Shown here: piece by piece, positions 1-64,000 of the stretch
How the letters are laid out: every line of letters starts with the position of its first letter
How positions within the stretch are numbered: the first letter of the stretch is position 1
Assembly (NCBI GenBank): GCA_964433785.1
Contig: CAYSTL010000002.1
Location: 2,193-66,192 of the forward strand
Direction: 5' to 3'
DNA from: an uncultured Thermoplasmata archaeon
GTDB taxonomy: Archaea; Thermoplasmatota; Thermoplasmata; Halarchaeoplasmatales; Halarchaeoplasmataceae
Length of the DNA: 64,000 nt
The notes under the pieces: model-generated
Told to the model about the DNA's origin: nothing
Databases searched by the model: none
What the model saw: only the letters and a program-made list of their open reading frames with translations
Translations under genes and position numbers: made by a program

Positions 1-3000
1 AAGTACCTCACATCTCTCATTATAGTTTCAACATGTTCTTTCGTCTCATAGTCCACGATTATTCTGTATTCGCCGGGTGTTAAAGCTAGATTTATTTCTC
101 CATCCTGGTTACTTATCTTAGTTATCTCATAACCCGAAAATTCATTTTTGAATGTTACCGGTACGTCACCTTTCGCCTCTTCGTTGTAAACAACAATTGG
201 ATTTATTTTCACATTATCATACAAAGTGATGTTTAAATTAGTATACTCTTCTACGATCAATTTGGTCTGCTCAGATATTTCTTCTTCTCTATTTATCGCT
301 CTGATCGAATATTCTCCTTCTTTAAGATAAATTGTGTATTCACCAGTCGCAGTTATCTGTTTTTCCTGTGGCCCCATAAAGCTGACATCGGCATTCACTT
401 TTTCATTGTTCACATCCTTTAGCGTTCCTCTGATTTTATACTCATAAACTGGTGCTAAATCCAGATGCACTTTTTCTTTTTCAGGTTTTATATCAATTTC
501 CTTCGACAACCCATATCTTGTTTTTCCACCATATAATGATCTGTCTATCACTACATTGTATGTACCAGGTTTTAAATCGGTAGAATATGAATCTCCGTCG
601 GCTTCTATTTGTTTAGATATAGCGCCATTTCCTTCAGCTTCAAAGTTGATTGTGATATCATCGATGTATACATCCTCAAAAGTAAGATTTCCCTGCATAC
701 TAACATTATCAGCGGTAAGGGCGATATTGGATTCAAATTGTTTTTCGGGTCTATAAGTTTTAGTAATCGTCTCGAAGCCCTCTTTAGATAATTTTATTTC
801 TGTTTTTGAATCAGGCATCACTAAACTGTAACTTCCATCTTTTAAAGAATTGAAGGTTGCCGATTTGCCACTCGCCCTCATCTGTATGTTTGCCTTTATG
901 CCTTCACCTTCATCATATTCTCCGTCATAATCCAAATCACGATAGACCTTTCCTTCTACCAATTCTCCTGCGTTAGCCATTATCCCCAGGTATCCAGAGC
1001 TATCTACAACGATCTCATTTAAACTGAACTTCTTCTCTGAGGTTGACTTCTTCCAGCCATAAACACTGTACGAACCTTTGACCAAGTCTATGTTGAATCG
1101 TCCAGTGGAGTTACTTTTGACTACTACTTCTTTTGAAGGATCATCCTTGTTAGTAAATAATATATTGAATTTGTCTTGTCCAAAACCAGAGAAGTTAACA
1201 TGCCCATTTACACTATAACCTTTTTCAAATTCAGCTTCATAATCTGTGTCTTCATTTACAGTCAAAGTACCCATATGAACAAGATTTTTTGACTCTTTCT
1301 GATATTGTCCATATATCCTATAAGATAGTCCTGGGAGTTTTATAACTATCTTACCGTTCTCATCGACCCTTACTGTTCTTGAATAACCGATTCCTTCTTT
1401 ATCATATATAGAGATTCTCTGATTACCAACTTTATTATTGTTGTGTGAGGCTGTCAGGGTCAATTTGTATGCTTTAGAGATGGATACGTGTTGATTGATC
1501 GTTGAGTTCACACCTACATCTAAAGTAACTGGACCTTGCTTTAAACAATAATCATCATTACTTACAGTCAATTTATAAGTTCCAGATATAACATTGTTGA
1601 AGGTATAATTATCATCTTCATCTGCGTTAAAGGTTATTTCTCTATATTTATCGTTATTAATATTATCTAATCGTAATGTGAATTCTTTTTGCTCAATATC
1701 TTCATCTATCGTATAATTACCTTTTATCATGGCTGTTGAGATAGCTATGTCCTTTTCTACATCTTTCCCAGGTTCTAATGTAACACCAGTCAATTCTTCA
1801 CTTCCTAATGTATCGGCTTTAATCGAATATTTACCTGGAATCATCTTATCCATATCGTAAGTTCCGTTCTCTGCATCAACAGTATACTTTACACCAGATG
1901 TTTTATTCTGTATTATAACATCAGTTGAAACTAGGGTATCATTGGCTTCATTATAACTTCCACTGTCATCTGCATCGATGTATACCTTGCCTGATATGTT
2001 GGAAGTCTCCACTTTGAAGTCCTTCTTTTTATTGTAATCCCAAATACCGTCAACGTTCTTATCTACTTTAACTCGCATCGCTTCTTCATCTGTTACTTCA
2101 ACGTTATCCCTAGCTAGACTGATAGACTCTGTTTTGAGTAGTTTTGTTCCACCACCACCATTTGTAACCATTATCGTATTGTTACCTGATGGAAGTTTAA
2201 CTTCGTACCTTCCTTTTGCATCCGTTCTATCAATATCATGTGGAGTAAATTCTTTATCCAACACAGTTACTTTAGCGTTCGGTATCGGTTGACTGTCATT
2301 AGTTTTTACAGTTCCTTTTAAAATTGCTCCATCATAATATCTCAAAAATACTACTCCTGAATTCATATAACTCCTAGCAGAAGGATCTACCGTACCTTTC
2401 CCTTCTTCCTGATATTCCTTGGCTTTGTCATAAGATATAGCTCTCCATGCATCTGTATGATTCTGGTAATCTTTATAAGGATTGTAATAAGCAGTCCTAT
2501 AATCCATAGTGAAATGATCCATACCCCAACTAGGCATCGGATTATATTGCCGTCTTGACCTTCTATCACCTAGTTGGTCCAATCCTGGTATGCCTTGATC
2601 TAAGCCTATATCCTTACCTGAATAACCTGCCATCACTCTGTATAAGGTGGTATTATAGAACATCGGTTGGAAGTTTATTCTATAGTCTACAACTCTTACA
2701 TTTTCAGGTACTTCATCTCTCGAGTCATATTGACGATTATCACTTCCTACCAGTTTGATCTGATAGAAATCTACAGGCGATCTCATTCCGCCGCTCTGTT
2801 TTATCTTGTATCCCGCTAACTTTGCAGGTGCGTAAAATATACCAGTATTTCTAGCAGATTTTGGGAACAGTCTGGAATCGACTGCTAAGTATTTTATTCT
2901 TTTATCTAACTCTAACGATATATCTCTATACAGTGAAGCTAAAGTATCTTTCTTTTCTTCAGAAAGCATGGCAGAGGTATAAGCGTATTTGACATTCTTT

Positions 3001-5144
3001 GGTTGAATATCATCCGCTCTTGGATGATATCTATCAGGGTTGTTTAGGACCTCTTCTTTATACTTAGGATCACCATAATTGAGCATAACTTGTTCCAAAT
3101 CCTCTGTTTTACTTTCTCCTAAATGGTTTATCAAAATATCTCTTACATCACCTTTGAATTTTCCATCTTCAGAGATTGGTAATTCCAGTTCTCTTACTAT
3201 CAATAATGATATAACTTCCGATTCGTTCTGTGCCATCAGTACATTACCCGCTAGCCTATAGCCGACCTGGAAGTTATCAGCTACAGTAGGGTGCTTTCCT
3301 TCTTCTATACACTCGAAACCATAGTCCCACCAGCTTAAGAATGCAGGTCTATTTTTTGGTTCTAGATCTTTATCTTGTTCTGCAAACCAATCCCAGGCTG
3401 CAGGCCAATAATCTCTAGGTGAGTCCAATTGATAACCAAAAGCTCCTAAATACCAGTTCTGTTGTGAGCTAGCATTATAATCTGTGGGTCTCATCACATT
3501 AGGTAATGAATTGTAAATTTGATCATTATATTTCTGTTTCTCAGTATAAGGTATTCCAGCATCTATAGCATAAAGGGCATTGGGCATCACTATTAAGAAT
3601 AATACAGTTAAAATCACTAATATGTGTTTTATCTTTATGCCTTCACGGAGTCCTCGTATATAATTCCCTCTAAATTTCCTGAACCTAGTGGCAATAGACC
3701 TGAAGTCTGCCTTATCAATAATTAAGGCAATTATCCATCCAGCTGTCAATGCAAACGCTGGTGAAGAATTGAATATGAATCTTGCTGCAGAAGTTGCCAT
3801 ATATATTGCGAATGCTGTCCAGATTAATACAAACATGAATGGTTTTCTCCATTCACCTATCAAATGCCATATGGCTAATGCTATACCCACAAAGGACATA
3901 AAGAAGGTCAATACCCCGAATGATAACACAAGATTACTAAATGCTGGAGCTTGAGCCTCTGCAATAGTACTGTATAATTTATTTTGTATGAAATATCCGC
4001 CTGCTGAAGTTATTGGTTCCAGTAGACTTGGTAATACCGTCACACCTAGACCAATATATATTGCGCCACCAATACCTAAAATTGAAAATACCAATACCCA
4101 CGGTAAATCTCTAGTAACAGTGAAAAATACTCCTACTGCAAAAGCTACTAGGAACATCAGTAAGGGTATATCAAACCACTTACCTGGGCCATGTGAAATT
4201 AATCCGATTAATATATTACTCCCTCTTCCTGTTCCAACATAGTAAGGTGCTGCTATGACTATAGCAACGGCCATCGACACTCCTACACACGCCGTTATTC
4301 CTAATGAATCCAAACCTTTGAATTTATCTATGAATAACTGGAATGCGAAGTAAACTAGTATGATCACCATCACATATGGAAAACCTTTCCAAGTTAAAGC
4401 GACCGTGCCGATTGCCATTCCTGACATCGCTGCATATAATAAAGATTTTTTATTTCTGCCAGCAAACCTACTCAAACCTTCTTTGATCTCTGTCCATTTA
4501 TTCCAACTAGAAACCCAATTTTCACTTTCTGGAATATCTTTTAAAGACCTCATAAAGAAATAGAAAGCTGTTACAGCAAAGAAAAGATATATGGCATCGT
4601 GGTCTCCATTTGTTATAACACTTCTTTGAAGATGCCCAGAACTTAAAGCTAGGAGAAAAGCTCCTGCTAATCCCGCTTTCTTTCCAAACGTATCTCTTCC
4701 AATAAGATAGGTGGGGAATATTGTAAGTGCACCCCAGATACCCGTTGACAATATGAATGAATATGAAATTGCTTGGTTCATACTTCCTATTAAAGGATAT
4801 ATAGCATATCCTCCTAGTACAACCGACCATGCATAAATTGGGGGCCTTGGATTTCCAGCACCAAATGGATATTTACGTAAAGGATCAGTTAATAAATGTT
4901 GATGATTCTCAGCAATATAATTAACAATTCTCTCATAATAATAAGCATCTGAACCTCCTGATATTAAATACGGCGTTCCAAATTTTGTTGCTAGTTCAAA
5001 TGCAAAAAAAGCACGTACAAATAAAGCAACAATAAAAACTCCTACCAGGCAGGTCAACGTACCCCAGTTCTCTTCCCACCAATGCGTTTCAGGGGAAGAC
5101 TTCTCCTTTTCTCTTGAAAGTTTATCAAGCCATCTAAAGCTCAT
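1..5144 (-). CDS. aglB: Oligosaccharyltransferase AglB (STT3 homologue) with a very long C-terminal extension of repeated carboxypeptidase-regulatory-like/Ig-like beta-sandwich domains. The C-terminus runs off the window start (>=1714 aa).
   Basis: Manual minus-strand translation from ATG at 5144, preceded by AGGTGA. It gives a multi-TM N-terminal domain and the diagnostic WWDYGF motif encoded at 3332-3315, in frame with the start. Downstream are repeated 'GxVxDxxGxPIxxAxV...DxxGxY' beta-sandwich units. The ORF is absent from the supplied track only because it has no in-window stop. Confidence 0.8.
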   Translation of the reverse strand, partial: MSFRWLDKLSREKEKSSPETHWWEENWGTLTCLVGVFIVALFVRAFFAFELATKFGTPYLISGGSDAYYYERIVNYIAENHQHLLTDPLRKYPFGAGNPRPPIYAWSVVLGGYAIYPLIGSMNQAISYSFILSTGIWGALTIFPTYLIGRDTFGKKAGLAGAFLLALSSGHLQRSVITNGDHDAIYLFFAVTAFYFFMRSLKDIPESENWVSSWNKWTEIKEGLSRFAGRNKKSLLYAAMSGMAIGTVALTWKGFPYVMVIILVYFAFQLFIDKFKGLDSLGITACVGVSMAVAIVIAAPYYVGTGRGSNILIGLISHGPGKWFDIPLLMFLVAFAVGVFFTVTRDLPWVLVFSILGIGGAIYIGLGVTVLPSLLEPITSAGGYFIQNKLYSTIAEAQAPAFSNLVLSFGVLTFFMSFVGIALAIWHLIGEWRKPFMFVLIWTAFAIYMATSAARFIFNSSPAFALTAGWIIALIIDKADFRSIATRFRKFRGNYIRGLREGIKIKHILVILTVLFLIVMPNALYAIDAGIPYTEKQKYNDQIYNSLPNVMRPTDYNASSQQNWYLGAFGYQLDSPRDYWPAAWDWFAEQDKDLEPKNRPAFLSWWDYGFECIEEGKHPTVADNFQVGYRLAGNVLMAQNESEVISLLIVRELELPISEDGKFKGDVRDILINHLGESKTEDLEQVMLNYGDPKYKEEVLNNPDRYHPRADDIQPKNVKYAYTSAMLSEEKKDTLASLYRDISLELDKRIKYLAVDSRLFPKSARNTGIFYAPAKLAGYKIKQSGGMRSPVDFYQIKLVGSDNRQYDSRDEVPENVRVVDYRINFQPMFYNTTLYRVMAGYSGKDIGLDQGIPGLDQLGDRRSRRQYNPMPSWGMDHFTMDYRTAYYNPYKDYQNHTDAWRAISYDKAKEYQEEGKGTVDPSARSYMNSGVVFLRYYDGAILKGTVKTNDSQPIPNAKVTVLDKEFTPHDIDRTDAKGRYEVKLPSGNNTIMVTNGGGGTKLLKTESISLARDNVEVTDEEAMRVKVDKNVDGIWDYNKKKDFKVETSNISGKVYIDADDSGSYNEANDTLVSTDVIIQNKTSGVKYTVDAENGTYDMDKMIPGKYSIKADTLGSEELTGVTLEPGKDVEKDIAISTAMIKGNYTIDEDIEQKEFTLRLDNINNDKYREITFNADEDDNYTFNNVISGTYKLTVSNDDYCLKQGPVTLDVGVNSTINQHVSISKAYKLTLTASHNNNKVGNQRISIYDKEGIGYSRTVRVDENGKIVIKLPGLSYRIYGQYQKESKNLVHMGTLTVNEDTDYEAEFEKGYSVNGHVNFSGFGQDKFNILFTNKDDPSKEVVVKSNSTGRFNIDLVKGSYSVYGWKKSTSEKKFSLNEIVVDSSGYLGIMANAGELVEGKVYRDLDYDGEYDEGEGIKANIQMRASGKSATFNSLKDGSYSLVMPDSKTEIKLSKEGFETITKTYRPEKQFESNIALTADNVSMQGNLTFEDVYIDDITINFEAEGNGAISKQIEADGDSYSTDLKPGTYNVVIDRSLYGGKTRYGLSKEIDIKPEKEKVHLDLAPVYEYKIRGTLKDVNNEKVNADVSFMGPQEKQITATGEYTIYLKEGEYSIRAINREEEISEQTKLIVEEYTNLNITLYDNVKINPIVVYNEEAKGDVPVTFKNEFSGYEITKISNQDGEINLALTPGEYRIIVDYETKEHVETIMRDVRY

Positions 5145-5237
5145 CACATTTCACCTGTATAACGATAACACGCCCTTCCCATGTAAGCACCCCTATATAT
5201 AGATTTTTCACATATGATGTTATTTATATGCTCTTTT

Positions 5238-6380
5238 TTATTTATCTTTCATTAGGAATTTATCCAACTTATCTTTCGCCTCTTCTCTTTTCTTTTGGTG
5301 CTCTTTTAAGAAATTGATAATATTTTCTTTTAACATCTGCTTACATTCACCACAAAGTATGTCACCGGACCTGCATCGTTTACTTATATCTGCGACCTTT
5401 TCATCATCACTTTCAAAAATGTAATATCGGAAATTCTGTATTGCACAGATATCTGGATTACCGCCTTTTTCTCTCTGTTCTTGTGCAGATACTCTTCCAC
5501 CAGTAAATGCTTCATTGATCTTGTTCTCTACATCCTCTTCCGTATCTGTTGTAAATATCGTAGTTTTGGGTTTACTAGCTGACATCTTGCCAGATCCATC
5601 CAATGAAGGCGCTAATTTATTGTGAAGGAGCGCAGGTTTGTAGTAATCTAAAGTTTCAGCAATATCTCTTGTCAATCTGAAATGAGGGTCCTGATCTATA
5701 CCACAAGGTATAACGACTGGTACTTTTCTACCTTCTCTTTCTGTTGGTAAGAAGCAGGGTGAAGACTGTATGGCTGTGTAAAATATACTTCCTACATTCG
5801 TTGAATTATCAAAACCGAACACTGCTTTCACGTTTGAAAAATTGAGTCTTTTTGCTGCTTTAAGAGCCAAAGGATACAATGTATGGATATAATCCGTATC
5901 TATAAATATATGAGTTTTATCAGGATCGAATCCAAGAGCGATTATATCTAAAGCATTTTCTAAGGCAAAAGAATGTGTTTTTTCCTGAGTCATATCGAAG
6001 TTAAACAAGAACTTTTCATCATCCGTTAGTTGGAAGTAAAGGTCTACATCAAACTTGTCCTGTATCCATTTAGCGAATATCCATGGCATCAGATGACCGA
6101 TATGAGTATGCCCTGAAGGACCTCTTCCTGTATACATAGCGAACTTGTTTCCTTTTTCATATTGATCCAATATCCAATCGAAATCTCTATGGGAGTAGAA
6201 AATACCTCTTCTTAACATGAAGTGAGTGTCTCCAACTAAATCTTCTACTCTTCCTATCAAGTCTTCATCGATGTGATCGGTCCCAAACTGTTCTAACAGT
6301 TTTTCGTAGTCGATGTCTCCTTCTACTTCCCAAGGAGTCACTCTGAACGCTTCTTCCTCATTTTCCGAATTCTCTGGCAT
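5238..6380 (-). CDS. trpS: Tryptophanyl-tRNA synthetase, archaeal/eukaryotic type
   Basis: Class I aaRS motifs: HIGH-like 'GHTHIGHL', KMSKS-like 'KMSASKP', and 'YTGRGPSG' N-terminal signature. 380 aa. Confidence 0.8.
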   Translation of the reverse strand: MPENSENEEEAFRVTPWEVEGDIDYEKLLEQFGTDHIDEDLIGRVEDLVGDTHFMLRRGIFYSHRDFDWILDQYEKGNKFAMYTGRGPSGHTHIGHLMPWIFAKWIQDKFDVDLYFQLTDDEKFLFNFDMTQEKTHSFALENALDIIALGFDPDKTHIFIDTDYIHTLYPLALKAAKRLNFSNVKAVFGFDNSTNVGSIFYTAIQSSPCFLPTEREGRKVPVVIPCGIDQDPHFRLTRDIAETLDYYKPALLHNKLAPSLDGSGKMSASKPKTTIFTTDTEEDVENKINEAFTGGRVSAQEQREKGGNPDICAIQNFRYYIFESDDEKVADISKRCRSGDILCGECKQMLKENIINFLKEHQKKREEAKDKLDKFLMKDK

Positions 6381-6484
6381 ATTTATTCGGATTTTGAAAG
6401 TATTTGACCTTTATAAATCCTACCTTACTTTCACTCACCTCTCTTCTTAAACATTATATATTTAATCGATTAAAAGAAAAATAA

Positions 6485-6880
6485 ATGAAAAGAAATACTC
6501 ACATTGCCGGTTCGATCATATTTGCCTTGATCGGAACGATCTTGATTAAAATATTTCTAAAACAATCAGTTCCAAGTAATTTTACGAATCTTCTTAAGAT
6601 TCTACTTAATATGCGAGTCTATATCTTCTTAATCATGATCGGTTCTTCAGTTTTTGGTGGTTTGATCCCTGATATATTAGATCCACCTTTCACTAAAAAA
6701 CATAGGAGATATGCCCATAGTAAAATCTTATTTTTTATATTTGTCATATTATTGGGGATCACTTCAATCCTAATTCTAATACAAAATAATAATTTAATTC
6801 TTTGGACAATATATTATTTTCTTCTCGGATACATATCTCATCTGATTTTAGATTCTCTTACCCCTGCAGGATTATGGTAA
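6485..6880 (+). CDS. Small hydrophobic membrane protein, hypothetical
   Basis: 131 aa with 3-4 predicted TM helices. Divergent from trpS, with an AT-rich TATA-like spacer between them. No recognisable family. Confidence 0.4.
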   Translation: MKRNTHIAGSIIFALIGTILIKIFLKQSVPSNFTNLLKILLNMRVYIFLIMIGSSVFGGLIPDILDPPFTKKHRRYAHSKILFFIFVILLGITSILILIQNNNLILWTIYYFLLGYISHLILDSLTPAGLW

Positions 6881-6974
6881 TAAAAAACTTACAGAGCTAG
6901 AACTAAAACAACTTATCTTTTAAAAAAATAAGTAATAATCTCATACACAGACCTGTCTGATGACCAGACTTAGA

Positions 6975-9890
<2,916 letters not shown>

Positions 9891-10354
9891 TAATCTAAGT
9901 CTGGTACACATCCAGGTCTGCGTATGACTGGTAATCATCGAACCCCTAATACAAGGATTCTATACCCTACCCCGGTAACCCTTTTTCATGTCACCGAGTG
10001 CATTACTTAACAAGTATTTGCGAATATCTGAACTTGATTTCCACGCCGGAAGAATCAAAGGCTTCCACCGTGGGATTCGCTCTTAAAAGGCATGTATTAT
10101 AAATGCCTTTTGGTTCGTGTTTCCCGCTAAACCGCGGACTTATTTAAAACCTTCTAATTGTATATGGTTTCGCAACCGGTTACTCCTCCGGTGCGGAGTT
10201 GTACATTATCTTTCTAGCATTAAAGTCTATCGGTAAATTATATTTGTTACTTATTCCTTAATAATAGTGAATACCCCTGTCTGACGTTCAGCAGACATAT
10301 ATTTGGAATGAGATAGTATCATATATCCAATCATAAAAAAATCGGTGCTAAAAA

Positions 10355-11188
10355 ATGAAGAAGATACCAACAGGAATAAGTGATCTAGATTCTATAATCA
10401 AAGGTGGGATACCTGCGGGATCTGTAGTTCTCTTGTTGAATGAAATCGGAGCTGGTGGTTTGGAATACCTATACACGGCTTCAGCCAAATTACTACGAGT
10501 AATAGAAAGTCCTAAAGACATACATCTTCTATTGGGAGATGAATGCAAACAATCCATACTACCCCAGGAAGTACATTACGTGACCTTTTCTAGGTCGATG
10601 GAAGACGTACTTGACGAAGTCCAGATCTCATTCAACCAAGATTATTATGATGTCATCGAAGAAAATCTAGAGATCAAAGATTTTTCAGAATCATATTTCA
10701 AAAGAACGATGGTTCCACCCGGATGGACTGGAAAACGAAATAAAAAAAATATATTCTCAGATGATTCAAACTCTGACCTATTGGAAGAGCTCGTTAACTT
10801 TTTGGAAGAGAACGCGGAAGACAATATGATAGTGATAGATTCTCTGACAGACCTGTTGACGAACTCATCTATCGATAATGAAAAATTGGTCACAATCATC
10901 AAAGGTATGAGGAGAGCCTCTAAACAGTGGGGTGGAGTGATATATTTACTACTTTCAAAAGGTATAATTGAGAAAAGCACGGAATATCTATTGATAGACA
11001 GTGTCGATGGAGTCCTAACTTTCGAATGGTCAAAAAATAGAAGAACCTCCCAAAGACAGAGATACATGTTAGTTGATAAATTCATGAGTGTCCTACCTCA
11101 TCTAAAACGAGAGAAGATAGCTAGATTCACTGCTGAAGTGACCGATTATGAGGGGTATACTGTAGTCAATTATGAAAAGATTAGGTGA
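10355..11188 (+). CDS. KaiC/RadA-paralog-like RecA-superfamily protein with a degenerate Walker A; predicted inactive ATPase
   Basis: N-terminal 'GIxxLDxxIxGGIPxGS' KaiC/RadB signature. The P-loop position reads 'NEIGAGGLEY' and lacks the GK[T/S] lysine. 277 aa. Its stop lies 6 nt before the next gene start. Confidence 0.6.
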   Translation: MKKIPTGISDLDSIIKGGIPAGSVVLLLNEIGAGGLEYLYTASAKLLRVIESPKDIHLLLGDECKQSILPQEVHYVTFSRSMEDVLDEVQISFNQDYYDVIEENLEIKDFSESYFKRTMVPPGWTGKRNKKNIFSDDSNSDLLEELVNFLEENAEDNMIVIDSLTDLLTNSSIDNEKLVTIIKGMRRASKQWGGVIYLLLSKGIIEKSTEYLLIDSVDGVLTFEWSKNRRTSQRQRYMLVDKFMSVLPHLKREKIARFTAEVTDYEGYTVVNYEKIR

Positions 11189-11193
11189 TATGT

Positions 11194-11901
11194 ATGGCAA
11201 AAGAAGATATTAAAAGGGTGAAAACTGGTATCGAAGGATTAGACGATATGTTGAACGGGGGTATACCAAAAGGCCACGTGTTTACTGTGATGGGTGCCTT
11301 TGGAACGGGTAAAACAACATTTTCATTACAATACTTATGGAATGGTTTACAGAACGACGAATCTGGAATATTCATCACGTTAGAAGAAGATAGAGATGCG
11401 ATGATAGAAACTGGTTTATCATACGGATGGGATTTCAGACCTTATATAGAAAATGATAAATTGGCAGTTGAAAAATTGAAACCTGCCGATGCTCAAGCTA
11501 CTATATCTAAGATACAGAGTGAATTACCTGCGTTTATTGATAATTTTGATGCTGAGAGAATAGCCATCGATTCCGTTTCTTTGTTAAATATGATGTCTGA
11601 TACAAATAAAGAAAAGAGAGAAAGATTGTTCAGTCTATGTCAGATGATAAAAGACACCGGCGCAACGGCTCTTTTCACCGCTGAAGTAAAAGATGATAAC
11701 CCGACCAGTTCTAGAGATGGTTTGATCGAATACACTACAGATGGTGTTATACTTCTCAGATACAACCAAAAAGATATGCAGGATGTAGAGCTGAGTGTAC
11801 AGGTTATCAAGATGAGAAGGATAGAACACTCTAGAAAGATCAAGCCGTATCTTATCTCGGATAATGGTATCAAAGTTCAGGCTGAAGGAGCTATATTCTA
11901 A
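11194..11901 (+). CDS. KaiC-like/RadB-like RecA-superfamily ATPase with canonical Walker A
   Basis: 'GIEGLDDMLNGGIPKGHVFTVMGAFGTGKTTFSLQY' plus a Walker B-like 'RIAIDSVS'. ATG at 11194 is preceded by AGGTGA. The ORF-track start at 11185 is a GTG. Confidence 0.7.
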   Translation: MAKEDIKRVKTGIEGLDDMLNGGIPKGHVFTVMGAFGTGKTTFSLQYLWNGLQNDESGIFITLEEDRDAMIETGLSYGWDFRPYIENDKLAVEKLKPADAQATISKIQSELPAFIDNFDAERIAIDSVSLLNMMSDTNKEKRERLFSLCQMIKDTGATALFTAEVKDDNPTSSRDGLIEYTTDGVILLRYNQKDMQDVELSVQVIKMRRIEHSRKIKPYLISDNGIKVQAEGAIF

Positions 11902-11910
11902 AGTGGTAAA

Positions 11911-12933
11911 ATGGGAGTGGGTATAAGCGATATAATCGTCAGTGAGGAGATCGGCCTCGACGATCTGGAAGATAGGGTGATAGCGGTAGATGCTTACAAT
12001 ATAATATATCAATTTTTATCTAGTATAAGACAGAGAGACGGTACCCCGTTGAAGGATTCTGAAGGTCGAGTGACCTCTCATCTTTCCGGACTGCTTTACA
12101 GAAATGCCAATCTAATCGAGAATGGGATCAAACTGGTGTACGTTTTCGATGGTAAACCAGATGTTATGAAAGAGGGAACTCTCGAGAAAAGGAAGGAAAG
12201 GAAGAAGAAGGCGAAAAAAGAATATGAAAAAGCTCTCGAAAAAGGTGACCTGGAAAAAGCAAGGACCAAAGCTCAACAGACTTCAAGGATGGATTCTGAG
12301 ATCGAAGAGAGCAGTAAAGAGTTATTGGATTTATTGGGTATCCCGTGGGTCCAGGCTCCAGCAGAAGGTGAAAGTCAGGCAACCTATATGGTCAAAAATG
12401 GTGATGCATGGGGAGTTGGCAGTCAGGATTACGATTCGTTATTGTTAGGTGCTCCTAGATTGATCAAAAATCTGACCATAACCGGCAAAAGAAAACTGCC
12501 CGGAAGAAACGAATATAAGGAGATAACTCCTGAATTGATCATCCTGGAAGATGCGTTGGAAGAACTCGAGATAACTCGAGAACAGTTGATCGATATAGGG
12601 ATACTTTGTGGCACCGATTATAATGAGGGAGTCAGAGGGATCGGTCCGAAAAGAGGACTCAAATACGTAAAGAAATACGGTGATCTCGAAGGTGTTTTGG
12701 AAGAGAAGGAAAAAGAGGTCAATAACTATGAAGATATCAAAGAACTGTTCTTGAATCCAAAGATCACCGAAGATTATTCGATAGAATTCAAGAAGATAGA
12801 TGTGAGTGGTATCAAGGATTTCTTGTGTGATAAGCACGAATTTTCGGAATCAAGAGTACAAAGCGCCCTAGATAAAATAAAAGAAGGTAGAGATAAAAGT
12901 AAGCAGATGAGTTTGAGTTCTTTCGGTGACTAA
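11911..12933 (+). CDS. fen: Flap endonuclease 1 (FEN-1)
   Basis: N-terminal 'MGVxISDII...IAVDAYNxIYQFL' XPG-N signature, then an I-domain and helical arch. 340 aa, typical of archaeal FEN-1. Confidence 0.85.
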   Translation: MGVGISDIIVSEEIGLDDLEDRVIAVDAYNIIYQFLSSIRQRDGTPLKDSEGRVTSHLSGLLYRNANLIENGIKLVYVFDGKPDVMKEGTLEKRKERKKKAKKEYEKALEKGDLEKARTKAQQTSRMDSEIEESSKELLDLLGIPWVQAPAEGESQATYMVKNGDAWGVGSQDYDSLLLGAPRLIKNLTITGKRKLPGRNEYKEITPELIILEDALEELEITREQLIDIGILCGTDYNEGVRGIGPKRGLKYVKKYGDLEGVLEEKEKEVNNYEDIKELFLNPKITEDYSIEFKKIDVSGIKDFLCDKHEFSESRVQSALDKIKEGRDKSKQMSLSSFGD

Positions 12934-15900
12934 CAGAACTCATCTAGACTTGGTGTGGATACCTTATCATTTTGGAATAAAGATTCGATCTGCTCCTCTA
13001 ACTGTTTTACTCTCTGGTAAAGGTAATCTGGTACATCGTACCTTTCTACCATCTCTAAGGAGTGATTGAGGTACTTTTTTACACTCCCTTCGTGTATGGT
13101 GAGAGTTAGATTTCCACCACAGTCACACTCACCGCTTAAAGGTATCCTTCTATATTTTGTATTACATTTTGTACATCTGATGGTTTGGACTCCAAATTTA
13201 TTGAAATTACCGATCAGATCGGGGATGAAATGATCGCTGATAACCCTGCTTACAACATCCGCAGTATCCACTGCTCTGATAAGATCAGCCACTTTTATCT
13301 GGGCGTTCATCTTATCTGTCATCTTACCCAATCTGGTGTATTTACTCATCGTAGGGCCTTCTGCGATATCATCAGTGTCGTGAGTGTATCCAAATCCTTC
13401 ATACTGACTCTCAGTCTCTAATCTATCCTCTGCTATCTCCATAATATCTGATAATTCCTTAGGATCCGGATAATCCAATGATCGTTCATAAAATTCTAGA
13501 GGATATTTCCAAATAGTGTCTACATTGTGGGCCTCGCTGTCTATCTCTGAAGGATCTATCCTTGTGGTCAAAACTAGTGGGGCATCCATTAAACCGCCTC
13601 TTTTTTGAGGGAGGAACTCTTCTGAAAAGTTGAGTAGTCCATCTAATAGAAGCATTATACAGTCTTCATCCCCATCACAATTTCTTCTTTTAGCTGCATG
13701 GAAATATGGATGAGCATATCCAGCCCTTCCTTTATGGAAACCTATCAAGCGACCAAGAACACCGCCCGAAGTGTGTGGTGCGAGACCTACAATAAGTTCT
13801 CCGATCATATCTTCCTTTCTTTCAGCGTCGTAATATGAGTTAAGACCATAATACTTCTCTAACAGATCGTCTACGAATTTAGCCACCTTTACGATATACT
13901 GTCCAGCACTATTTGAGGCGATGAAATCCTGAACCTTTAGCTCCAACATCTGGTTCTCATCTTTCAGTTCGTCACCATGGATGTCTTTTTTATAACCCAA
14001 TTCCTTCGCCTTTTCAACTGACAGACCGATCTCTTTAGGTTTAAAATGGGTTACAGGCAGATCGGTCATATCGTACCGAGTAGTTCCATCTTTGAACACG
14101 TAGATACCGTACTTGGCCCTTAATATGCCCTTTTCAAGTGCTTCAGGTGTTTTAGTTTCAGTCATCAGACCTTTCACGCCCTTGATCTTCTGTACATTAC
14201 CACCCTCACCTAGAGTGGAAAGAGCCTGTCTAAATATATTCTTCATAGGTATCTTCTGTTCCTTGGGCTCATCAATTATCTCACATCTACCATCACAGGA
14301 ACATCTTACTGTAGCACTGGTCCTTCCACATTCTTTACATCGTCTAGCACTTATGTCTACTTCTATTACACCCTCATCTACAGCTTTTCTTACCAATCGT
14401 TGGGAACCACCAGCATCACCTACAGGGAAAAGTGTGTGGACAGGTGGGCTCATCTTCCGTTCCTTCGCCTTCTCAGGTCTAGCCATCCTAGAACCTATAG
14501 TAGTAGGACCTTTACTTCTTATCGGGACTCCAGCCAGATGAGAAATGTATTCCATCGGATCTTCCTTCTCACTTTCTCCAATCTTTTCTAAAGATTCTAA
14601 GTCCAATCCCAATGTGAATAATAACGAACGATACTCCTCAACGATGATCTTTTCATTTTCTAAAGTATGAGGTATGCCTATCTGCTCCATTATCTCTTTG
14701 ATCTCTTCTTTATTTTTGATGTGTAGATCATCATTTAGATCAGCTTCTTCAGAGATCCATTGCCTCAATTCTTCGATTTCTTCTACATCGACATAATCCC
14801 AAAAATAGATGTATTTTGGATGTAGAGGATATCCTTTCTTTTTGGAGAGCTCTACTGCCTTTTCATAATCTACTTCTTCCTGTTTTATGTCCTCATCCAC
14901 TTCCTGAACCCACCATTCGTGGCAGTAAGCCCCCGGAACTAAAGGATGGTTGTTCTCAACGAATTCACCATACGGGATCAGTATCTCCCCGATATCTATT
15001 ATCTCTTTTACTTTGAGACTAATCTCTTTCGCCTCTTCTGATGTATCTACCCTTTTTACAGTTCCATCGTGAAGTAATACTGTAGGACCTTCGATCGTAT
15101 CACAAGGAGTGACCGCTCCAGCTTTACCCGGCCTTTCGATCTTTACCTGAGTGCCCAGGGCCATGAACTCTTCGGTCAGGTACATGGTTGCTGGATTTAT
15201 TGCGATAGATGCAAGACCACCGGTCCTAGCTCTTCCGTACCTTAGTCGAAAACCACCTTTTCTACTTGGGTGTCCAAAAACTGGTCTTCCTGCTATCGTC
15301 TCTTTTATATATTTATAATTGGGTTTTATACCCTTATCTTCCTCCCCATCTTCTTCATCAGATTTACTCTTTCCAGACATGTACTTATCGATGTACTCAT
15401 CTAAGAAATCCCAGCCGATACCTAATTTATCGACGTGCTTCTTCAACTTTTGAGCCTTAAGGCACATGCCTTCAGCGATGACAAGACATGCCCCACCTCT
15501 CACTCTATTTGTATCGACTCTAGGAAGATCTCTGTTACCAGATACCTCGGTATCAGTACCCTCACCACTTATACTAACAGGACAACCATCAACTATCAAA
15601 GATATCTCTTCATTCGAGGGGGTGTATTGAAGTCCTAAAGATTTCTTGTATAGAGGTATCTCTTCCTTGAACCTCTGTATCTCGTCCTGGTTGGCTTTGA
15701 ATTCTCCGATGCCTAATTCTCTTCTTACTACATCCGCTATCAGAACACTCATCGCCTGTCCAGTTCCACCAGCCGATCGTATCGGGCCAGCAAAAGAAAG
15801 TTCGACGTAATTACTCCCATCAAAATTCTCTCGGATCTCTACTCCACCGATACCTTCCAGTGGTGCAACAAGAATACCTTCAGTTAGTACTGCTAAACCT

Positions 15901-16205
15901 ATCCTAACAGCATCTTCCAGTCTTTCGCTGACACTACCTTCATCTCTAGATGCAACCTCTTTAGCGATACGTATCGAAACTTCTTCCCTATCGTATTTTT
16001 CACTAAGTTCTCTTATCTTTTCAGCAGTATTCTTAACTCCGGTCAGTTCCTGAGCTCTCAGTGCAAGATCCTCTGCTCTCGGGATCTCGATCTCAGTTGT
16101 AGGATCATATCCCCTACCCCTAGCTTTTTCAGCTAACTGATAACATCTCTCTGCTTCGTCTTCCAGATCTTGGAAATATTCTTTCATCTCATCAGAAAAT
16201 TTCAA
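12930..16205 (-). CDS. polC: DNA polymerase II (PolD) large catalytic subunit DP2; no intein
   Basis: 1091 aa. The N-terminus 'EYFQDLEDEAERCYQLAEKARGRGYDPTTEIEIP' and the Cys-cluster zinc-binding modules (CKECG...CSCDG, CTKCNTKYRR...CDCGG) match archaeal DP2. The ORF-track start is TTG; an in-frame ATG at 16187 is an alternative. It converges on fen with a 4-nt stop/stop overlap. Confidence 0.9.
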   Translation of the reverse strand: MKFSDEMKEYFQDLEDEAERCYQLAEKARGRGYDPTTEIEIPRAEDLALRAQELTGVKNTAEKIRELSEKYDREEVSIRIAKEVASRDEGSVSERLEDAVRIGLAVLTEGILVAPLEGIGGVEIRENFDGSNYVELSFAGPIRSAGGTGQAMSVLIADVVRRELGIGEFKANQDEIQRFKEEIPLYKKSLGLQYTPSNEEISLIVDGCPVSISGEGTDTEVSGNRDLPRVDTNRVRGGACLVIAEGMCLKAQKLKKHVDKLGIGWDFLDEYIDKYMSGKSKSDEEDGEEDKGIKPNYKYIKETIAGRPVFGHPSRKGGFRLRYGRARTGGLASIAINPATMYLTEEFMALGTQVKIERPGKAGAVTPCDTIEGPTVLLHDGTVKRVDTSEEAKEISLKVKEIIDIGEILIPYGEFVENNHPLVPGAYCHEWWVQEVDEDIKQEEVDYEKAVELSKKKGYPLHPKYIYFWDYVDVEEIEELRQWISEEADLNDDLHIKNKEEIKEIMEQIGIPHTLENEKIIVEEYRSLLFTLGLDLESLEKIGESEKEDPMEYISHLAGVPIRSKGPTTIGSRMARPEKAKERKMSPPVHTLFPVGDAGGSQRLVRKAVDEGVIEVDISARRCKECGRTSATVRCSCDGRCEIIDEPKEQKIPMKNIFRQALSTLGEGGNVQKIKGVKGLMTETKTPEALEKGILRAKYGIYVFKDGTTRYDMTDLPVTHFKPKEIGLSVEKAKELGYKKDIHGDELKDENQMLELKVQDFIASNSAGQYIVKVAKFVDDLLEKYYGLNSYYDAERKEDMIGELIVGLAPHTSGGVLGRLIGFHKGRAGYAHPYFHAAKRRNCDGDEDCIMLLLDGLLNFSEEFLPQKRGGLMDAPLVLTTRIDPSEIDSEAHNVDTIWKYPLEFYERSLDYPDPKELSDIMEIAEDRLETESQYEGFGYTHDTDDIAEGPTMSKYTRLGKMTDKMNAQIKVADLIRAVDTADVVSRVISDHFIPDLIGNFNKFGVQTIRCTKCNTKYRRIPLSGECDCGGNLTLTIHEGSVKKYLNHSLEMVERYDVPDYLYQRVKQLEEQIESLFQNDKVSTPSLDEFC

Positions 16206-16317
16206 TTCAGGCGTACTAATACCTCCATTCCCGCGATAGATTTTGGCGTATTCATCCGGTAAATCATGTCATACAATACGTGATTATTAATTTTACTGGT
16301 CACCTCTATTTTTAGAA

Positions 16318-17202
16318 ATGAAAGTTGATAAATACCTGTTTATTTTTTGTTTATATATGCCTTATAGAAGTGCAGAGGATATTATCACTGACAATAATAA
16401 AGGTGCTGCAGAACTGATGGAAGATATGGGTGAGAGTATCCTTGAACTGGATAAAAGTGAAGCAAGGGAATACGTTATGAAAATTGTAAAAAATCGGCAC
16501 AGCATGACCCCTTTAATCAACATTTCTAATGTATTTTTTACCGCTGTGGAAAGGGATGAGGATTTCTCCGATGAAGTGAAAAATTATATGAAAGAAGTCA
16601 AGGACTCTAAAAATTATACGATCGAAAATATGAAATCGATCACAGATAAAAACAACTACGATCATATAGCTACGTTCAGCTACAGTTCGACTGTACTCGA
16701 TGCAATAAAAGATATCAGTAAAGCCACCGTGTTCGAATCGAGACCACTCAACGAAGGAAGAAAGACTGCAAAATTGTTAAGATCAAATGGTATCGATGTT
16801 GAATACTGGATAGATGCTGCCATGCTGAAGGGTTTAGAGAGATGCGATGCTGTAATAATAGGGGCCGATACGATATCATATGACGGATTTCTAAACAAAG
16901 TCGGTTCATATCCTTTAGTTATATCAGCAAAAGAAAGAGAAATACCTGTATATGTTGTAAGTGATGAATCCAAACTGCTGCCCAAAGAATTGAAGATGTC
17001 AAAAGGTGAAAATCATCCATCAATCGAAGTCTGGGATACGATCAAGGAAATAAAAGTTCAAAATGAATATTTCGAAAGTGTTCCACTGAAATATGCTTCA
17101 TTCGTTATCGGTGAATGTGTGTTAGGTAAAGATAAGATAATAGACAAAGTAAAGAAAAAAGAGGTTTCAGATCTATTAAAGAGGATCTATCCTTTAAGGT
17201 GA
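16318..17202 (+). CDS. eIF-2B alpha/beta/delta family protein (ribose-1,5-bisphosphate isomerase / aIF-2B-like)
   Basis: C-terminal 'AVIIGADTISYDGFLNKVGSYPLVISAKEREIPVYVVSDESKL' matches the IF-2B family core (GADxVxxNG..NKIGT...A..A....PFYV). The true start may be an internal Met near 16360. Confidence 0.55.
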   Translation: MKVDKYLFIFCLYMPYRSAEDIITDNNKGAAELMEDMGESILELDKSEAREYVMKIVKNRHSMTPLINISNVFFTAVERDEDFSDEVKNYMKEVKDSKNYTIENMKSITDKNNYDHIATFSYSSTVLDAIKDISKATVFESRPLNEGRKTAKLLRSNGIDVEYWIDAAMLKGLERCDAVIIGADTISYDGFLNKVGSYPLVISAKEREIPVYVVSDESKLLPKELKMSKGENHPSIEVWDTIKEIKVQNEYFESVPLKYASFVIGECVLGKDKIIDKVKKKEVSDLLKRIYPLR

Positions 17203-18453
17203 TATCGGACTTTCCTTTTCTCTCATCTCTTCCTTTTCCCGTTTCTTCTGTTCGATCTCTTCTTTGATCACTTCGCCTAGATGTTTGATGCCTTCTTTTA
17301 TTTCCTCTTCAGAAGAGTGCGTGAAGTTGATCCTCATCGTGTTATATCCTCTATCTTCCACAAAGAAGGCATCACCGACTACGTAGGCTACATTTTTCTG
17401 AACTGCCTTATCGAACATCTCTCTTGTGTTCACGTACTTAGGAAGCTTTGCCCAGATGAACATCCCGCCATTAGGTCGGTTCCATTCAGCCTCTTCTGGG
17501 AAGTGCTCTTCCATAGCTTCCAACATGGTCAATCTTTTTTTGTTGTAAAGTTTCTTTATCTTCTCAAGGTGCTCATCTAAAATACCTTCAGAAACGTATT
17601 TCCAAGCAACATATTGACCGAATGGATTGGTACACAGATCGGTGGCCTGTTTGGCTATGACCATCTTGTCTATGAGTTCCTCTGGACCAGTACACCATGC
17701 TATCCTGAATCCTGGTGCTAGAATCTTTGAAAAGGTCTCCAATCTGACCACTCTATCGTCATCGTCGATTGACATCAGGTGAGGCATCGGTTCCCCTTCA
17801 TATCTTAGATGTGAGTAGGGAGAATCTTCTACTACCAATATATCATACTTCTCAGCTATATCTATCAATCTATGTCTCTTTTCGGCAGACATGGTAGCTC
17901 CCGAAGGGTTCTGGAAAGTTGGAACAACATAGATAAACTTCGGCTTCCTACCCATCTTAACTAATTGTCCAACCTTTTTATCAAGCATGTCCATATCCAT
18001 ACCATCTTCTTCGACCCTCACGGTTTCCATATTAGCTTCAAACGCTCTGAAAGCTCCTGTTGCACCGAGATAACTCGGTGATCCAACTATGATCGTATCA
18101 CCAGGGTCCAATAGAACTTTACTCAACAATTCTAACCCTTGCTGTGAGCCTGCTGTTATGACTATATTATCCCTCTCTACAGGCATCCCTCTATTGGTCA
18201 TCATCTTTGCCAATTCATCTCTTAAATCATTCACTCCCTCTGTTGAACCGTATTGTAAAATTTTATCTCCCATCTCATCCAGCAGGTCGTTTATTATTTC
18301 CCTAGTTTCCTCGGTAGGGAAAGCTTTAGGATTTGGTAATCCGCCTGCAAATGAAATCAAACCCGGTTTTTGTATCAATTTGAGTAATTCTCTAATCTCT
18401 GAGGCCTTCATCTTGCCTGCTCTCTTCGAGAATATGCGATTATAATCTACCAT
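17194..18453 (-). CDS. PLP-dependent aminotransferase, class I/II (AspC/2-aminoadipate/kynurenine aminotransferase-like), with a Lys/Glu-rich C-terminal tail
   Basis: 419 aa. N-terminal 'KASEIRELLK...ISFAGGLPNP' and 'GSPSYLGATGAFRAFE' are typical of fold-type I aminotransferases. The last ~25 aa are KE-rich low complexity. Confidence 0.65.
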   Translation of the reverse strand: MVDYNRIFSKRAGKMKASEIRELLKLIQKPGLISFAGGLPNPKAFPTEETREIINDLLDEMGDKILQYGSTEGVNDLRDELAKMMTNRGMPVERDNIVITAGSQQGLELLSKVLLDPGDTIIVGSPSYLGATGAFRAFEANMETVRVEEDGMDMDMLDKKVGQLVKMGRKPKFIYVVPTFQNPSGATMSAEKRHRLIDIAEKYDILVVEDSPYSHLRYEGEPMPHLMSIDDDDRVVRLETFSKILAPGFRIAWCTGPEELIDKMVIAKQATDLCTNPFGQYVAWKYVSEGILDEHLEKIKKLYNKKRLTMLEAMEEHFPEEAEWNRPNGGMFIWAKLPKYVNTREMFDKAVQKNVAYVVGDAFFVEDRGYNTMRINFTHSSEEEIKEGIKHLGEVIKEEIEQKKREKEEMREKESPISP

Positions 18454-18562
18454 TTTATCAGCACATTACCGATAAAGTAGTGTACATTAATATTTTCGGT
18501 CTATTTACCTCAACATTTATAATTGATCTAGATGATATTTTAAATTAGAGGTTGTGAGAGAT

Positions 18563-18742
18563 ATGGAAATGACAGGGGTTTGTCATATTTGTGGTAAACC
18601 TGCCACACGATCATGCAGTATATGTGGAATGATGACCTGTGATGAACATCTCAAGAACGGTATATGTTCAGAATGCAGAATGGGTAGAAAGATAGATAGA
18701 GAAAAGGATGAAAAAAGTCTGCAGGGTGAAGTATTTACCTGA
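18563..18742 (+). CDS. Small zinc-ribbon protein (59 aa), hypothetical
   Basis: 'CHICG...CSICG...CDEH...CSEC' gives three CxxC pairs. ATG at 18563 has GAGGT about 11 nt upstream. The ORF-track start at 18554 is GTG. Its 3' end overlaps the valS stop by 8 nt. Confidence 0.5.
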   Translation: MEMTGVCHICGKPATRSCSICGMMTCDEHLKNGICSECRMGRKIDREKDEKSLQGEVFT

Positions 18743-21365
18743 TCTTTTCTAATAGGATGATGCCACTATCAAACTGTACAGATTCTACTTCTTCACCCTT
18801 ATGAACCTTAGATTCCCTGACATCAACATCTTCTGTAGTTATAGTGTGAGTCTTGTCGGCTAAATCGATCTCGTATCCACCTTTTTCCAATGAGTTTGAA
18901 ATTTCTTGAGCATCAGCTTTCTTCAATTCCTCAACGATATCATCTGCTTTTTCCTTGAATTTAGGCCCTATAGAAGAGTAATCTGGTATGATCTCTGCTG
19001 CTTTCTTCTCAAGTTCGTCGGAATCTATAAGGTTGAGCTTATCTGCTTTGACAGTGTTCAAAATATCCTCTTCATTTTCCTTGATACCAGAAGAATTACT
19101 GATTATCCTAATCTCACCTATCTCTTCGTTCAAAGGTATTCCTTTTTCAGATTTCCAGTTCCTGATCTCAGCTATGATGTTTTTGATAGTCTCACCCTGT
19201 TTCTCTGCTTCCTCGTCTATCATTATCTCTTCTGGCCAATCTTCGATGTGTACACTCTTCTTATTTTCGTATTCTTTATAATATCTATCATAAACCTCTT
19301 CTGTTATGAAGCACATGAACGGTGCTAACATCTTTGTTATGCCTAAACCGACTGTATAGAGTGTGTATTTCACTGCTTCATCTTCTTTTTTGTAGATCCT
19401 ATGTTTTATCATCTCTATATAATGGTCTGCAAATACATGCCATAAGAAGTACTCTATATCTTTCAGTGCCTTGTCGTATCGGTAGTCTTCCATGTATTCC
19501 CCTATATCTCTTATCAACTTACTGTACTTGCTCAACAACCATTTATCTACTGTTTTTAATTCTGAATAATCATCCACTTTATCCTCGATAGAATTCCTTA
19601 TAAATTTTTGAAGATTCCAGTACTTCGTCCTTATCTTCTGCCCTCTCTTCAACCATTTCTTTTCGAATTCTAAATCCTCTCCAGGTTTATTGGAACCGCT
19701 CATGTATCTTATAGCGTCAGCACCATATTCATCAGCTATATCTTCTGGATCGATTATTATCCCCTTCGAAGAGGAGAATGCTTTTCCACCTGGGAGCATC
19801 AGATATCCATGTATCATTATGTCATCCCATGGCTTCTCATCAGAATGGAACAAACTCTTTACGATCGTATTGAACGCCCAGAACGTGATGATATCATGAG
19901 ATTGAGGGCGGAGACTGAAGGGGAAAACTTTGTCGAATAATTCGGAGTCGTTTATCCAGTTTGTTGAGATATAAGGCGTTAATGAGGACGTAGCCCATGT
20001 ATCGAGAACGTCCTCTTCAGGTTCAAACTCATCACCACCACAGTTTTCACACTTCCCTATGGGATCATCGACCAATGGATTTACAGGTAACTGTTCATCT
20101 TTAGCTAATTTTACTTCTCCACAATCTTTACAGTACCAGACCGGGAAAGGTATACCATGGTATCTCTGCCTGGATATACACCAGTCCCATCTGAGTGATT
20201 TTACCCAATTATCGTATCTTACCTTCATGTGTTCTGGATACCAATTCAAATCCTCGCCAATACCTAAATATTTATCTCTCAGGTCTAAATATTTGATGAA
20301 CCACTGTTTAGTTACTAGGAATTCTATAGGAGTATCACACCTTTCATGAACATTGACGTCGTGAACTATCTCCCATTGTTCTCCTAGCTTATCTTCCTCT
20401 TTAAGGTCCTCGATAATTCTTTCTCTTGCTTCTTCTACATCCAGTCCTGAATATTTACCGGCTTTATCTGTCATATGCCCAGTTTCATCTATTGCTATCC
20501 TCAGAGGTAGGTCGTGGGCATACCACCAATCGATATCTGTTTGATCACCGAAGGTACAGCACATGACAATGCCCGTTCCAGTCTCCATGTCCACTTTTTC
20601 ATCTTCTATTATCGGAACTTCCTGGCCAAACAAAGGTATCTTTGCAGTCTTACCGACTAGATGTTTGTTCTCTTCATCTTCAGGATGTACGAAGACTGCA
20701 ACGCATGCTGGAAGTAGCTCAGGTCTTGTGGTAGATATCGTTATCTGCCTACCATCTTCTAGGTCGAAGTAAATGTTATTGAACTTGCCTTCCTTTTCTA
20801 ACTCATCTGTTTCGACCTGTGAAATGGCTGTCTCACAGTGTGGACACCATAGAGTCGGAGCTTCCTTTCTATATTCCCTACCCATCTTATATAATTCGAT
20901 AAAAGATTTCTGCGATGTTCTCCTCGAATCTTCATCTATGGTTCGATAGAAGATATCGTAATCTGGGAAAGTACCTACTCTTCTCCATTTTCTTTCAAGA
21001 TCATCCTCTAATTTCTTACTCTCCTCTAAACATAACTCGATAAACCTTTCACGGCCTACATCCTTAGGATCCACACCTGTCTCATTTTTTACGTATAATT
21101 CTGTAGCGATACCATTATCGTCAAATCCCCATGGATAGAACACATTGTAGCCCTGCATCCTTTTGTATCTCGCTATTATATCCATCTGAGCATATGAAAA
21201 AGCATGACCTATATGCATCCTACCTGAAATAGTAGGTGGTGGTGTATCTATTGAAAAGATGGGGGCATCTGAATCTCTGTCGAACTTGTAGATATCACTA
21301 TCTTCCCATCTATCCAGCCATTTCTTCTCGATCTCAACGAATTCTTCTGTTCCATAGGAAGGCAT
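18735..21365 (-). CDS. valS: Valyl-tRNA synthetase
   Basis: 876 aa class I aaRS. 'DTPPPTISGRMHIGHAFSYAQMDIIARYKRMQGYNVFYPWGFDDNG' closely matches the archaeal ValRS HIGH region. Editing and anticodon-binding domains follow in the expected order. Confidence 0.85.
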   Translation of the reverse strand: MPSYGTEEFVEIEKKWLDRWEDSDIYKFDRDSDAPIFSIDTPPPTISGRMHIGHAFSYAQMDIIARYKRMQGYNVFYPWGFDDNGIATELYVKNETGVDPKDVGRERFIELCLEESKKLEDDLERKWRRVGTFPDYDIFYRTIDEDSRRTSQKSFIELYKMGREYRKEAPTLWCPHCETAISQVETDELEKEGKFNNIYFDLEDGRQITISTTRPELLPACVAVFVHPEDEENKHLVGKTAKIPLFGQEVPIIEDEKVDMETGTGIVMCCTFGDQTDIDWWYAHDLPLRIAIDETGHMTDKAGKYSGLDVEEARERIIEDLKEEDKLGEQWEIVHDVNVHERCDTPIEFLVTKQWFIKYLDLRDKYLGIGEDLNWYPEHMKVRYDNWVKSLRWDWCISRQRYHGIPFPVWYCKDCGEVKLAKDEQLPVNPLVDDPIGKCENCGGDEFEPEEDVLDTWATSSLTPYISTNWINDSELFDKVFPFSLRPQSHDIITFWAFNTIVKSLFHSDEKPWDDIMIHGYLMLPGGKAFSSSKGIIIDPEDIADEYGADAIRYMSGSNKPGEDLEFEKKWLKRGQKIRTKYWNLQKFIRNSIEDKVDDYSELKTVDKWLLSKYSKLIRDIGEYMEDYRYDKALKDIEYFLWHVFADHYIEMIKHRIYKKEDEAVKYTLYTVGLGITKMLAPFMCFITEEVYDRYYKEYENKKSVHIEDWPEEIMIDEEAEKQGETIKNIIAEIRNWKSEKGIPLNEEIGEIRIISNSSGIKENEEDILNTVKADKLNLIDSDELEKKAAEIIPDYSSIGPKFKEKADDIVEELKKADAQEISNSLEKGGYEIDLADKTHTITTEDVDVRESKVHKGEEVESVQFDSGIILLEKIR

Positions 21366-21463
21366 GGTGCGTACTAAATTGTATTAAGATTTTAAATTTT
21401 CGGAAAAGTTTGCAGACATAAAAACAGTTATAAGAGAAAAAGAGATTATGATATTTGTTATAA

Positions 21464-22039
21464 ATGAAACTGACCGAGAAAGAAATAAAAAATATAAAAG
21501 ATATGCATGAAGAAGGGTTTTCACTCAATGAGATAGCTGAAGAATTGGAAAAAGACAAGGACGATTTTAAAAATCATATCATAAATGAAAAACTCCTCAG
21601 CGAGGAACTCAATGATTTATCTCTACAATCAAAAGCGTTCAAAATGTTCGACGAGGGAAAGGACGGAGTCGACCTCGTTAAAGAAGGTTACTGTACAGCA
21701 GCTGAAGCCGGAGTATTGATGGAGAAATATTCCGATCTATCAGAGGCGGAAGATGAATCGGAAAAGATAAAAGATATGCACAGGAAGATCTCCACCCAAG
21801 TGGGACTTTTGGGCAGCAGAGTAGCTAGATTGGAAGTCAAAATTATGAACGCTTTGCTACTGCCAAAAACATTCGAATGTCCATCCTGCGGTAATAAAGG
21901 AAAATATGAGGTCGGTGTTGTCTGTGATTCCTGCGGGAAAGTCACAACCTACATACCTGATGAGATCAAGGATAGTCTATCTGGAAAAATAGTAGATACT
22001 TCAGTATATGTTGGAAATTCCGATGAAGAAGAGGATTAA
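21464..22039 (+). CDS. Hypothetical protein with an N-terminal HTH-like segment, a coiled-coil middle and a C-terminal zinc ribbon
   Basis: 'KDMHEEGFSLNEIAEEL' resembles a sigma-region-4/transposase-type HTH. The C-terminus has 'CPSCG...CDSCG'. 191 aa, acidic. It converges on the DnaA-like gene with a 4-nt overlap. Confidence 0.45.
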   Translation: MKLTEKEIKNIKDMHEEGFSLNEIAEELEKDKDDFKNHIINEKLLSEELNDLSLQSKAFKMFDEGKDGVDLVKEGYCTAAEAGVLMEKYSDLSEAEDESEKIKDMHRKISTQVGLLGSRVARLEVKIMNALLLPKTFECPSCGNKGKYEVGVVCDSCGKVTTYIPDEIKDSLSGKIVDTSVYVGNSDEEED

Positions 22040-23682
22040 GAAACATAAGATATAGTATCCATCTCTCTTTCTAAAATACTTATTTCCTTATCTTCTAAAG
22101 CGTTCGGATTCACTATCACTAAAAATATACTCTTTGTTTCTGATACTATATCCACCATGTGTCGTATAAATTTTAAAGAAGCCTCAAAATTTACATTACT
22201 TATCAGATATTCAAGACCATCCAATAATATCACTGAATCCTCTTTACTCTTCTTCTCTAAAAGCCAACTCAATCTCTCAAGATTGGGTGAGATCGTTTCG
22301 AATTTCTCACTTTCTTTATCTGTCAACCATTTTACTTCTGATTCTTTCAATTCAAACTCATCTTTAATCCTTCCAGGATTCAATCTTGATATCACTAAGC
22401 GCTCATTATCATTATCAATTTTATTTAACAATTCAAACACGTTTTCAACGCTTTCACCCTTGATCAGATAACTTCGTCCTTCGAGAACATCTAACTTCAA
22501 TTCTTCGTGCTCAATCTCCTTATCGATATACTGTTCCAATGTCTTCTTAACATTGTTTAGGGTAACTTCTTCATCGAGTAGATCTGAATAAGCAGACACT
22601 CTTGTTAAAGCTCCTTCTATGAAGTTCACATTTTTTTTGATATTTTCGGCTATAAAATCTAATACTTCTGGAGATGTTTCGAAATCAAATTGTTCGGATT
22701 TCTCTTTGATTATCTGTCTCCTAGTCTCATATGTAGGGGGTAAAATATCGACCACCAATCCTGATTTAAATCTAGAAGCCAATCTCTCCTCTATCTCGGT
22801 TATATTTTCAGGAGGTCGATCACTGGAGATTACTATCTGTCCATTTTTGCTTTGGATCTCATTAAATATATGAAATAATGAATGTTGAACATCTAATCTC
22901 TCAGCGATATATTGTATATCATCCAACAGTAAAGTATCACATCCGATATACTTCTCCTCAAATTTCTTTGAGTCATCGCCTTCTAAGTATTTATCAAAAT
23001 TAGAGATCAACTTGGAAGTCTCTACGTACTTAATTTTTCTACTTTGGAACTGTTTTGATAATGCCCTGCCGATAGCCTTCATAAGATGAGTCTTTCCCAA
23101 ACCTGATTCCGCTTTAATCAATAAAGGATTATAACTTTTTTCAGGATTTTTTGAAACCGCTAGAGCTGCAGCGTAAGCAAATCTATTGTTTGGCCCAACT
23201 ACGAATTTGTCAAAACTGTATCTACTCGGAAATTTATCCTCGATTTTTTCTGATATCTTAGAAGATCTACGAGGACTTATCTCCCCATCCATGATCTTTA
23301 TAGCGATATCTACTTGCTTATCTTGTCCAATTTTATACTCGCTGGTCTCTTCTTCTCCAGCTATCTTCCCATCCATTTCTGAAATAATTTTATCTATATC
23401 CACTTTAGTGTATACCTGTATCTTCAATCCGGCTTTATGTTCCAAGCTTTGAATTCTTTGTAATGACTCTAAACCTCTTAATCTCTCCGAAGGTGTTTCA
23501 AGCTGGGAAACAATAGGTATTCCTTTTTTAATTACAATAAGGCCTTTGTACTGATCAGATATTTCAATTCTTACATATCCAGTAAAAGAGTGATTCTTCA
23601 ATTTAGTCAATAAAGACTGGAGTTTCCCAGTTCCTTCGATCTCCTGTATTTTAAATCCTTTAGATATATTATTCAACGACAA
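22036..23682 (-). CDS. DnaA-like AAA+ ATPase fused to a C-terminal DUF835-like domain and an unknown N-terminal domain; not a canonical replication initiator
   Basis: Residues ~150-390 contain 'YSFDKFVVGPNNRFAYAAALAVSKNPEKSYNPLLIKAESGLGKTHLMKAIG' (DnaA box: FDNFVxGxxNxxAxAAAxxVAExPGxAYNPLFIYGGVGLGKTHL). They also contain 'LLLDDIQYIAER' and 'SSDRPPENITEIEERLASRFKSGLVVDILPP' (DnaA sensor/box VII region: SDRPP...RLxSRFxxGLxxDIxPP). The DnaA domain IV DNA-binding HTH is absent. The C-terminus 'GRSYLIKGE...LVISRLNPGRIKDE...VKWLT...ISPNLERLS...SVILLDGLEYLI...NFEASLKFIRHMVDIV...IFLVIVNPNALEDKE' matches what I recall of archaeal DUF835. Confidence 0.7.
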   Translation of the reverse strand: MSLNNISKGFKIQEIEGTGKLQSLLTKLKNHSFTGYVRIEISDQYKGLIVIKKGIPIVSQLETPSERLRGLESLQRIQSLEHKAGLKIQVYTKVDIDKIISEMDGKIAGEEETSEYKIGQDKQVDIAIKIMDGEISPRRSSKISEKIEDKFPSRYSFDKFVVGPNNRFAYAAALAVSKNPEKSYNPLLIKAESGLGKTHLMKAIGRALSKQFQSRKIKYVETSKLISNFDKYLEGDDSKKFEEKYIGCDTLLLDDIQYIAERLDVQHSLFHIFNEIQSKNGQIVISSDRPPENITEIEERLASRFKSGLVVDILPPTYETRRQIIKEKSEQFDFETSPEVLDFIAENIKKNVNFIEGALTRVSAYSDLLDEEVTLNNVKKTLEQYIDKEIEHEELKLDVLEGRSYLIKGESVENVFELLNKIDNDNERLVISRLNPGRIKDEFELKESEVKWLTDKESEKFETISPNLERLSWLLEKKSKEDSVILLDGLEYLISNVNFEASLKFIRHMVDIVSETKSIFLVIVNPNALEDKEISILEREMDTISYVS

Positions 23683-23766
23683 GGTAATACATAATTTGTC
23701 ATCATGATAAATATATTTTCGCTAAAAAAGCAAAAAAACTTATAATTTTGAAGAGATTGATAATTT

Positions 23767-24375
23767 ATGAAGAGTTTATTCACTCGATGTCCTTCCTGCG
23801 GAGCACATTTTTATAAAAATTTAAAGGAAGGAGAAAACACCTCAGATGTAGACGTTATTTGTCCCTACTGTAATTACAGATATATCGATTCGCTGCACGA
23901 GAACAGGGTCAAAGAACATGATTTTTACTGGGAGATATATTCCGGTCTATATCCTACATTGAAAATAAACAATAATAAAAAATCTAGACTGATAGTAGCG
24001 GGCATCTTATTATTTTTGACCATCCCGTTTTTCGTATACGGCTTTTCACAGATATTCATTCCAAATTCTTTAATAGAATTATCGGGGGCCGAATTAAACA
24101 GCATATATGGAGTGTGGTTGGCTGGAATAATTTTTCTGTCGTTCGTCGTGGGGGGTACGATAAGCGCGATAAAACGTTATTCCTTTGTATTATCTCTCTC
24201 TGGAATAATCTTCGCCATCTTAAGTTCGATTCTCTGGTTTTATATGTACCAATACTTAGAAATCGATCTATTGGGTAATCTTTCCCAGCTCCTTATGTTT
24301 ATACCTCAGATACTCTCGATGATCTCACTAGTATTGATAATAAAGAACAGAGAATCATTCAAACTTGGTTACTGA
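23767..24375 (+). CDS. Zinc-ribbon membrane protein, hypothetical
   Basis: N-terminal 'CPSCG...CPYC' zinc ribbon followed by about four TM helices. 202 aa. Confidence 0.5.
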   Translation: MKSLFTRCPSCGAHFYKNLKEGENTSDVDVICPYCNYRYIDSLHENRVKEHDFYWEIYSGLYPTLKINNNKKSRLIVAGILLFLTIPFFVYGFSQIFIPNSLIELSGAELNSIYGVWLAGIIFLSFVVGGTISAIKRYSFVLSLSGIIFAILSSILWFYMYQYLEIDLLGNLSQLLMFIPQILSMISLVLIIKNRESFKLGY

Positions 24376-25383
24376 TCAATGTATGTAAATGAACTGGTAG
24401 CCCATGTAAAGGAAATAACCCAATAACATGAGAGCTCCTTCTATTCTTGATATTCTTTTACCGGTGTACATGAAGATCGTCAAGATTATACTCACTATTA
24501 TCATGATGAACATACTGGATATTATGTCTGGAGAGAAGTCTAATGGGAAAAATGTTGCACATATCCCAAGCACCATCAGGATATTGAAAGTATTTGAGCC
24601 TATCACATTTCCTAACGATATGTCAGATTCTTCTTTATAAGCAGCCATAGACGAAGCGGCTAATTCAGGTAACGAAGTGGCTAAAGCTATGATTGTTAGG
24701 CCTACTATACCTTCTTTCAACCCGAATGTGTTCATGTAAAATATTGCACCATCGATCATCAGTTCTGCGCCAAGTCCGATACCTATCAAACCAAATACGA
24801 TCTTTGCAACATTGATTTTAGCGTTGTATCCTTCTCCTTTAGCATATTCTTCTTCCTTTATCTCTTCTTCGATCTCCATCTCTTCCTGGATTATCTCTTT
24901 GTCACCTTCAAAATAAGCGATATATAGAAAAAATCCGACATAACCTATGAAGGCTATCAACAATATTGCACCTTCCCAACGATGGATGACGTAATCGTGT
25001 GATAATATTTGGGAGACAAAAAGAACCAGAAGAGCCATGGCACCGAACATTATAGGGATCTCTCTTTTTATTATGTTCCTATCTACACTTATCGGTTTGA
25101 TGAGCGAGCTGGCACCTAATACCAGTAAAATGTTCGCGATGTTAGAACCGATCACGTTTCCAACTGATATCCCCTGCTTCCCTTTGATTATGGCGTTAAG
25201 ACTTCCTGCCAATTCAGGTAAAGATGTTCCGAATGAAACTAAGGTCAATCCTATAACGATCGCTGGTACCCCTAGATAGGCTGCTGTCTTACCCCCGCCC
25301 TCGACCAAAAAATCAGCACCTTTCACCAATATTATAACTCCTACAATCAGTGCCGCAGTCCAACCTATCAATTGTAAAACCAT
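24376..25383 (-). CDS. Ca2+/Na+ (cation) antiporter, CaCA family (YrbG/NCKX-like)
   Basis: Two alpha-repeat motifs 'GTSLPEL' and 'ATSLPEL' with 'GNVIGSN' in both halves of a 10-TM protein. 335 aa. Confidence 0.8.
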   Translation of the reverse strand: MVLQLIGWTAALIVGVIILVKGADFLVEGGGKTAAYLGVPAIVIGLTLVSFGTSLPELAGSLNAIIKGKQGISVGNVIGSNIANILLVLGASSLIKPISVDRNIIKREIPIMFGAMALLVLFVSQILSHDYVIHRWEGAILLIAFIGYVGFFLYIAYFEGDKEIIQEEMEIEEEIKEEEYAKGEGYNAKINVAKIVFGLIGIGLGAELMIDGAIFYMNTFGLKEGIVGLTIIALATSLPELAASSMAAYKEESDISLGNVIGSNTFNILMVLGICATFFPLDFSPDIISSMFIMIIVSIILTIFMYTGKRISRIEGALMLLGYFLYMGYQFIYIH

Positions 25384-25456
25384 GGTGGGTCATTTTATTA
25401 TAGTATAAAAAAGTTTTAGTAATGAATATTCAGATAATATATTCGGAAGCATTATT

Positions 25457-26632
25457 ATGAAAAAACACGAATATAACGAGGATATCGTACTAGTTGGAGT
25501 TGATTATCTAGGAGACGAAAGCCTAGAATCAGAACTCTCCAATCTTATCAATGATTATGATCCTGGATTCGTGGGTTTTACTTTATGTGAAAAAAGATTT
25601 GAATCTTTGGAGGAAGAAGAAAAGTGGAAAAATAAACCCTTATTGCCCTCCTATAAAGAAGGAAAAACGGGTACTCTGATCTATCAAGCATTTATGGATG
25701 CCGTAAGAGAAAACCTCAGACGTTTTAAAGGTCTCAAACCTGAAAGTCATATCGCTAATCTAGTACCATTAGCTGATTCGCTTAATGTAGATGTAGAATT
25801 TTTAGATAGAGATATCACTCTCACACTGAGTCGAGCCTTCAGAAATATGTCTCCCATTGAAAAGTTGAAGATGATCTGGTACTTTAGATCCACGATGTTG
25901 ACATTCTCAGAAAAGAAAAAATCAGAATCCGTTCGTGATATCGAAAAGCACGATGATTTGATAGATGGGGTTCTGGATGCTGTAAAAAATTTTGCCCCTA
26001 AAGTCGCTGAAATCGCTAAGAAAGAAAGGATAGAATATATCAGCAGAAAGATATTTAAAGTGTCAAAGAGAGACAAGATATTAGCCATCGTTCCGGAGAG
26101 TAAGATCAGTGAAGTCAAGAGTGAGCTTGATGAAATAAGTAAGGAAGAAGAAAAAAGAGGAAGAGTAAAAGGTATCATTCATCTGGAAAAGATCAGTAAA
26201 AAGGTGTATACTACCCTCTTGAGGTTCGCATCTCCTATATTTTTCATCAGTCTAGCTATTTACCTATTTTTATTTTCAGATGTATTGAATATATGGAGAG
26301 CTTGGCTTTATTGGTTCATAGCAGTCGGAGGTATGGCTGCATTAGGTGCTCTCCTTGGTAGAGGCCATCCTCTATCGATTATCACTTCATTTATCTTAGC
26401 CCCTTTTATGTCTTTGACTCTCATAGGGCCCGGTTGGATCGCGGGTTATGTGGAGTTAAAACTAAGAAATCCTAAATTAAAAGATCTCAGTGAATTGACT
26501 GCCTCAAAATCAACAAGAGATTTTCTGACAAATGATATCATAAGGGTGTTCTTAGTGGGAACGTTCTCCAATGTATTCACTTGGATCGGATTATTCATAG
26601 TATTACCACTGCTCATTTCGATACTTGGTTAG
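25457..26632 (+). CDS. TraB/PrgY/GumN-family-like protein with a C-terminal membrane domain (divergent)
   Basis: N-terminal 'IVLVGVDYLGDES...DPGFVGFTLCEKRFESL' parallels the TraB 'hLvGTAHVS...PDxVaVELcxxR' core, but the His is replaced. The C-terminal ~130 aa carry 3-4 TM helices. Confidence 0.4.
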   Translation: MKKHEYNEDIVLVGVDYLGDESLESELSNLINDYDPGFVGFTLCEKRFESLEEEEKWKNKPLLPSYKEGKTGTLIYQAFMDAVRENLRRFKGLKPESHIANLVPLADSLNVDVEFLDRDITLTLSRAFRNMSPIEKLKMIWYFRSTMLTFSEKKKSESVRDIEKHDDLIDGVLDAVKNFAPKVAEIAKKERIEYISRKIFKVSKRDKILAIVPESKISEVKSELDEISKEEEKRGRVKGIIHLEKISKKVYTTLLRFASPIFFISLAIYLFLFSDVLNIWRAWLYWFIAVGGMAALGALLGRGHPLSIITSFILAPFMSLTLIGPGWIAGYVELKLRNPKLKDLSELTASKSTRDFLTNDIIRVFLVGTFSNVFTWIGLFIVLPLLISILG

Positions 26633-26678
26633 GCAGAAAAATATATAATACAAATAATGTTCATTATGATAGGCTAAG

Positions 26679-27536
26679 ATGAAAATTAAAGACTTCTTTA
26701 AACGATTCGTTGAAGGTCTCTTGATGGGGGCCGCTAATATAATCCCGGGTGTTTCTGGAGGTACTATAGCTTTAATTATAGGGATCTATGATAAATTGAT
26801 ACATGCTATAAATCAGATCCCGAAAGATCTTCCTTTACCTCTTTTTAAAGGTGATGTTGATGGTTTTAAATCTAAGCTGAACGATATCGATTTTCCATTT
26901 CTTGTACCTTTGGCAGTAGGTGCGCTTGTATCTGTTGTTAGCATAGCTAGAGGATTAGATTTCGTGATGAATGTATATCCAGCAATAACGTTTGCATTCT
27001 TTTTTGGATTGATACTTGCATCGGTAGCAGTTATATACAAATATATTGAAAACATCAACCCATATTCTATCATATCGGCTCTTATTGGTTTTGTATTCGT
27101 TTTCTATATTTTAGGTATTGAAAGTATAGAATTCAATCATGGACCTCTTACAATATTTCTTTCAGGGATGGTAGCGATAGTTTCTATGATATTACCAGGC
27201 ATATCTGGGTCTTACATATTATTGATACTGCATCAATATGAATTTATGGTCGAAGCTTTATATTCCTTCAATATTTCAGTATTGATACTCTTTTCTCTAG
27301 GTGCGTTGATCGGTATATTCGGTTTTGCTAAAATTTTAGATCATCTCTTACAAAAATATCCTTCAGTATCCATGGCATTCTTATTTGGGCTGATGCTAGG
27401 TGCTCTAAGAGTGCCGTTAGTTAAATCTATGAATAACGCGAGTAACATTTATGAAATAATAATACCAGCCATAGTGGGAGCTGTTTTTGTTGGTATATTA
27501 GAGTACAAATATGTAATACAGGAAAAATTGAGTTAA
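26679..27536 (+). CDS. DUF368-family membrane protein (putative polyprenyl-phosphate transporter)
   Basis: Duplicated 'PGVSGGT/PGISGS' motifs in an 8-TM protein match DUF368 (PGxSRSG repeat). 285 aa. Confidence 0.65.
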   Translation: MKIKDFFKRFVEGLLMGAANIIPGVSGGTIALIIGIYDKLIHAINQIPKDLPLPLFKGDVDGFKSKLNDIDFPFLVPLAVGALVSVVSIARGLDFVMNVYPAITFAFFFGLILASVAVIYKYIENINPYSIISALIGFVFVFYILGIESIEFNHGPLTIFLSGMVAIVSMILPGISGSYILLILHQYEFMVEALYSFNISVLILFSLGALIGIFGFAKILDHLLQKYPSVSMAFLFGLMLGALRVPLVKSMNNASNIYEIIIPAIVGAVFVGILEYKYVIQEKLS

Positions 27537-28192
27537 ATCCGTTTAAATCCTCTTTTTATCCAGCCACCTAAAGCTCGTCTGATGTAGAAAAAAGTCTGTC
27601 TATAAGTTCTGTCCTCTCCACCAACACCAGTATCATATTTTTTGATATCCCTGATCAGGTCTTCCCAGCTATCTGCATTCTCAACGATAGTATAGGTCTT
27701 ACCGACACTTTTCAATCTGTGAGCATCACTACCCCCTACCATAGGCAGATCCATCTCCTTAGCTAATTCCTGAGAACGTTTATTTTTATAATGCCATGTC
27801 CTGCCGTTCATGCCTTCCATAGCATCCCAATTATTACCTCGGATCACATCTTCACCCATGCCCGACCAAAATCGGTACGGGTGTACAGCAACCGCTATCG
27901 CATCATGCTCATGTATGATTTCTATCGCTTCTTTTACAGTTTCTGGCCTACCGATCTCCTCTCTTAATCCGATGGCACCAACGTGACCCTGCTCCGTGCT
28001 TACCTCTATTCCTGGTACTAGTACCAATTCAGTCTCGATATCTTTTATCTTGTTATATCCTTCAATAGAATTATGGTCGAGTAAAGCTATTCCATCAAGC
28101 CCTCTCTTCTCAGCAATCCTTACTATCTCTTCAGGATCGACCTTGGAATCGCCTGAATACTTGGAATGGATGTGAAGGTCAAACTTCATCAA
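27533..28192 (-). CDS. PHP-domain metal-dependent phosphoesterase
   Basis: 'DLHIHSKYSGDS', 'HVGAIG', 'VHPYRF' and 'GGSDAHR' give the full complement of PHP metal-ligand motifs. The start overlaps the upstream gene by 4 nt. Confidence 0.75.
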   Translation of the reverse strand: MMKFDLHIHSKYSGDSKVDPEEIVRIAEKRGLDGIALLDHNSIEGYNKIKDIETELVLVPGIEVSTEQGHVGAIGLREEIGRPETVKEAIEIIHEHDAIAVAVHPYRFWSGMGEDVIRGNNWDAMEGMNGRTWHYKNKRSQELAKEMDLPMVGGSDAHRLKSVGKTYTIVENADSWEDLIRDIKKYDTGVGGEDRTYRQTFFYIRRALGGWIKRGFKRI

Positions 28193-28758
28193 TTTTCACC
28201 TTTGACATATTCTTTTATTCTTCTAGCTAAGTCGTCGTTCTTATTCTTTAATAACTCATTTACTTTCTTTTTAATTTTTTTTCTTTGTTCCTCATCAGAG
28301 ACAGGTATCCTGCTTGCATATACCATGGAATCTAGATACGGATTCTCTCTGGTTAGATATTCTTTCTCACCCCTTTCCGAAATGATTTCGGCGATTATCT
28401 TTTTAATTGTGTATCTACCGAACTCATCCTCACCTTCCTTTTCTGCGATATCAATTACTTCACAGAAATATGTTTTTGTCGCTTCTTTGGGATAATAATA
28501 ACCATCCTTTTCCAACATATTATCTGTAGATAGCTCGATTTTCTCCGGTTCATCATGGCCGGTCAACGATGCTCTGAAAAATAACTCCAAATCCCGTGTC
28601 AAAGAAAATGTAAATTTACTACCAATACTTAAATTTCTAGCAGTATCAGATGGAGAATATATATTCAATCGTAAAGTATCTTCTTTAACATCAGCACCTG
28701 CCGCTGACGCATTTATAAATTTATCTGAGGATAGTAAAATACCCTCATAGTATGTCAT
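28189..28758 (-). CDS. Hypothetical protein (189 aa), translationally coupled to the PHP phosphoesterase
   Basis: Clean ORF with a 4-nt ATGA overlap onto the downstream gene. No recognisable motifs. Lys-rich C-terminus. Confidence 0.45.
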   Translation of the reverse strand: MTYYEGILLSSDKFINASAAGADVKEDTLRLNIYSPSDTARNLSIGSKFTFSLTRDLELFFRASLTGHDEPEKIELSTDNMLEKDGYYYPKEATKTYFCEVIDIAEKEGEDEFGRYTIKKIIAEIISERGEKEYLTRENPYLDSMVYASRIPVSDEEQRKKIKKKVNELLKNKNDDLARRIKEYVKGEN

Positions 28759-28770
28759 GGTAGACCTCTT

Positions 28771-29202
28771 CTAAGCTACCTCCATACCGCCAACATTCTT
28801 CTTGTCTTCCTTCTGCTGTTCGGATAAGTTTACCTGAGGCAACGGGATAGGCGGGGGAAGTTGCAGGTCCTTAGCCAAGATGACAGCTTGAGGTATACAA
28901 TTACTTATGACCGTTGAATGAACCTGTTGAGCCACATCTTGAGGCATCTCATTATCCTTTTTCCATTTATTTGCTAGATTAGGATAGTTACCTTCGAAGA
29001 GTATCTTGCCCTCGATCTTGATCATACCCATATTTGAATAGTTGATATTGAATCTGAAGTTTAGTTCATTCTTATTGTTATCAATTTTTCTTATCCTGGT
29101 AACTGAACTGTTATGGTCCACTCTAAGGTTACCTCTCGCTTCTTCTTTTTCACCGTATCTCTCAGCATCAATAGATCTTATTTCAAAGTTCTTAATAGGC
29201 AT
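28771..29202 (-). CDS. Hypothetical protein (143 aa)
   Basis: First ORF of a three-gene minus-strand unit. No recognisable family. Pro-rich 'LQLPPPIPLPQ' segment. Confidence 0.4.
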   Translation of the reverse strand: MPIKNFEIRSIDAERYGEKEEARGNLRVDHNSSVTRIRKIDNNKNELNFRFNINYSNMGMIKIEGKILFEGNYPNLANKWKKDNEMPQDVAQQVHSTVISNCIPQAVILAKDLQLPPPIPLPQVNLSEQQKEDKKNVGGMEVA

Positions 29203-29333
29203 AAAGCGATATTAAAACTGGTTCTTTAATAATCTTTTGTTCAATCTACTATTTACATAAAAATAGGTCAATCTAAGCAAAATCTTTATAATCTCCCGGG
29301 ATAATTGTTAGAGGGCTAAATTATACATAAGTT

Positions 29334-29702
29334 GTGGTTAAAATGTCTCCCGCTAAATCAATTGAAGTGTTATTAGAGGATATCAAAGAAAATCCAGAAA
29401 TTAAAAATGTGACCCTTGTGTCTAGAAGTGGTATGCATATAGCTGGTGAGGTCCCTAAAAACTCTCACCGCGAAACATTCGTAGCTATGTCTGCTATATT
29501 ACTAGGATCAGCAGAAACTGCTACATCAGAATTAGAGGATGAATTATCATATGTTCTAGTTGAATTGAAGAACTCACGTATCTTGATATTAAATAGTGGT
29601 CCTTCAGCGATCTTAGTTGCCAAATTAGTAAGTGATAGCAATATAGAAGATATTATCGATTATCTTGAAGATCCAATAAAGGATATTCAGGATTCACTAT
29701 AA
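29334..29702 (+). CDS. Roadblock/LC7 (MglB-like) domain protein
   Basis: 122 aa. 'VTLVSRSGMHIAGEVP...ETFVAMSAILLGSAE...SYVLVELKNSRILIL' fits the Roadblock/LC7 alpha-beta fold pattern. The TAATG overlap couples it to the next gene. Confidence 0.65.
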   Translation: MVKMSPAKSIEVLLEDIKENPEIKNVTLVSRSGMHIAGEVPKNSHRETFVAMSAILLGSAETATSELEDELSYVLVELKNSRILILNSGPSAILVAKLVSDSNIEDIIDYLEDPIKDIQDSL

Positions 29703-31219
29703 TGACTGGAGGGGATATTATTAGCATGATTGGTTTTATTAATTGTAATGTCATCCCACTTGAAAGACGCTCCGAGATGTATCATGGTTTTACTGTAGAA
29801 AACGGTACGATCGGTAATATAGACGATTATGATAAGATCATGGAGGGTACGGATAAAAAAATAGATCTAGATGGTAATTATGTACTTCCAGGATTTATCG
29901 ATTCTCATACTCATCTTCTAGAAACTGGTCTAAAGATGGATAGAGTTGACCTGTCCCAATGTGAGACCTTCGAAGAAGTAAAATATTACTTAGAGAAAAA
30001 GATAGAAAAAACTGACGATGGTGAGTGGGTTATAGGTGCAGATTACGACGAATCCAGATGGAAGGATACTGATGTTCCAGATAAAGAAGATTTGGACGAA
30101 CTTAGTGAAGATCATCCCATCATAATCAAAAGAGTATGTGGACACAGTGCTGTTGCAAACTCTTTGGCTTTAGAAAAGATAGGAGAAGATAGGGAAGAGA
30201 TAGACTATGAGTCAGGCATGTTAAAAGAAGAACCTGTTTGGGAACTTGACGAAATAATATCTATCTCTAAGAAGGAGAAAAAGGAAGCAATAAAAAGAGG
30301 TATAGAAAAAGCACATTCGCTGGGCATCACATGTGTTCATGAAGTCGTAGGAAAGGATGCATGGGAAGCTTACAAAGAATTGGATGAAGCTGACGATCTG
30401 AATTTAAGATTTAGATGTTATATATATTACGACGAAGTTGAAGAGGACGGGCCAGTAGAGAGAAGTGATTTCTTATCATTGAATGGATTAAAAGTATTCT
30501 CAGATGGTTCAATAGGTGCTAGAACTGCAGCTTTAGAGGATGAATATGCTGATGATCCTGGTAATAATGGAATATTGATACATGACCAGGATGAGATGGA
30601 AGATATAATCAAAAAGGGCGAGGAAAAAGGATTTCAGATCATGGTCCACGCCATCGGTGATAAGGCGATATCTACAACGATCAATGCTTTTGAAGAGGCT
30701 TCTAACAGGACGAAGGAATTAAGGCATCGAATAGAACATGCAGAGATGCTTTGGGAAGAAAACATAAGAAGAGTAAGGGATCTTAACCTGATCTTATCGA
30801 TTCAGCCAAATTTTGCATATAAGTGGTCCAAATCAGGTGGGATGAACGAAACGAGATTGGGTAAAGATCGTCTCCAAAAATGTAATCCATATTGGGATAT
30901 TCAGAGATCTCTGGTCAAGATGACCTTCGGCTCGGATTGTATGCCTATGGATCCATTATTCGGTATTTATTCAGCAGTAAACCACCCTATCCTAGAACAA
31001 AGAATTTCGACATACAACGCTTTACAGAGTTACATAACCAACGGTGCCTATTCCACTCATGATGAAAACAAATTTGGTAAATTTAAGGAAGGCATGAATG
31101 CTGATTTCGTAGTTTTATCCGCCAACCCTCTTGAATCAGACAATATAAATGACATAGAAATTATCATGACCGTGGTGGATGGAGAGATAGTGTACGATGA
31201 TCGAGAATTAGAAATGTAA
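29702..31219 (+). CDS. Amidohydrolase-family metal-dependent hydrolase (YtcJ/amidohydrolase-3-like)
   Basis: 505 aa. N-terminal 'VLPGFIDSHTHL' metal-binding HxH motif and C-terminal 'GSD' region fit the amidohydrolase superfamily. Confidence 0.7.
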   Translation: MTGGDIISMIGFINCNVIPLERRSEMYHGFTVENGTIGNIDDYDKIMEGTDKKIDLDGNYVLPGFIDSHTHLLETGLKMDRVDLSQCETFEEVKYYLEKKIEKTDDGEWVIGADYDESRWKDTDVPDKEDLDELSEDHPIIIKRVCGHSAVANSLALEKIGEDREEIDYESGMLKEEPVWELDEIISISKKEKKEAIKRGIEKAHSLGITCVHEVVGKDAWEAYKELDEADDLNLRFRCYIYYDEVEEDGPVERSDFLSLNGLKVFSDGSIGARTAALEDEYADDPGNNGILIHDQDEMEDIIKKGEEKGFQIMVHAIGDKAISTTINAFEEASNRTKELRHRIEHAEMLWEENIRRVRDLNLILSIQPNFAYKWSKSGGMNETRLGKDRLQKCNPYWDIQRSLVKMTFGSDCMPMDPLFGIYSAVNHPILEQRISTYNALQSYITNGAYSTHDENKFGKFKEGMNADFVVLSANPLESDNINDIEIIMTVVDGEIVYDDRELEM

Positions 31220-31302
31220 ATTATTTTTTCCAATATATCATAATTTCTAACATCCGATTACCTTATATATCCCCTTTTTATTGAAAATACCGGTGTTAAA
31301 AA

Positions 31303-31683
31303 ATGCCTGAAATACCTGAAGAATTAAGATACACGGAAGATCACGAATGGGTGAAATTAACAGATGGTGAAGTACAATACGGTATCACCGATTACGCACA
31401 AGAAGAGCTTGGAGATATCGTATATATCGAACTTCCAGAAGTTGGAGAGGAAGTTGAAAAAGGTGACATGATCGGAGTTGTTGAATCTGTCAAAACAGTA
31501 TCAGATCTGTACGCTCCTATCTCTGGAACTATTAAAGAAGTGAATGATGCTCTTGAAGATTCACCTGAAACGATAAACGAAGATCCATACGGTGATGGTT
31601 GGATAGTAACCATCGAATACGAGGATAAATCAGAGTATGAAGGTTTGATGGATGCGGAAAAATTCAAACTTCATACCGAATAA
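31303..31683 (+). CDS. gcvH: Glycine cleavage system H protein
   Basis: 126 aa. Lipoyl-lysine motif 'VESVKTVSDLYAPISG' and 'YTEDHEWV' start are typical of GcvH. Confidence 0.9.
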   Translation: MPEIPEELRYTEDHEWVKLTDGEVQYGITDYAQEELGDIVYIELPEVGEEVEKGDMIGVVESVKTVSDLYAPISGTIKEVNDALEDSPETINEDPYGDGWIVTIEYEDKSEYEGLMDAEKFKLHTE

Positions 31684-31741
31684 AAACCATTTATTTTTCT
31701 CATTATATTAGAATCAAAAAAGAAAAGGGTTTTTGGATTTT

Positions 31742-33034
31742 TTAGTATTTATCCAGGAACGAGAATCTCTCGTGAGCTGGCATGCCTTCGTCAAAACAGT
31801 AGTGTATTTCGTTGAAGTCTTTTCTGAATGCCGTCACATCTTGTTTGACCGATTCTGGATCCTCTTTGTCCATGACGATCCTCTTGATGAATTCAGCGAC
31901 TTCATCCATCTCATTCTCTTTCATTCCCAATCTTGTCAGTTCCTGAGCACCTAATCTAATACCGCTTGGTTCCTGAGCACTGTCAACGTCATCCCATGGT
32001 AGCAGGTTCTTATTAGCGATCATGTTGGCTTCTTCCATAGCTTCGACCAACGTTTCACCGCCGCCTTCATCCAAGACATCCACTGCTATAGTATGTGATG
32101 CTGTGAATCCTTTATGCTCACAAAGTACATCAAATCCTCTTTCGTGGAGTGCCTGTCCAAGTGCCTGTGCATTACTGATTATCTGATCGGCATAATCTTT
32201 ACCGAATTTCATGTGTTCAGCCAATGATACTCCCAACGCGGCCATCGTGTGAAGATGATGGTTTGAAAGAACTCCTGGGAATACACCATATTTTAGTTTT
32301 TCCTGTGTCTCTTCATCCCTAGGATTTGCTAGAAGGATACCTCTTTGAGGACCTGGGAGTGTTTTATGTGTGCTACCGGTCATTATCTCTGCACCTTCCT
32401 CCAAAGGCTGTTGGAACCTTCCAGCACCGATCAGACCTAGGACATGAGCTCCGTCATACCAAACGTGACATCCGACCTCATCAAACGTATCTTTCAATTC
32501 TTCAAGTGGTGGAGGGAATAAAAATACAGATTGTCCAAATAAAGCGATATCAGGCTCCTCTTCTAACAACAGTTCTTTTGTACCTTCAAGATCGATATTC
32601 ATCTCATCTACATTGAAAGGATAGGTCTTCGGTTCCATCCCTCTGAATCCGACTGAACCAAAAACAGCACTACTTATGTGTGCACCATCTGAAACATCTA
32701 CAGATGTTATCGATTTATCTGGTCCGCCTAAAGCCATTAGGACCGCTTGATTAGCGTTTGTACCAGAAATAGGTCTGACATCAGCGTAATCTGCACCAAA
32801 TAATTCTCTTGCTAGCTCCTGTACCTTCAATTCGATCTTATCAACATAAATATTTCCTTGATAATATCTGTTACCAGGTGTACCCTCGGCATATCTATCC
32901 TGTAAATCCGACAGCAACAGTTCCCTGGCCATTGGACTGATGATATTTTCCGATGCGATCATCGGTAGTGAATTCGAGAACCATTCATGGTGTTTCTTCA
33001 CCTGTTCATATATATATTCTGCGTCTTTCTTCAT
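31742..33034 (-). CDS. glyA: Serine hydroxymethyltransferase
   Basis: 430 aa. 'MIASENIISP...RYYxG', the PLP-lysine region 'TGSTHKTLPGPQRG' and overall collinearity with SHMT. Confidence 0.9.
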   Translation of the reverse strand: MKKDAEYIYEQVKKHHEWFSNSLPMIASENIISPMARELLLSDLQDRYAEGTPGNRYYQGNIYVDKIELKVQELARELFGADYADVRPISGTNANQAVLMALGGPDKSITSVDVSDGAHISSAVFGSVGFRGMEPKTYPFNVDEMNIDLEGTKELLLEEEPDIALFGQSVFLFPPPLEELKDTFDEVGCHVWYDGAHVLGLIGAGRFQQPLEEGAEIMTGSTHKTLPGPQRGILLANPRDEETQEKLKYGVFPGVLSNHHLHTMAALGVSLAEHMKFGKDYADQIISNAQALGQALHERGFDVLCEHKGFTASHTIAVDVLDEGGGETLVEAMEEANMIANKNLLPWDDVDSAQEPSGIRLGAQELTRLGMKENEMDEVAEFIKRIVMDKEDPESVKQDVTAFRKDFNEIHYCFDEGMPAHERFSFLDKY

Positions 33035-33228
33035 ATAAACACCTTGAAATTCTTATTAAACACTCATTATTAAACCATTTTGTCTATCATGATTTCAAAA
33101 ATATGATTTATCAAGACAATTTTTTTATAACTTCTAAACACTTATCTTATTGTTGGAGGACAAAATTGAGTTATAAGTGAATATCTTGTTCTTCAACATC
33201 TGACGTAATTTCAGGATGGCGAAATAAA

Positions 33229-34383
33229 ATGGCGCGAATAGATGATTTTAGAGTTAAGGACATTATGAGTAAAGAAGTGATCACCGCGGAACCAAAAGAT
33301 ACTGTTTCTGATGCGATCGGTTTGATGAAGAAACATAATATTTCAGAGATACCAATAATAGAAGATGGGGAAATAATCGGCCTGATAAGCGATGAAAAGT
33401 TTATCGAAAGAAGACATCTACCATTTTCTACAAAATTAGAACACGTGATGAGTAAACCCCCTAAAATAAACGAGAACGATTCTATTGTTGAACTTTGTGA
33501 GATGCTCCTTTCTTCAGGATATAGGGGTCTACCTGTCAGTGCCGGAAATAGTGATCTGGTCGGTTTTGTTTCCAGGACAGACATCGTATCGATAATACCA
33601 GAGATCGATGAATTAGCAGATATAGATGTAAACGATGTTATGACTCCTTCCCCAACCACAGTGACCGAAAGGGAAGGTATCGCTAAAGCAAAATCATTGA
33701 TGAAAAAGCTTGATGAAAGGGTATTACCCGTAGTAGATAAACACGGCCATCTAAGTGGGATGATCGGTGTTAAAGATATAGTAAACGGGGGTTCATGGCC
33801 AATAGAGAGGGAAGAAAAAGGTGAAAGAAGAGGTGAACGTGATTCACCATACGATAATTTGGAGATCCTAAGTTTGATGAACAAACCACCTGTTAAAATA
33901 ACTCCGAATGAAACTGTAAAAAAAGCAGCCGATAAAATGAATGAATATGATATATCGACATTAGTAGCTGCAGAAAATGGCAATGTAAAAGGGATAATAA
34001 CACAATATGACTTGGTGGAACTGATAACAACCTTTAGAGAAGCTGAGCAAGTCTATGTCCAGATAACTGGACTTGAAGCTTCTCCAGAGATGTACGACCA
34101 GATGTATGATTTAGTTCAAAAATATCTGAGCAAAATTAACAATGTTCTGAAACCACTGGTTCTGAACATACATGTCGTCACCCATAAAAAGGAAGGCAAT
34201 GAAACAAAATATAGTATCAGGTTGAGGCTCAACACCGATTACGGTATGTTCTACGCTAATAAATACGACTGGAATATAATGAAAGCCCTCGATGATTCAC
34301 TTGAGAGTGTCAGGAAGAAGGTGTTCCAGGAGAAAGAGAAATGGGTAGCAAATAAAAAGCATCCAAAATATATAGGAAAATAG
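33229..34383 (+). CDS. CBS-domain protein with two CBS pairs and a C-terminal domain of unknown function
   Basis: Four CBS repeats ('DIMSKEVITAEP...', 'VMSKPPKINE...', 'VMTPSPTTV...', 'LMNKPPVKIT...'). The C-terminal ~110 aa are unassigned. Confidence 0.75.
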   Translation: MARIDDFRVKDIMSKEVITAEPKDTVSDAIGLMKKHNISEIPIIEDGEIIGLISDEKFIERRHLPFSTKLEHVMSKPPKINENDSIVELCEMLLSSGYRGLPVSAGNSDLVGFVSRTDIVSIIPEIDELADIDVNDVMTPSPTTVTEREGIAKAKSLMKKLDERVLPVVDKHGHLSGMIGVKDIVNGGSWPIEREEKGERRGERDSPYDNLEILSLMNKPPVKITPNETVKKAADKMNEYDISTLVAAENGNVKGIITQYDLVELITTFREAEQVYVQITGLEASPEMYDQMYDLVQKYLSKINNVLKPLVLNIHVVTHKKEGNETKYSIRLRLNTDYGMFYANKYDWNIMKALDDSLESVRKKVFQEKEKWVANKKHPKYIGK

Positions 34384-34424
34384 GTGTTTTATAACACCTT
34401 TTTCAATTTTTTTATGGAAATTCT

Positions 34425-35090
34425 ATGACTTATGCAGCTTTATATTCTGGAGGAAAGGACTCTACTTTAGCATTATGGATGATTCAAAATGAAGGCTTTA
34501 CGGTGGATAAACTTATCACTGTTTTCCCAGAAAGAGAAGACTCATACATGTTTCATAAACCTAACATACACCTAGTTCCAGAATTGGCAGAATCGATGGA
34601 TATAGAACTGGTTGAAGTTAAGACTGAAGGTGAAAAGGAAAAGGAGCTAGAGGATTTAAGGGATGCTGTTGCTGACCTAGATATTGAAGGATTGATAACT
34701 GGGGCAGTAGCTTCTAACTATCAAAGAGAAAGGATCAAAAACATTGCAGAGGATTACGATCTGGATGTTAGATCTCCTCTTTGGGGTATGGACCAAGATA
34801 AGATCCTCGAGCTTTTGATTGAAAACAGCTTCGATACTAGGATAGTGAGTGTTGCTGCTATGGGTCTAGATGATTCATGGTTGGGTAGAAAGATCGATAA
34901 AAACTGTTTAGAAGATTTACTAAATTTGAGGGATAAATATAGGATCAACGTAGCTGGCGAGGGCGGGGAATACGAAACCCTAGTCTTGGGAGCCCCTAAC
35001 TATAGATGGAATTTTGAAATAACAGATAGAAGAAAAAAATGGGATGGAAAAAGAGGGGAAATTGAGGTTAAAGGTTTAAGAAAGGTCTAA
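34425..35090 (+). CDS. Diphthine-ammonia ligase (Dph6) / MJ0570-like PP-loop ATP pyrophosphatase
   Basis: N-terminal 'ALYSGGKDST' PP-loop and MJ0570-family collinearity. 221 aa. Confidence 0.7.
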   Translation: MTYAALYSGGKDSTLALWMIQNEGFTVDKLITVFPEREDSYMFHKPNIHLVPELAESMDIELVEVKTEGEKEKELEDLRDAVADLDIEGLITGAVASNYQRERIKNIAEDYDLDVRSPLWGMDQDKILELLIENSFDTRIVSVAAMGLDDSWLGRKIDKNCLEDLLNLRDKYRINVAGEGGEYETLVLGAPNYRWNFEITDRRKKWDGKRGEIEVKGLRKV

Positions 35091-35644
35091 TACCCTGTCC
35101 TTTCATGATCAGCAGGTTGGAAGTTTTGATGTTCTTCCCAGAACTCTGTTAAGGACAATCCTTTTGTTTCTGGTTCCTTTTTTACTTTACCTTCGAGCAT
35201 CTGTTTTTCTGCTTTTAATGATTCTGCATGGCCTTTCTCCATTATCGCAAGATACTCAAATTCAGTTGCATATTTTTCTTTTCTATCAGCTAGATGTTTG
35301 TATATCCTTCTAGCACTATTTTCATTCACTATCCCCTTCTCCAAGGAATCTATCATGTTTGCAACGTTAGTAAAATCAAATTTGGTCTCAGTAGGTGGAA
35401 GTTTTTTACCTTCAGGTACCACATAATCTTTATCACCAAATTCCTCCTCATGTATCTTTAATAAAGCATCTTTATGTACTTCTTCGTCTCTAGCTAAGCT
35501 CTGGAATCTCTCTGCCATCAATTCCCCAATTGCGTTTTCCGAGAACTCTGTATAGTATTCATTAGCGTCTATTTCTGATTTAATAGACAATCCTATCAGT
35601 TCCTTGAAACTGAATTCGTTAAGATCTACAGACATATATATCAC
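35087..35644 (-). CDS. Ferritin-like/rubrerythrin-family protein (no rubredoxin domain)
   Basis: 185 aa. Two ExxH-containing helices ('ARDEEVHKDAL', 'IMEKGHAESL') in a four-helix-bundle-like arrangement. Confidence 0.55.
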   Translation of the reverse strand: MIYMSVDLNEFSFKELIGLSIKSEIDANEYYTEFSENAIGELMAERFQSLARDEEVHKDALLKIHEEEFGDKDYVVPEGKKLPPTETKFDFTNVANMIDSLEKGIVNENSARRIYKHLADRKEKYATEFEYLAIMEKGHAESLKAEKQMLEGKVKKEPETKGLSLTEFWEEHQNFQPADHERTGY

Positions 35645-35742
35645 ATTGTTTTAGAGTCGCTCAGTTATTAATGTTTTTTCCCATTGACTATATTAATACC
35701 TGTTTGAAACGTTTCGAAAACGTATAAATAACCCTTATACAA

Positions 35743-35758
35743 TTGCATGACGGTGCAA
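35743..35758. promoter_or_regulatory. Inverted repeat TTGCA-TGACGG-TGCAA overlapping the tldD start region, with an upstream GAAACGTTTC palindrome (35706-35715)
   Basis: Read directly from the sequence. It lies 5-20 nt upstream of the tldD ATG, in the divergent region shared with the ferritin-like gene. Confidence 0.4.
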
Positions 35759-35762
35759 GTAT

Positions 35763-37202
35763 ATGGAGGAGATTGTTGAAATTGGTTTACGGGAACTAGA
35801 AGACAGAGATTTCCGATATGGTGATATTAGATTTGAAAACAATAGACAGGAATCCATAGAAGTTAAAAATGGATCAGTAGAAACAATTAGTGACTCAGAC
35901 AGTAAAGGTTATGCTATACGGATAATAGACGGAGGATGGGGATTCGCTTCATCTTCTGACCTTTCTAAGAAAGGTGTTATAAAAACTATCGATAGAGCAC
36001 AAAAGATCGCTAAAGCTTCTGCAAAAGCTTCTGGTGAGATAAATATTAAAGATATCGAGGTTCATCAGGACTCTTACACGAGTCCATATAAAAAGGACCC
36101 TTTTAAAGTATCTCTAGAAAAAAAATTAGACATTTTAACAGAAGCAGAATCTAGATTGAAGATCGACGATAAAATCAAAGTGAGCTCAGCCAACTATAGA
36201 GCATGGAAGTTCTGGAAGGAATTTGCCAGCACAGAGGGGGCAAGGATCGAACAGGAGATCGTACAGATAGGTGGCGGAATAAGTGTTAACGTTTCTGACG
36301 GAGAAGATGTGCAAACCAGAAGTTATCCAAATTCCTTCGGCGGAGATTTTCAATCTGCAGGGTTCGAGTACTTTGAAGATATGAACCTGATCGAGAATGC
36401 AGAAAGGACTGCAAAAGAAGGCGTTCAACTGTTAGATGCTGATCAGTGTCCAGAAGGAGAGATGGACATAATTCTGAATACAAATCAATTAGCGTTACAG
36501 ATCCATGAAAGCTGTGGACATCCTACTGAACTGGATAGAGTTCTTGGGACTGAAGCAAGTTATGCAGGAACGAGCTTTATGACACCGGATAAGCTTAATG
36601 AACTTCAATATGGATCAGATATCGTTCATCTAACATCCGATGCAACCGCTAAACACGGTTTAGGCACGTTTGGTTACGATGATGAAGGTGCAAAAGCCAA
36701 GAAAGTGGATCTTGTCAAAGACGGTCTTTTCGTAGGATATCAAGCTTCTAGAGAAGGTGCTTCCCAAGTGGATGTACCTGTCAGCGGTAACATGAGGGCA
36801 GATGGATGGCAGAACCTTCCACTGGTTAGGATGACGAATATAAACCTTGAACCAGGTGATTGGAACAAGCAAGAGATAATCGAGGAAACTGACAAAGGTA
36901 TATTATTCGATGGAGTCAAAAGCTGGAGTATAGACGATAAAAGACTGAACTTCCAGTTCGGCACAGAGATAGGATGGTTAGTAGAAGATGGTGAGATCAC
37001 TAAGATGATCAAGAATCCAACCTACACAGGGATCACGTATGATTTCTGGAATAAATGTGATGCTATCTCTGGAAGAGATGAATGGAAACTCCACGGAGTT
37101 CCTAACTGTGGTAAAGGAGAACCACCTCAAACTATGCGGGTTGGTCACGGATGTGCACCATCTCGATTCAAAAATATCAGAGTGGGGGTGGGAAAATGGT
37201 GA
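35763..37202 (+). CDS. tldD: TldD-family metalloprotease
   Basis: 479 aa. HExxxH motif 'HESCGHPTELDRV' and C-terminal 'GxGxxR' region of the TldD/PmbA family. First gene of the pair. Confidence 0.8.
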   Translation: MEEIVEIGLRELEDRDFRYGDIRFENNRQESIEVKNGSVETISDSDSKGYAIRIIDGGWGFASSSDLSKKGVIKTIDRAQKIAKASAKASGEINIKDIEVHQDSYTSPYKKDPFKVSLEKKLDILTEAESRLKIDDKIKVSSANYRAWKFWKEFASTEGARIEQEIVQIGGGISVNVSDGEDVQTRSYPNSFGGDFQSAGFEYFEDMNLIENAERTAKEGVQLLDADQCPEGEMDIILNTNQLALQIHESCGHPTELDRVLGTEASYAGTSFMTPDKLNELQYGSDIVHLTSDATAKHGLGTFGYDDEGAKAKKVDLVKDGLFVGYQASREGASQVDVPVSGNMRADGWQNLPLVRMTNINLEPGDWNKQEIIEETDKGILFDGVKSWSIDDKRLNFQFGTEIGWLVEDGEITKMIKNPTYTGITYDFWNKCDAISGRDEWKLHGVPNCGKGEPPQTMRVGHGCAPSRFKNIRVGVGKW

Positions 37203-38563
37203 TGCCCGATAAATACGAGGACATGGTAAAGAAGATACTGGAAAAAGTAGAAGTCGATGAGGCAGAGATCAGGCTATCAAAAGAAGATACGAGCCTGACA
37301 AGATACGCGAATTCTAGGATACATCAGAATATCGCTCAGAACGATGTGACCGTTTCTATCAGAGCTGTGAAGGGTAAGAAAGTAGGATCTGCAACGACCA
37401 ATTCGATAGATGAGGATTCCCTGACTGATTGTTTGAGAAGAGCTGAAAATATAGCTAAACATCAAAAAGAAGATCCACAATTCAAAGGATTGCCAGATCC
37501 AAAGAAAGGAAGAGGCGGAAAAGCGCCTTATGACAAAGAAACAGCTGAATACTCACCTGATGAAAGAGCTGACATAGTCAAACAGATAATAGACCATGGA
37601 AGTTCCAATGATGTAGACAGGATGTACGGAGCCTTCAAAACCGAGGAGATAGGCCTAATGATCGCCAATACAGAAGGCATTCACAAGACGAGTACTATAA
37701 CGAATGCTAATCTAACTTCCACTGCCATAGCAGATTGGGATAATGATCAAGGATTTGGTTGGAGTGAAGCCTGTTCATACAAGGTTGATAACATAGATTA
37801 CATGGATGTTGCTAGAACCGCTGTTGAGAAAGGTCTCAACAACATGAACACTGAAAGCATCGATCTGGGTGAATACACGGTAGTTCTGGAACCACTAGCA
37901 GCTCAGCTGATGCTGATGTACTTTGGATTTATGGGCTTCAGTTCGAGGTCAGTACAGGAACAGAGAAGCTTTATGAACGGTAAATTTGGTGAACAGATCG
38001 TTGACGAAAGAGTGAATATCTATGACGATGCTCTCGATGAAGACATGGTAGGCTTCCCGTTCGATTATGAAGGAGTACCAAAAGAGAGAGTAAACATAAT
38101 CAAAGACGGTGTAGCGAACGAGGTAGTTTACGATTCCTACACTGCAGGTAGAGATGAAGAAGATAAGGAATCAACAGGTCATGCACTGCCGATGCCGAGT
38201 TCACAAAGTCCCATGCCACTCAATCTCTTGATGGATAGTGGAGACTCATCGGTCGAAGAGATGATAGAAGAAACTGACAAAGGTATATTGGTGACAAGAT
38301 TCAATTACTGCAGACCTGTACATCCAGTAAAGAGTATTTTAACTGGTTTGACAAGAGATGGAACCTGGCTGATAGAAGATGGAGAAGTCACAAAACCAGT
38401 AAAGAATCTGAGATTTACGCAGAACTTACTCGAAGCCTTCGATTCAGTAGAATTGATAGGTAAGGAAAGAAAGATGTACTCTTTGGGCTACCTGCCTGGA
38501 TACATCACGGTACCTGCGATGAAGATACCAAACTTCAACTTCACGGGTACTACAGAATTCTAA
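37196..38563 (+). CDS. pmbA: PmbA/TldE-family protein (TldD partner)
   Basis: Second TldD/PmbA paralogue. ATG at 37196 overlaps the tldD stop (ATGGTGATG). The ORF-track start at 37151 is probably too far upstream. Confidence 0.75.
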   Translation: MVMPDKYEDMVKKILEKVEVDEAEIRLSKEDTSLTRYANSRIHQNIAQNDVTVSIRAVKGKKVGSATTNSIDEDSLTDCLRRAENIAKHQKEDPQFKGLPDPKKGRGGKAPYDKETAEYSPDERADIVKQIIDHGSSNDVDRMYGAFKTEEIGLMIANTEGIHKTSTITNANLTSTAIADWDNDQGFGWSEACSYKVDNIDYMDVARTAVEKGLNNMNTESIDLGEYTVVLEPLAAQLMLMYFGFMGFSSRSVQEQRSFMNGKFGEQIVDERVNIYDDALDEDMVGFPFDYEGVPKERVNIIKDGVANEVVYDSYTAGRDEEDKESTGHALPMPSSQSPMPLNLLMDSGDSSVEEMIEETDKGILVTRFNYCRPVHPVKSILTGLTRDGTWLIEDGEVTKPVKNLRFTQNLLEAFDSVELIGKERKMYSLGYLPGYITVPAMKIPNFNFTGTTEF

Positions 38564-38617
38564 AAACGATTATTTACTCCTTTCATTTTTTTTATTATAA
38601 AAAGAAAGAAAGATTTT

Positions 38618-39676
38618 TTATTCTAGAGGTAACTCTTTCATACCTTCTCTGATCAGATTGATAAGGTTCCTGACATCGTCCCAATCAGCCACCTCAACGG
38701 TTGAATGAGAGTATCTAACTGGTACTCCGATAGAAATAGTTGGGCAACCTGATTCCTGAAGAGCCATACCATCAGTAGTTCCTCCAGTTACTCCGTACTG
38801 GTATGGTATATCCTTCTCTTCAGCTACTTTTTTGAAGTGCTTTACCATCTTAGGAGTTGAGATAGCTCTCGTGTCTACCATCCTTAGAACCGGTCCTTCC
38901 CCGAACTTTATCGGCTTATAGAACTGTTCTGCACCTGGCATATCGGAAGTAGTGTAAGTGTCTAGTGCGATAACATAGTCTGGTTTGATAGTGTTGGCAA
39001 CTACTTTTGCACCTCTCAATCCTATCTCTTCCTGTACACTCCAGATGTAAGAAGGCGAAATGTCCAATTCTTCATCTTTTAGATTTTTAAGAGTTTCTAA
39101 AAGTGTGTAGGAACCTATCCTATTATCCATTCCTCTTCCTGATATCTTGTTTCCTGCAAGTCTTAGTAATTTTTTATCGAATGTAATAGGATCTGGAACG
39201 TCTATTCCGAGTTCTTTGACCTCTTCTGCTGAAGAGGCACCAACATCGACTCTTATCTTTGTCCAAGGAGTTATCTCTTCTTCCTTATCCTTATCAGTGG
39301 TGAGATGAGGTGGTTTATGACCGATCACTCCATTTATCGGTCCTTTTTCTGTATGTATGGTAACGTTCCTTCCTGGTAGTAACGCATCCATGATCCCACC
39401 GATCTTCTTTATCCTGAGGAATCCATCATCTTCTATATTGGATACTACCATTCCGATCTCGTCCATGTGAGCTACTAAGCCAACTGAAGGTCCGTCGTTT
39501 TCCTGCTCATATATCAGGTTCCCGATATTATCTTCTCTTATTTTTTCAGATTGTTCTACCTCTGCATAGTCTAAGATCAGTCCTTTCAACTTTTCTCTTA
39601 TCGGTCCTTCGTACCCAGATACTCCTGGTTCCATCAAAATTTCCTTAAATATATCTAATCCTTCTAGTTTCTTCAT
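38618..39676 (-). CDS. M42-family (TET/FrvX-like) aminopeptidase
   Basis: 352 aa. 'VSGYEGPIRE...VGLVAHMDEIGMVV' and the dimetal-ligand pattern of M42 peptidases. Confidence 0.75.
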   Translation of the reverse strand: MKKLEGLDIFKEILMEPGVSGYEGPIREKLKGLILDYAEVEQSEKIREDNIGNLIYEQENDGPSVGLVAHMDEIGMVVSNIEDDGFLRIKKIGGIMDALLPGRNVTIHTEKGPINGVIGHKPPHLTTDKDKEEEITPWTKIRVDVGASSAEEVKELGIDVPDPITFDKKLLRLAGNKISGRGMDNRIGSYTLLETLKNLKDEELDISPSYIWSVQEEIGLRGAKVVANTIKPDYVIALDTYTTSDMPGAEQFYKPIKFGEGPVLRMVDTRAISTPKMVKHFKKVAEEKDIPYQYGVTGGTTDGMALQESGCPTISIGVPVRYSHSTVEVADWDDVRNLINLIREGMKELPLE

Positions 39677-39694
39677 ATCATATCACCTAAAGTT

Positions 39695-39725
39695 AAGAGG
39701 GGGACCCCTATGTTTCAAGTGGAAA
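39695..39725 (-). promoter_or_regulatory. Conserved 31-nt element, copy 1 (read on the minus strand). It sits between the gcvT stop and the M42 peptidase start, inside a larger nested hairpin (39697-39743).
   Basis: Minus-strand sequence TTTCCACTTGAAACATAGGGGTCCCCCTCTT is 28/31 identical to plus-strand 42789-42819. GGGGTCCCC occurs only at these two places in the 64 kb outside the rRNA. Confidence 0.55.
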
Positions 39726-39752
39726 CAGTAGTCCCCCGAGGGTTTGTAAATA

Positions 39753-40856
39753 TTATTCAGTAAAAGGAGGATTCTTGACCTTTGCCTCTTTCTTCTCTCC
39801 TCTTATCTCTATCTGTACTTTGGTACCTTCTTCATGATAACCAGGATCAAGATATCCCATCGCGATTCCTTTTTCTAAAATAGGTGAATTATTACCGCTA
39901 GTCACAACACCTATCTTTTCATCTCCATCATAGATATCATATCCATGCCTTGGGATGCCTTTTTCCATCATGACCATACCTTTGAGCATCTGATGGTCTG
40001 ATTCCTTTAACTCTTTTTGTTTCTCTTTACCTATGAAATCATTATCCCAATCTATAGTCTGTTCTTCCCATCCTGTCTCTATCGTAGTCCTGTTTTCATC
40101 GAAATCCTGTCCGGACAGTAGGAATCCAAATTCTAATCTTAAAGTGTCTCTAGAACCCAAACCACATCTTGTTGGTGGATTCTCAAGATCCATAAACTGT
40201 TCCCAGAGTACTTTTCCTGCTTCATTAGGAAGTGCTATCTCGAAGCCGTCTTCCCCGGTATAACCGCTTCTTTGTACTACTGGTTTATCGGACATGGACC
40301 ATCCTTCATCGAAAGCGTCCATAACTTCGTCATTTATCCTCATCTTCTTCCCTCTAAAGAAGCCTATATCGGATACGTCTTCCTCGCATACTTCTGATAA
40401 TATCTCCTCTGCATCAGGACCTTGAAGTGCGAACATAGCTGTTTCATCTGTTATGTCCTCGATGTATTCTTCTCCTCCTCTTTTTGCTAAAAAGTCATAG
40501 ACTTCCTCGTTATTACCAGCGTTAGGTACTATGTAACATGAATCTTCTGATAATCTATTAACGAGCGTATCATCGATTATTCCTCCATCCTCATTGAGTA
40601 TATGTGCATACTTGATCTGTCCTATTTCAGATTCTGTAATATCTTGGGTACAGTGATTACTCATGAACTCTAATGCTCCATCTCCTTCTAACAGAATCTC
40701 TCCCATATGAGATACATCAAAAATACCAGCTTCTTCTCTTACTGCCATATGCTCTTTTATGATTCCTTCGAACTTTAAAGGCATCTCATAACCGCCAAAA
40801 TCTGTCATCTTTGCTCCTGCTTCTACATGATTCGAGTGAAGGGCTGTTTCTTTCAT
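39753..40856 (-). CDS. gcvT: Glycine cleavage system T protein (aminomethyltransferase)
   Basis: 367 aa. 'HVEAGAKMTDFGGYEMPLKFEGIIKEHMAVREEAGIFDVSHMGE' is the canonical GcvT N-terminus. Confidence 0.9.
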   Translation of the reverse strand: MKETALHSNHVEAGAKMTDFGGYEMPLKFEGIIKEHMAVREEAGIFDVSHMGEILLEGDGALEFMSNHCTQDITESEIGQIKYAHILNEDGGIIDDTLVNRLSEDSCYIVPNAGNNEEVYDFLAKRGGEEYIEDITDETAMFALQGPDAEEILSEVCEEDVSDIGFFRGKKMRINDEVMDAFDEGWSMSDKPVVQRSGYTGEDGFEIALPNEAGKVLWEQFMDLENPPTRCGLGSRDTLRLEFGFLLSGQDFDENRTTIETGWEEQTIDWDNDFIGKEKQKELKESDHQMLKGMVMMEKGIPRHGYDIYDGDEKIGVVTSGNNSPILEKGIAMGYLDPGYHEEGTKVQIEIRGEKKEAKVKNPPFTE

Positions 40857-40955
40857 ATTTCCGGTATATTTTAGTGGTTTAAAGTTTTTATCTTTTAAAG
40901 ATAGATTGTAGGTAAGGTTTATTACGTTAGTTCTTATTTCTAAAGAAGGGATAAT

Positions 40956-42341
40956 ATGAAGGAATATGATCTGATATCGATAGGAACTGGGTCAGGCATG
41001 AGTATCGTAACTCAAGTTCTAAATGATGATCCAAGTAAAGATATCGCTGTTATAGAGAATGAGGCTCCTGGTGGTATATGTTTAACTAGAGGATGTATAC
41101 CCTCAAAGATGTTGCTGTATCCTGCAGAGGTTGTCAATCATATCAAGGATTCGAGTAAATTTGGTATAAACGTAGATATCAAGGATATAGATTTTGAACA
41201 GATAATGGAAAGGATGAGAGATCATGTTATCCCTCAGAGTAACCAGATAGGTAATAATCTTAAACGTAGTGATGATCTAGATTTTTATCAGGATGATGCT
41301 GAATTCATAGATGATTATACTATAAAAGTAGGAAATGATAAGATAAAAGGAGATAAGATCATATTGGGTACTGGTTCACGTGATTTCATACCTCCGATAG
41401 AAAATGTAGATAACGTTGATTACTTAACAAGCAAGACATTCCTGGATATGAAAGAATTACCTGAAAGCATGATGATCGTGGGAGGAGGTTACATAGCAGC
41501 AGAATATGGTTATTTCCTTTCTATGATGGGATCAGATGTAACGATAGTGGGGAGAAATCCGCAGTTCATACCTTCAGAGGAAAAAGAGGTCTCTGATCTA
41601 GCTAAGGAAAAACTGTCTGAATATATGGATATAAAAACTGGTTATGAAGTAAAAAAGGTCGATGAAAGATCGGATAAGAAACTAACTTATGCAGAAAATA
41701 AAGAAGGAGATAAAATAAAGGAAAAATCGGATGAATTGTTGATAGCAGCTGGAAGAAGATCTAACTCAGACATTTTAAGACCAGAAAAGTCAGGGATAGA
41801 AACTACAAAAGGGGGTTGGATAAAGGTTGATGATTATCTAGAAACTTCAAAAGACAATATATGGGCCCTTGGGGATGCTACTGGAAAACATATGTTCAAA
41901 CATGTAGCTAACTATGAAGCTGAATTAGTATATTATAATGGATTCACCGATATGAGAAGGAAGGTTGATTACCATGCTGTTCCTCATGCTGTATTTACAC
42001 ACCCTGAGATAGCATCTGTAGGTATGAAAGAAGAAGAAGCAAGAGAAGATCATGATATATTGATAGGTTACTATGGTTATGAAAACACTGCAAAAGGATC
42101 TGCTATGGAACTAGAGGACTATTTCGTAAAAGTTATAGTAGAACAGGAGAGCTATAAGATCCTAGGTGCTCATATAATCGGTCCACAAGCATCAGTACTC
42201 ATACAGGAGATAATAAATCTGATGTATACAGATGATAAAAGTGCGATACCGATCTTTAGAGGTATGCATATCCATCCATCCTTGAGCGAAGTTGTAGATA
42301 GAGCTTTTTCTAATCTACATTCCCATGAACACAATCATTGA
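40956..42341 (+). CDS. lpdA: Dihydrolipoyl dehydrogenase (glycine cleavage L protein) / pyridine nucleotide-disulfide oxidoreductase
   Basis: 461 aa. Redox-active disulfide 'GGICLTRGCIPSK', FAD and NAD Rossmann motifs, and C-terminal dimerisation 'HIHPSLSEVV'. Adjacent to gcvT. A related flavoprotein disulfide reductase cannot be fully excluded. Confidence 0.65.
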   Translation: MKEYDLISIGTGSGMSIVTQVLNDDPSKDIAVIENEAPGGICLTRGCIPSKMLLYPAEVVNHIKDSSKFGINVDIKDIDFEQIMERMRDHVIPQSNQIGNNLKRSDDLDFYQDDAEFIDDYTIKVGNDKIKGDKIILGTGSRDFIPPIENVDNVDYLTSKTFLDMKELPESMMIVGGGYIAAEYGYFLSMMGSDVTIVGRNPQFIPSEEKEVSDLAKEKLSEYMDIKTGYEVKKVDERSDKKLTYAENKEGDKIKEKSDELLIAAGRRSNSDILRPEKSGIETTKGGWIKVDDYLETSKDNIWALGDATGKHMFKHVANYEAELVYYNGFTDMRRKVDYHAVPHAVFTHPEIASVGMKEEEAREDHDILIGYYGYENTAKGSAMELEDYFVKVIVEQESYKILGAHIIGPQASVLIQEIINLMYTDDKSAIPIFRGMHIHPSLSEVVDRAFSNLHSHEHNH

Positions 42342-42396
42342 AATATTCTATTTACTAAGAAAAAATTTAAGTAAAGTACATCGGTTCAAAGAAACT

Positions 42397-42780
42397 ATGA
42401 GTCTAAAAAGAAAGTATAAAAAGCATCAATTTGTTATCTCACCGATCTTACTGGCGATAAGTGTTATAGGTTTAGTGATAGGTCTATTCGGTACAGTTTT
42501 AAGTGGTAGTGCTCCTGGATTTCTCAGTGAAATAGAAAACACCCTAGGGAATTGGTCTTATTGGATACTCTTGGCTGGTGGTCTTTTTACGATCATATTT
42601 GCTTATGTGATAATAGATCTTTACAGAACATTGAATGAATTTAATGAGTTGTTCAAAACTAACAGCAAGAGTAAGTTCATCAAAAATATAGCTAGGATAG
42701 AAACCCTTGCGTTGAAGTTGGGTCCTAGCTATGAAGATAAAGTTATAGAGAAAGAAGAAGATTATAACATAGACCGGTAG
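42397..42780 (+). CDS. Small membrane protein, hypothetical (2 TM)
   Basis: ATG at 42397 avoids overlap with lpdA. The ORF-track start is 42325. The 31-nt conserved element lies immediately after its stop. Confidence 0.4.
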   Translation: MSLKRKYKKHQFVISPILLAISVIGLVIGLFGTVLSGSAPGFLSEIENTLGNWSYWILLAGGLFTIIFAYVIIDLYRTLNEFNELFKTNSKSKFIKNIARIETLALKLGPSYEDKVIEKEEDYNIDR

Positions 42781-42788
42781 TTGGTCGG

Positions 42789-42819
42789 TTTCCACTTGAA
42801 ATCAAGGGGTCCCCCTCTT
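42789..42819 (+). promoter_or_regulatory. Conserved 31-nt element, copy 2. It lies 8 nt after the stop of 42397..42780 and 11 nt before tRNA-Gly.
   Basis: TTTCCACTTGAAATCAAGGGGTCCCCCTCTT; see copy 1. It contains a small GTTTC-N6-GAAAT hairpin followed by a GGGGTCCCCC tract and a T-rich tail. Confidence 0.55.
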
Positions 42820-42830
42820 TGTTATGTAGA

Positions 42831-42904
42831 GCGACTGTGGTCTAGACTGGTTAAGACTCAAGCTTCCCAAGCTTGCTTCCCGGGTTCAAATCCCGGCAGT
42901 CGCA
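42831..42904 (+). tRNA. tRNA-Gly (anticodon CCC); no encoded CCA
   Basis: Manual fold: 7-bp acceptor stem GCGACTG/CAGTCGC, D-arm GTCT-AGACTGGTTA-AGAC, anticodon stem CAAGC/GCTTG with loop TTCCCAA, T-arm CCGGG-TTCAAAT-CCCGG, discriminator A. 74 nt. Confidence 0.8.
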
Positions 42905-42907
42905 TTA

Positions 42908-44902
42908 TTATTCTAATAATCTTTTAGCTTCTTCAAAATCAGGGTCGATATCTAGTGACTCTTCTATAGATTCCTGCCAGTTATCTTCACCCTTTCTTTT
43001 CAGCACTATCCCTTTATAATACCAGGTTATCGGATTGTTTCTATCTATATCCAATGACTTCTCAAGATTTTCTAAGGCTTCTTCGAGCTTATCCTCCTCT
43101 AACAGACAGAAACTGTAATTGTTTAAATAAACTGGAGTCTCACCATAATTATCTATAGCCCTTTTGAAAGCATTGAGAGCATCTTCAAATCGGTCCATAT
43201 TGTACAATATACATCCTAGGTTATTGAAATAGATAGGATTCTTTATATCAGTAACCTTTTCTAGAAGCTCGATACTCTCTTCATAATTGTTGTTTATAAA
43301 ATGTAAAATACTGAATAGATTATACAGACGGTTTTTATCAGTGATAGCTAGATCACTTTCAATATCCTCAACAGAACTATTTTTTTTAATCAAACATCTG
43401 AATCTCTCTTCTAACACATCTTCTAGTCCCTCATAATTTTCGATCAAATCTTCGAATATATCTATAGCACTATCTAGATCACCCAATTTTTTTAGTGAGA
43501 TCCCTTTCTTTTCTTTTATAGATATGTTACTCACCTTTCCGTTCAATTCGTTGAGAATATTTTTTGAATCTACAAGATCTCCGTTTTGATAATCTACTTC
43601 TTCTAGATTTAAAGATGAGATCGGCTCTTCCCTGTTCTTATCAAAAATATCTTTTGCCTTATCTAGGTTTCCTTCCTCGAAAAATATACATCCCGTTAGT
43701 TCGTTATCTTCATTAACATATTTAATCGCTTCTTTATTTTCGTCCAATCTCCATAGTACTTCTGAAAGTCGTTTTCGTTTTATAGGGTCAAAATGCTCGG
43801 ATAACTTAACATTCTCCCTGATCATCTCATCAGTTTTCTCTATCTTTATCTGCTGTTCTAAAATGTTTTTTAGCCTTTCAGCTTCCTTATGATCTGGATC
43901 GAATTCTAGAACTTTGTTGATTCTTTCCAAGGATCGTTTATAATCGTCCTTTTTGTATAGATATGCAGCGTGTATGTACTGGTATTCAGGGTTGTCTGGT
44001 TCGATTTCTGTAAGTTTTTTAGATACCTCTGTTGTTTTCTTTATCTTACCCTGTTTTTCAAAGATAAGCGCTTTATTCATCAAGGCCTGCACAAATCTAT
44101 CGTCTATCGATAATGCATTGTTTATCGAATTTAGGGCTTCATCTAGCTCTCCCTTTTTCATGTAACACAGCCCGATGTTATTCCACGTTTCAGGTGATTC
44201 AGGTTCTATCTCTAAGAGCCTTTCAAAACAACTGATAGCTTCGTCATAATCTGAGTTCCTGTAGTGGGCATCTCCTTTAGCTTTCCACGCTTCTACATAT
44301 CCGTCATCTATATTCAGTGCTTGTTCTAATGCATCTATTTCGTTCTTGTAGGAATCTATTTCTTTATAGGCCTTCGACAATAGTAACCAACTTTGCTTGA
44401 AATTCTCGTCTTTTTTTATTATTTCTATTATCTTGTCTATCGCTTTCTTGGGTTCTTCTTCGTTCAGTGTTTTCCTTGCTTCATCCATCATGTTACTGAT
44501 TTCGTCCCTCTGGATACTTTCTTCCCTCAGATCTAAATCGTTCAGCAGATGAAATTTATCTAATAATTTATAGAAATTTTCTACACCAGCAACTTCCACA
44601 TTCGAATCTATTCTCTCATTTACTCTCTGGTGTGTGATTATAAAACCTTGGATATTCTCATCTACCATCTCTTCAAGCTTTCTGACTTCCCTCTCGATGT
44701 TCGTTGCTCTTGAGCAGTTGACGACATAGTCTTTCTTTTCATCATCTCTTTCGATTGAAGCTTCTACTTGTATGTCTCCACCGATGGATTTCACAGTAGA
44801 TATCTGAAATCCCATCCTCTCGAGTAGATCTATGCAGAGTCTTTCGAACTTTTCTCTGCTCATCGATTGAATTCTTTTCGAGAGTCGATCTTCTATCTTC
44901 AA
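42908..44902 (-). CDS. Fusion protein: N-terminal Mrr-like restriction-endonuclease-type domain, long acidic coiled-coil/TPR repeat array
   Basis: 664 aa. The N-terminal ~110 aa, 'FERLCIDLLERMGFQISTVKSIGGDIQVEAS...YVVNCSR', resemble the Mrr_cat/restriction endonuclease fold. The rest has many TPR-like 34-aa repeats ('AWKAKGDAHYRNSDYDEAISCFERLLEIEP', 'TWNNIGLCYMKKGELDEALNSINNALSID', ...). The stop is 4 nt from the tRNA-Gly 3' end. Confidence 0.55.
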   Translation of the reverse strand: MKIEDRLSKRIQSMSREKFERLCIDLLERMGFQISTVKSIGGDIQVEASIERDDEKKDYVVNCSRATNIEREVRKLEEMVDENIQGFIITHQRVNERIDSNVEVAGVENFYKLLDKFHLLNDLDLREESIQRDEISNMMDEARKTLNEEEPKKAIDKIIEIIKKDENFKQSWLLLSKAYKEIDSYKNEIDALEQALNIDDGYVEAWKAKGDAHYRNSDYDEAISCFERLLEIEPESPETWNNIGLCYMKKGELDEALNSINNALSIDDRFVQALMNKALIFEKQGKIKKTTEVSKKLTEIEPDNPEYQYIHAAYLYKKDDYKRSLERINKVLEFDPDHKEAERLKNILEQQIKIEKTDEMIRENVKLSEHFDPIKRKRLSEVLWRLDENKEAIKYVNEDNELTGCIFFEEGNLDKAKDIFDKNREEPISSLNLEEVDYQNGDLVDSKNILNELNGKVSNISIKEKKGISLKKLGDLDSAIDIFEDLIENYEGLEDVLEERFRCLIKKNSSVEDIESDLAITDKNRLYNLFSILHFINNNYEESIELLEKVTDIKNPIYFNNLGCILYNMDRFEDALNAFKRAIDNYGETPVYLNNYSFCLLEEDKLEEALENLEKSLDIDRNNPITWYYKGIVLKRKGEDNWQESIEESLDIDPDFEEAKRLLE

Positions 44903-44947
44903 ATATCCACCTTTAATTAAGTAAATATGTTTTTAATATTTTAATTA

Positions 44948-45865
44948 TTACATCGTATTATTTGATTCGTACCTACTCAACAGTGTTTCCCAATCGATCA
45001 AGTTCTTCTGTGGTCCAGAAGTCTCTACTGCAAAACTTGCTCTAGCTGAAGCCAGCATACAAGCATCCTTTAACCCAAATCCTTTGTACAATCCTGCATA
45101 AAAACCAGCTCTGTATGCATCCCCAGCACCCGTAGGTTCTTCTATCTTTTCAGGTTCGAAGGCTGGTATGACGGTTTTTTCTCCTTCATCATACAGAGTA
45201 CTCCCGTTCTTTCCCTTGGTCACTATGAAAGTATCTACATAATCGTAAAGTTCTTCTGGATCTTTAAGATCTAAATATTCTAATGTGAGTGATAATTCTG
45301 TCTCGTTACAGAAAAATAGGTCGCATCTCTCGATAACTGGGGGTAAGTTATCGGAGTCGTAAACATATTTTATCTCCTGTGCAGGATCGAAATATATTTT
45401 CTTCTCTAGATCTTCAGCCAAATCGATAACCTTCTTGTAGTATTCTGGTCTCCCGGTTCCAACATGTATTATCTCTGAATTTTTTATCGTCTGGTCTTGA
45501 AGATCGAACTCATCAGCGTGTTCCATAGCTCCTTGATCGACTACTGCCATCTGATTTTCAGTTTCATCGGTGATTATCCAGACCTTCGTGGTATTGAAAC
45601 CATCCATCTCTTTTAGATCATATATCTGCACGTTAGATTTTGTCAAGGACTCTTTGTAATCTTCTGGAAAATCATCACCTACAAAAGATGCCAATGACAC
45701 CGGTATACCCAGCTCTGAAGCATTTCTAGCGATGTTAGCTCCCGTACCACCATACCTTATCGTTTTTCTATCTAATCCGATAGATGTATTTGGTTCTGGT
45801 AGATTTGGAACTTCTAAGATCACATCGATAGCTGTATGTCCGAATATTCCTACGAAACTTTTCAT
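44948..45865 (-). CDS. PfkB-family carbohydrate/nucleoside kinase (ribokinase-like)
   Basis: 305 aa. N-terminal GG motif 'RYGGTGANIA' and C-terminal 'PTGAGDAYRAGF' (the PfkB signature, DTxGAGD). Confidence 0.75.
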   Translation of the reverse strand: MKSFVGIFGHTAIDVILEVPNLPEPNTSIGLDRKTIRYGGTGANIARNASELGIPVSLASFVGDDFPEDYKESLTKSNVQIYDLKEMDGFNTTKVWIITDETENQMAVVDQGAMEHADEFDLQDQTIKNSEIIHVGTGRPEYYKKVIDLAEDLEKKIYFDPAQEIKYVYDSDNLPPVIERCDLFFCNETELSLTLEYLDLKDPEELYDYVDTFIVTKGKNGSTLYDEGEKTVIPAFEPEKIEEPTGAGDAYRAGFYAGLYKGFGLKDACMLASARASFAVETSGPQKNLIDWETLLSRYESNNTM

Positions 45866-45953
45866 GGAAAATAAATCAATAGAAAAGATAAAAAGGTTTT
45901 TGAGGTATTATCTTCAAAAGTGATGAAATGAGAGTAGGTTTTAAGATAAAAAC

Positions 45954-46262
45954 CTATTCTAATTCAATCTCATCGACTGAAATTTCTTCAACTTCCTCAG
46001 ATTCTTCAACTTCTTCGATCTCTTCAGTTTCTTCGATATCTGCTTCACCGACAACTTCACCAAAGGCCAGTGTGCGTAGTACTCTAGTGATCTCTATCTC
46101 TACTTGGTCCCCGACTTCTGTGTCAGGAACAAAAACAACGAAGTTTTCAACTTTTGCAACTCCGTCTCCTTCCTTCCCTATATCTTCAATTTCAACTTCG
46201 TATCTTTCTCCCTCTTCGACAGGGGGAGAAACTCCAACTTCATTATTCATATACTTTGACAC
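45954..46262 (-). CDS. TRAM-domain protein with a poly-acidic C-terminal tail
   Basis: 'EEGERYEVEIEDIGKEGDGVAKVENFVVFVPDTEVGDQVEIEITRVLRTLAFGEVV' is a TRAM OB-fold pattern. The C-terminal 35 aa are about 70% Glu/Asp. Confidence 0.65.
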   Translation of the reverse strand: MSKYMNNEVGVSPPVEEGERYEVEIEDIGKEGDGVAKVENFVVFVPDTEVGDQVEIEITRVLRTLAFGEVVGEADIEETEEIEEVEESEEVEEISVDEIELE

Positions 46263-46360
46263 CTCTATTTACGAACTTTCTTTTTACGTACATCATAATA
46301 ATGTACGCATGAAAGTCATCAAAAAGGGAATTATTTATCTTTTGCCCTTAAATACAGGTA

Positions 46361-47605
46361 TTATAAGCAGTGCAGTATATCTTTTTCACCTTTTATCACT
46401 TTAGTATCGTAATTTTTCTTTATCTCATCATAGATCTTGACTCCTTTACCATCTGTATAGTCTCTAGATTCTATATCCTGTTCTTCAATAAGGATCACTT
46501 CTTTTCCCTCTTCAGCCGCTTTCTTGATTGCCTGTAGATTCTTTATGTTTCCTTTACCGATGGGGAAACTTGTACCTATAACGATATCTGAGTCCAAGAT
46601 ATATCGGATGTTTTCATCATGGTTATTTACATTTATCGAGGAGAACGGAGCCTCAGTAACAACGTTGATGTCCAAGAAATCAGCTTTTTCCAGGTCAGAG
46701 TCCATAACGTTGAGTACTCCTGCTGAAACATCATATCCTTCCTCAACCAGGAGTTTGAAGAGGTTCCCGATGCTTCCACCACCGCATATGACGTGTACCC
46801 TTTTACCGTTCTGTTCTTTTTCGAGCTTTTCTTCTATAGGAGTGACATAAAGACTACCATCTTTGGGATTTTCATGAACCTCAGCCTCTATTCCATAGAC
46901 AGCCCTTAGATGTGGTTTGGTCAACACTTCTTCAGGTCTTCCTGATGCATGGATTTCTCCTTCATCCAGCAGTATGATCCTATCGCAGTATCTTGCTGCA
47001 AGATTGAGGTTGTGATGTACAGATAGAACGGCGAGGTCTTCTTTTTTATTTTTATCTTTTATTAGATCCATCATCTGGACTTTGTGACCTATATCTAAGT
47101 GAGATGTAGCCTCATCCAGTAAAAGGATATCTGGCTGTTGGGCAAGAGCTCTCGCAACGATAACTCTTTGTAATTCTCCTCCCGATAATTCCTTCACCTT
47201 TCTATCTTTGAACTTGTAAGTGTTCGTTGATATCATAGCATCTTTAGCTATTTTTTTGTCTTCCTTGTCTGGATTTTCGAATCTTCCTAGGTACGGTGTT
47301 CTACCCATGAGCACTATTTCGCACGCTGAGTACGGGAAGCTGATGAAGGTATCCTGTGGAACGACTGCTGATGTCTTTCCGATCTCCTTTCTCGATAGAG
47401 TGTCTAAAGGACGATTTTTTAATCTTATGTCTCCTTCCCAGAGATCTATTATTTTAGTTATAGCCCTTATAAGTGTACTCTTCCCTGAACCATTAGGACC
47501 GATTATGCCTACAAAATCATTTTTTTCCATGGACAAATTTATGTCATTAAGAACAGCTTTTTCCTTGTAACCAGTGGTAAGTTCATTTATTTCTAGTATC
47601 ACCAT
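46361..47605 (-). CDS. ABC transporter ATP-binding protein (FepC/BtuD-like iron-siderophore/cobalamin type) fused to a ~160-aa C-terminal Rossmann-like domain of unknown function
   Basis: Walker A 'GPNGSGKST', ABC signature 'LSGGELQRV', Walker B 'ILLLDEATSHLD'. The extra C-terminal domain 'VHVICGGGSIGNLFKLLVEEGYDVSAGVLNVMDSD...' is not part of a normal ABC ATPase. 414 aa. It overlaps the permease gene by 7 nt. Confidence 0.75.
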   Translation of the reverse strand: MVILEINELTTGYKEKAVLNDINLSMEKNDFVGIIGPNGSGKSTLIRAITKIIDLWEGDIRLKNRPLDTLSRKEIGKTSAVVPQDTFISFPYSACEIVLMGRTPYLGRFENPDKEDKKIAKDAMISTNTYKFKDRKVKELSGGELQRVIVARALAQQPDILLLDEATSHLDIGHKVQMMDLIKDKNKKEDLAVLSVHHNLNLAARYCDRIILLDEGEIHASGRPEEVLTKPHLRAVYGIEAEVHENPKDGSLYVTPIEEKLEKEQNGKRVHVICGGGSIGNLFKLLVEEGYDVSAGVLNVMDSDLEKADFLDINVVTEAPFSSINVNNHDENIRYILDSDIVIGTSFPIGKGNIKNLQAIKKAAEEGKEVILIEEQDIESRDYTDGKGVKIYDEIKKNYDTKVIKGEKDILHCL

Positions 47606-48624
47606 ACCGTCTCACCTCGATTTTTGATCAACAGGTATAGGAAGAAAGGAGCTCCCAGAAGTCCTGTTATAATACCGATCCAGATCTCACCACTGATCCT
47701 TGATATTGTATCGCAAGACACTAGAAATATACCACCTAAAAGACCAGCTAAAGGTATCAATTTTTTATGATCCGGACCGACGAGTAACCTGGATGCATGT
47801 GGGATTATAAGACCGACGAACCCTATGACGCCAGTGAATGATATAACAGTCGCCGCCAGGAGACTAGAGGTGATCAACTGCACTATCTTTGTCTTTTCAA
47901 CGTTTATCCCCAACTGTTTAGCAGATTCTTCCCCGGTCTGTATAACGTTAAGATCCCTCGAGTATGCAAAGACCAGAACGACACCAACTATGGTAAGGGG
48001 GAGTGCTATCATGATCTCATCCCAGTACGTACCGTTCAGAGAACCCCACATCCAGGAGACTATACCCATCCTTTCCATAGGATCGCTTATGAAAAGTACG
48101 TAGCTCGTTAGAGCGGTCATCAAGAAATTCATAGCAAGGCCTGCTAAAAGCAGTGTTGAGATATCGGTTCTGTTCCCAACTCTTCCCAAGAGGAATACGG
48201 TGAATGCCGTTACCATACTGAAGATAAAAGCTAAAAGAGGGAGAAGGAATATGCTGATGTTGAAGAAGATACCCACTGCAGCTCCGAATGCTCCTCCTGC
48301 TGAAACTCCGAGGATGAAGGGTGATGCCATTGGATTCTTGAAAATTCCCTGCATCGAACTCCCAGAAACCGCCAGGGCTAGTCCCGCTAGCACACCTAAT
48401 AATATCCTAGGAAGTCTTATCAGTGTAACTATCGTTGAGTCAGTTCCGGTATAATTGGTAAAATATTTTTCAAGTATAGGTATCTCTGAAAGTATTATTT
48501 TGATCACTTTTGAGAAAGGTATGTTCTCAGAACCTGTAGATGTTGATACCACTAGAACTAGTAGCAGTAAAAATGAGAAGGCTATGACAGCCTTGCCGAA
48601 GTGTTTCTTCAATGGTTGGGCCAT
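47599..48624 (-). CDS. ABC transporter permease, FecCD/BtuC family
   Basis: 341 aa, about 9-10 TM helices, with the FecCD-type 'LLxGAxxS...IIGFVGLIIPH' pattern. Confidence 0.75.
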   Translation of the reverse strand: MAQPLKKHFGKAVIAFSFLLLLVLVVSTSTGSENIPFSKVIKIILSEIPILEKYFTNYTGTDSTIVTLIRLPRILLGVLAGLALAVSGSSMQGIFKNPMASPFILGVSAGGAFGAAVGIFFNISIFLLPLLAFIFSMVTAFTVFLLGRVGNRTDISTLLLAGLAMNFLMTALTSYVLFISDPMERMGIVSWMWGSLNGTYWDEIMIALPLTIVGVVLVFAYSRDLNVIQTGEESAKQLGINVEKTKIVQLITSSLLAATVISFTGVIGFVGLIIPHASRLLVGPDHKKLIPLAGLLGGIFLVSCDTISRISGEIWIGIITGLLGAPFFLYLLIKNRGETVW

Positions 48625-50003
48625 GATTTTTTCTTCTTAAATTTTATTATCCCTATTAGAAGTATCGCTCCGAACAGTAGAGTCGTTGTAAATCCTGGTG
48701 TTTCTTCTTTATCTTCTGTTACTTTCTCCACTATCACATCAGTTGTCAGTTCATTGTTATTTTCGTTTATTTCGGAGGTTTCATTGGTCGTATCTATTTC
48801 TGCAGTTATCGTGTAGTTTCCCGTTTTCGGATATTTCCAGCTGAATTTATTCGTCGTTTTTGTTGTCTTCGATTCCAGTACTTCGATTCGGGTTGTATTA
48901 ATCAGGGTTTTATTTTCTGAATTCTGTGAACTGTACCAGAAGGATATTTTTACGTTGATCGCATCCAACTGACCCATGTTCTCGATCCTTGCTGAGATAT
49001 TCGAAGCAGTACCGTTCGTTAATGGGTTGGAAGGTGAGATCATTATTTCTTTTATCTTTAGGTCTGGACGATTAGCTTCTGTTCTTACGACTTTATTTAT
49101 GTTGACCAGTCTTAACTGAGCATCTATGATCCTAGGTCCGGGTCTAGACATTATGTCTCCATTCACAAAAAATATTTGATCTTCTTGTACAGCTTCTATA
49201 GATCGCCAGGAGTCCTTTTCGGTTAAATCCTCTACGGATTCTTTGAGGTAGTGGGGAGCTATTATTATCTCCGGATCTTCACCGATTATCTCTTCCTCTG
49301 AAATAGTGGCCCACCCTTCCTTATCAGAGGCTATGTTTTTGCATCCTGAATTCTCGATAAGTGTGTTCTGGAATGTGTTATTTCCGGGAGTGTATATCCC
49401 CTGATAGGTTCCTGAGATGTAGAATGCTCTAGGCTTGTTCGATTCTGGTATATTACTCATATCCTGGGTTATCTTATCCATAGTAGATTTGAGATCATCG
49501 GCCGTACTTTCTGCTTTTTTCTCTATACTGCACATCTTACCCAGTAATTTGATGTCTGAATACACATCGTCGAGACTATTTCCGTCTGTGACAACTACTT
49601 TGAGGTCATATTCATTTAGTGAGGAAACCATATTGGTATTTGCTTTAGTTATCACCACAACATCTGGATTTAAGGAGACGATCTTTTCGTAATCCACATT
49701 GAATGCGTCCCCTACTTTTGGTAGGTCCTTCACTTCTGGAGGATGATTACTGTATTTATCGACGCCAACGACTTTATCTCCTAGACCTAGGTGGAAAAGT
49801 ATCTCAGTGTTGGAAGCCATGAAGGATACTATCCTTTCTGGCGGTGAGTCAAATTTTATTGTTTCTCCTCTTGCATCAGTTATTTCGATACTTCCACTGT
49901 TTTGAGCATTGACTGCTGAAGGAACCGATATTGAGACGATCACGATCAGCGCTAATAATAAACAAATAATCTTTTTATCCATCATATCTACCTTAGAAAT
50001 CAA
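48609..50003 (-). CDS. ABC transporter substrate-binding protein (class III, FecB/BtuF-like) fused to a C-terminal CARDB-like domain and a PGF-CTERM archaeosortase sorting signal
   Basis: 464 aa. Signal peptide, then a periplasmic binding fold ('VVGVDKYSNHPPEVKDLPKVG...NPDVVVIT'). Then a CARDB-like segment ending in 'NENNNELTTDVIVEKV'. The C-terminus is 'TPGFTTTLLFGAILLIGIIKFKKKKS', i.e. a PGF motif, TM helix and basic tail. Confidence 0.75.
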   Translation of the reverse strand: MISKVDMMDKKIICLLLALIVIVSISVPSAVNAQNSGSIEITDARGETIKFDSPPERIVSFMASNTEILFHLGLGDKVVGVDKYSNHPPEVKDLPKVGDAFNVDYEKIVSLNPDVVVITKANTNMVSSLNEYDLKVVVTDGNSLDDVYSDIKLLGKMCSIEKKAESTADDLKSTMDKITQDMSNIPESNKPRAFYISGTYQGIYTPGNNTFQNTLIENSGCKNIASDKEGWATISEEEIIGEDPEIIIAPHYLKESVEDLTEKDSWRSIEAVQEDQIFFVNGDIMSRPGPRIIDAQLRLVNINKVVRTEANRPDLKIKEIMISPSNPLTNGTASNISARIENMGQLDAINVKISFWYSSQNSENKTLINTTRIEVLESKTTKTTNKFSWKYPKTGNYTITAEIDTTNETSEINENNNELTTDVIVEKVTEDKEETPGFTTTLLFGAILLIGIIKFKKKKSWPNH

Positions 50004-50122
50004 ATATACTTTAATTATTTAAAATTTACTTGAACCGCTCTGATTCTAAAATATTTTTTTATTTTATTCATGGTAAAATTTTTTACATATTTAAAACAAA
50101 ACATCCAGAGATCCAATACATA

Positions 50123-50136
50123 TGCATGGCCATGCA
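50123..50136. promoter_or_regulatory. Perfect 14-bp palindrome TGCATGGCCATGCA in the divergent promoter region between the ABC importer operon and the HTH regulator gene
   Basis: Exact dyad symmetry read directly from the sequence. It lies in a 342-nt AT-rich intergenic region. It shares the TGCA-N6-TGCA architecture with 35743-35758. Confidence 0.45.
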
Positions 50137-50345
50137 AATTTATTATCCGAAAATATAAATAATATACGTTATTGTAAAATCAGCGGATAGATGAAAAGCG
50201 GTATGGAAGGTAAGGCTTCTATCCGTTTTTTTATTTTCTTTGGAGGAGATCATGGCAAATTAGATTTTTACAAAGATTATCTAAGATTGATGAAGAACAT
50301 AGGAAACTGTAAAATATCTCGAATCAATTTTCTAAACAGATACTG

Positions 50346-51125
50346 ATGAAGATACTCCGGGACAAAAGATCATTGACAAAGTTCTTGATATTATATCTCT
50401 CTGCTGTAGAAAGACCCAACAAACTCTCTGACCTATCTGAATCTCTAGACATGTCTGAACAGGGTGTATCTAATTATCTTTCTGATATGGAAAAAGAAGA
50501 GTTGATCGATACATCTGGTCATCGTTATCATCCCACATCTAAAGGTATGGAGTATGTAAGAGACGTGATTCAAGAGATCAGTACTTTTTTAGATGAAGCT
50601 AGCGAGAGGATAGAGTTCATTTCTAGGTGTACCGCCATAGCAGATGAACATATAGAAGAGGATGACCAGGTCGGCCTTTTCATGAAGGATGGTTTTTTAC
50701 ATGCTTCCAAAAAAGAATCCTCCTCAATGGGTAAAGCCTTGATAGAGGCTAAAAAGGGAGAACCTGTATTGGTGGGTGGTCTTCGAGGTATCACTGAACT
50801 GAACATAGGAAATTTATTCATATTGTGTGCAGATATTGATGAATCTTCAGAACATGTAGCAGCTGAAGTAAAAGAGAAGATAGAGAATCTAGATTATGAT
50901 AAAGTAGCCGTGATGGATGAGAAGGAATACGGTTTAGCAAATATATTAAAGATCGAACCTGATATCAAATTTGCACCTTTAGAATCATCCCTACATGCAG
51001 CGGATAAAGGATTGGGTGTTCTACTGATGGTTGATGAGGATCAGATAGATAATATAGTTGAGAAGATAAAGGCTAGGAACAGAAACAGGGATGAGGAATA
51101 TAAGATCAGATTTGAAGTCCTTTAG
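50346..51125 (+). CDS. Putative transcriptional regulator: N-terminal winged-HTH plus C-terminal domain of unknown function
   Basis: 259 aa. The N-terminal ~80 aa, 'LTKFLILYLSAVERPNKLSDLSESLDMSEQGVSNYLSDMEKEELI', has wHTH-like character (DtxR/MarR-like). Divergent from the iron-type ABC operon. Confidence 0.5.
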   Translation: MKILRDKRSLTKFLILYLSAVERPNKLSDLSESLDMSEQGVSNYLSDMEKEELIDTSGHRYHPTSKGMEYVRDVIQEISTFLDEASERIEFISRCTAIADEHIEEDDQVGLFMKDGFLHASKKESSSMGKALIEAKKGEPVLVGGLRGITELNIGNLFILCADIDESSEHVAAEVKEKIENLDYDKVAVMDEKEYGLANILKIEPDIKFAPLESSLHAADKGLGVLLMVDEDQIDNIVEKIKARNRNRDEEYKIRFEVL

Positions 51126-52114
51126 TATATTATAGGTATTTTCCTACCGCATTCAGGGCATTCCCCGTCCTTTAAATTTGTTTTTCCTGAAGAGAAAAAA
51201 GACCTTGAAATGATGGTAGTTCCACATTTAGGACATCGTGTATCGTTTTCCGCCGGAAGATTTCCCAGATAAACGAAATTCAATCCGGCTTCCTTGGCTA
51301 TCTCCCTAGCTTTGTTCATGGTCTTTTCTGGTGTAGAAGGTGTATCTCTCATCTTATGGTCTGGATGGAACCTTGAGAAGTGAACTACTGTATCTTCACC
51401 TAGATTTTCAATCACCCATTCAGAGAATTCCCTCATCTCTTCATCATCATCGTTATAACCAGGTATGATCAAGTAGGTGATCTCAACATGGATGCCCAGA
51501 TCAACAGCTTTCTTGGCAGTATCTAGAACCGGTTGTAATCTTCCACCAACGATCTTTCTATAGAAACCATCGTGAAATGCTTTGATATCAATATTCATGG
51601 CATCGAGATATGGAGATAGATCCTCTAGAGGTGCCTCATTGATGTATCCGTTCGTCACATATACTACATATCCTCCATCATCTTCCTTAATCCTCTTAGA
51701 AACATCATAACTGTATTCATATGCGATCGTTGGTTCATTATAGGTCCATGCTATCCCTTCATAATTCATGGCCTTGTTTGCTAGTTCTTCGACGGAATAC
51801 TCTTTAAGATATGGACTCTCAGGATCACCATTAGATAGAGAAGCGTTCTGACAGAATTTACATTTTAGATTACATCCCATGGTCCCGTATGACAGTACCT
51901 GACTCCCCGGATGGAAGTGATACAGAGGTTTCTTTTCAATAGGATCTACTGCTAAAGATGCAGCCTTCCCATAGATTGTAGAGTAGAGTTTACCATCAAT
52001 ATTTTTTCTAACATTACATAAACCACGCTTTCCCTCTTCTATCAGGCATTCCTGAGGACAGAGGTGACATCTTACTTTGTCTTCTTCAACCTCCCAATAC
52101 TTCGCTTCTTTCAT
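51122..52114 (-). CDS. AmmeMemoRadiSam-system radical SAM enzyme (PflA-like activase family)
   Basis: 'CHLCPQECLIEEGKRGLCNVRKNIDGKLYSTIYG...SLAVDPIEKKPLYHFHPGS', CxxxCxxC 'CNLKCKFCQN', and a C-terminal 'CPKCG...CPECG' zinc ribbon. First ATG at 52114. The ORF-track start at 52144 is TTG. Confidence 0.7.
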   Translation of the reverse strand: MKEAKYWEVEEDKVRCHLCPQECLIEEGKRGLCNVRKNIDGKLYSTIYGKAASLAVDPIEKKPLYHFHPGSQVLSYGTMGCNLKCKFCQNASLSNGDPESPYLKEYSVEELANKAMNYEGIAWTYNEPTIAYEYSYDVSKRIKEDDGGYVVYVTNGYINEAPLEDLSPYLDAMNIDIKAFHDGFYRKIVGGRLQPVLDTAKKAVDLGIHVEITYLIIPGYNDDDEEMREFSEWVIENLGEDTVVHFSRFHPDHKMRDTPSTPEKTMNKAREIAKEAGLNFVYLGNLPAENDTRCPKCGTTIISRSFFSSGKTNLKDGECPECGRKIPIIY

Positions 52115-52177
52115 AGTATATATTAATGTCAATCGATGGTACAAATATGTTATCCAAAAAAATAGAGAAAGTGGTTT

Positions 52178-53143
52178 TTATGGTTGTGGTGGTGCTGGCG
52201 GTTTATATGATTCGTCAGCTTCATACTTGAATTCTTTAGCAGCCATAGGCCTTCCTCTAAGGTAATGTACCGTTATGGCTATCACCGCTACACTGTTGAT
52301 GAATATAGAGATGATACCCTGAATTATCGGGCTGAGTACCACCGAAGTATCTACTGAAAGTATCTTTGAAGGTAATACCATAGAGATGAAGTTACCGATA
52401 CCCGAAGCCACTAGCGAAAGTACTATCACAACGACTACAAGAACTATAGTGAAAACAAGTGTTTCGTTGGATTTAGCATATTTTTTACTGGAAGACATGG
52501 CTCTAGTGATACTTTTTCCTTCTATAACTAAGATCGGGATTGTAAACAACCACCAGTAACAGAACAATAGGCCTGGTATAAAGCATAGGAAAAGACCAAA
52601 GCCGACTATTATGGAAAGTAGTATGCTTGCACCTATGATACCTAAAGGATATTTAGAGATTATAGAATAACCGGTATGTATGTTAGTACTGCCAGTTTCA
52701 TAAGCTTCCTTTGCCATACCAACAAGGCCACCGGCAAAAAGTACCTGAACTATCGAACTCAGTAATGCTAAAGGTATCACAAGAAAGATCATGTTCATGA
52801 CTTTGTTCATTATAACATCGGCTTCTGTAGTTTGAGATATATTTGTAAGATTATTGGCTATAGCATCAGCGTTGATGACGGATATAACCACTACGATCAA
52901 TATCGGGATCAACCAGTACACGATGATAGGACCTATGTTCTTTGTAAGTATATCAAATGATTTTGAAAACGTGTCTGAGATGTCGATATTTCTATTGTAA
53001 TATTGAGGACCTTCTTGTTGAGCTTCATACTGTTGTTTTTCCTCGCCTTCCGGGGGCTCCTGAACCTGATACCCACAGTGAGGGCATCGTCCTTTTTTAT
53101 CTGGTTTGGAGTATATCGCACCGCAATTAGGGCACTCGTACAT
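52178..53143 (-). CDS. Zinc-ribbon membrane protein, hypothetical
   Basis: N-terminal 'CPNCG...CPHCG', a Q/E-rich linker, then about six TM helices and a Pro-rich tail. 321 aa. Confidence 0.5.
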   Translation of the reverse strand: MYECPNCGAIYSKPDKKGRCPHCGYQVQEPPEGEEKQQYEAQQEGPQYYNRNIDISDTFSKSFDILTKNIGPIIVYWLIPILIVVVISVINADAIANNLTNISQTTEADVIMNKVMNMIFLVIPLALLSSIVQVLFAGGLVGMAKEAYETGSTNIHTGYSIISKYPLGIIGASILLSIIVGFGLFLCFIPGLLFCYWWLFTIPILVIEGKSITRAMSSSKKYAKSNETLVFTIVLVVVVIVLSLVASGIGNFISMVLPSKILSVDTSVVLSPIIQGIISIFINSVAVIAITVHYLRGRPMAAKEFKYEADESYKPPAPPQP

Positions 53144-53206
53144 TGACTCACCAAAGGCTATATAATAAAGCTGAACTAAATATTTTTTGTAAAAATAATG
53201 TCGGAT

Positions 53207-54205
53207 TTATAGAACTTTGATATCTACAACTACATGAAATACGTGTGGAGCGTACGATTTTATCTTCCTTATATCATCGATTTTGAAGTCTTGATTTAGA
53301 TGTTTATTCAGTTCATCTTTTACATTTTCAGGATAGTTTGAATCCTTGGCTAAAGAATGGTAATGTATGATCCCGCTGTTATTTAAAAAATCTAAGGCCT
53401 TGGGTAGGAATCTCCAGGTATCGTGCAGATATCCCATTACAATCCTATCTGCAATACCTTTCTTTTCGAAATCTCTGTTGTCACCGTTCCAGGTCTCGAC
53501 TACATCTTCGACTTCATTCAATTCTATGTTTTCATTCAGGTAACTGTAGGAAACAGGATTGATCTCTAGAGAATAAATATTCTCTGGAGTACCGTGATAT
53601 GCCAGTGGTAGTGTAAAATATCCTATACCTGCGAACATATCTATTATCACCTCATTGTCGACATCGATCTCGCTCATCCTGACCCTTTCATCTATATTAC
53701 CGCTTGAAAACATCAGTTTTGATGTGTCTATCTTGTACTTTATACCGTTTTCAAGATGTATTGTTTCTGTCTCCTCACCATGTATGATTTCAACATTAGG
53801 TCGTCGTTTTATCCCCTCGATCCTACCCTGAAGGAGCACAGTTTTGGCCCCTAGAACATCTGCATATACTTTGCCGACCTTTTCTTTGTATTTTTTTAAA
53901 GTTTCTGGGAGTTTTATTAGGGCCACATCTCCAAACATCTCCCACCTATCAGGTAATAGTTTTTCTTCTTGTTCGTCAAGATCTATTTTTTCCTGGATGA
54001 TCTCATAAGGTGTCTTCTTCTTTTCCCGTAATATCACGTTCTCCTGGACATCGTTGCCATCCTTGGTTACTGGTATTATCAACTCACCTTCATCTTCTAT
54101 GATCATCCTGTCTGGATCGAGGATCCCTTCATCCTTTATCTTTTCTATGGTCTCTTGACCTTTTTCCTTAGGAACTCGGATTATCTGGTGTCTTTCATCT
54201 TCCAT
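53207..54205 (-). CDS. Trm5/Taw2-family tRNA methyltransferase (Met-10+ like; m1G37 or wybutosine pathway)
   Basis: 332 aa. Class I SAM motif 'VIIDMFAGIGYFTLPLA', the 'NP' catalytic loop 'LEINPVS', and an N-terminal D1-like domain. Confidence 0.65.
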   Translation of the reverse strand: MEDERHQIIRVPKEKGQETIEKIKDEGILDPDRMIIEDEGELIIPVTKDGNDVQENVILREKKKTPYEIIQEKIDLDEQEEKLLPDRWEMFGDVALIKLPETLKKYKEKVGKVYADVLGAKTVLLQGRIEGIKRRPNVEIIHGEETETIHLENGIKYKIDTSKLMFSSGNIDERVRMSEIDVDNEVIIDMFAGIGYFTLPLAYHGTPENIYSLEINPVSYSYLNENIELNEVEDVVETWNGDNRDFEKKGIADRIVMGYLHDTWRFLPKALDFLNNSGIIHYHSLAKDSNYPENVKDELNKHLNQDFKIDDIRKIKSYAPHVFHVVVDIKVL

Positions 54206-54273
54206 CTGCTTTCACAACTTCATTGAAGACACTCACATAAGTATTTTATAGTTATAGATAACTTCGAATCCCA

Positions 54274-54975
54274 ATGGGAAAACGAGTTATAATCTGGATT
54301 TTCACACTGCTCTTTGTACTCAGTTTATCTCTATCTGGATACAGTGAGGCGGAAGATATATCCTCACCATCAAATGTCAATCAGATCATCTCTGATTTTA
54401 GTGATATCGATATGGAACCAGGCGAGGATGAAGATTTTGAGTTTGAGTTTTTCAATCCATATGAATCGTCAATGAGAGATGTAACATTGGAGATCCAGAT
54501 ATACAATTTTAGAGATTATAATAAAAATGATGATGTCGATAAGTTAGATAATTCTATTTATTTTGATAGGAACGGTGAAACAAAAGTTATCTATGAAACC
54601 GATGAATTGAAATCAAGGAATTCAATAGATGTGTCTTACAAGGTCAACTCGGATGAAGACACGAAGAAAGGAGTCTATTCAGTTCGATTCAGTTTATCTT
54701 TCGATATGGAAGGTAAGAATGTAAACATGAAATCCATAGGATATTTCACGGATCAAGAAATAGAACAGGCTTCAGAACATATTGGAGAAGATGACGACGA
54801 ACATTTTGTTGGTGGCTATAATCTGACCAGATTGGATGTAGACGGCATACTCAAAGAAACATCTATCGCTGTAAAAGAACCTAAACCAAGATGGCCACAG
54901 TACGCTTTAGGGGCTGCAACAGTGATATTTTCAGTTTTAGCGATCTATTACTATCTTAAGGAAAACAAAAATTAA
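54274..54975 (+). CDS. Secreted, C-terminally anchored acidic protein, hypothetical
   Basis: N-terminal signal peptide, acidic body, C-terminal TM helix 'YALGAATVIFSVLAIYYYL' plus KENKN. 233 aa. Confidence 0.45.
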   Translation: MGKRVIIWIFTLLFVLSLSLSGYSEAEDISSPSNVNQIISDFSDIDMEPGEDEDFEFEFFNPYESSMRDVTLEIQIYNFRDYNKNDDVDKLDNSIYFDRNGETKVIYETDELKSRNSIDVSYKVNSDEDTKKGVYSVRFSLSFDMEGKNVNMKSIGYFTDQEIEQASEHIGEDDDEHFVGGYNLTRLDVDGILKETSIAVKEPKPRWPQYALGAATVIFSVLAIYYYLKENKN

Positions 54976-56117
54976 AATAAGTTTTTGATTACTGGTCCTA
55001 TAAATTTGATCATGCTGGGAGAAGCTTTCATTATGGGTTTAACCAGTTTAGAAGGATGGTCTATATCGCCTCTTTCTTCGATGATACTTTTTATTTTTTC
55101 TTTCTGAAGTGATTTGATAAACTTATCAAAGTCATTGTCACTCATACCTTTGAACACTTTACGCATCTTGAGGCCTTTCTTGATCTCTTTACCAACATCA
55201 TCCATGAATCTTTCTTCATATCTCATCAGAAGATCCTTAGAGGTGTTCTCTGCTTCTAGGCTTTCGATGATGGTTTTTCCACAGAATTTTGCAGCTTTGA
55301 GACCTGTATATATACCCCCACCAGAAAGTGGTTTGACCTGTCCAGCAGCATCCCCTACCAGGAGTAAACCATCATCAACCATGGGGGTAGTGATACCTAT
55401 TGGAATACTGCCTGAGAGTATACCCAATACTTTGTTACCCATACCTTTAGAATTCAAAAGCTCGTTCAGATGCTGGTATGCATTTCCATCGGTAGAAGCA
55501 AGTCCGATAAGCGAACCTGAAGTGTAAGGGACCTGCCAAGCGAAGAAACCGGGAGCGATATCATTTCCTAAGTATATCTTGACATAATCCGTTTTGGCGG
55601 GTACTATGGCCTGGATCGCAGGTATGATCTCCTTTGGACCGGATAATCCTGCGGAACGTCGTACTGTTGAACCGGGTCCATCGGCACCCACTAGTACTTC
55701 TGTATCGATCTTGATCGATTTGTCATTTTGTTTATAGGTAACTTCGCCTTTTGAATTGATCCCTGTAAATTTAGAATTCAACCTTATATCGACACCGGAA
55801 TCATTTGCTTTAGAGGCCATCTCTTTGTCGAAAGACGATCTATCGATGACTGACACTTTCTTTTCGTTCGATACTATTTTCAAAGGCTCCCCAGATGGTG
55901 GATGTATATCTGCTCTTCTTGGTTCAGCGATAACGCTATCTGTTCCTGTCATCTCTATAACTTTCTGACTTACCAGTCCAGCGCATTGGACAGGCTTTCC
56001 GATGACTGATTTATCTTCAAGGACGACAGTATCGAATCCAGAATCTGCGGTTATCTGTCCCACTTTCAGACCGATGGGTCCTCCACCCACTATGACTACA
56101 TCTACCACGGTGTTCAT
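54972..56117 (-). CDS. Geranylgeranyl reductase family FAD-dependent oxidoreductase (digeranylgeranylglycerophospholipid reductase-like)
   Basis: 381 aa. N-terminal 'DVVIVGGGPIGLKVGQ' FAD fold, 'CAGLVS' and 'LVGDAAGQVKPLSGGGI' conserved GGR motifs. Confidence 0.75.
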   Translation of the reverse strand: MNTVVDVVIVGGGPIGLKVGQITADSGFDTVVLEDKSVIGKPVQCAGLVSQKVIEMTGTDSVIAEPRRADIHPPSGEPLKIVSNEKKVSVIDRSSFDKEMASKANDSGVDIRLNSKFTGINSKGEVTYKQNDKSIKIDTEVLVGADGPGSTVRRSAGLSGPKEIIPAIQAIVPAKTDYVKIYLGNDIAPGFFAWQVPYTSGSLIGLASTDGNAYQHLNELLNSKGMGNKVLGILSGSIPIGITTPMVDDGLLLVGDAAGQVKPLSGGGIYTGLKAAKFCGKTIIESLEAENTSKDLLMRYEERFMDDVGKEIKKGLKMRKVFKGMSDNDFDKFIKSLQKEKIKSIIEERGDIDHPSKLVKPIMKASPSMIKFIGPVIKNLF

Positions 56118-56225
56118 CTTTTTGAACAGTTAATCGATTATTAATTTTTCTGATGACGAAGACTTTATTAACCTCATGCCTTAATTAAGGCTAGTATTTA
56201 AACTATTTAAAAAAGAGTGATCAAT

Positions 56226-56774
56226 ATGGATGGGCTAAAGATAGAAAACGTTGTGGCATCATCATCGATGGAAAAGAAGCTTGACCTGGAAGAAGTATCA
56301 AGAGTTTTAGAGGGATCCGAATACGATCCAGAAAAATTCCCTGGATTGGTATATAGGATAGATGAACCTAAGACTGCGATTTTACTCTTCACCAGTGGTA
56401 AGGTAGTTTGTACTGGTGGAAAGACTGTAGATGAAGCTAAGACCAGTGTGAACAAGATAAAAGGACTGTTGGATGAAAGAGATATAGAGACTGCCGATGA
56501 TATTACAGTCACTATTCAAAACATAGTTGCATCTTACAGCTTGGATGCTGATCTCAATCTGAGTTCGGTAGCCATCACACTCGGTTTGGAACGTGTAGAA
56601 TACGAACCTGAACAGTTCCCTGGATTGGTCTATAGGTTGAGAGAATCACCTGTCGTACTGCTCCTATTCGGATCTGGAAAGATGGTCTGCACGGGTGGAA
56701 AGACCATAGAAGATCTTGAGGAAGCTGTGGAGTTAATAAAAGATGAGCTCAAAGGAGCAGGACTTATCCATTAA
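56226..56774 (+). CDS. tbp: TATA-box binding protein
   Basis: Two direct repeats: 'KIENVVASSSMEKKLDLEEV...EPKTAILLFTSGKVVCTGGKT' and 'TIQNIVASYSLDADLNLSSV...ESPVVLLLFGSGKMVCTGGKT'. ATG at 56226. The ORF-track GTG start is 56217. Confidence 0.9.
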   Translation: MDGLKIENVVASSSMEKKLDLEEVSRVLEGSEYDPEKFPGLVYRIDEPKTAILLFTSGKVVCTGGKTVDEAKTSVNKIKGLLDERDIETADDITVTIQNIVASYSLDADLNLSSVAITLGLERVEYEPEQFPGLVYRLRESPVVLLLFGSGKMVCTGGKTIEDLEEAVELIKDELKGAGLIH

Positions 56775-57615
56775 GGATTTTCCTATACTGGATAACCATA
56801 TGCATCTCCGTGAGACCGGAGATAATGTTGAAGCAGTCAAAAGATTCGAGAAATCAGGTGGAACACACCTGATAATTTCTCATCTTCCCTACCATGATTT
56901 GAGGGATTGGGATTCTGATGGTTATGAACCCATATATGAAAGGACTCTGGATCTAGCTGAAAGCTCGGAAAAGGAGACAGATGTGAAAATTTTTGTGACC
57001 CTCGGTCCTTACCCAGTAGATCTAGTTCAGCTAACAGAGGCGGTCAGTTTAGAAAGGGCAAAGAAGATACTGTTAGACGGAATGGATCTAGCAGCTAAAT
57101 ATGTCAAGGATGGTAAAGCCATAGCTTTAGGAGAGATCGGCAGACCTCATTTCGATGTTTCCGATGAAATATTGGCAGCTTCTAACGAGATAATGAGATA
57201 CGGTATGGAGTTGGCTGCAGATATAGGATGTCCTGTTGTATTGCATACCGAGAGTACAACACCCGAACAGTGCAGAGAATTGGGAGAGATGGCAGATTCG
57301 GTCGGGTTGGATAGAGGAAAGGTCGTAAAACATTACAGTCCTCCCATGACCTCGCTTGATAAGAATCATGGATTGTATCCTTCTATATTAGCAAGGGAGA
57401 GTAATATCGAGGAAGCTGTGAAGGAAAATAACAGGTTCTTACTGGAAACGGATTACATCGACGACCCAGAAAGACCTGGAGCTGTTTTAGGGATAAGGAA
57501 CGTGCCTAAAAAAACGAAAAAAATGTTTGGAAAAGGAGTCCTATCTGAAGAAGATATCTGGAAGATTCATAAGGAAAATCCAGAAGAAGTTTACGGCATA
57601 GAAATAGAACTATGA
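56743..57615 (+). CDS. TatD-family metal-dependent hydrolase
   Basis: 290 aa. N-terminal 'ILDNHMHL' (TatD HxH), mid 'GEIGRPHFD', 'VVLHTE'. The start overlaps the tbp 3' end by about 30 nt; the true start may be internal. Confidence 0.6.
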   Translation: MSSKEQDLSIKDFPILDNHMHLRETGDNVEAVKRFEKSGGTHLIISHLPYHDLRDWDSDGYEPIYERTLDLAESSEKETDVKIFVTLGPYPVDLVQLTEAVSLERAKKILLDGMDLAAKYVKDGKAIALGEIGRPHFDVSDEILAASNEIMRYGMELAADIGCPVVLHTESTTPEQCRELGEMADSVGLDRGKVVKHYSPPMTSLDKNHGLYPSILARESNIEEAVKENNRFLLETDYIDDPERPGAVLGIRNVPKKTKKMFGKGVLSEEDIWKIHKENPEEVYGIEIEL

Positions 57616-57747
57616 TTCCTCCAATTTTTCTTTGATCAATTCCATAAGGTCTTCCTGGCAATCCTTACATATACTTTTATCCCCAATCTTTCTATATTCT
57701 CTCGACCAGTTACCACAGAAGTGACATCTATCAGAGTCTAGCGGCAT
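57610..57747 (-). CDS. Small zinc-ribbon protein (45 aa), hypothetical; below the ORF-track size cutoff
   Basis: Manual minus-strand translation gives MPLDSDRCHFCGNWSREYRKIGDKSICKDCQEDLMELIKEKLEES, with CxxC-N15-CxxC. A strong GGAGGA Shine-Dalgarno lies 8 nt upstream of the ATG. It converges on TatD with a 6-nt overlap. Confidence 0.5.
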   Translation of the reverse strand: MPLDSDRCHFCGNWSREYRKIGDKSICKDCQEDLMELIKEKLEES

Positions 57748-57849
57748 CTAATTATCCTCCATAATATTCAAAGTGCTCTCAATTACTAAAATGTTCCGTA
57801 ATTTTTGGAAATTTGATTTGGAAAAGTTAAAAAAAGGATTAAAATGGTT

Positions 57850-58617
57850 TTATTGATCTTCAGGATTATCCATCGAGGTGTAATCGCACTGAGTGCAGTA
57901 TGCAGAACCATCTGGACTGACCATCAATGATTTTTTACCACACTTTGGACATTTCTGCATTTCATCAGTTTGTGTTTGTCCTGATCTATCATACTGTTTT
58001 GACTGATCATAAGTTTGTTGTCTTTGTTGATCCTGCTGCTGGAATCCCTGCTGCCTGTAACCTTCTTCGTACTGCCTTGAGATCTCACCGTATTCCTCTT
58101 CCTTAACTACGTAAGTGTTGGCTATCCTGTCACCTATCCTCTGCTCGCTATCATGTATCAAATATACATCGACTAACAGGATTATGAAACCTACACAAGG
58201 TATTGACCACAGGAATCTTGCTATATTTCTGATGAAAGAATCCTTCACATCTGCCTTTTCACCGTATTGATTGACTACTTTGAGGTCTAGTAATTTTTTA
58301 CCGATAGTAGCTCCCCCACCTTCACCTGATTCCAGGTATGTGAAGTAAAGGAGCTGGATCATCGCCGTTCCAAAAGTGAGTCCCAGATATACAGGGCCAA
58401 AAAAAGCATATCCTGCAAAATTGGAAGTGTTACCCATCAGAGATCCAAGGGAAATGAATCCAGTGAATATGACTATAGCATATAATGCTCCAGATATCAA
58501 ACCTAAGATGATGGAATCGACTATATACGCTATTATTCTCGAGATTGTACTTCCATAATTTAGCCTAGGGTTTCTACCCATGTTTACATTCTGTTGATAG
58601 TTATAATCCGGTCCCAT
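57850..58617 (-). CDS. RDD-family membrane protein with a Gln-rich linker and a C-terminal zinc ribbon
   Basis: 255 aa. 'RIIAYIVDSIILGLI...' RDD-like 3-TM domain, a poly-Q/QQ-rich segment, and C-terminal 'CPKCG...CTQCD'. Confidence 0.55.
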   Translation of the reverse strand: MGPDYNYQQNVNMGRNPRLNYGSTISRIIAYIVDSIILGLISGALYAIVIFTGFISLGSLMGNTSNFAGYAFFGPVYLGLTFGTAMIQLLYFTYLESGEGGGATIGKKLLDLKVVNQYGEKADVKDSFIRNIARFLWSIPCVGFIILLVDVYLIHDSEQRIGDRIANTYVVKEEEYGEISRQYEEGYRQQGFQQQDQQRQQTYDQSKQYDRSGQTQTDEMQKCPKCGKKSLMVSPDGSAYCTQCDYTSMDNPEDQ

Positions 58618-58728
58618 TCATTGCACCTCCGCCGTTAATGATAGAAGAACCTTATATACTTTTACAAAATTAAATTCAGTTGGCTCTTTTTGTATATATG
58701 AAAGAAATAAGAGAAAAAAGGTTTTAAT

Positions 58729-59544
58729 TTACTGTGAATCCACAGTAGCAAGCATGGTACAGGCCCTGAAGACCTTGTAATTTGTTTCGTAATCACCAGT
58801 ATCTATTATGAATTCTTTAGGACCTTTTCTTTCGACGGAAGGTAGAAGTTCTAGATTGTCTAGTTTTCCAGCATCTTTGAACCACACGTGATAATACTCT
58901 TCTTCTGGTCGTATTATCTTACCTTCTTCGTTTTCTATGGCATCTTTTACTCTATTCTTTATCTCCTTCCTTACGACCTTTGGGTGTTTACATTTTGCAC
59001 TGTATCTTCCTGTTGACCATTTTGTGGTAACATGCGGGATGTCAGGATAAAGTTCCTGCGCCTCTCTCAGTATCTCCTGATCGCCGGCTAAGAAAAATAC
59101 AGGTACATCATACTGTGCGGCTAAGAATGAGTTCATCGCGAATTCACTAGCCATCTGTTCACCTATCATAACCTTGTCTACTACCGCACCCGAATAAGTG
59201 TGTGATAGGGTTCCTTGACTGTGTGCTGAACTGTGGTAACCTATGTATCCAACCCCTTCTAATTCTTCACTAAGGCCTTCCATCTGAGAGAGCAGTTTGG
59301 GTCTTCCGCTGAAAAGATTTACTCTCTCATCCAGATCCTCTATCTTTATATTCCTCATCTTCCCATGGCCATCGGTGATGTAAACATCATCAGCACCGGC
59401 CTCAAAGGCACCTACTGCTGCAGAGTTCGCTTCTTTTGTCATCAGATCTTGAGCCCTCTCATATTCTTTAGAGTCCATCGCACCTTGATTGACTGCTACT
59501 ACTCCTGATATCCCCTCGATATCTACCGAAAATAAATACGTCAT
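58729..59544 (-). CDS. M55-family D-aminopeptidase (DppA-like)
   Basis: 271 aa. 'MTYLFSVDIEGISGVV...' start and 'YITDGHGKMRN' match the DppA/M55 pattern (DIEGxxGV...DSHGxMxN). Confidence 0.65.
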   Translation of the reverse strand: MTYLFSVDIEGISGVVAVNQGAMDSKEYERAQDLMTKEANSAAVGAFEAGADDVYITDGHGKMRNIKIEDLDERVNLFSGRPKLLSQMEGLSEELEGVGYIGYHSSAHSQGTLSHTYSGAVVDKVMIGEQMASEFAMNSFLAAQYDVPVFFLAGDQEILREAQELYPDIPHVTTKWSTGRYSAKCKHPKVVRKEIKNRVKDAIENEEGKIIRPEEEYYHVWFKDAGKLDNLELLPSVERKGPKEFIIDTGDYETNYKVFRACTMLATVDSQ

Positions 59545-59559
59545 TTTTTTACACCTAGA

Positions 59560-60402
59560 ATGGCATCTGAAAGCGAGTTAAAGTATTTTCTACCTGATAT
59601 CAATGAAAAAAGTCTTTTAATGCTCCTTGTTTTAAAAGAAATGATAAGGATGATAAGTGATTCAGAGATAGTAAATTATTTAGACGATTATCTGAGGGTG
59701 GACGAGATAGACGATTATGGGACTAACGGGATCCAGATAGATGCACCACCCCCTCTTGATAAGATAGGTTTTACAGTCGATTGTAGAATAGATGTAGTGA
59801 ATAGGGCTGTGCAGGAAGATATCGATATCCTGTTTTGTCATCATGGACTCATCTGGGGTGGATTGAGCAGAGTCACTGAAAGCAACTACGACATCATAAA
59901 ACTGCTGATGGATAATGATACCGCATTATATCAGGCTCATCTCCCTCTAGACATCCATCCTGAGGTTGGTAATAATGTTGAGTTGGCAAGATTGATCGGA
60001 GCAAAGGTTAAAGATACATTTTTTGAGAGTAAGGGGGAAGATGTAGCCTTGATGTCAGAACTTCCTGAAGAAAGGTATGTGAGAGATGTAGCCTCGATTC
60101 TATCAGAAAAATTGGATACAGAAACAGTAGCACTCCAGGAAAATGTGAAGGTGAAGAGAGTAGGTATGATGACCGGTAAAGGTGGAGATGCCTTACTAGA
60201 AGCCAAAGAGAGAGGAGCAGATCTATTCATAACAGGTGAGAGAGAACACAGTGTTTATACAGAAGCAGTAAACAACAACATACCGATAATAATGGCAGGT
60301 CATTATGCTACAGAAACTTTAGGTGTTAGAGCACTGAAGGATAAGGTTGAGAAAAAATTCGATATAGATTGTAGATTCATATCTTCAGAAACACCTCTTT
60401 GA
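59560..60402 (+). CDS. Nif3-family dinuclear metal centre protein (GTP cyclohydrolase 1 type 2 homologue)
   Basis: 280 aa. 'LFCHHGLIWGG' and 'YQAHLPLDIHPEVGNNVELARLIG' are characteristic Nif3 metal-site motifs. Confidence 0.75.
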   Translation: MASESELKYFLPDINEKSLLMLLVLKEMIRMISDSEIVNYLDDYLRVDEIDDYGTNGIQIDAPPPLDKIGFTVDCRIDVVNRAVQEDIDILFCHHGLIWGGLSRVTESNYDIIKLLMDNDTALYQAHLPLDIHPEVGNNVELARLIGAKVKDTFFESKGEDVALMSELPEERYVRDVASILSEKLDTETVALQENVKVKRVGMMTGKGGDALLEAKERGADLFITGEREHSVYTEAVNNNIPIIMAGHYATETLGVRALKDKVEKKFDIDCRFISSETPL

Positions 60403-60446
60403 AGAAAAAAGAAATAAAATAAGGGGGTTTTTGTCAAGCAAGTCTA

Positions 60447-60818
60447 TTATTCTATATCATCTGCTAATTCTTTGATCTTATTGAGGTTATCTTCGATCTC
60501 TTCGATCTTCTGCCTTTGTTCCTCTTCGATCTCAGATATGATGTCTTCAAAATCTTTCTTTAAACTGTAAGCGTGAACAGGTCTTCCTTTGCCTTCTTTC
60601 TTTATATCTCTCTTTGTTACCCAACCACGCTCTCTGATTATTTGCATTGCTATAGAAACTTCAGGCTGTCTTAACCTCATCTCACTCTCGATCTCGCGGC
60701 TTTTCGTTTCTTCCTGGCCGGCGATATAAACGAGAGTTTTAGCCACATTCTTCTGTAGACCTGCTTTGATCAGTCTATCAATCAATTCTTCTTCGTTCTT
60801 GGAGATATTTTCGCTCAT
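60447..60818 (-). CDS. Small winged-HTH transcriptional regulator (MarR/TrmB/Lrs14-like)
   Basis: ATG at 60818 is preceded by GGAGAGA at -5 to -11. The ORF-track start at 60878 is upstream. The 'KTLVYIAGQEETKSREIESEMRLRQPEVSIAMQIIRERGWVTKRDIKKEGKGRPVHAYSL' wing contains a GRP motif. Coiled-coil C-terminus. Confidence 0.55.
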   Translation of the reverse strand: MSENISKNEEELIDRLIKAGLQKNVAKTLVYIAGQEETKSREIESEMRLRQPEVSIAMQIIRERGWVTKRDIKKEGKGRPVHAYSLKKDFEDIISEIEEEQRQKIEEIEDNLNKIKELADDIE

Positions 60819-61010
60819 TTTATCTCTCCGATAATTTCGGAAACATAATAGTTTATATATTTTTTGATTAAAAATCATGTTAATTAATTATTATTCGAGT
60901 GAATAAAGATACTAAGAGACGTAAAAATTAGAAAAATAGGGTTGATTAGCGGCTTATAAAACTTTAATATTAAATATTAGAAGGTTGACTAAGTAAGAAA
61001 AATAGCAGAA

Positions 61011-62462
61011 GTGATTGATATGAATATAGAAACAGGTCTTAGCTTTGATGATATTTTATTGGTTCCTAGTAAGACGGATTTGATGAGAGAGGATGTTGAT
61101 ACTTCAAGTCAACTTACTCAGAATATTAAATTGAAAGCTCCAATTCTCAGTTCGCCGATGGATAAAGTGACAGGGAGTGAGATGGCCATCGCCATGGCTA
61201 GAGAGGGTGGTTTAGGTATAATCCATAGAAATCTAGATATAGGTCAGCAGGTCGATATGGTCAAGAAGGTCAAAAAGTCAGAGAACTGGATAATCAGAAA
61301 TCCAGAGACTATATCTCCTGATATATTGGCTGAGAAAGCTAAACGGATAATGGATGAAGAGAATATTTCAGGTCTGCCTGTTGTGAAGGGCGGGAAATTG
61401 ATAGGGATCGTCACGAAGAGAGATCTTCGTTTTGAGACCGAGTTGAGTAAAAAAGTGGAAGAAGTGATGACTTCTGACCTGATAACAGCAGATCCTAACA
61501 CTGAGATCAAAGAAGCCAAAGCGATATTGAACGAGAACAAGATAGAAAAGTTACCATTGGTTGATGATGAAGGTAGATTGAAAGGTTTGATAACTGTCAG
61601 AGATATCGAGAAAAAGAAACATCATCCTCAGGCTACCATGGACGAGAACGGTCAGTTGATGGTAGGAGCATCTGTTGGACCTAGTGAATTCAAAAGGACA
61701 GAAGCATTGGTCGATGCAGGAGTCGACCTGGTCGTAGTAGATACAGCTCATGGTAATTCCAAGAATGTGATCGATGCTACTAGAGATATCAGTGAAAGCT
61801 TTGATGTTGGATTGATGTCCGGTAATGTGGCTACTGAAGATGGAGCAAGATCACTAATCGATGCCGGTGCGGATTCCATCCGTGTAGGTATAGGACCAGG
61901 GTCTATCTGTACTACTCGTATTGTATCTGGTATAGGTGTTCCACAGATAACTGCCATCAGGAATGTGTATGAAGAGGCGCAGGAAGAAGGTGTGACCGTG
62001 GTCGCTGACGGGGGGATCAGGTACAGTGGCGATGCAGCCAAGGCTTTAGCATGTGGTGCCGATGCGATAATGATCGGTAACATGTTAGCTGGTACTGAAG
62101 AGGCTCCTGGAAGGATCGTTTTCAGAGGTGGAAGGAAGTATAAAGAATATAGAGGCATGGCTTCCATATCTGCTCTTGAGAAAAGAGAGAAGAACAGGTA
62201 TAACCAGGACTTCGAGAGTCGAGAAGAATACGTTCCAGAAGGTGTAGAAGGTCTTGTTCCATACAAAGGATCAGTTTCAGAAGTCGTCTATCAGATGATC
62301 GGCGGAATACAGTCCAGCATGGGTCACCTCGGTGCTGAAAATATAAAAGAGATGCGTAAAGCGGAGATCTACAAGATAACTGAAGGTGGAAAGAGAGAGA
62401 GTCATCCACACAATGTTGAGATTACTGAGGATACGCCGAACTATCACGGAAGGAGTGACTAA
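61011..62462 (+). CDS. guaB: Inosine-5'-monophosphate dehydrogenase with inserted CBS pair
   Basis: 483 aa. '[13 protein letters not shown]', catalytic loop '[25 protein letters not shown]', '[17 protein letters not shown]', and two CBS motifs between. Confidence 0.9.
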
Positions 62463-62697
62463 AAAACCTTTTTTCTTTTTTAGTATTTATATATAACTAA
62501 CTAATCTAATATATATAACCATATTTTAAGTACTTCAGAAGATAATATAAAAAGAATAAACATAGTTCCAAAATAGGGTTGGGAAGCCAGATTTAATCTA
62601 ACATGGTCAGATATAATATAAGTATATATACTAGAAATATCTTTATAAAACTTTAAGTAGAATAGCGTTGTTCTAAATTATTTGAGGGAGAGCATAT

Positions 62698-64000
62698 ATG
62701 AAAACAAATCCAAAAAGATTTGATAGATTAAAATATCTAAATTTTTTAGTGATATTTTTGCTAGTGATATCAGTGTTTACAATACCTGTGACCGCGGACC
62801 AAGAACCAAACGACAGTTTTGCTGAGGCGGAAGAGATAACTGAAGGTACGTATGAAGGATCGGTTAATGAGACTGATGAAAATGACTACTATAAAATAGA
62901 ATTGGAGCCTAGTACGAAAATAACTATAACATTTACTAGTTATGCAGAAGATGATCAGGAATTAAAGTTTTACAATCCATCCCAGGAAGAGAAATTCTCG
63001 CTGTACTCAAACGGAGAAATAGAGGAGAGCGATGAATATTATCTTTCATATGAGACAGAGTTAGATTACTGGTATATTAGAATAAACGAGTATTGGTCTG
63101 GTGGTGGAGAGTATACCTTCACAGTAGAATTAGAACTGCAAGATGATGCAGGTTCTGGACACGATGTTGCCGAGAGCTATGGAGATGCTTACGAGATTGG
63201 CACAGGAACAGATGTGAACGGATTTTTAGGAGATCTAGATGAAACAGACATGTATAAGGTTGAATTGGAATCGAGTTCCAAAGTAACGGTATCATTTACC
63301 AGTGTTGCAGAGATGGAACAGGAATTGAAACTTTATAATCCGAATAAAGAACAAATATTTTCGCTATATTCTAGCGGAGAAATAGAGGAGAGCGATGAAT
63401 ATTATCTTTCATATGAGACAGGAGTGGATTATTGGTTTGTCGAAGTAAATAGATATTGGTCAGGTTCTGCTGGTTATCAATTTAGGGTCGATGTAGAATT
63501 ACAAAATGATGCAGGATCGGGTCATGATGTTGCCGAGAGCTATGGAGATGCTTATGAAGTTGGAACAGGGACAGAAGTGAGTGGATTTTTGGGTGATTTA
63601 GATGAGACAGACATGTACAAGATTGAATTTGAACCGAGCTCGATAGTAACAGTATCATTTACCAGTATTGCAGAGATGGAACAGGAATTGAAATTTTTTG
63701 ATCCGAATAAAGAACAAATATTTACGCTATATTCTAGTGGAGAAATAGAAGAGACAGGTGAATACTATCTAGCAAATGAAACAGAGGTTGATTACTGGTT
63801 TGTCCAGGTAAATAGATATTGGTCAGACTATGGTAATTATCAATTTACAGTGAGTGTAGATTACCAAAACGATGCAGGAACCGGAGAGGATGTAGCTTCT
63901 GATGATAGCGAAGCATATGATATAGAAAGTGATACAACCTACGAAGGTTTTCTAAAGGACCTAGATCAGACAGACATGTATAAGATCGAACTGGATCCGA
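62698..64000 (+). CDS. Secreted repeat protein made of tandem PPC (pre-peptidase C-terminal)-like ~121-aa domains; 5' partial, running off the window end
   Basis: ATG at 62698, signal peptide 'LNFLVIFLLVISVFTIPVTA'. Then repeats each beginning 'D(Q/D)(E/A)..(S/D)...AE...A.EI..GT...G.L...DETDMYK(V/I)EL'. It is missing from the ORF track because it has no in-window stop. Confidence 0.7.
   Translation, partial: MKTNPKRFDRLKYLNFLVIFLLVISVFTIPVTADQEPNDSFAEAEEITEGTYEGSVNETDENDYYKIELEPSTKITITFTSYAEDDQELKFYNPSQEEKFSLYSNGEIEESDEYYLSYETELDYWYIRINEYWSGGGEYTFTVELELQDDAGSGHDVAESYGDAYEIGTGTDVNGFLGDLDETDMYKVELESSSKVTVSFTSVAEMEQELKLYNPNKEQIFSLYSSGEIEESDEYYLSYETGVDYWFVEVNRYWSGSAGYQFRVDVELQNDAGSGHDVAESYGDAYEVGTGTEVSGFLGDLDETDMYKIEFEPSSIVTVSFTSIAEMEQELKFFDPNKEQIFTLYSSGEIEETGEYYLANETEVDYWFVQVNRYWSDYGNYQFTVSVDYQNDAGTGEDVASDDSEAYDIESDTTYEGFLKDLDQTDMYKIELDP
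62782..64000 (+). repeat. Tandem direct repeat, period 363 nt, at least 3.4 copies, 80-90% identity between units. Includes a 45-nt perfect repeat at 63013-63057 and 63376-63420.
   Basis: The landmark GATGCAGG recurs at 63145, 63508 and 63871 (spacing exactly 363). Long identical DNA stretches, e.g. GGAGAAATAGAGGAGAGCGATGAATATTATCTTTCATATGAGACA, occur twice. Confidence 0.85.

What the first reader, a model, noticed from the sequence alone, without database searches (positions are those of the whole stretch)
22036..23682. Bacterial-type DnaA AAA+ module in an archaeal genome, flanked by non-DnaA N- and C-terminal domains (C-terminus DUF835-like)
The central 240 aa carry unmistakable DnaA/Hda signatures (FDKFVVGPNNRFAYAAAL...GLGKTHL Walker A region, LLLDDIQ Walker B, SSDRPP...RLASRF...DILPP box VII/sensor-2 region). 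DnaA is a bacterial initiator and archaea use Orc1/Cdc6. The DNA-binding domain IV is missing. In its place is a ~150-aa domain with the 'ISPNLERLS...VILLDGLEYLI...LKFIRHMVDIV' pattern that I associate with archaeal DUF835 proteins. The N-terminal 150 aa are a third, unassigned domain. The gene is monocistronic, and an HTH plus zinc-ribbon gene converges on it. It sits about 6 kb from polD, fen and the RecA-like pair. A DnaA-derived ATPase rewired with archaeal accessory domains is not a textbook architecture. It could be a signalling/regulatory AAA+ switch, a horizontally acquired replication-control factor, or a component of an undescribed system.
Basis: partly seen in the sequence, partly recalled or inferred. 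Interest (0 to 1): 0.8.

Follow-up and report, generated by a model that had tools for sequence, protein, structure and literature searches.

The report
Archaeal DnaA-ATPase fused to inactive KaiC
This archaeal gene encodes the ATP-driven core of the bacterial replication starter DnaA, without its DNA-binding parts, fused to two archaeal signalling-type domains; hundreds of uncultured Thermoplasmatota species carry it, nobody has studied it, and databases often mislabel it as a true replication initiator.

Summary
ORF 22036-23682(-) encodes a 548-aa protein in four parts:
- a roughly 105-aa N-terminal alpha/beta domain with no solved homologue
- a charged linker
- a complete DnaA domain III (Pfam Bac_DnaA E=7.7e-56; 3.9e-57 to B. 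subtilis DnaA)

The contig is archaeal (23S rRNA, PolD, FEN1). The gene is not a one-off. At least 75 verified species-representative genomes carry the same fusion, with up to about 456 candidates, all Thermoplasmatota MAGs.

The family keeps the Walker A/B, sensor-1 and arginine-finger motifs. It has lost domain I, domain IV and the ssDNA-contacting ISM residue, which is Ile/Val in all 58 sampled bacterial DnaAs and Asp here. This copy also has Asn at the sensor-2 arginine.

A zinc-ribbon protein gene lies next to the family gene in 77 of 80 loci. In a related family the zinc ribbon is fused to the protein.

Best reading: an ATP-dependent oligomerising switch in the archaeal KaiC-type signalling network, not a replication initiator. 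I found no literature on it. I rate it a new variant of a known kind; its function is untested.

The parts
22036..23682 (-). Whole gene: N-domain, linker, DnaA domain III (AAA+), DUF835/iKaiC. 548 aa from TTG at 23682, or 546 aa from the second TTG at 23676. Stop codon at 22036-22038.
23365..23682 (-). N-terminal alpha/beta domain (aa 1-106), topology b-a-b-b-b-b-a-b-a. It is not DnaA domain I. It has no solved homologue and is distantly DUF4388-like at best.
23227..23364 (-). Charged, variable linker (aa 107-152). The GY-to-FxxFVVG spacing that spans it is about 100-175 aa in this clade and about 250 aa in clade B; related giant proteins have a long coiled-coil region here.
22507..23226 (-). 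DnaA domain III (AAA+ base plus lid), aa 153-392. Walker A GLGKTH at nt 23086-23103; Walker B LLLDDIQ at 22912-22932; sensor-1 SSDRPP at 22810-22827; box VII RLASRF (arginine finger R304) at 22768-22785; box VIII NVNFIEGALTR at 22600-22632, with Asn353 where the sensor-2 Arg belongs; ISM H-motif position is Asp230 (within 22987-23004).
22039..22506 (-). DUF835 / inactivated KaiC-like domain (aa 393-548) in place of DnaA domain IV. It has a RecA/KaiC/FlaH fold. The first strand ('RSYLIK') is followed by 'GESVENVF' with no P-loop. A Walker-B-like 'LLDGLEYLISN' is conserved.
21464..22039 (+). Partner gene, 191 aa: N-terminal HTH, helical core, coiled coil, CxxC...CxxC zinc ribbon and an acidic C-tail (…SDEEED). 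It converges on the DnaA-like gene with a 4-nt overlap.
   Evidence: HTH_38 E=3.4e-5 plus weak DZR. Homologues lie within about 1.4 kb downstream in 20 of the 23 closest loci, either convergent or co-directional.
23767..24375 (+). Divergent upstream gene, 202 aa: an N-terminal zinc ribbon (CPSCG…CPYCN) followed by a hydrophobic, multi-pass membrane region. It is conserved next to the DnaA-like gene in clade A.
   Evidence: 28-37% identical homologues in L003, L007, L010; 16 loci
23683..23766 (.). An 84-bp divergent intergenic region containing an A/T-rich TATA-like stretch (aaaatatatttatc) upstream of the start. It is too short to hold a replication origin.
   Evidence: sequence read directly; promoter function is inferred

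Best explanation
**Shown.** The gene encodes a member of a large, Thermoplasmatota-wide protein family. In this family the AAA+ ATPase core of bacterial DnaA (domain III, base plus lid) sits as a cassette between two other domains:
- an archaeal N-terminal adaptor domain
- a C-terminal inactivated KaiC/FlaH-like domain (DUF835, 'iKaiC').

The family keeps the nucleotide-binding and inter-protomer motifs. It has lost every DnaA element that touches DNA or bacterial partners: domain I, domain IV, and the invariant hydrophobic ISM residue that binds single-stranded DNA.

**Inferred.** The protein binds ATP and assembles head-to-tail through the conserved arginine finger, as DnaA does. That assembly acts as a nucleotide-dependent switch or timer, not as an origin melter.

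The iKaiC domain and the N-domain link this switch to the archaeal KaiC-centred signalling network. The neighbouring zinc-ribbon protein is the immediate partner. In this clade that partner carries an HTH, so it may supply DNA binding in trans.

In the window's own copy the sensor-2 arginine is Asn. This copy probably binds ATP but hydrolyses it poorly.
For: **Identity of the modules.**
- Bac_DnaA E=7.7e-56 and DUF835 E=6.4e-24.
- B. subtilis DnaA 3.9e-57, aligned over domain III only.

**Motif census in 53 family members.**
- Walker A 53/53.
- Walker B 52-53/53.
- Sensor-1 D/R 53/51.
- Arginine finger 49/53.
- Sensor-2 Arg 48/53.

**Loss of DNA-contact elements.**
- No PF08299 or PF11638 hit.
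- The H-motif column is Ile/Val in 58/58 bacterial DnaAs but reads R10, I7, S6, D6, N6 and others in the family, and Asp230 here.

**Distribution.**
- The genome scan found at least 456 relatives.
- 75 of the best 80 loci carry DnaA AAA+ directly upstream of DUF835 in the same gene. All are Thermoplasmatota-type MAGs.
- All 120 best hits to a clade-B profile have PF00308 plus PF05763.
- The flanks are syntenic housekeeping genes.

**Zinc-ribbon partner.**
- Clade A: the 191-aa type is present in 20/23 loci, in either orientation.
- Clade B: a convergent multi-zinc-ribbon/helical protein is present in 57/59 loci.
- A related family fuses the N-domain, a coiled coil, Bac_DnaA and a double zinc ribbon in one chain (P0186, P0248).

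**Signalling context.**
- An intact KaiC-like ATPase gene lies next to the partner gene in 27 clade-B loci.
- DUF835 is described as an inactivated KaiC output domain of archaeal response regulators (PMC5847659).
- DUF835 also occurs behind CARDB sensor-type regions (L037).
- A tandem N-domain protein sits beside dCache-HAMP sensor genes.
- N-domain plus DUF835 proteins without the DnaA cassette exist and keep the clade-B partner (L078, L086, L088).
Against: - There is no experimental data for any family member.
- Oligomerisation, ATP binding and partner contact are all inferred from motif conservation and gene linkage.
- The clade-A and clade-B partners share only the zinc ribbon (hhalign, 24 columns, probability 79%). 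'The partner' is therefore a recurring theme, not one orthologous protein.
- The KaiC-like neighbour is absent from the window and from clade A.
- About 47% identity to bacterial DnaA across the AAA+ module is high for a domain that has supposedly changed job. This could mean a DnaA-like activity on nucleic acid is retained.
- The N-domain's relation to DUF4388 is sub-threshold.
- I could not predict a full-length model or a complex.
Confidence: 0.5

Rival explanations
1. It is a replication-control factor. The DnaA-derived AAA+ protein would act at or near the archaeal origin. It could work like Hda, as an AAA+-only regulator that contacts another initiator-clade ATPase such as Orc1/Cdc6. Alternatively it could be an auxiliary initiator whose DNA binding is supplied by the HTH/zinc-ribbon partner.
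For: - The AAA+ module is unmistakably DnaA-type and about 47% identical to bacterial DnaA, with box VI-VIII conserved.
- The partner in this clade has an HTH.
- PolD and FEN1 are within 6-10 kb in the window.
- A basic residue at the K243-equivalent position after Walker B is kept in 47/53 members.
Against: - Domain IV and domain I are absent.
- The invariant ssDNA-binding ISM residue is lost.
- There is no PIP or clamp-binding motif in 151 members.
- The flanking intergenic regions are under 100 bp, so there is no room for an origin.
- No Orc1/Cdc6 gene appears among the 30 window ORFs scanned, and no Orc1/Cdc6-specific Pfam family appears among the listed neighbours of 8 related loci.
- Linkage to replication genes is not conserved.
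- Catalytic arginines are repeatedly lost in clade A.
Confidence: 0.17
2. It is a structural or scaffolding ATPase for cell organisation, such as chromosome segregation, division or the cytoskeleton. The N-domain and a coiled-coil linker of variable length would act as spacer and adaptor, and the AAA+ module would drive assembly.
For: - The linker grows from about 45 aa here to a much longer helical stretch in clade B and a long coiled-coil region in P0186/P0248.
- The related protein P0175 is auto-annotated 'chromosome segregation ATPase'.
- Tubulin-like and PAC2 genes lie upstream in L009, L044, L063 and L084.
- DUF4388-like domains are associated with polarity and motility regulators. This last point is from my own knowledge and I did not test it.
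Against: - The neighbour associations with tubulin/PAC2 occur in only a few loci.
- No SMC, ParA or CdvABC linkage was seen.
- The coiled coil is minimal in the window protein.
- The DUF835 and KaiC context points to signalling.
Confidence: 0.12
3. It is part of a defence system or mobile element: an AAA+ ATPase with zinc-ribbon partners acquired horizontally.
For: - AAA+ ATPases with zinc-ribbon partners are common in defence islands.
- There is a weak PADLOC hit to mad8 (E=8.5e-5, 20 bits).
Against: - The PADLOC hit is a generic P-loop match.
- The gene lies in conserved housekeeping synteny (Na/Ca exchanger, TraB, PHP and DUF447 in clade A; PGK in clade B) across dozens of species.
- No integrase, transposase or tRNA-flanked island was seen.
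- GC content of the 2-kb block is 0.334 against 0.35-0.40 in most non-rRNA blocks, so it is not strongly anomalous.
Confidence: 0.03
4. It is an artefact: bacterial contamination, a chimeric assembly or a decaying pseudogene.
For: This copy has Asn at the sensor-2 arginine, and close relatives have lost the arginine finger.
Against: - It is one uninterrupted 548-aa ORF on a contig with an archaeal 23S rRNA, PolD, FEN1 and diphthamide synthase.
- Identical protein and gene order appear in an independent assembly and in a raw-read assembly.
- The architecture recurs in at least 75 species with strong conservation of all three modules.
Confidence: 0.01

Closest known systems
Bacterial DnaA (chromosomal replication initiator; TIGR00362; structures 8btg, 2z4r, 1l8q)
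   Same: - Domain III (AAA+ base and lid) is about 43% identical to B. subtilis DnaA.
- It has Walker A GxGKTH, Walker B LLxDDxQ, sensor-1 SDRxP, box VII RLxSRF with the arginine finger, and the box VIII frame.
- A variable charged linker precedes it, as DnaA domain II does.
   Different: - No domain I: the N-domain has a different fold.
- No domain IV HTH.
- The score is below the equivalog cutoff (287 against 344 bits).
- The ISM H-motif Ile/Val is not conserved.
- The sensor-2 Arg is Asn in this copy.
- The gene is not next to an origin-sized intergenic region.
- The host is an archaeon.
Hda (DnaA regulatory inactivator; TIGR03420; 5x06)
   Same: It is a DnaA paralogue that kept only the AAA+ module and lost DNA binding, working as a regulator through AAA+ to AAA+ contacts. 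This is the closest functional analogy for a 'DnaA domain III without domain IV'.
   Different: - Similarity is much weaker (94.6 bits against a cutoff of 194.8; PDB E=1.4e-5).
- Hda is about 230 aa with a clamp-binding motif. This protein has two extra domains and no PIP or clamp motif.
- There is no DnaA in the host for it to regulate.
DUF835 / 'iKaiC' proteins of archaea (PF05763; REC-DUF835, PAS-DUF835 and sensor-DUF835 architectures; Galperin et al. 2018, PMC5847659)
   Same: - The C-terminal domain passes the Pfam threshold.
- It has a RecA/KaiC/FlaH fold and lacks a P-loop.
- It sits at the C-terminus as an output or docking module.
   Different: The known architectures put REC, PAS or extracellular sensor regions in front of DUF835. 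Here the upstream module is a DnaA-type AAA+ ATPase plus a separate N-domain. I did not find that combination described in any paper I could search.
KaiC-like ATPases and FlaH/ArlH of archaea (PF06745; 4yds, 2dr3)
   Different: The C-domain has no Walker A lysine or threonine, so it cannot be an ATPase or an autokinase.
N-domain, coiled coil, Bac_DnaA, double zinc ribbon proteins (P0186, P0248; uncharacterised)
   Same: They have the same N-domain and the same DnaA-type AAA+ module. A zinc ribbon is fused where this family has a zinc-ribbon neighbour.
   Different: - No DUF835.
- A long coiled-coil region precedes the AAA+ module.
- The AAA+ module is closer to bacterial DnaA (mean 55% identity) and keeps the ISM Ile.

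Membership tests
DnaA (replication initiator, TIGR00362 equivalog) | AAA+ domain III with DnaA-specific boxes (Walker A/B, box VI, VII and VIII) | tested here: met
   Bac_DnaA E=7.7e-56. Motifs located. Family census. In this copy the box VIII sensor-2 Arg is Asn353.
DnaA (replication initiator, TIGR00362 equivalog) | C-terminal domain IV (HTH, DnaA-box binding; PF08299) | tested here: not met
   No PF08299 hit. The TIGR00362 alignment ends at profile position 351/437 and the 8btg alignment ends at residue 346/446. DUF835 occupies the C-terminus.
DnaA (replication initiator, TIGR00362 equivalog) | N-terminal domain I (PF11638) | tested here: not met
   No PF11638 hit. The AF2 topology is b-a-b-b-b-b-a-b-a, and DnaA does not appear among the fold matches.
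DnaA (replication initiator, TIGR00362 equivalog) | Whole-protein score above the curated equivalog cutoff | tested here: not met
   287.4 bits against a cutoff of 343.9.
DnaA (replication initiator, TIGR00362 equivalog) | Hydrophobic ISM (H-motif) residue that contacts ssDNA. It corresponds to E. coli V211 and B. subtilis I190; those residue numbers are from my own knowledge. | tested here: not met
   The column is I37/V21 in 58 bacterial DnaAs. The family has R10, I7, S6, D6, N6 and others, and the window protein has Asp230.
DnaA (replication initiator, TIGR00362 equivalog) | Gene adjacent to an origin with DnaA boxes | tested here: inconclusive
   The flanking intergenic regions are 84 and 98 bp, so no origin-sized region is adjacent. 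I did not run a DnaA-box or ORB motif search across the window.
Hda (TIGR03420) | Score above the curated cutoff; short AAA+-only protein with a clamp-binding motif | tested here: not met
   94.6 bits against a cutoff of 194.8. The protein is 548 aa with two extra domains. No PIP-like motif occurs in 151 members.
   IstB_IS21 scores 25.9 bits against 189.2 for Bac_DnaA. NF038214 scores 51.7 bits against a cutoff of 200.
DUF835 / iKaiC (PF05763) | Pfam gathering threshold passed | tested here: met
   84.7 bits for the whole protein and 90.6 bits for the isolated segment, against a cutoff of 33.1.
DUF835 / iKaiC (PF05763) | RecA/KaiC-type fold with an inactivated nucleotide site | tested here: met
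KaiC-like active ATPases (PF06745) | Walker A P-loop and a Pfam KaiC hit | tested here: not met
   No PF06745 hit on the C-domain, and the P-loop is absent.
DUF4388 / PATAN-like domain (PF14332) for the N-domain | Significant profile match | tested here: inconclusive
Known anti-phage defence systems (PADLOC) | A match of the protein or its partners to a defence-system model | tested here: not met
   Only a 20-bit generic hit to mad8 for the protein and a 16.5-bit hit for the membrane zinc-ribbon neighbour; nothing for the two zinc-ribbon partners.

The most novel reading that the evidence does not exclude
A bacterial DnaA AAA+ core was captured early in Thermoplasmatota evolution. It was then domesticated as the ATP-dependent timer of an archaeal KaiC-type signalling hub. 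Through its zinc-ribbon/HTH partner, that hub gates DNA replication or the cell cycle. On this reading a bacterial initiator has been re-used as an archaeal cell-cycle regulator acting alongside Orc1/Cdc6.
Probability: 0.15. Interest if true: 0.85.

Novelty: new variant of a known kind. Interest (0 to 1): 0.66.

Why it matters
- **A counter-example to a textbook marker.** DnaA is the textbook marker of bacterial replication initiation, and archaea are taught to use Orc1/Cdc6 only. Here a DnaA-type ATPase core is conserved at about 47% identity to bacterial DnaA across hundreds of Thermoplasmatota species, in a fixed fusion with archaeal signalling-type domains. This is a clear case of a core bacterial replication module being re-used for another purpose.
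- **A practical annotation problem.** JGI and NCBI pipelines label many members 'chromosomal replication initiator protein DnaA'. That label can mislead origin prediction, contamination screens that treat dnaA as a bacterial marker, and metabolic or replication reconstructions of these MAGs.
- **A natural experiment on DnaA.** The family keeps the DnaA ATP switch without any DNA-binding parts. It could show what domain III does on its own.
- **A handle on the KaiC/iKaiC network.** The family gives a concrete, testable node (AAA+ ATPase, iKaiC, zinc-ribbon partner, and KaiC in some lineages) in an archaeal signalling network that has so far been proposed only from comparative genomics.

Tried and rejected
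1. **N-domain identity.** All of the following gave nothing usable:
   - Pfam on the segment and on 27 family members gave only weak hits to DUF7330, DUF2226 and DUF7624.
   - A PDB profile search gave nothing.
   - Foldseek against PDB gave nothing below E=0.2.
   - The afdb50 library was unavailable.
   - A word-indexed search with the N-domain profile returned only 3 fragments.
2. **The window's own KaiC-like pair (10355-11901).** I asked whether it is the orthologue of the KaiC-like neighbour seen in clade B. It is not; tblastn found nothing.
3. **Partner homology.** I asked whether the clade-A and clade-B zinc-ribbon partners are homologous beyond the ribbon. They are not (hhalign).
4. 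**Defence-system reading.** Rejected, also because of the conserved housekeeping synteny.
5. **PIP or clamp-binding motif, as in Hda.** None in 151 members.
6. **Orc1/Cdc6 in the window.** None among the 30 ORFs I scanned. The rest of the genome is not available to me.
7. **Literature.** I found nothing on a DnaA-DUF835 protein. The search combinations were:
   - DUF835 + DnaA + archaea
   - DnaA + Thermoplasmatota
   - DnaA + Methanomassiliicoccales
   - DnaA + Marine Group II
   - DnaA + Cdc6 + bacterial-type
   - Halarchaeoplasmatales

   The paper most likely to mention such a fusion is Makarova, Galperin & Koonin 2017 (mBio 8:e01959-17). It is not held in the library, so I cannot exclude a prior mention there.
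8. **NJ tree of the AAA+ module.**
   - The family does not interleave with bacterial DnaA.
   - The tree is too crude and unrooted, and the bacterial sample is biased towards best hits. It cannot identify a donor lineage.


Full report
**1. The observation**

Public records start it at a second TTG two codons later, giving 546 aa (P0001, 100% identical).

- Pfam gives Bac_DnaA at aa 153-312 (E=7.7e-56) and DUF835 at aa 414-541 (E=6.4e-24). Both are far above their curated cutoffs.
- NCBIfam's DnaA equivalog aligns aa 96-395 to profile positions 51-351 of 437 and scores 287 bits, below its 344-bit cutoff. Hda scores 95 bits against a cutoff of 195.
- The best solved relative is B. subtilis DnaA (8btg, E=3.9e-57). 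It aligns over aa 106-386 only, which is domain III and not domain IV.
- Neither DnaA_N nor Bac_DnaA_C hits the protein.
- All the quoted motifs are present at the coordinates listed under 'parts'.

The contig is archaeal:
- It carries an archaeal 23S rRNA at 6975-9890.
- It also carries PolD DP2, FEN1, aIF-2B, a class I aminoacyl-tRNA synthetase and diphthamide synthase.

**2. The three modules**

*N-domain (aa 1-106).*
- A family alignment gave a confident AlphaFold model (pLDDT 90.6, pTM 0.82) with topology b-a-b-b-b-b-a-b-a.
- The domain is therefore not DnaA domain I and has no solved homologue.
- An exhaustive profile search found 249 representatives at E<=1e-3. They fall into these architectures:
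  - the DnaA-DUF835 family itself
  - proteins of about 330 aa with two tandem copies, which give sub-threshold DUF4388 hits (E about 1e-4)
  - proteins of 1,348 and 1,420 aa (P0186, P0248) built as N-domain, long coiled coil, Bac_DnaA, C-terminal double zinc ribbon.
- P0248 lies on a 227-kb contig with archaeal-type neighbours.
- One tandem-copy protein sits next to dCache-HAMP sensor genes.

*DnaA domain III (aa 153-392).* A census of 53 family members gave:

| Motif | Conserved |
|---|---|
| Walker A GxGKTH | 53/53 |
| Walker B DD | 52-53/53 |
| Sensor-1 D and R | 53/53 and 51/53 |
| Arginine finger (SRF) | 49/53 |
| Sensor-2 Arg (box VIII) | 48/53 |

- The window protein is the only member with Asn at sensor-2 (NVNFIEG against NVRFIEG).
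- Its nearest relatives P0002 and P0003 have Gly at the arginine finger, and P0008 has Ile.
- P0015-18 have Ser or Thr at sensor-2.
- Direct inspection of the sequences confirmed all of these substitutions.
- Catalytic arginines have therefore been lost several times in this clade, while the ATP-binding motifs persist.
- The ISM position is the one that in bacterial DnaA contacts single-stranded DNA. It corresponds to E. coli V211 and B. subtilis I190; those numbers come from my own knowledge of the DnaA literature.
- That position is Ile/Val in all 58 bacterial DnaAs in my alignment. It is not conserved in the archaeal family (R10, I7, S6, D6, N6 and others), and the window protein has Asp230.

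*C-domain (aa 393-548).*
- The loop after strand 1 has no P-loop: 'RSYLIK-GESVENVF' here and 'YLIEEER' in the family consensus.
- A Walker-B-like 'LLDGLEYLISN' and several other surface motifs are nearly invariant.
- This fits the published description of DUF835 as an inactivated KaiC-like ('iKaiC') output domain of archaeal response regulators, within a proposed KaiC-centred signalling network (PMC5847659).

**3. Distribution**

- A scan of one genome per GTDB species with the C-domain alignment found at least 456 relatives. The best 80 loci are all Thermoplasmata, Thermoplasmatota, Methanomassiliicoccales or 'Methanobacteriota' MAGs. They include Ca. Saliniplasma and Ca. Halarchaeoplasma (order Halarchaeoplasmatales).
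- In 75 of the 80 loci the DnaA AAA+ module lies directly upstream of DUF835 in the same reading direction.
- Of the five loci without an AAA+ hit, two (L022, L052) are cut by a contig end.
- The other three (L078, L086, L088) encode N-domain-DUF835 proteins without the DnaA cassette.
- L037 encodes a sensor-type CARDB-DUF835 protein, with an AAA+ hit about 1.8 kb upstream.
- A search with a clade-B profile returned 120 best hits, all with PF00308 plus PF05763. All came from MAGs or metagenomes, and many were named 'chromosomal replication initiator protein DnaA' by the source.
- A crude NJ tree shows that the family does not interleave with bacterial DnaA. Mean identity to bacterial DnaA over the module is 47%.
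- No cultured organism appeared among the best hits.

**4. Gene neighbourhood**

The window belongs to what I call clade A. Three genes stay together in this clade:
- a divergent upstream gene for a zinc-ribbon membrane protein (window 23767-24375)
- the DnaA-iKaiC gene
- a downstream gene for a protein of about 140-210 aa with a helical core, coiled coil, zinc ribbon and acidic tail. The longer forms also carry an N-terminal HTH (window 21464-22039).

Homologues of the downstream gene occur in 20 of the 23 closest loci. They always lie within about 1.4 kb, but they are either convergent or co-directional. In L010 the gene is co-directional and overlaps the DnaA-like gene by 4 nt. Linkage that survives an inversion argues for a functional tie and against an operon accident.

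In the more distant clade B:
- 57 of 59 loci have a convergent gene for a protein of roughly 450-600 aa with a double zinc ribbon and a long helical C-terminal region. It lies directly after the stop codon.
- 27 loci have an intact single-domain KaiC-like ATPase gene next to that gene.
- 21 loci have PGK upstream.

The two partner types share only the zinc ribbon. The P0186/P0248 fusion of DnaA AAA+ with a double zinc ribbon is an independent 'Rosetta-stone' link between the two kinds of module.

That proximity is not conserved.

**5. What it most likely does**

*Shown:*
- The family has a DnaA-type ATP-binding and oligomerisation core.
- Every DnaA element that touches DNA or bacterial partners has been lost.
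- The core is fused to an inactive KaiC-like domain and to an adaptor-like N-domain.
- The family is linked to zinc-ribbon proteins and, in one clade, to a KaiC-like ATPase.
- It is inherited widely and syntenically.

*Inferred:*
- ATP binding drives head-to-tail assembly through the arginine finger.
- That assembly serves as a switch or timer, coupled through iKaiC and the N-domain to KaiC-type signalling.
- The zinc-ribbon protein is the direct partner, and in this clade it may provide DNA binding through its HTH.
- The window's own copy (Asn353) probably hydrolyses ATP poorly.

I give this reading about 0.5. The rivals are:
- a replication-control role, Hda-like or assisted by the partner (0.17)
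- a structural or cell-organisation role suggested by the expanding coiled-coil linker (0.12)
- defence or mobile element (0.03; and the synteny argue against it)
- artefact (0.01; refuted).

**6. Comparison with what is known, and novelty**

- The protein works with a DnaA engine, but it is not a DnaA. It fails four tested defining features of the initiator: domain I, domain IV, the ISM residue and the equivalog score.
- It is not Hda or IstB/DnaC.
- Its C-domain is a bona fide DUF835/iKaiC.
- The architecture already exists in databases under automatic names. I found no paper describing it.
- The one paper most likely to mention it (Makarova et al. 2017) was not available to me.
- I rate it a new variant of a known kind: a DnaA-family AAA+ protein with a new, conserved, archaeal domain architecture and gene context, and an untested function.

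**7. Limits**

- I had no whole-genome access, so I could not check Orc1/Cdc6 presence or distance to origins.
- The phylogeny is only a distance tree.
- All functional statements are inference.

Noticed in passing
window 10355-11901 (+): This is a two-gene KaiC-like operon with a 4-nt overlap. The first gene (277 aa) gives a weak KaiC hit (E=7.8e-10) and has a degenerate P-loop, 'NEIGAGGLE', with no lysine. The second (238 aa, E=2e-60) has an intact 'GAFGTGKTT'. The result is an inactive/active KaiC-like pair directly upstream of FEN1 and next to PolD DP2. It is not orthologous to the KaiC-like neighbour of clade-B DnaA-iKaiC genes.
   Followed up: partly
window 6975-9890 (-): The archaeal 23S rRNA gene stands alone. 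No 16S or 5S rRNA was found anywhere in the 64-kb window, so the rRNA genes appear to be unlinked. Only one tRNA, Gly-CCC at 42831-42904, is present.
   Followed up: no
P0054, P0055, P0057-P0060, P0062, P0065, P0067: This is a separate family of proteins of about 630-670 aa. They carry two tandem Bac_DnaA AAA+ domains and have no domain I, domain IV or DUF835. Their source organisms are unknown. They represent another 'DnaA engine without DNA-binding domain' architecture.
   Followed up: partly
P0186, P0248; locus L091 10001-14263: These proteins of 1,348-1,420 aa are built as N-domain, long coiled-coil region, Bac_DnaA AAA+, C-terminal double zinc ribbon. P0248 lies on a 227-kb contig with a Ski2-like DSHCT helicase and AbrB-PhoU genes. 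Their AAA+ module keeps the ISM isoleucine and is closer to bacterial DnaA (mean 55% identity).
   Followed up: partly
L078 1014-2384, L086 1218-2552, L088 5092-6447: These proteins of about 450 aa have the same N-domain and a DUF835 C-domain but no DnaA module in between. They are still followed by the clade-B zinc-ribbon partner. Either the DnaA cassette was inserted into this scaffold or it was lost from it.
   Followed up: partly
window 21464-22039 and its homologues in L011-L033: The partner protein has a conserved acidic C-terminal tail (…EEED, or …RPWEEE in short forms). The short (140-161 aa) co-directional forms lack the N-terminal HTH that the longer (184-213 aa) convergent forms have.
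   Followed up: partly
P0033-P0039, P0288, P0293 and others: JGI and NCBI annotation pipelines name many members of this archaeal family 'chromosomal replication initiator protein DnaA', although they lack domains I and IV. This is a systematic misannotation, and it could confuse origin prediction and contamination checks.
   Followed up: yes
L003 3957-4316, L007 1973-2329: A Roadblock/LC7 gene is part of the conserved clade-A synteny block about 6 kb from the DnaA-iKaiC gene. By synteny the matching window region is about 28.8-29.7 kb, but I did not check it. One clade-B locus (L008) has a small Ras/Arf-like GTPase about 8 kb away. I did not test whether either is functionally linked.
   Followed up: no
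window 33171-33983 (-) vs 33229-34383 (+): A 270-aa ORF lies almost entirely antisense to the 4xCBS-domain gene. It is most likely a spurious shadow ORF.
   Followed up: no

What the first reader, a model, noticed from the sequence alone, without database searches (positions are those of the whole stretch)
39695..39750. GC-rich 31-nt conserved element embedded in a nested hairpin between gcvT and the M42 peptidase gene
On the minus (transcribed) strand the region reads CCCTCGGGGGAC-TACTGTTTCCACTTGAAACATAG-GGGTCCCCCTCTT. There is an outer GGGGGAC/GTCCCCC stem and an inner GTTTC/GAAAC hairpin, followed by a T-rich tail. In a ~33% GC genome a GGGGTCCCCC tract is conspicuous, and GGGGTCCCC occurs only here and at 42806-42814. 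The element starts about 25 nt after the gcvT stop and ends 19 nt before the peptidase ATG. It could therefore be an intrinsic-terminator-like 3' structure, a promoter-proximal factor-binding site for the downstream gene, or both. A second, 28/31-identical copy in the same orientation relative to transcription sits between a membrane-protein gene and tRNA-Gly.
Basis: seen in the sequence. Interest (0 to 1): 0.55.

Follow-up and report, generated by a model that had tools for sequence, protein, structure and literature searches.

The report
Orphan pair of replication-origin recognition boxes
The two GC-rich repeats are not an RNA hairpin but archaeal origin recognition boxes, the DNA sites bound by the replication initiator Orc1/Cdc6; they mark an old chromosomal origin region that in this lineage no longer has the initiator gene beside it.

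Summary
A 32-nt element occurs at 39695-39726 (-) and 42788-42819 (+), 29/32 identical, with none expected by chance.

The hairpin reading fails. The outer GGGGGAC/GTCCCCC stem exists only in this genome, folding energies are no better than shuffles, and Rfam has no match.

The conserved core TTCCACTTGAAA-NNN-AGGGGT is an archaeal origin recognition box (ORB): a dyad plus a G-string. It matches published Methanomassiliicoccales ORBs at 20-21 of 22 bases. The same 21-mer occurs in 101 metagenome loci, usually as short-range ORB(-)/ORB(+) pairs, and 39 of those have an Orc1/Cdc6 gene within 1.5 kb.

Both window copies sit at the same two positions in every relative where both positions are on the DNA held (12, M42 62-91% identical; Halarchaeoplasmatales-like), while the flanks have diverged. 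The orientation is the canonical (-)/(+), but the copies are 3.1-3.8 kb apart, bracket gcvT, lpd and DUF3198, and have no orc1/cdc6 nearby.

In three outgroup Thermoplasmatota, orc1/cdc6 lies exactly where tRNA-Gly lies here (Cdc6-ORB-DUF3198-gcvT-ORB-M42). So this is the ancestral cdc6-linked origin region with its ORBs retained.

Orc1 binding and origin firing are inferred, not shown. Strand-composition tests were inconclusive.

The parts
39695..39726 (-). Copy 1 of the 32-nt conserved element (ORB(-)), between the gcvT stop and the M42 peptidase Shine-Dalgarno sequence.
   Evidence: Conserved at the orthologous position in 12 related genomes.
39713..39724 (-). ORB dyad TTCCACTTGAAA. This is the predicted contact of the Orc1/Cdc6 winged-helix domain.
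   Evidence: Matches the published ORB dyads TTCCAGTGGAAA and TTCCACTGGAAA. Invariant in alignments A1 and A2.
39704..39709 (-). G-string AGGGGT, 3 nt after the dyad. This is the predicted contact of the AAA+ initiator-specific motif.
   Evidence: Same spacing as the Methanomassiliicoccales ORBs. Invariant in A1 and A2.
39696..39703 (-). Lineage-specific C-tract extension, CCCCCTCT.
   Evidence: A C5-7 run follows AGGGGT after 0 or 2 bases in nearly all clade copies, once after 4; two copies have an interrupted run and one only four C. It is also present in the cdc6-adjacent ORBs of outgroup L122.
39731..39737 (-). It is specific to this genome and is not part of the conserved element.
42788..42819 (+). 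Copy 2 of the 32-nt element (ORB(+)), between the DUF3198 stop and tRNA-Gly(CCC).
   Evidence: Conserved in the relatives. Positionally orthologous to the ORB just upstream of orc1/cdc6 in L120, L121 and L122.
42790..42801 (+). ORB dyad TTCCACTTGAAA.
42805..42810 (+). G-string AGGGGT.
42811..42818 (+). C-tract extension, CCCCCTCT.
39753..40856 (-). gcvT (aminomethyltransferase), inside the ORB pair and transcribed toward ORB(-).
   Evidence: Pfam GCV_T and GCV_T_C.
40857..40955 (.). Divergent gcvT|lpd intergenic region, 75% AT. It holds TTTAAA-type promoter boxes and is the only candidate unwinding region between the ORBs. That role is an inference.
   Evidence: AT content is no higher than in ordinary intergenic DNA of the window.
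40956..42341 (+). Dihydrolipoamide-dehydrogenase-like flavoprotein (lpd), inside the pair. It is absent from the outgroup arrangement.
   Evidence: Pfam Pyr_redox_2 and Pyr_redox_dim. Outgroup gene orders.
42325..42780 (+). DUF3198 protein gene. It is next to this ORB in every genome examined.
   Evidence: in L121 a gene of the same size and position without a Pfam hit on record.
38618..39676 (-). M42 aminopeptidase gene downstream of ORB(-). An AGGTGA Shine-Dalgarno sequence lies at 39683-39688.
42831..42904 (+). tRNA-Gly(CCC) downstream of ORB(+). It occupies the position that orc1/cdc6 holds in the outgroups.

Best explanation
Each element is an origin recognition box (ORB), the double-stranded DNA site recognised by the archaeal replication initiator Orc1/Cdc6.

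**Predicted binding mode.** By analogy with the solved Orc1-ORB complexes (established knowledge, not tested here), the winged-helix domain would sit on the dyad TTCCACTTGAAA. The AAA+ initiator-specific motif would sit on AGGGGT, 3 bp downstream. The following C-run is a lineage-specific second G·C tract in the place where haloarchaeal ORBs carry an extra G-run.

**Arrangement.** The two boxes have the canonical ORB(-)...ORB(+) orientation, dyads inward and G-strings outward. They are the retained ORBs of the ancestral Thermoplasmatota origin region, Cdc6-ORB-DUF3198-gcvT-ORB-M42. In this Halarchaeoplasmatales-like clade three things have changed:
- The initiator gene is no longer adjacent; tRNA-Gly sits in its place.
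- lpd has been inserted between the boxes, and in some genomes an HTH gene as well.
- The boxes now lie 3.1-3.8 kb apart.

**Shown here:** ORB identity by sequence; use of the same 21-mer at Cdc6-adjacent origins elsewhere; strict conservation at both positions; positional orthology to cdc6-linked ORBs.

**Inferred:** that Orc1/Cdc6 binds these sites (about 0.85), and that the locus still fires as a replication origin (about 0.55). The alternative for the second point is that the boxes serve only as initiator-dependent regulatory sites.
For: **1. Sequence identity with known ORBs.** Window copy 1 matches 'Ca. M. alvus' ORB3 (TTTCCACTGGAAACAG-AGGGGT) at 20/22 bases, and the L008 copy matches at 21/22. 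The dyad-to-G-string spacing is identical (PMC4153887 Table 2). A match with <=3 mismatches is expected 0.01 times in the window.

**2. The same sequence is used at real origins.** The exact 21-mer TTCCACTTGAAANNNAGGGGT, without a following C, occurs in 101 metagenome loci.
- Most of these loci carry two or more ORBs.
- There are 64 adjacent (-)/(+) pairs. Their median spacing is 213 bp, and 63 of the 64 span 57-735 bp.
- In 39 loci an Orc1/Cdc6 gene lies within 1.5 kb; four were checked with Pfam and all hit Cdc6_C and Cdc6_lid. OapC and PolD-DP1 are also nearby.

**3. Purifying selection.** Both copies are present in all 12 related genomes where both positions lie on the DNA held, and one copy is seen in two more truncated at a locus or contig end. 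M42 identity to the window is 62-91% and GC is 38-50%. The surrounding intergenic DNA is unalignable.

**4. Concerted variation.** The two copies in one genome share the dyad centre (CACTTG, CACATG or CACACG), often the spacer, and the form of the C-tract. They differ at 2.23 of 22 positions within a genome against 3.11 between genomes (permutation P=0.001).

**5. Ancestral link to cdc6.** In L120 (the same contig carries a Cdc6 named SG8-5, Ca. Proteinoplasmatales), L121 and L122 the gene order is Cdc6-ORB(-)-DUF3198-gcvT-ORB(+)-M42.
- The ORB(-) lies 35-80 nt upstream of cdc6.
- L122's two ORBs carry the same C-tract.
- L122 also has a 72%-AT stretch and a mini-ORB next to ORB(-).

**6. Orientation.** The (-)/(+) orientation equals the canonical ORB(-)/DUE/ORB(+) pattern (for the pattern; for the empirical counts).
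Against: - No orc1/cdc6 homologue lies in the 64-kb window or in the orthologous loci tested by tblastn. None is annotated within the up to 10 kb fetched on each side in six further clade relatives.
- The spacing of 3.09 kb, with three genes between, lies outside the 57-735 bp range of canonical pairs.
- There is only one ORB per side and no mini-ORB cluster.
- There is no exceptional AT-rich unwinding element. The central 99-bp intergenic region is 75% AT, which is ordinary for intergenic DNA here.
- The strand-composition evidence contradicts itself. A switch near 41 kb is significant for 2-fold sites (P about 0.0007) and for GC3. It is absent or opposite at 4-fold sites, and no consistent sign appears in the relatives.
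- Both boxes probably lie inside transcribed DNA. A TATA-like box sits 28-42 nt upstream of the tRNA-side copies. The gcvT stop abuts, or lies within 1-2 nt of, the M42-side copy in L006 and L114-L117. This is unusual for an origin and fits a regulatory role equally well.
- No binding or replication data exist.
Confidence: 0.8

Rival explanations
1. The boxes are genuine Orc1/Cdc6 sites but no longer serve replication. After the initiator gene moved away they were kept as regulatory sites. Initiator bound just upstream of tRNA-Gly(CCC) and of the M42 peptidase cistron would act as a roadblock or repressor, tying their expression to the initiator's nucleotide state or the cell cycle.
For: - Each box sits immediately upstream of a gene, in the same orientation relative to it.
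- A TTTTTAT-like box lies 28-42 nt upstream of the tRNA-side copies. That puts the ORB at about +1 to +35 of the transcript.
- The M42-side copy lies in an intercistronic spacer and is followed by a conserved GAGGTGA Shine-Dalgarno sequence.
- In the outgroups the orthologous ORB lies just upstream of the cdc6 promoter, an autoregulatory position.
- The spacing between the two boxes varies through gene insertions, so they may act independently.
- Orc1 paralogues that act as transcription regulators are known (Orc1-2 of Sulfolobales, PMC9738581, listed).
Against: - The (-)/(+) pairing around DUF3198-gcvT is older than the loss of cdc6 adjacency. The simplest reading is therefore an unchanged origin function.
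- Nothing obvious links tRNA-Gly and an aminopeptidase to initiator control.
- No expression data exist.
Confidence: 0.25
2. The element works as RNA or single-stranded nucleic acid. It would be a terminator-like or processing hairpin at the 3' end of gcvT and DUF3198, or a 5'-leader structure for the downstream genes. A variant is a small GGGG-loop-CCCC hairpin.
For: - In the window, copy 1 can form an 8-bp outer stem plus a 6-bp inner stem (-21.1 kcal/mol).
- The G4 and C5 runs stay complementary although 1, 3 or 5 bases separate them in different genomes. A hairpin would tolerate that variation.
- The bacterial-type terminator scan flags 42804-42819.
- The boxes are probably transcribed.
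Against: - The outer helix is not conserved: 58.6% of cells pair and there is no pair with a change on both sides.
- Folding energies are indistinguishable from shuffles, with z from -1.9 to +1.0.
- T-tails are absent in many copies.
- One terminator-like site was found against 1.9 expected.
- Rfam has no match.
- The most conserved part is the dyad plus AGGGGT. Exactly this sequence is used as double-stranded ORB DNA next to cdc6 in unrelated archaea that lack the C-run.
Confidence: 0.04
3. The two copies are terminal inverted repeats of a mobile or invertible 3.1-kb DNA segment, or attachment sites beside a tRNA gene.
For: - They form a 32-bp inverted repeat bracketing 3.06 kb.
- One copy abuts a tRNA gene, and the region beyond it varies between genomes.
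- Several metagenome-assembled contigs end at the tRNA/ORB.
Against: - No transposase, integrase or recombinase lies between or beside the repeats.
- The enclosed genes are housekeeping genes, syntenic across 12 clade relatives and three outgroups.
- There are no target-site duplications.
- The segment is never seen inverted or absent.
- The repeat sequence is the ORB consensus.
- The viral collection has no match.
Confidence: 0.02
4. The element is a promoter, or the operator of a transcription factor unrelated to Orc1/Cdc6.
For: - The position is promoter-proximal.
- Both the dyad and GGGGTCCCC are partly palindromic, as many operators are.
Against: - The element has no TTTAAA-type TATA box like those in the gcvT|lpd promoter region.
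- The stretch that would have to act as a TATA box includes the freely variable spacer, which is GGG in L004.
- The 20-21/22 identity to ORBs, and use of the same 21-mer at Cdc6-adjacent origins, make an unrelated reader unnecessary.
Confidence: 0.06

Closest known systems
ORBs of the orc1/cdc6.1-adjacent origin of Methanomassiliicoccales (Thermoplasmata); Borrel et al. 2014, PMC4153887, Table 2
   Same: - Same two-part anatomy: a dyad TTCCA(C/G)TGGAAA, 3 variable bases, then AGGGGT.
- 18-21 of 22 bases are identical.
- Copies are inverted.
- ORBs lie on both sides of a gene, about 1.8 kb apart in 'Ca. M. alvus'.
   Different: - There, two ORBs per side lie 39-47 bp apart and the flanked gene is orc1/cdc6.1.
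- Here, one ORB per side flanks gcvT, lpd and DUF3198.
- Here, no initiator gene lies within -39 or +21 kb.
- The dyad has T for G at position 8.
- A C-run follows the G-string.
Haloarchaeal oriC1 ORBs with the extended 'G-string' (Wu et al. 2014; reviewed in PMC4010727)
   Same: - Many carry the identical 21-mer core TTCCACTTGAAACGAAGGGGT.
- A second G·C tract follows directly after GGGGT and is described as essential for autonomous replication.
- The arrangement is ORB(-)/ORB(+).
   Different: - The second tract is a G-run on the same strand (GGGGTGGGGGG). Here it is a C-run (GGGGTCCCCC).
- The pairs are 57-735 bp apart and next to cdc6.
ORBs away from an initiator gene: isolated ORB3 and ORB4 of 'Ca. 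M. intestinalis', the ORB inside the DP1 gene of Thermococcales (PMC2643942), and the Hyperthermus butylicus origin without an adjacent initiator gene
   Same: - ORB sequences are found singly, or within or beside ordinary genes.
- An origin need not have a neighbouring initiator gene.
   Different: - Those cases are single-genome observations.
- Here both boxes are fixed at the same two gene junctions across an order-level clade, and they can be traced to a cdc6-linked ancestor.
Hairpin-plus-U-tract (intrinsic) terminators; archaeal termination relies on oligo-T signals.
   Same: - In this one genome, copy 1 can fold into a GC-rich hairpin after a stop codon.
   Different: - There is no conserved stem, no covariation and no conserved T-tract.
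- The conserved part is a protein-binding DNA motif.

Membership tests
Archaeal origin recognition box (ORB) | A dyad-symmetric 12-13-bp element of the TTCCAGTGGAAA type. | tested here: met
   TTCCACTTGAAA in both copies. Best match to a published ORB is 20/22 for copy 1 and 18/22 for copy 2; the L008 copy reaches 21/22.
Archaeal origin recognition box (ORB) | A G-rich 'G-string' (GGGGT) at a fixed short distance 3' of the dyad. | tested here: met
   AGGGGT lies 3 nt after the dyad in 25 of the 26 copies examined; the L116 M42-side copy reads AGGGCC. This is the Methanomassiliicoccales spacing.
Archaeal origin recognition box (ORB) | The same sequence is used at initiator-adjacent origins. | tested here: met
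   The exact 21-mer occurs in 101 metagenome loci, 39 of them with Orc1/Cdc6 within 1.5 kb. The orthologous ORB lies 35-80 nt upstream of cdc6 in L120, L121 and L122.
Archaeal origin recognition box (ORB) | Bound by Orc1/Cdc6. | not testable with these tools
   Needs a gel-shift, footprint or ChIP experiment. The concerted variation of the two copies fits a single co-evolving reader but does not identify it.
Canonical archaeal oriC (ORB(-)/DUE/ORB(+) next to an initiator gene) | Two or more ORBs in inverted (-)/(+) orientation. | tested here: met
   ORB(-) at 39704-39724 and ORB(+) at 42790-42810. The same orientation occurs in 64 adjacent ORB pairs in the metagenome loci, one of which is the L094 ortholog of this pair.
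Canonical archaeal oriC (ORB(-)/DUE/ORB(+) next to an initiator gene) | ORBs a few hundred bp apart within one intergenic region. | tested here: not met
   The spacing is 3086 bp with three genes between. Canonical pairs span 57-735 bp. The outgroup pairs span 1.57-1.84 kb.
Canonical archaeal oriC (ORB(-)/DUE/ORB(+) next to an initiator gene) | An AT-rich duplex unwinding element between the ORBs. | tested here: inconclusive
   The only candidate is the 99-bp gcvT|lpd promoter region at 75% AT, which is ordinary for intergenic DNA here. L122 does have a 72%-AT stretch of 292 bp beside ORB(-).
Canonical archaeal oriC (ORB(-)/DUE/ORB(+) next to an initiator gene) | An adjacent orc1/cdc6 (or other initiator) gene. 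| tested here: not met
   tblastn with four Orc1/Cdc6 proteins found nothing in the window or the orthologous loci. No Cdc6 Pfam hit appears in any clade context. The feature is met only in the outgroups.
Canonical archaeal oriC (ORB(-)/DUE/ORB(+) next to an initiator gene) | Replication starts there (copy-number peak, strand-skew switch). | tested here: inconclusive
   The best breakpoint of a 2-fold-site strand statistic is 41,007 (P about 0.0007). The GC3 step has a plateau at 38-46.5 kb. The 4-fold sites show no signal or the opposite one, and the relatives are inconsistent. A closed genome or replication profiling is needed.
Structured RNA / intrinsic terminator | A conserved helix supported by compensatory changes, followed by a U-tract. 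| tested here: not met
   The outer helix pairs in 58.6% of cells, with 0 pairs changed on both sides. Fold z-scores are -1.9 to +1.0. No conserved T-run. No Rfam match.
Insertion sequence / MITE terminal inverted repeats | A transposase or recombinase, target-site duplication, and variable genomic location. | tested here: not met
   Only housekeeping genes lie inside. No duplication at the ends. The location is fixed in all 16 genomes examined. No match in the viral collection.

The most novel reading that the evidence does not exclude
In this Halarchaeoplasmatales-like clade the ancestral chromosomal origin would have been uncoupled from its initiator gene and stretched into a 'split origin'. 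Two single ORBs, 3-4 kb apart, would bracket a divergently transcribed pair of housekeeping operons, and each ORB would sit inside a transcription unit. Helicase loaded at the two distant inverted sites would have to slide or be pushed together, as shown in vitro for yeast MCM. Alternatively, outward transcription would open the central region. The lineage-specific G4-N-C5 extension would be part of a changed initiator-DNA interface. A bolder version is that the bacterial DnaA-type AAA+/DUF835 protein, encoded 4-17 kb away in three clade genomes, takes part in initiation at this locus.
Probability: 0.2. Interest if true: 0.7.

Novelty: new variant of a known kind. Interest (0 to 1): 0.45.

Why it matters
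ORBs and cdc6-adjacent origins are textbook archaeal biology, so the motif itself is not new. Three things are new.

- **A likely blind spot in origin prediction.** The Ori-Finder-Arch rules quoted require an adjacent initiator gene, a BLAST hit to a known oriC, or at least 3 ORBs in an intergenic region of 120 bp or more. This locus has one ORB in each of two intergenic spacers (76 bp and 50 bp) and no initiator gene nearby, so as described those rules would likely miss it.
- **An evolutionary path.** The comparison traces the sequence: Cdc6-ORB-DUF3198-gcvT-ORB-M42, then loss of cdc6 adjacency, then gene insertions between the boxes. It shows that spacing between ORBs can grow from about 1.6 to 3.8 kb while both boxes stay under strict selection. 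That bears on how far apart initiator sites can be and still cooperate. In some relatives the box even sits inside the gcvT reading frame.
- **A practical entry point.** It gives a concrete candidate origin and a defined 32-bp probe for a poorly studied halophilic Thermoplasmata order.

Tried and rejected
- **More copies or mini-ORBs in the window.** Searches with up to 3-4 mismatches found none beyond the two.
- **Promoter reading.** The element lacks the TTTAAA boxes seen in the neighbouring divergent promoter region, and its would-be TATA position is variable.
- **Mobile-element reading.** No transposase or recombinase lies inside, the synteny is fixed, and the viral collection has no hit.
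- **orc1/cdc6 gene.** Pfam on 37 window ORFs and tblastn with four Orc1 proteins found none. I could not locate the clade's cdc6.
- **Same-lineage cdc6-adjacent ORB clusters among the 101 metagenome loci.** Only L094, an orthologue of this same locus, belongs to the lineage.
- **Strand-composition tests for an origin.** The results contradict each other and were not used as support.
- **AT-rich unwinding element.** Nothing stands out from ordinary intergenic DNA.
- **Picrophilus ORB paper (PMC3911243).** It is not held in the library.
Full report
**1. The observation**

GGGGTCCCC occurs exactly twice in the window, at 39700-39708 (-) and 42806-42814 (+).

The 32-nt pattern GTTTCCACTTGAAAYMWAGGGGTCCCCCTCTT matches only 39695-39726 (-) and 42788-42819 (+). 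No match occurred in 100 shuffles. The copies are 29/32 identical.

- Copy 1 lies between gcvT (39753-40856, -) and an M42 aminopeptidase gene (38618-39676, -).
- Copy 2 lies between a DUF3198 gene (42325-42780, +) and tRNA-Gly(CCC) (42831-42904, +).

The window is archaeal: it carries an LSU rRNA gene with no adjacent SSU gene. Its GC content is about 39%, not 33%. On the chromosome the two copies form an inverted repeat 3.06 kb apart.

**2. The hairpin is not conserved, but the sequence is**

An exact-pattern scan of one genome per species found the element only in uncultured Thermoplasmata MAGs, at the same two gene junctions.

Alignments of six M42-side and seven tRNA-side copies show an island of invariant columns: TTCCACTTGAAA, 3 variable bases, AGGGGT, then a pyrimidine C-run. 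The flanks on either side are unalignable.

The evidence against an RNA structure is as follows.
- The folding energies of seven copies do not differ from shuffles, with z from -1.9 to +1.0.
- T-tails are not conserved.
- Rfam has no match even at E<=1.

The 'inner hairpin' is simply a DNA dyad.

**3. What it is**

The core has the anatomy of an archaeal origin recognition box (ORB).
- The archaeal consensus is CTTCCAGTGGAAACGAAAGGGGT.
- The consensus for Methanomassiliicoccales, also Thermoplasmata, is GTTCCAGTGGAAATGG-AGGGGT (PMC4153887).

Window copy 1 matches 'Ca. M. alvus' ORB3 at 20/22 bases and the L008 copy matches at 21/22, with identical dyad-to-G-string spacing. Such a match is expected 0.01 times in the window.

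As an independent check I scanned metagenome contigs for TTCCACTTGAAANNNAGGGGT followed by a base other than C, which gave 101 loci.
- Most loci hold two or more ORBs.
- Adjacent pairs are predominantly (-)/(+): 64 such pairs. Their median spacing is 213 bp, and 63 of the 64 span 57-735 bp.
- In 39 loci the largest neighbouring gene family lies within 1.5 kb. Pfam identifies it as Orc1/Cdc6 (Cdc6_C, Cdc6_lid). OapC and the PolD small subunit are also nearby.

Many of those are GC-rich contigs whose ORBs carry the extended GGGGTGGGGGG G-string described for haloarchaea.

**4. Conservation and co-variation**

Context look-ups on M42 homologues extended the set to 12 related genomes that show both copies. 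M42 identity to the window is 62-91% and GC is 38-50%. Some are named Ca. Natronoplasma, order Ca. Halarchaeoplasmatales. Two more loci, L001 and L002, end before the second position.

Each of the 12 has ORB(-) beside tRNA-Gly and ORB(+) between gcvT and M42, 3.1-3.8 kb apart. The larger spacings come from an HTH gene inserted centrally, plus a small membrane-protein gene in L008.

The two copies within a genome share their variants:
- the dyad centre, CACTTG, CACATG or CACACG;
- often the spacer, TAT/TAT in L114 and AAC/AAC in L118;
- the form of the extension, GGGGT-CCCCC or GGGGTCT-CCCCC.

They differ at 2.23 of 22 positions within a genome against 3.11 between genomes (P=0.001). One co-evolving reader would produce this pattern. 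Gene conversion between the copies cannot be excluded.

**5. Link to the initiator gene**

Neither the window nor any clade relative has orc1/cdc6 near the pair.

Three outgroup Thermoplasmatota do. Their M42 proteins are 47-48% identical to the window's. In L120 (the same contig carries a Cdc6 named SG8-5, Ca. Proteinoplasmatales), L121 and L122 the gene order is Cdc6-ORB(-)-DUF3198-gcvT-ORB(+)-M42. The ORB(-) lies 35-80 nt upstream of cdc6, exactly where tRNA-Gly lies in the window's clade.

L122 is the most informative outgroup.
- Its two ORBs carry the same C-tract: AGGGGTCCCCCCC and AGGGGTCTCCCCCTC.
- Beside its ORB(-) lies a 292-bp stretch of 72% AT in a 45% GC contig, with a mini-ORB-like sequence. 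That is a canonical ORB/DUE/ORB unit.
- Its ORB(+) sits inside the gcvT reading frame, in a 24-residue insertion.

In L120 and L121 an ORB-like sequence encodes DSP(N/H)EIVGSV at the same spot in gcvT.

The window's pair is therefore the retained ORB pair of an ancestral cdc6-linked origin region. In the window's clade the initiator gene is no longer adjacent and lpd has been inserted between the boxes.

**6. How it most likely works**

*Shown.* The element is an ORB by sequence, by conservation and by positional orthology to initiator-adjacent ORBs.

*Inferred from established Orc1-ORB structures and biochemistry.*
- An Orc1/Cdc6 monomer binds each box, with the winged helix on the dyad and the AAA+ initiator-specific motif on the G-string.
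- The (-)/(+) orientation places the winged-helix sides inward, as in the ORB(-)/DUE/ORB(+) pattern.

*Inferred with less confidence, about 0.55.* The locus still fires as an origin.

Four points count against that.
- The 3-kb spacing lies outside the canonical range.
- There is only a single box per side.
- No special unwinding element is present.
- Both boxes are probably transcribed.

The strand-composition tests contradict each other and I do not rely on them.
- A step model for GC3 has a plateau at 38-46.5 kb (P<0.0005).
- An amino-acid-independent 2-fold-site statistic has its best breakpoint at 41,007 (P about 0.0007).
- The 4-fold sites show no signal or the opposite one, and the relatives show no consistent sign.

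The main rival, at about 0.25, is that the boxes survive as initiator-dependent roadblocks or operators for tRNA-Gly and the M42 cistron.

**7. The C-tract**

A C5-7 run follows AGGGGT after 0 or 2 bases in nearly all clade copies, once after 4, and in L122. Two copies have an interrupted run and one has only four C. L121 and the haloarchaeal ORBs carry a G-run at that position instead.

A second homopolymeric G·C tract read by DNA shape is the simplest account. A small GGGG/CCCC hairpin in single-stranded DNA or RNA is not excluded. This point remains unexplained.

**8. Comparison with what is known, and novelty**

ORBs, extended G-strings, isolated ORBs and origins without a neighbouring initiator gene have all been described. 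The element is a member of the ORB family.

The locus as a whole fails three defining features of a canonical oriC: short spacing, an adjacent initiator gene and a clear unwinding element. I therefore file it as a new variant: an orphaned, stretched ORB pair fixed across an order-level clade. By the Ori-Finder-Arch selection rules as quoted, that pipeline would likely miss it.

**9. Verdict**

| Item | Result |
|---|---|
| Observation | Confirmed |
| Interest | Moderate (0.45): a known kind of element in an unusual, evolutionarily informative arrangement |

Noticed in passing
window 22036-23682 (-): A 548-aa protein has a bacterial DnaA-type AAA+ domain. The supporting hits are Pfam Bac_DnaA at E=8e-56, TIGR00362 DnaA at 287 bits over residues 96-395, and PDB DnaA 8btg_A at E=4e-57. 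In place of the DnaA-box-binding domain IV it carries a C-terminal DUF835 domain. Homologous Bac_DnaA+DUF835 genes lie 4-6 kb from the M42 gene in relatives L115 (8603-10420) and L117 (16676-18511). Its function is unknown, and any link to the orphan ORB pair is speculation.
   Followed up: partly
L122 9767-9786 (+); L120 9727-9746 (+); L121 9754-9773 (+): In the outgroups the second ORB lies inside the gcvT reading frame. In L122 it sits in a 24-residue in-frame insertion, IGITAPSQTDNRLPQETEGSPPQF. In L120 and L121 an ORB-like sequence encodes DSP(N/H)EIVGSV at the same site. This would be a replication-initiator site embedded in coding DNA.
   Followed up: partly
window 42325-42780 (+); L120 8263-8643; L121 8301-8681; L122 8244-8624: The small DUF3198 gene is the immediate neighbour of ORB(-), and of orc1/cdc6 where that gene is present, in every genome examined. 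This makes it a candidate origin-associated protein.
   Followed up: no
window about 29.7-42.3 kb: Glycine and one-carbon metabolism genes cluster around the ORB pair. They are gcvT (39753-40856), an lpd-like gene (40956-42341), SHMT/glyA (31742-33034), and gcvH at about 31.3-31.7 kb according to the L110 annotation. tRNA-Gly is also adjacent.
   Followed up: no
window 6975-9890 (-): The large-subunit rRNA gene has no adjacent small-subunit rRNA gene. This is the scattered rRNA arrangement typical of Thermoplasmata (PMC4153887).
   Followed up: no
window 1 to about 5150 (-): One open reading frame of at least 1716 codons is open to the left end of the window, so its C-terminal part lies outside. 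It was not characterised.
   Followed up: no
L002 (contig end at the ORB), L115 and L119 (contigs start at tRNA-Gly/ORB); window 42908-44902 (-): Several MAG contigs break at the tRNA-Gly/ORB(-) side, and the genes beyond the tRNA differ between relatives: a TPR/Mrr-type nuclease-domain protein in the window, a TPR protein plus an AF_0692-family gene in L117, and a 920-aa protein plus a peptidase M29 in L118. This suggests a variable or island-prone region that may have separated cdc6 from its ORB.
   Followed up: no
L005 5803-6006 (+); L008 2910-3113 (-): A 67-aa XRE-type HTH regulator gene is inserted between gcvT and lpd in two relatives. In L008 a 128-aa membrane protein gene is inserted as well. 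These insertions widen the ORB spacing to 3.5-3.8 kb.
   Followed up: yes
L116 857-2511 (-): An IS200/IS605-type pair (Y1 transposase plus OrfB/TnpB-like) lies about 4.4 kb outside ORB(-) in one relative.
   Followed up: no
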